Position numbers and translations under genes: made by a program. The notes under the pieces were generated by a model that made no database searches, was not told the DNA's origin, and worked only from the letters and a program-made list of their open reading frames with translations. Positions 1 to 11,825 of a stretch of DNA of 11,825 bases are shown here, one piece after another. Positions within the stretch are counted from its first letter, which is position 1. Each line of letters starts with the position of its first letter. Source of the stretch: Promethearchaeota archaeon (GTDB lineage: Archaea > Asgardarchaeota > Lokiarchaeia > Sigyniarchaeales > SOKP01); contig JBHLOI010000085.1 in NCBI GenBank assembly GCA_048940645.1, forward strand, positions 1-11,825. Direction: 5' to 3'.

Positions 1-518
1 CTTCTATTTTCAAACATCTTATAAGGAGTTGTGCTACTAGTCGCCCCATAAAGCGTGGTTGGAGCCCCTTGACCACCAGTCATAGCATAAATACTATTAT
101 TAAAAATGAAAATGATACAATCAAGGTTTCTGCGACAAAGATGAATAAAATGATTACCGCCAATCCCTAAGCAATCCCCATCACCAGAGAAAATAATAGG
201 CTTCATATTTGGATTTGCCATTTTTATTCCTGTAGCAACCGCAGGAGCTCTACCATGAAGAGCCAAAATCTTCTGTATTTTTGCATGAATTAATAATAGC
301 ATTTGACTATAGCAACCAATTCCGATTATAGTTGGATATAAATGAGGATCTAGTTTCTTATCTTCAAATATCCGGGTGAAAATATGACCTATTATACCAT
401 ATCCACAACCAGAACAAAATCTTGTAGCAAAATTTTTATACATACTTCCTCCATATGAAAAGATTACATAAGGATGTTCTGGTTTCTCATTAGGAAGCAT
501 TCGACCAATATCTGGCAT
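1..518 (-). CDS. 2-oxoacid:ferredoxin oxidoreductase beta (TPP-binding) subunit, KorB-like; 3' end runs off the window
   Basis: Not in the ORF track; translated by hand from ATG at 516-518, which overlaps the alpha stop as TAATG: MPDIGRMLPNEKPEHPY...RFCSGCGYG...IGIGCYSQ...ALHGRAPAVATGIKMANP...FSGDGDCLGIGGNHFIHLCRRN...NNSIYAMTGGQGAPTT. It has the CxGC Fe-S motif, HGR, and the GDGD...NN TPP motif. A GGAGGTG SD lies just upstream, inside the alpha gene. Confidence 0.95.
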   Translation of the reverse strand, partial: MPDIGRMLPNEKPEHPYVIFSYGGSMYKNFATRFCSGCGYGIIGHIFTRIFEDKKLDPHLYPTIIGIGCYSQMLLLIHAKIQKILALHGRAPAVATGIKMANPNMKPIIFSGDGDCLGIGGNHFIHLCRRNLDCIIFIFNNSIYAMTGGQGAPTTLYGATSSTTPYKMFENR

Positions 519-1693
519 TATTTAGCCACCTCCCTGATTATATTTAAAATGTCGTCTGGATGGTGAAATTCACAAACCTTAGGTATCTTTATAACAGGAG
601 TGTCAAGTTTAGTTACTCTTTCAACTTGTTCTGCAACATATCCAGTATAGTTTAACTCAGGAACGATTACTGCCCTTGCATCTTTAACAACTTGTTTAAC
701 CTGTTTATCAGGAAAGGGCCAAACAGTAACCAATCTAAAAATACCTACTTTGATATTTTCTTTTCTAGCAATATCGACAGCTCTATAACTTGAGCGTACT
801 GGTAAGCCATAAGCAATAATTACAATATTAGCATCATCTAATTTGTATTGCTCAGTAATACAGATTTTATCTTTATTTTTATTTATCTTATCCATAATTG
901 CTTCCATAAATTGCATAGGTTTAGGGGTTGGTAATCCTTCATAATTATGAGGTTGATGAAGAAACATCCCTGGACAATAGTCAGTTCCCATTTGAGGAGG
1001 TTTAGGGATAATTAATTTTCCTGTTATATCATCTTTATAGGTAAATTTCTTAACAAATTGATCAGGCGGAGGTAATTCTCTATTAATAACTCTTTTTAGA
1101 ATTTCTTCTTTTGAAGGGATGTTAACTATCTCATGTAAATGACCTAAATATGCATCCGATAAAATATATACAGGACATCGGTAAGTTTCAGCATAATTAA
1201 AGGCTATTATTGTTAAATCATAAAGTTCTTGACAAGACATTGGTGCGAGTGCAATTACTTGAAATTCTCCATTTCCAGAAAAACGCACCAAACCTATATC
1301 GTTATGATGTGGTTCTGTTACGAACCCAGTTCCAGGGCCATTTCTCTGGACATCACAAAAAACAAACGGTACTTCCAGATTTGCAGCCATAGATATTGTT
1401 TCTACCATCAATGATAACCCCGGTCCCGACGTAGCAGTCATTGATTTTACGCCTACTAAAGAGGCTCCTATTACCGAGTTAATAGAAGCTAGTTCATCTT
1501 CCATTTGCATACAAACTCCTCCAACTTGGGGTAATCTTACCGCTAAATGTTCAATTACTTCTGTACTGGGAGTTATTGGATATCCACCAAAAAATTTTAA
1601 TCCTGATGACATTGCTCCTTCTGCCATTGCAACATTTCCCATCATCAAATGCCTTCCTTCTGGTAAAAATCTTTTTCCATTTCCATTATTCAT
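518..1693 (-). CDS. 2-oxoacid:ferredoxin oxidoreductase alpha subunit (KorA-like, no fused gamma domain)
   Basis: Motifs MGNxAxAEGA, GYPITPSTE, QMEDELAS, TATSGPGLSLM and DVQRxGP, plus a C-terminal transketolase-C-like domain (VWPFP, VPELN). SD GGAGGG at 1701-1706. Confidence 0.95.
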   Translation of the reverse strand: MNNGNGKRFLPEGRHLMMGNVAMAEGAMSSGLKFFGGYPITPSTEVIEHLAVRLPQVGGVCMQMEDELASINSVIGASLVGVKSMTATSGPGLSLMVETISMAANLEVPFVFCDVQRNGPGTGFVTEPHHNDIGLVRFSGNGEFQVIALAPMSCQELYDLTIIAFNYAETYRCPVYILSDAYLGHLHEIVNIPSKEEILKRVINRELPPPDQFVKKFTYKDDITGKLIIPKPPQMGTDYCPGMFLHQPHNYEGLPTPKPMQFMEAIMDKINKNKDKICITEQYKLDDANIVIIAYGLPVRSSYRAVDIARKENIKVGIFRLVTVWPFPDKQVKQVVKDARAVIVPELNYTGYVAEQVERVTKLDTPVIKIPKVCEFHHPDDILNIIREVAK

Positions 1694-1706
1694 TTCATAT
1701 CCCTCC

Positions 1707-1979
1707 TTATGTTTTGGCTTTTTCAGCTAATTTGTCCTCCCCCTCTTCTAAAACATAAATACACCATTCAGGGCATCCAAATTCACATCTCCGACAACCA
1801 GTACAATATTTTGCTTTATCCTCTTTTACTCTTGGAATATAAGCAACTCTCATATTCAATTCATCTCCAATTTCTAAAATACCTGTTGGGCATACAGACA
1901 CGCATATAGCACACTGGTCTCCGCCACATCTATTTTTATTAAAAAATAATGTAAATTTTTTTTCCTTATTTTCCACCAA
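1707..1979 (-). CDS. 2x[4Fe-4S] ferredoxin-like delta subunit of the oxidoreductase (KorD-like)
   Basis: Cluster motifs CGGDQCAICVSVCP and CTGCRRCEFGCP. First gene of a delta-alpha-beta operon. Start is TTG (1977-1979) or the adjacent GTG. Confidence 0.9.
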   Translation of the reverse strand: MVENKEKKFTLFFNKNRCGGDQCAICVSVCPTGILEIGDELNMRVAYIPRVKEDKAKYCTGCRRCEFGCPEWCIYVLEEGEDKLAEKAKT

Positions 1980-2039
1980 TTTTGGAATTTTTAAATCAAC
2001 TCCAAAAAAATTCTATTGAATTAAAAAATAATTTAATTG

Positions 2040-2052
2040 TTATAAATTTCAG
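2040..2052 (-). promoter_or_regulatory. Putative archaeal BRE/TATA promoter of the oxidoreductase operon
   Basis: Minus strand reads CTGAAA-TTTATAA about 60 nt upstream of the ferredoxin start, with a GGAGTTGA SD-like site at 1996-2003 in between. Confidence 0.45.
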
Positions 2053-2064
2053 TTTACTTCAAAA

Positions 2065-2077
2065 TAAGTATTACTTA
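2065..2077. promoter_or_regulatory. 6-1-6 inverted repeat TAAGTA-T-TACTTA in the divergent promoter region
   Basis: Perfect inverted repeat seen directly, lying between the two candidate TATA boxes. Function is inferred. Confidence 0.3.
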
Positions 2078-2108
2078 AAATAACTTAAGGCAAAATAATT
2101 AAAACCTT

Positions 2109-2118
2109 TTTTTAAATT
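2109..2118 (+). promoter_or_regulatory. Putative TATA box for a leaderless CCG/LutB-like transcript
   Basis: TTTTTAAATT centred about 23 nt upstream of ATG 2136, and no SD precedes that ATG. Confidence 0.35.
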
Positions 2119-2135
2119 GAGATTATATCTTTATT

Positions 2136-2879
2136 ATGAATAAAATAATTTTCTTAGGTTGTTTATCAAGTACTAAATATAAAAATACGTGCGAGAATGC
2201 GAAAAAAATTATTAAATTTTTAGATAATGATTATCAGGAGTTGAAAAATCCTCCTTGTTGTGGTGCTCTTGCTCATCAAATCGTATCCGTCGAAGAAATA
2301 AGAGATCACGTAAAATATGTAAATAATTGGTTTAAAGATAATGATATAAACCAATTGATTACCATATGCGCAGGTTGCTATAATTATCTTACAAGATATT
2401 ATCCTGAACATTTAGGAATAGATTTTAATATTAAAGTAATGCATTTGCTCCAATTTATAAATAAACCTGAAAATTTGAAAAAGTTGAACCTAAAATATTC
2501 AGGTAAAAAATTAAAAATATATTATCATGATGCATGTCATTTGAGAAATGCAGAGATCCCAATTATTGATGAACCACGAAATATTATTAATTCAATCCAA
2601 GGAAACATTGTTCTCGGTGAAATGGAAAACAATAGAATAAATTCTCTTTGTTGTGGAGCAGGAGGGGGAGTATATTCAATTTTTAAAGAAAATAGTGATT
2701 TCAGTTCTAAATTAATTTTTGATCAAATGAGAATGCCTAAAGCCTTGCTTACCGCTTGTCCCTTTTGTTATACTTCTTTTATAAGAATTAAGGAAGAAAA
2801 TAATATTAAAACGCCTGTAATTAAATTCGAAGATTTCATTTTAAAATTAATGGAAGGAGTTGATCCTATAAGTGTCTGA
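2136..2879 (+). CDS. Two-CCG-domain (cysteine-rich) Fe-S protein, LutA/GlpC/HdrD-C-terminal-like
   Basis: First CCG domain: FLGC, PCCGA, ICAGC. Second CCG domain: YHDACHL, LCCGAGGG, TACPFC. Overlaps the next gene. Confidence 0.9.
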   Translation: MNKIIFLGCLSSTKYKNTCENAKKIIKFLDNDYQELKNPPCCGALAHQIVSVEEIRDHVKYVNNWFKDNDINQLITICAGCYNYLTRYYPEHLGIDFNIKVMHLLQFINKPENLKKLNLKYSGKKLKIYYHDACHLRNAEIPIIDEPRNIINSIQGNIVLGEMENNRINSLCCGAGGGVYSIFKENSDFSSKLIFDQMRMPKALLTACPFCYTSFIRIKEENNIKTPVIKFEDFILKLMEGVDPISV

Positions 2880-4176
2880 AAAGGGAAAGGAATTATATAA
2901 TGAAATTAAAGACAAATTGGAAGAATTGCAAATTGAAAATTCAGCTTATGCTCAATTTAATGAAATATGGAAAATGGCATGTGCTATCAAATATAAATCA
3001 TATGATTTAAGGTATCTTTATGAAGATACAAGTAGGGAATTTGTTGATGAACATAAAGAGCGATTAATTAAAATGAAAGATGATTTTATTGAAAACTTAG
3101 ATAAATATGTGGCAAAATGTATTAAAGTAATGGAAAGCACAAATCACTTTAAAGTATATCTCGCAAAAACTAATGAAGAAGCTCAAAGAATTTTTATGGA
3201 AGAATTAGGCAATAACAAAGTTATTTATAAGTCAAAGTCTTTAGAGGCAAAAGATGCGGGGATAGTGGATATCCTTAAAAATAATAATATAACTATAAAA
3301 GAAACTGACTTAGGAGATGTATTCTGCCAACTATTAGAATATGATTATCCGAGTTTTACTTTAGGTCCTGGAATACAATTTACTCCCGAAGAGATTGTCG
3401 CCAAAATAAAAGATAAGTATGGTGTTGAAGTCAAGCCTGAAGCTGAATCAATCGTTGATTATTTTAGAAATACATATCGGAAAGAATTACTTAATGATGT
3501 AAAAGTATCATTAACTTCAGCAAATGCTATATCAGCACAAGATGGATCAATTGTTTTAGTAGAAAATGAAGGAAATATTAGTATTATTACAAGAGCAACA
3601 GAAAAGCATATAGTAGTGACGGGAATCCAAAGAATAGTCCCAACCGTTTTTGATGCTTTGCTATGCGCTAAAATACAAGAAAGAATTATAAATGTTGATG
3701 GTGCTTATATTAGTTTTATTTCAGCTCCTTCAAATACTTCAGATGTTCAAGGACACCGTGTATTCGGAATGTACGGAGCTAAGGAAGTAGTTGTAATTCT
3801 TGTTGATGAATGGCGTATGAAAGCTGTAAAAGAAAACCTTTTCTATAAGGATATGTTGAAATGCATCGGTTGTAAAAGCTGTGATCTTGTATGCACTGCC
3901 TCTAGAGCTTTCGGAAATATTTATGCTTCTAAATATGGAATTGGTGCTATAAATATTGTTCGTGATTATATTCATAACGGTATTGAAGCAGCAGTCACTG
4001 ATGGTTTGTTCCTATGTACTGGATGTGAAAATTGTACTAACTGGTGTCCAACAGGAGTTGATCTAGCAGAAATGATAAGGCAATTGAAAAGAATCGCGAT
4101 TGATAAAGACCTATGTCCTCCACCATTAAATGAATACAAAGAAAAAATTTTTAAGGATAAAAATCCTTTCAAATAA
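2872..4176 (+). CDS. LutB/LldF-like LUD-domain protein with C-terminal 2x[4Fe-4S] domain (putative 2-hydroxy-acid dehydrogenase subunit)
   Basis: LUD-family motifs KSKS, ETDLG, SANA..DGSIVLVENEGN and HIVVTG..RIVP; ferredoxin motifs CIGCKSCDLVC and CTGCENCTNWCP. GTG start with GGAGTTGA SD; translationally coupled to the CCG gene. Confidence 0.88.
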   Translation: MSEKGKELYNEIKDKLEELQIENSAYAQFNEIWKMACAIKYKSYDLRYLYEDTSREFVDEHKERLIKMKDDFIENLDKYVAKCIKVMESTNHFKVYLAKTNEEAQRIFMEELGNNKVIYKSKSLEAKDAGIVDILKNNNITIKETDLGDVFCQLLEYDYPSFTLGPGIQFTPEEIVAKIKDKYGVEVKPEAESIVDYFRNTYRKELLNDVKVSLTSANAISAQDGSIVLVENEGNISIITRATEKHIVVTGIQRIVPTVFDALLCAKIQERIINVDGAYISFISAPSNTSDVQGHRVFGMYGAKEVVVILVDEWRMKAVKENLFYKDMLKCIGCKSCDLVCTASRAFGNIYASKYGIGAINIVRDYIHNGIEAAVTDGLFLCTGCENCTNWCPTGVDLAEMIRQLKRIAIDKDLCPPPLNEYKEKIFKDKNPFK

Positions 4177-4217
4177 ATTTTAATTATTAATCGATAACTA
4201 CTTCTTAGGTTAAATCA

Positions 4218-5402
4218 CTATGAATGAAAAATCTGAAATGGAGCAGCTGAACACCTCCATATTGCTATATCTTCAAAACCTAATATTTCTGCATAAGTTT
4301 TTTCACCATTACATGTCTCCTTTAATTTTTGCCACAATATATTAGCAATATCTTTAACTGCTTTATTTTCAGTAATTATTTTACTAGCATCGACGTCAAT
4401 ATTGCTTGCCATCCAATCACATGTTTTTGGATTACCACAGATCTTAATGACAGGCGTTACAGGGTTACCACAGGGACTTCCTCGACCAGTTGTCATTATT
4501 ATAGCTTGAGCACCTGCAGCTGCTAATCCCGTCATGGATTCAACGTCCAAACCAGGTTCTATCATTAGCCATAATCCTTTTCCTTTAGGAGCTTCAGAAT
4601 ACTCTAAAATCCCGTTAATAGGAGCCTTTCCCGCTTTTGCAATGGTTCCTAACGACTTTTCTTCAATTGTGGTTAAACCACCTTCTATATTACCAGGTGT
4701 TGGTTGTATCCCCCGAAAATCTATTCCAAGTTTCACCGTATTTTCTAAAAACATATTAATTGTTGTATTTATTTTCTTAGCAATTTTTTCATCAGCAGCT
4801 CTTTTTATTAGCAAGTGTTCAGTTCCAATCCATTCAGTAAATTCGGGTAAAATTGAAGTTCCCCCTAATTCAATTATCTTATCTGAAACAATTCCTACGG
4901 CTGGGTTTGCTGAAATCCCAGAAATCGAATCTGAACCTCCACATTCTAAACCTAAAACTAGATTTGAGAAATCAAAAAATTCTCTTTTTAATTCTTTAGC
5001 TTCTTCAGCCATCTGTTCCCCAATTTTAATTCCTTTTTCTATTGCAGCTTTGGAACCACCCTGAACATCTTGTAAATTGAAAAAATCAACAGGCTTTTTT
5101 GCTCTTTTGATATTTTTAGCAATTAACTTGTTAGTTAAATTTTCACACCCTAAACCTACAACAATAGCACTATAAATATTTGGATTATTAGCTAATCCGA
5201 CTAGAGTTCTCTGAGTGTAAGAAAAATCTGGTCCGAATTGACCACATCCTAAAGGATGCGTTATGGCGACAGCATTTTCAATTTGATTTGCAATTTTCTG
5301 TGCAACATGGTTAACACAAACTACTGAAGAAATAACTGCGATTTTATTTCTAATACCCACTTTACCTTTTGGCCGCTCATAACCTAAAAATTCTTCGCTC
5401 AT
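4218..5402 (-). CDS. UxaA/GarD/SuyB-family dehydratase, large (catalytic) subunit
   Basis: Motifs GYxRxxGxVGIRN, HPLGCGQ, NPN..VVGLGCE, ECGGSD..SG..ANPAVG, PTPGNIEGGLTTIEEKSLG and TTGRGSPxGNPVxPVIKI. ATGA overlap with the SAF gene; TAG TGA double stop. Confidence 0.93.
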   Translation of the reverse strand: MSEEFLGYERPKGKVGIRNKIAVISSVVCVNHVAQKIANQIENAVAITHPLGCGQFGPDFSYTQRTLVGLANNPNIYSAIVVGLGCENLTNKLIAKNIKRAKKPVDFFNLQDVQGGSKAAIEKGIKIGEQMAEEAKELKREFFDFSNLVLGLECGGSDSISGISANPAVGIVSDKIIELGGTSILPEFTEWIGTEHLLIKRAADEKIAKKINTTINMFLENTVKLGIDFRGIQPTPGNIEGGLTTIEEKSLGTIAKAGKAPINGILEYSEAPKGKGLWLMIEPGLDVESMTGLAAAGAQAIIMTTGRGSPCGNPVTPVIKICGNPKTCDWMASNIDVDASKIITENKAVKDIANILWQKLKETCNGEKTYAEILGFEDIAIWRCSAAPFQIFHS

Positions 5403-5686
5403 TTTTTGATCTCCTCAAGATAGTGACTTTTTATGTTATGCGTGTGTATCCAATCGCCAGCTTTAATTTTTTGTGTGGCAATTCCTATTATTTCTCCATA
5501 CTTCTTAATTAATTCACCTTTATTTATATCTATTAATGCAAATTTGTGCCCCATTGGAATCTCTTGACTCAATTTTATAAGATTCTGGTTTATCTCAATT
5601 ACCCGAGCTTTTGAAATATTCTCCAGTGCGGTAGCACAGTTATCCTCGGGATTCATGATAATAAAATTATCCTTTTTTCTTCGCAT
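5399..5686 (-). CDS. SAF-domain small subunit of the split UxaA-family dehydratase (SuyA-like architecture)
   Basis: Motifs DNCATAL, IPMGHKFAL..I..G..I.KYGE.IG.A and WIHTHN. Coupled to the large subunit. Confidence 0.92.
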   Translation of the reverse strand: MRRKKDNFIIMNPEDNCATALENISKARVIEINQNLIKLSQEIPMGHKFALIDINKGELIKKYGEIIGIATQKIKAGDWIHTHNIKSHYLEEIKK

Positions 5687-5731
5687 TTTAAATCCATCAG
5701 ATAAATTATCATTGTTAAATTAAAATAGACA

Positions 5732-6109
5732 TTATAGCACTGCAATAGCACTTATTTCTATTAACATAGAAGTTAATGGTAAATTTGATACTTCTACTGT
5801 AGCTCTTGCTGGATAAATTTCTGTAACTCCATTATCATTAAAAAACTTTTCATAAGTCCTGTTCATTTTCCCAAAATCTTCCATATTTCTTAGAAAGACA
5901 GTAGTATTAACTATATTAGCAACTTTTCCTCCGGCAGTTTCAACAATTTTCTTGATATTATCTAGTGCTGTATATGTCTGGTCTTTAATATCTATTGTTC
6001 CTTGCGCAGTTCCTTGACCTGAGATAAATAATAAATTTCCAGTTTTTATACCAGGAGTATAAGGACCAGCAACAGGAGTTCCGGGATTAATATTTTTAAT
6101 ATCTACCAT
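5732..6109 (-). CDS. ridA: RidA/YjgF-family enamine/imine deaminase
   Basis: Motifs GPY, LFISGQ, TTVFL..M.DF..MN..Y, PARATVEV (catalytic Arg retained) and IEISAIA. Canonical SD GAGGTGA at 6120-6126. Confidence 0.92.
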   Translation of the reverse strand: MVDIKNINPGTPVAGPYTPGIKTGNLLFISGQGTAQGTIDIKDQTYTALDNIKKIVETAGGKVANIVNTTVFLRNMEDFGKMNRTYEKFFNDNGVTEIYPARATVEVSNLPLTSMLIEISAIAVL

Positions 6110-6119
6110 AAATAATTTT

Positions 6120-6126
6120 TCACCTC
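6120..6126 (-). promoter_or_regulatory. Shine-Dalgarno site GAGGTGA for ridA
   Basis: Reverse complement of TCACCTC, 10 nt upstream of ATG 6109. Confidence 0.75.
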
Positions 6127-6131
6127 AATAA

Positions 6132-7211
6132 CTAATAATTTTTTCCTCTTGCTAAAATTTCCCATTTATCAAAGACTTTGTTATTTTTTATAATAGTAAA
6201 GAAATCATATAGATTTACAGTTGTACAAATATGTGAAGGGTATAATTCAACCTTTTGCCCTATTTCAAAAGTGTCTTTAAGACCTGCTCTAAAAATAGAG
6301 TGTTCTTCTGTCATTACTTTAACCTTGCATTTGGGATAGTTCTTGAAAATTGGATTTCCATTGTCATTGGTAGCAGCTTTTAATCCTGTATCAACAGTAT
6401 ATAGTCTTTTTCCAGGATTATTGGTGACTGTCCCTAAAACAGTAGCTCCGATATTAAATTCTGGAGATACTCTATAATAATGTTCATCATTGAAAATATA
6501 GGTGCCAGGTTGAATTTCGGTTATCCCTTTGTATTTTGCTGAAAATTTGTAAGTAACAGTATTACTTGCTGTCAAATAATTTACATTAAATTCATTATTA
6601 TTTAATAGATCTCTTGTATCTACTAATAACTTTAGACATTCTTCTGTTTGCTTTTTTCTTAATTCAGGGTCTATCATTGAAGTTAAATGACCCTCATAAC
6701 CTTGAAGTCCTACTAACTTTAAATTTGGTTGCTTTAAAATAAAGTTCGCAAGTTTTAATGCTGATTCTCCAGGTTCTACTCCATTTCTTCCTAAACCAAC
6801 ATCTACTTCAATTAAAATCTCTAATTTAACATCATTTTTAGAAGCAATTTTATTTAAGTCAAAAACATTCTTTTCTGAATCAACACAAACTCTTACTAAT
6901 GACTTTTTATTGAGTTCTACCAATCTTTTAATTTGAGTTAAATTGACGACTTCATTTGCGATTAAAATATCATTAAAGCCGTTTTCAGCGAATACTTCAG
7001 CTTCACCAACTCTTGCAACACAAATCCCATTAGCTCCTGCTTCGAGTTGCATCTTTCCAATAATTGGGCATTTATGAGTTTTAACATGGGGACGTAATTT
7101 TACATTATTTTTTTTAGCAAAATTTGCCATTTTCTCAATGTTTTCTTTCATTATATCATAGTAGACTAAAAGAGCAGGTGTTGAGATTTTATCCCTCCAA
7201 GTTTCTTCCAA
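6132..7211 (-). CDS. Fold-type III PLP enzyme of the DSD1/D-threonine aldolase family (probable D-serine or beta-hydroxy-D-amino-acid dehydratase)
   Basis: Motifs TPALLV, LRPHVKTHK (PLP lysine), EVDVGLGRNGV, GYEGH, EIQPGTYIFND, EEH and PSHICTTVN. TTG start at 7209-7211. Confidence 0.9.
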   Translation of the reverse strand: MEETWRDKISTPALLVYYDIMKENIEKMANFAKKNNVKLRPHVKTHKCPIIGKMQLEAGANGICVARVGEAEVFAENGFNDILIANEVVNLTQIKRLVELNKKSLVRVCVDSEKNVFDLNKIASKNDVKLEILIEVDVGLGRNGVEPGESALKLANFILKQPNLKLVGLQGYEGHLTSMIDPELRKKQTEECLKLLVDTRDLLNNNEFNVNYLTASNTVTYKFSAKYKGITEIQPGTYIFNDEHYYRVSPEFNIGATVLGTVTNNPGKRLYTVDTGLKAATNDNGNPIFKNYPKCKVKVMTEEHSIFRAGLKDTFEIGQKVELYPSHICTTVNLYDFFTIIKNNKVFDKWEILARGKNY

Positions 7212-7387
7212 AATTTATAACCTTTCAAATAAGAATATTAGAATAGTGATTTATTAAAACATAAAAATCTAATTAAATTTATTGTGAATATAATTTCTAG
7301 ATAGAAATAGTATATCTATAAAATAGAAAATAATATTTGATACTATTCTATATATAATCTAACTCATTCAGAACTACTAGTGATAAT

Positions 7388-8734
7388 ATGCCAAAATTTT
7401 CTAAAGAACCATTAAGGGGTATGGAAGATTTTTACCCCGATGATTTACGTCAATTGAATTGGATAATCGATACTATAAGAGATGTTGCAGAGCGTTATGG
7501 TTATGAAGAGTTTGAAACTCCTCGATTAGAGCCAATTGAAATCTTTGCTGCAAAATCTTCTGATGAATTAGTAAATGAGCAATCTTTCATAGTTGAGAAG
7601 AAGAAAGGAGAAAAATTGATTTTAATTCCTGAACTCACTCCATCTTTAGCTCGGATTGTTGCTAAGAAAAGCCAAGAATTAAAAAAGCCTATCAGATGGT
7701 ATTCGGTTCCAACATGTTATAGATATGAAAGACCTCAAAGAGGCAGAAGGCGTGAATTTAAACAAATTAACATAGATATACTTGGTGATGATAGTTTATA
7801 TGCAGATCTAGAGATTTTTAATATTATTGTTGATATTTTTAAAGAATTCGGTGCTACTCCGGCACAATTTCAAATATGTTATAATAACCGACGTTTTATA
7901 GATTCGGTATGTAATATTATACTAGAAATGAATAAGAAAAAGTTACCAATACTCTACAAAGTACTCGATAAATCTGATAAGATGGATGAGGATGATTTTG
8001 AAAAATACGTGATTGATACTTTTCAAGACGAGACAATAATTCAAGGTATCTTCAAACTAAAAGATTCAAATAGTGTAAGTAATTTATTAGAGAAGTTTGA
8101 TAATATACCTGAAGGGTTTTATAATTCCAATGGGTATAAAGAATTAATCACATTTGAAAAGTACTTAAAAGAAATAGGGATTTCGGACTACTGTACTTTT
8201 TCATCCAGCGTTGTGAGAGGCTTAGATTATTATACTGGAATTGTTTATGAAGTTTTTGATACTGGCAAAGAAAATATAAGAAGTATTTTTGGTGGGGGCC
8301 GATATGATGACTTATTATCGTTATTTTCTGATGAAAAGATATCTGGTACTGGTTTTGGGATGGGTGTTTTAATGCTAAACTTATTTTTAGAAACCTATAA
8401 CTTAATTCCTAAAGAAGTTAGAGAAAAAGACTATACCGATACAGTCTACATCGCCTCAATCGACGAAACTGTATCATTATACGCTTTTAAAATTGGTCAA
8501 ATTATCCGTAATGAGGAAATTCCTTGTTTAATTGATTTTAGGTTTAAAAATTTGAAGAATCAACTTAGTAAAGCAAATGAATTAGGTGTTTTGATTACCT
8601 TAATTATTGGAGCTAAAGAAATGAATAAAAATGAAGTAACAGTAAGAAATATGAAAACTGAGAAACAGGTAACAATTAAAATCGATAAACTTATAGAAGA
8701 ATTCTACAATATTTTAGATGAATTCGCCGAATAA
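7388..8734 (+). CDS. hisS: Histidyl-tRNA synthetase
   Basis: Motifs RGMEDF, ETPxLE, PELT, YRYERPQRGRRREFKQ (motif 2), VRGLDYYTG, GGGRYDDL and GFGMG, plus a C-terminal anticodon-binding domain (absent from HisZ). TATA-like TATATATA about 30 nt upstream. Confidence 0.97.
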   Translation: MPKFSKEPLRGMEDFYPDDLRQLNWIIDTIRDVAERYGYEEFETPRLEPIEIFAAKSSDELVNEQSFIVEKKKGEKLILIPELTPSLARIVAKKSQELKKPIRWYSVPTCYRYERPQRGRRREFKQINIDILGDDSLYADLEIFNIIVDIFKEFGATPAQFQICYNNRRFIDSVCNIILEMNKKKLPILYKVLDKSDKMDEDDFEKYVIDTFQDETIIQGIFKLKDSNSVSNLLEKFDNIPEGFYNSNGYKELITFEKYLKEIGISDYCTFSSSVVRGLDYYTGIVYEVFDTGKENIRSIFGGGRYDDLLSLFSDEKISGTGFGMGVLMLNLFLETYNLIPKEVREKDYTDTVYIASIDETVSLYAFKIGQIIRNEEIPCLIDFRFKNLKNQLSKANELGVLITLIIGAKEMNKNEVTVRNMKTEKQVTIKIDKLIEEFYNILDEFAE

Positions 8735-8778
8735 AACCAACATTTCTATTATTTAAAATGAAAAAACATTTTAAATAA

Positions 8779-8792
8779 TGAATAATTATTCA
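8779..8792. promoter_or_regulatory. Perfect palindrome TGAATAATTATTCA, putative repressor operator downstream of TATA box TTTAAATA (8770-8777)
   Basis: 14-bp perfect inverted repeat seen directly. Near-identical copies at 10524-10537 and 10586-10599. Confidence 0.6.
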
Positions 8793-8836
8793 ATATATAA
8801 TTATAAAAATCTAATTTAGGAAGAGGCGAAAGTAGA

Positions 8837-9304
8837 ATAACTAAAGATAAGTTTGATAATTTTGTAAATGATATTGAAAAAAAAATTATAAAAAAAGAGA
8901 TTGAACAATATAATGAAACTATTGTTAATTTATTTAATAATCCTATAAATTGGGGAAAACTCCCAGAAGAAGATATTTCAGTCTCACAATCTTATACTGG
9001 CCCTTGTAGAGATAAAATGCAATTCTTTTTAAAAATTAATAATAATATAATCGAAAGGGCGAATTTTGTAACAGACGGTTGCGGTGCGTCTGTTGCAACA
9101 GCAAGTCAAACAACTATTCTCATTGAAGGTAGATCTATAGATTTTGCAGAAAAGCTAAAACCAATAGACGTTGATCGAGCTCTGAATGGTTTACCAGAAG
9201 ATCATAAGCACTGCGCAGAATTAGCAGTAAGAACTTTGAAACGTGCGATAAAAAAATATAAAGATAATCTACAGCATGAAATTAAAAATAATGAAGATCT
9301 GTAA
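8837..9304 (+). CDS. IscU/NifU-N-like Fe-S cluster scaffold protein; probable start at ATA 8837 (ORF track starts at internal ATG 9017)
   Basis: The frame is open from 8807. Upstream of 9017 it reads ITKDKFDNFVNDIEKKIIKKEIEQYNETIVNLFNNPINWGKL...YTGPCRDKM, supplying the NPxNxG motif and the first Cys. Downstream are DGCGASVATAS and LNGLPEDHKHCAELA. SD-like GAGGCGA at 8823-8829. The family call is strong; the exact start is less certain. Confidence 0.85.
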   Translation: MTKDKFDNFVNDIEKKIIKKEIEQYNETIVNLFNNPINWGKLPEEDISVSQSYTGPCRDKMQFFLKINNNIIERANFVTDGCGASVATASQTTILIEGRSIDFAEKLKPIDVDRALNGLPEDHKHCAELAVRTLKRAIKKYKDNLQHEIKNNEDL

Positions 9305-9346
9305 TAAAAACCATTTTCTAAGAAAATAACAAAAAAAATTAGACAA

Positions 9347-10279
9347 ATGAGGCATATCTATGGTCCTGTTCCCAGCAGAAGATTAGGAAGATCGTTAGGA
9401 ATTGATCCTATTCCTTCAAAGACTTGTAATTATCAATGTATTTATTGCCAATTAGGAAAAACAACGAATTTTACAAATGATAGGAAAAATTATCTCCCAA
9501 AAAATGAAATAATTGCCGAAATGAAGGAAGCCATTAAAAAAAATGAAGCAAATATTGATTATATAACATTTGTAGGAAGTGGAGAACCTACTTTATATAA
9601 GGATTTAAGAGAATTGATATTAAAGGCTAAGCGTTTCTCAAATAAACCCATCTGTGTTATTACAAATGGAGGTTTATTATATAATAAAGAGGTTAAGAAT
9701 GCATTATTGCTTGCTGATGTTATTCTTCCTAGCTTAGATGCTGGAGATGAAAAATCTTTCATTAAAATAAACCGACCTCATCCATCTATTAAATTTAAAT
9801 CATTAATTCAAGGATTTACTGACTTTAAGAAAAGTTTTACAGGTAAATTCTGGATAGAGATAATGTTAATGAATGGAATTAACGATTCAAAAGACAGTTT
9901 ATTAAAGATAAAGGAGAAAATTGATTTAATTAAGCCAGATAGAATCGATATAAATGTTCCTATTAGACCTCCCACTGAGGATTGGGTTAAAATTCCGAAT
10001 AAAAATATTATTTCACTTTTAAATGAATTATTTAGTGAATTTAATAATATTAATTTTCCAGAGATCGGAAAATTTGGTTTTTATTCCTCTGATTTCGAAG
10101 AAGAAGTTTTATCGATAATTAAAAGACATCCAATGAGACAAGAACAGATTCTGGAAACCTTTTCTTCTATTAGATTAAATAAAAATAATATAATATCGAG
10201 ATTAGAAAAACTTGAATCGCAGAATAAGATTGAAAAGATAACTTATTTAAACAATACTTATTGGAAATTAAAGATATAA
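9347..10279 (+). CDS. Radical SAM protein, COG0731/TYW1-like family, function unknown
   Basis: Motifs YGPVPSRRLGRSLGID, CNYQCIYC (CxxxCxxC), TFVGSGEPTL, ITNG, PSLDA..F..INRP and EIMLxxGIND. Confidence 0.92.
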   Translation: MRHIYGPVPSRRLGRSLGIDPIPSKTCNYQCIYCQLGKTTNFTNDRKNYLPKNEIIAEMKEAIKKNEANIDYITFVGSGEPTLYKDLRELILKAKRFSNKPICVITNGGLLYNKEVKNALLLADVILPSLDAGDEKSFIKINRPHPSIKFKSLIQGFTDFKKSFTGKFWIEIMLMNGINDSKDSLLKIKEKIDLIKPDRIDINVPIRPPTEDWVKIPNKNIISLLNELFSEFNNINFPEIGKFGFYSSDFEEEVLSIIKRHPMRQEQILETFSSIRLNKNNIISRLEKLESQNKIEKITYLNNTYWKLKI

Positions 10280-10299
10280 ATAAAATTTAATAATAATAC

Positions 10300-10500
10300 T
10301 TATAAAACCCCGTTTTTTAATTTTGTGAAGCAATCTTCACATAAAAAAATCCTTCGCATTTTATTGGAGTCCCATACCATATGACCAGATTTATTTTTAG
10401 TTTCACAACCCCAACACATCTTAAATACTTTGGAATTAACAAAATATTCATCTGTTGTTTTAAAAGTATCACCTTTAATTATTTCTTTATAACTTCTCAT
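10300..10500 (-). CDS. Small (66 aa) putative zinc-binding protein with two CxxC motifs
   Basis: CWGC-x21-CEDC. ATG start; fills an otherwise empty interval, and its stop converges on the radical SAM stop 20 nt away. Confidence 0.65.
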   Translation of the reverse strand: MRSYKEIIKGDTFKTTDEYFVNSKVFKMCWGCETKNKSGHMVWDSNKMRRIFLCEDCFTKLKNGVL

Positions 10501-10523
10501 TTCTACTCAAATCTTAATAATTC

Positions 10524-10537
10524 TGAATAAATATTCG
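10524..10537. promoter_or_regulatory. Degenerate operator palindrome TGAATAAATATTCG
   Basis: 12/14 match to TGAATAATTATTCA, 23 nt upstream of the small CxxC gene start. Confidence 0.4.
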
Positions 10538-10585
10538 CTATCAATAAATTATGTAAAATAATTGCGAAATACTATTTAAGTATTA

Positions 10586-10599
10586 TGAATGATTATTCA
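10586..10599. promoter_or_regulatory. Operator palindrome TGAATGATTATTCA downstream of TATA-like TTTAAGTA (10575-10582)
   Basis: 13/14 match to the 8779 copy, and 15/16 including flanks (ATGAATRATTATTCAA). Confidence 0.55.
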
Positions 10600-10737
10600 A
10601 ATTAAATTTCATGTAATAAAATAGTGAAGGTTCTTTTGTTGTAATTAAAGCTACTAAATAATTAATTATTAAGGGATCTTAAGTATATAATATTGAAACT
10701 GAGTCCTTTCTTAAATTAATCGAGGTTTAAAAATAAT

Positions 10738-11706
10738 ATGAGTAATTGGTTAAAAAAATTGGAATATGATCCCTTATCCAGTTTATCGAGTACAAAAAAT
10801 AAAGCAATTCAATATTTCATCAAGCGAGATTTATTAGAAGAGAAAGTTGAGCCAATCAAAACGATTTGGAAAGAACTATACGCACAAAAAATAATACAGA
10901 AGCAATTAAGCGATGGATCTTGGAAACCAAAAGGTAAACCTAGCCAATATAACGAGAATAGGCACCTATGGGCGGTTTTTAAAAATCTAAGGGAGTTGGT
11001 ACCTAAATACGGCTTAAATAAAAAACATGAGTGTGCGCGAAAAGCCGCCGAGTTCATTTTCAGATGTCAAACAGAAGAAGGTGATATTAGAGGTATTTAC
11101 GCCAATCAGTACATGACTAATTACATGGGTGCATTGATGGAACTCTTAAATAAGGCGGAGTTTCACGACGATCCCAGAATAGAAAAAGGATTTCAATGGT
11201 TTATCTCGATGAGGCACACGGATGGAGGTTGGGGTTTGCCTATGTTAACAAAATCCCATAGTTGGCAAGATTTTTATGCCTTACCCGAGCCAATATCTCC
11301 TGATAAAACGAAACCTTCCTCGCACTGGTTAACTGGAATGGTGTTGCGAGCGTTTGCAGCTCACCCTAATTACAAAAATTGTAATGAGGCAAAAGAGGCT
11401 GGAAATCTTCTAATTTCCCGATTTTTTCAAAAAGATAAATATAGCTCACGACAAGATAGAAGTTATTGGGTCAAATTTTACATTCCATTTTTTTGGACCG
11501 ACCTTTTATCATCTTTGGATACCGTTTCAAAGCTTGGATTTTCTAAAGACGAACCTAAGATTACAGAAGGGCTTCAATACTTTATAGACGAGCAACAATC
11601 AAATGGACGCTGGGGTTTGCACTTTATGATGATGAAGAACGATCCTGACAATTCTTATTGGTTCGATTTGGAGGTCTGCCGCGTTTTTAAGAGGTTTTAT
11701 GGTTAA
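10738..11706 (+). CDS. Prenyltransferase/squalene-cyclase-repeat (QW-motif) alpha/alpha-barrel protein, function unknown
   Basis: Repeated QxxDGxW-like motifs: QLSDGSW, QTEEGDI, RHTDGGW and QQSNGRW, each preceded by an amphipathic helix (KAAEFIF, KGFQWFI, EGLQYFI). SD GAGGT at 10722-10726. Confidence 0.8.
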   Translation: MSNWLKKLEYDPLSSLSSTKNKAIQYFIKRDLLEEKVEPIKTIWKELYAQKIIQKQLSDGSWKPKGKPSQYNENRHLWAVFKNLRELVPKYGLNKKHECARKAAEFIFRCQTEEGDIRGIYANQYMTNYMGALMELLNKAEFHDDPRIEKGFQWFISMRHTDGGWGLPMLTKSHSWQDFYALPEPISPDKTKPSSHWLTGMVLRAFAAHPNYKNCNEAKEAGNLLISRFFQKDKYSSRQDRSYWVKFYIPFFWTDLLSSLDTVSKLGFSKDEPKITEGLQYFIDEQQSNGRWGLHFMMMKNDPDNSYWFDLEVCRVFKRFYG

Positions 11707-11825
11707 TTTTAAATCATTGCTTATTAATTTAAAGATTTGATTTCAATAAGAAGGCATTCCCATCACTAATTTTTTTAAAAAACAACTCCTATTTATATTA
11801 AGATAGAAAATTTTATGAGATTTAA

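Follow-up and report, generated by a model that had tools for sequence, protein, structure and literature searches.

The luo operon of Desulfovibrio vulgaris (DVU3025-3033) comprises por, a lactate permease, D-LDH, pta, ack and LldGH (PMC4481167). It encodes a LutB/LutA-type iron-sulfur lactate dehydrogenase together with a 2-oxoacid:ferredoxin oxidoreductase (OFOR), so that a hydroxy acid is converted to a 2-oxo acid and this to an acyl-CoA. The LutABC/LldEFG systems of Bacillus subtilis and Shewanella and, in the part of PMC8027215 considered here, the LutA/B of Loki-3 share a two-CCG-domain LutA and a LutB that combines a LUD domain with two [4Fe-4S] clusters. That part of the paper reports LutA/B in Loki-3 only, not in the MK-D1 group, and ties them to lactate use through 13C-lactate uptake (SIP data); a linkage of LutA/B to a specific OFOR was not found in it. 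In the Asgard scheme described for Prometheoarchaeum MK-D1, amino acids are converted via pyruvate or 2-oxobutyrate and OFORs to acyl-CoA (PMC7015854). Two further groups are relevant. The zinc-dependent D-serine dehydratases of the DSD1 family (those of chicken, 3ANU, and yeast, Dsd1p), like D-threo-3-hydroxyaspartate dehydratase, are fold-type-III PLP enzymes that have a C-terminal D-ser_dehydrat domain and a His-x-Cys metal site. The UxaA/GarD superfamily includes altronate, galactarate, D-idonate and D-arabinonate dehydratases and a predicted heteromeric L-fuconate dehydratase (PMC6336799, PDB 6U7L).

The stretch of DNA analysed here (the window; 11,825 nt) is one entire contig of a metagenome-assembled genome of Promethearchaeota, a Loki-type Asgard archaeon that is probably Loki-3. 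The open reading frame listing, Pfam and NCBIfam confirmed the nine adjoining catabolic genes, in three units, of the original prediction, with the families and coordinates it had assigned. The OFOR genes, on the reverse strand, encode the N-terminal 172 aa of the TPP-binding beta subunit (3..518; PF02775 TPP_enzyme_C, TIGR02177 PorB_KorB), the 391-aa Kor/Oor-type alpha subunit (518..1693; POR_N and PFOR_II) and an OorD-like delta subunit with two [4Fe-4S] ferredoxin-like motifs (1707..1979; Fer4 families; NF007205 OorD, 2e-15). The predicted divergent promoter region is a gap of 156 nt (1980..2135) between OFOR delta and the forward-strand gene of a 247-aa LutA-like protein with two CCG domains (2136..2879; PF02754 in two stretches), which overlaps by 8 nt the gene of a 434-aa LutB-like protein with a LUD domain and two [4Fe-4S] clusters (2872..4176; PF02589 and PF13183, Fer4_8). 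As proposed, a reverse-strand PLP-RidA-SAF-UxaA unit converges on LutB, the stops being 41 nt apart. It consists of a 359-aa metal-dependent fold-type-III PLP enzyme of the DTA/DSD1 family (6132..7211; PF01168 Ala_racemase_N and PF14031 D-ser_dehydrat), a 125-aa RidA-type enamine/imine deaminase (5732..6109; PF01042), the 95-aa SAF-domain small subunit of a split dehydratase (5399..5686; PF08666) and, overlapping it by 4 nt, the 394-aa large catalytic subunit of this UxaA/GarD-superfamily dehydratase (4218..5402; PF04295 and PF20629, GD_AH_second and GD_AH_C). The histidyl-tRNA synthetase gene (HisRS; 7388..8734, forward strand; TIGR00442 342 bits, over the cut-off) is outside the pathway and served as synteny control and as boundary of the neighbourhood. 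The OFOR unit is present but incomplete in the window: the beta gene is truncated by the contig end, and the reverse complement of the window start overlaps the start of contig C59 of the same genome by 77 nt, exactly. C59 supplies beta residues 148-301, the gamma subunit, an FrhB-PyrK fusion and three EamA transporters.

As in the luo operon, the CCG and LutB-like proteins correspond to one half each of the fused LdhH/LldH model, the former to its C-terminal part (470-682 of NF045670), the latter to its N-terminal part (175 bits); here, however, the genes are split and their order is reversed. The pair has the domain composition of LutABC/LldEFG but no LutC, and the LutB-like protein scores 196 bits with TIGR00273 against an equivalog cut-off of 445. 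No LutC partner (LutC/LldG-like LUD protein) was found in the 89.6%-complete genome, where the LutB-like protein has the sole LUD domain. With no LutC and a LutB score far under the cut-off, even the oxidation of hydroxy acids is putative; the pair would be a 2-hydroxy-acid oxidase, most likely one for lactate. LutB orthologues are present in 71/126 of family f1 and in 0/13 of family f2, and UxaA orthologues in 0/14 of the f2 genomes searched. We infer that f2 is the family that holds MK-D1, and the LutB distribution is then consistent with the restriction of LutA/B to Loki-3 given in the part of PMC8027215 considered.

The OFOR had been described as divergent, yet its alpha subunit is of the ordinary Kor/Oor type (PDB 1YD7, E 1e-76). 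The enzyme has four subunits, unlike the single-chain PFOR of luo. Alpha scores 398 bits with NF006412 (cut-off 411), and 291 bits with OorA vs 113 bits with PorA; its structural matches also include the 2-oxoglutarate synthase 8YS5 (3e-65), and delta and gamma match the OorD and OorC models. Of the models and structures named for a substrate, those of 2-oxoglutarate enzymes are nearest to alpha. Characterised members of the Kor/Oor clade use mostly 2-oxoglutarate. The genome holds seven POR_N paralogues, the window alpha included, and three PorA-like ones elsewhere are better suited to pyruvate. This picture would fit a module centred on 2-oxoglutarate, in which the OFOR would yield succinyl-CoA and the LutAB-like pair would oxidise 2-hydroxyglutarate or another dicarboxylic hydroxy acid; in g18, moreover, LutAB adjoins methylmalonyl-CoA mutase (MCM)/MeaB, the genes for the large and small MCM subunits and MeaB being divergent to CCG-LutB. 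We nevertheless regard such a module as improbable, as all OFOR scores are under the equivalog cut-offs and the top match is a generic 2-oxoacid:acceptor model. Also against it, we know of no characterised LutAB that acts on 2-hydroxyglutarate. The SIP data, in the part of PMC8027215 considered, link the Loki-3 LutA/B to lactate instead.

LutA/LutB without LutC recurs adjoining this Kor/Oor-type OFOR in six genera and in two orientations: throughout g1, in two genomes of g18 and in g21, g22, g26 and g28, the genes being divergent in g1, g21, g26 and g28 and co-directional in g22. Relatives with the divergent layout keep a TTATAAAT-like TATA element in the OFOR delta/CCG intergenic region, where in three close relatives a 368-aa open reading frame with no Pfam match is inserted. 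The linkage is broken in most g18 and all sampled g20 genomes, where LutAB lies apart from the OFOR, and coupling is therefore not obligatory; in most g18 and g20 genomes LutAB, OFOR and PLP gene are all separated from one another. Such separations, which affect each module pair in some genomes of the family, could mean that unrelated catabolic genes, each with its own pathway, came together beside hisS by inherited order and local deletions. The inserts of unrelated genes that differ from species to species, the synteny that takes in HisRS and downstream housekeeping genes, and the six further OFOR-type paralogues of the genome are in line with this. We consider a chance neighbourhood of this kind unlikely, given that LutAB is still found beside this OFOR after inversion (the two orientations above) and that in locus L113 PLP-RidA follows on from the OFOR-FrhB/PyrK array, no gap exceeding 46 nt, a tight co-directional packing unusual for unrelated genes.

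The PLP enzyme is closest in the PDB to the D-threonine aldolases 7DIB and 4V15 and to BhcC 6QKB (E 1e-53 to 1e-55), and much more distant from the DSD1-family 3ANU (1e-20) and from 3WQC (4e-21). In its metal site, however, His327-x-Cys329 corresponds in the alignment to the zinc-binding His and Cys of the chicken D-serine dehydratase 3ANU, whereas H-x-D stands at this site in 4V15, 6QKB and 7DIB; all of 22 orthologues keep H-x-C. Ser178 occupies the position of the aldolase base His193, which has no equivalent in the enzyme. Both features distinguish dehydratase from aldolase, the metal site being His/Cys vs the aldolase His347/Asp349 and the base His193 missing from the dehydratase (PMC4401734). 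The protein can thus be described as D-threonine-aldolase-like overall with a metal site of the D-serine-dehydratase type. RidA keeps the P-A-R arginine (TIGR00004 97.5 bits, cut-off 106), and a canonical RidA accompanies the PLP enzyme in every case, an adjacency that fits an enamine/imine product. The proposed pairing of a PLP dehydratase with RidA is supported, and we propose that a metal-dependent D-beta-hydroxy-amino-acid dehydratase and RidA would release a 2-oxo acid and ammonia. In two further genera PLP-RidA ends the OFOR operon-like array: L113 reads CCG-LutB-OFOR delta-alpha-beta-gamma-FrhB/PyrK-PLP-RidA on one strand with gaps of at most 93 nt, and L104 has the same gene set with LutAB divergent. 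Since PLP-RidA shares an operon-like array with LutAB-OFOR in some genomes, it plausibly feeds the same OFOR.

The UxaA large subunit matches GarD (6U7L, E 2e-52) and the SAF subunit matches the galactarate dehydratase model over model residues 3-79. The three domains are those of the superfamily, except that the SAF domain forms a polypeptide of its own (95 aa); it adjoins the large subunit in 49/53 distinct loci. Cys29, 53, 86 and 154, proposed iron ligands, are invariant in 63/63 orthologues. A SuyAB-type activity on sulfolactate had been considered in the original prediction, and (2R)-sulfolactate sulfo-lyase does resemble the pair in its split into a small SAF and a large UxaA-like subunit, with sizes close to those found here. 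The four Cys are common to sugar-acid dehydratases and reported absent from SuyAB (PMC6336799), so their retention makes sulfolactate lysis unlikely. The window has neither a sulfite exporter gene nor one for sulfolactate dehydrogenase. As in sugar-acid pathways, UxaA of more distant relatives has a gene for a PfkB kinase or for an MFS transporter beside it. Among Asgard genomes its most frequent non-housekeeping neighbours are, in distinction to the described members, RidA and a tungsten-type aldehyde:ferredoxin oxidoreductase (AOR). In three loci RidA stands directly upstream of SAF-UxaA with no PLP gene, an arrangement that our preferred model leaves unexplained.

A stronger coupling had been proposed, in which PLP dehydratase/RidA, split UxaA and LutAB all give one R-CH2-CO-COO- acid (either pyruvate or 2-oxobutyrate) for the OFOR to convert to acyl-CoA. 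The nine genes are contiguous in the window and its closest relatives, the tight PLP-RidA-SAF-UxaA unit is also found in another genomic context (L069, L071, L073, L097), RidA is within 6 kb of SAF-UxaA in 29/53 loci, and such chemistry could work with C3/C4 dihydroxy acids. The UxaA unit nonetheless fails to follow the others, and so shows the unlinking in related genomes that the original prediction itself had named as refuting it: five genomes from four other genera (G124, G129, G074, G147, G113), all of which retain LutAB adjoining OFOR, carry it on another contig, and in 30/53 distinct UxaA loci neither LutB nor OFOR is within 6 kb. Its other contexts are MFS/Gfo-Idh-MocA/IlvD, GcvP, class-III aminotransferase with AOR, MFS and PfkB kinase. 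Most relatives have AOR, hydantoinase-like or molybdopterin genes interposed between the units, the AOR gene lying between PLP-RidA and SAF-UxaA; it is absent from the locus in the lineage of the window. The four-Cys pattern and the distant PfkB/MFS neighbours suggest longer sugar acids, and a 2-keto-3-deoxy sugar acid is not an obvious OFOR substrate. Contiguity itself is largely inherited. The complete arrangement is restricted to one genus and nine-gene contiguity to a few close relatives; HisRS, which adjoins the block in several other genera too, is as syntenic as the block in that genus, and descent thus explains much of the arrangement. Gain and loss affect neighbouring genes jointly, coupled or not, and the genomes sampled are closely related. 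We judge a single pathway with three entries quite unlikely; LutAB and PLP-RidA do recur beside the OFOR as the funnel would have it, while the UxaA unit does not.

The nine genes are separately movable modules, not one fixed three-entry pathway. The statement that no such pathway is described was too strong, as a LutAB-type lactate dehydrogenase with PFOR in one operon (PMC4481167), lactate use by Loki-3 (PMC8027215, in the part considered) and an Asgard 2-oxoacid scheme (PMC7015854) have been published; the design is known in outline. The MK-D1 scheme has the funnel logic of the original prediction but uses the fold-type-II L-serine/threonine dehydratase TdcB, with no mention of a DSD1-like enzyme, LutAB or UxaA (PMC7015854). 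The system described here differs from luo also in having no pta, ack or lactate permease, the FrhB-PyrK fusion and PLP-RidA being attached instead. We slightly favour, on balance, a lineage-specific catabolic neighbourhood built of three independently moving modules. In the first, the LutA/LutB-like oxidase beside the delta-alpha-beta-gamma OFOR would turn a 2-hydroxy acid into a 2-oxo acid and this into acyl-CoA and reducing power, which the FrhB-PyrK fusion, with the EamA transporters next to it, could hand to NAD(P) or F420. The dehydratase-RidA pair would be the second. The third, a split, iron-dependent dehydratase of the sugar-acid type that would form a 2-keto-3-deoxy acid, is most likely a step of a separate pathway, brought here by a genus-specific rearrangement.

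Three entries were originally predicted to funnel 2-oxo acids into one 2-oxoacid:ferredoxin oxidoreductase (OFOR): a fold-type-III PLP enzyme of the DTA/DSD1 family with RidA, a split UxaA-type dehydratase, and a LutAB-like pair. ORF listing and Pfam/NCBIfam scans found all nine genes so described in the window, which is the entire contig C38 of the host MAG (3.83 Mb, 89.6% complete). The OFOR genes lie on the minus strand: delta (1707-1979, with 2x[4Fe-4S]), alpha (518-1693) and beta (3-518), the last cut by the contig end so that only its N-terminal part is seen. Positions 1-77 of the window, as reverse complement, are identical to the start of C59 (L137:1-9000), another contig of the same genome; the two contigs are adjacent, and the OFOR operon therefore runs on into C59. 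The latter supplies the C-terminal part of beta, the gamma subunit and a 605-aa FrhB and PyrK-like fusion with FAD/NAD(P) and 2Fe-2S parts, through which the OFOR might pass electrons to NAD(P) or F420. C59 also encodes a small QueG-like Fe-S protein and, in tandem, three EamA transporters.

Across window and C59, the OFOR thus has the four-subunit Kor/Oor layout, with delta, alpha, beta (TPP) and gamma in one operon, an order that recurs in relatives. By sequence, alpha is an unremarkable member of the Kor/Oor type. Its best-scoring model is the generic 2-oxoacid:acceptor model NF006412 (398 bits, cut-off 411), followed at a distance by the substrate-named OorA (291 bits) and PorA (113 bits); every substrate-named OFOR model scores under its cut-off in the window. 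The PDB matches of alpha include 1YD7 (1e-76) and the 2-oxoglutarate synthase 8YS5 (3e-65). Six further POR_N paralogues are extant in the genome (three PorA-like proteins, two gamma-alpha fusions and one IOR), thus the OFOR of the window is an extra enzyme.

Divergent to the OFOR genes, on the plus strand, are the genes of the LutA-like protein with two CCG domains (2136-2879) and of the LutB-like protein with a LUD domain and 2x[4Fe-4S] (2872-4176). This is the domain make-up of LutA and LutB, and together the two proteins cover both halves of the fused LdhH model; the LutB-like protein itself scores 196 bits against an equivalog cut-off of 445. LutC is missing, since in this 89.6%-complete genome PF02589 matches LutB alone, which holds the only LUD domain, and in the related loci examined no further LUD gene stands beside CCG-LutB. 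A comparable arrangement is the luo operon of D. vulgaris, where PFOR and a LutB/LutA-type L-LDH share one transcript (PMC4481167). LutA/B are described as specific to Loki-3 by Yin et al. (PMC8027215), who also show 13C-lactate assimilation by this group. The presence of LutB in the family of the window (f1), against none found in 13 genomes of a second family (f2), is consistent with that specificity. By eye, the divergent regions 1980-2135 and 7212-7387 have no common palindrome or shared operator, AT-rich TATA-like elements being the only visible conservation. In three close relatives (L031:5992-7098, L059 and L095) the divergent region between OFOR delta and CCG is split by an ORF of 368 aa that matches nothing in Pfam.

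The fold-type-III PLP enzyme (6132-7211, minus strand) has the domains of DSD1-type enzymes, Ala_racemase_N (PF01168) and D-ser_dehydrat (PF14031), with a PLP-lysine motif, RPH[VLI]KT.K, that is kept in 20 of 22 orthologues, the remaining two being truncated. In whole-sequence comparison its nearest enzymes are D-threonine aldolases and BhcC (1e-53 to 1e-55), the D-serine dehydratase 3ANU being much more remote (1e-20); the BhcC model gives 235 bits against a cut-off of 690. We considered a D-threonine aldolase, whose aldehyde product would pass to an aldehyde:ferredoxin oxidoreductase (AOR) and whose glycine to Gcv, because the top PDB matches are aldolases and because AOR and GcvP genes neighbour the locus in relatives. 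The metal site argues otherwise: it reads H327-I-C329, aligns with the H-x-C of 3ANU and 3LLX and is invariant in the 22 orthologues, where the three aldolases compared have H-x-D. Of the aldolase residues His347-x-Asp349 and the base His193 (AxDTA numbering), the Asp349 position is taken by Cys and that of His193 by Ser178. The ligand assignment follows PMC4401734, which documents the same metal-site and His193 differences between aldolase and dehydratase. We reject the aldolase reading on these residues (H-x-C and Ser178) and on the constant presence of RidA as partner. RidA (5732-6109, minus strand) matches PF01042 at 1e-29 and scores 97.5 bits with TIGR00004, just below the 106-bit cut-off. 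It carries the P-A-R motif with its arginine, which we take to be a conserved active-site residue; its PLP partner is therefore better read as a dehydratase that releases an enamine/imine. Many species of the window's genus (g1) have a different, distantly related fold-III PLP gene next to RidA in place of the DSD1-like one (L037:12853-14055 and 18 other loci); the 400-aa product shares about 27% identity with it and has no H-x-C/D motif in the C-terminal region. One orthologue of the window's PLP gene (G147:C22:162293-163378) has a single in-frame TAA and may be a pseudogene or reflect a sequencing error. The longest ORF starts with TTG both in the PLP gene (at 7211) and in OFOR delta (at 1979).

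The split dehydratase consists of a 394-aa large subunit (4218-5402, minus strand; PF04295 and PF20629, GD_AH_second/GD_AH_C) and a 95-aa SAF subunit (5399-5686, minus strand; PF08666), the domains of the UxaA/GarD superfamily (COG2721). Residues 5-377 of the large subunit align with GarD 6U7L (E 2e-52), and Cys29, 53, 86 and 154 align with the GarD cysteines and are invariant in 63 orthologues. Four cysteines (Cys134/173/208/276 of D-arabinonate dehydratase) have been proposed as iron ligands; the superfamily's sugar-acid dehydratases, for which heteromeric members have been predicted, conserve them, but SuyAB does not (PMC6336799). The division into a small SAF and a large subunit, here separate genes with a 4-nt overlap, is reminiscent of SuyAB. 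A TPP enzyme, a class-III aminotransferase and AOR beside SAF-UxaA in some relatives could hint at sulfonate or amino-acid chemistry. SuyAB is nevertheless rejected as the leading reading, as all four cysteines reported to be lost in SuyAB (PMC6336799) are kept here and the window holds no sulfonate genes. Homologue and related-locus searches with UxaA returned Asgard relatives only, and the names of the homologues are generic ('UxaA family hydrolase', 'altronate dehydratase large subunit') and give no functional lead.

Gene order was compared by mapping the window proteins onto 28 regions of relatives (each of at most 20 kb) and 39 public loci. Genus g1 has the order OFOR (delta, alpha, beta, gamma)-FrhB/PyrK-EamA, CCG-LutB, UxaA-SAF, an insert, RidA-PLP and hisS, from which some species deviate by a missing block or extra inserts. 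The insert between SAF and RidA is empty in the window and its closest relatives, holds AOR in most species and elsewhere hydantoinase/oxoprolinase-like genes, such as the trio of hydantoinase/oxoprolinase A, B and an acetone-carboxylase-gamma-like gene in L039:3996-8860 (also in L040 and L041). In one genome, molybdopterin oxidoreductase genes part UxaA from LutB. The housekeeping gene hisS (7388-8734 in the window, beyond the PLP gene, and followed there by a NifU-like, a radical-SAM and a terpene-cyclase-like gene) and the genes past it are conserved in position as strongly as the catabolic genes, so much of the gene order in g1 is inherited.

In some 130 genomes of the family, searched with LutB, OFOR alpha and PLP, CCG-LutB adjoins the OFOR, divergently or co-directionally, in g1, in four other genera (g21, g22, g26 and g28) and in two genomes of genus g18. 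In most g18 genomes and in every g20 genome sampled, LutAB and OFOR stand apart, by 349 kb in one closed 2.3-Mb genome. At the g18 loci L105-L112, CCG-LutB is divergent to the large and B12-binding subunits of methylmalonyl-CoA mutase and MeaB, followed by an SDR and a radical-SAM gene, and does not adjoin the OFOR. In L104 (g21) and L113 (g22) the next genes after FrhB/PyrK are PLP-RidA, and L113 carries CCG-LutB-OFORd-a-b-g-FrhB/PyrK-PLP-RidA on a single strand, no gap exceeding 93 nt; in other genomes PLP-RidA lies near UxaA or near neither. Since the modules are found apart in relatives, every module can move. The tightest operon-like packing observed joins LutAB, OFOR with FrhB/PyrK, and PLP-RidA, and leaves UxaA outside.

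Within a 6-kb radius of 53 distinct UxaA loci, SAF is found at 49, RidA at 29, AOR at 25, LutB at 23, OFOR alpha at 22 and HisRS at 19. The tungsten-type AOR is thus, across contexts, the commonest neighbour of SAF-UxaA after SAF and RidA (e.g. L043:7124-8962, L037:10971-12809); in the window's genome it is absent from the locus, its best match (56% identity) being on contig C57. Outside g1, SAF-UxaA occurs with PLP-RidA and MFS, Gfo/Idh/MocA and IlvD-like genes, or in the setting with the TPP enzyme; in more distant relatives (47-54% identity) it has either an MFS transporter or a PfkB sugar kinase gene alongside. In L085, L091 and L092, RidA-SAF-UxaA lies next to GcvP1/P2, with RidA directly upstream and no PLP gene nearby, a layout in which the UxaA-type enzyme itself might be what RidA serves. 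The linkage data do not support UxaA as a funnel entry: in all five genomes of four other genera in which LutAB stands beside OFOR, the orthologue of UxaA (74-83% identity) lies on another contig, and 30 of the 53 loci have neither LutB nor OFOR nearby. Contiguity within a single Asgard genus says little in favour of a pathway, because hisS is equally fixed in place and, outside the genus, the UxaA unit parts from the rest.

The predicted funnel is thus supported in part. Hydroxy-acid oxidation by LutAB and D-hydroxy-amino-acid dehydration by PLP-RidA are plausibly coupled to the OFOR, with substrates, electron routes and co-expression that we infer. Most probably, the UxaA unit owes its position next to them to descent and local deletion and acts on sugar-type acids. 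A literature search found no paper on this particular gene set. A more far-reaching reading, which we regard as rather unlikely, is that of a so far undescribed Loki-3-type Asgard operon, fullest in L113, in which LutA/LutB without LutC, a Kor-type OFOR, FrhB-PyrK, the His-x-Cys dehydratase and RidA would form one unit converting 2-hydroxy acids and D-beta-hydroxy amino acids of sediment necromass to acyl-CoA; electrons would leave via the fusion to NAD(P)/F420 and not as free ferredoxin, and one genus would have the split UxaA as an optional extra.

No known prokaryotes are more closely related to eukaryotes than the Asgard archaea, whose energy metabolism, in which 2-oxoacid oxidation is central, has been reconstructed mostly from genomes. 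Asgard amino-acid catabolism converges on pyruvate or 2-oxobutyrate, which are oxidised by OFORs (Imachi et al., PMC7015854). The locus refines this known scheme and is not a new kind of system. It would supply a gene set for the published lactate assimilation of Loki-3, namely LutA/LutB without LutC, a dedicated OFOR and a candidate NAD(P)/F420 outlet, and it also points to the use of D-hydroxy amino acids.
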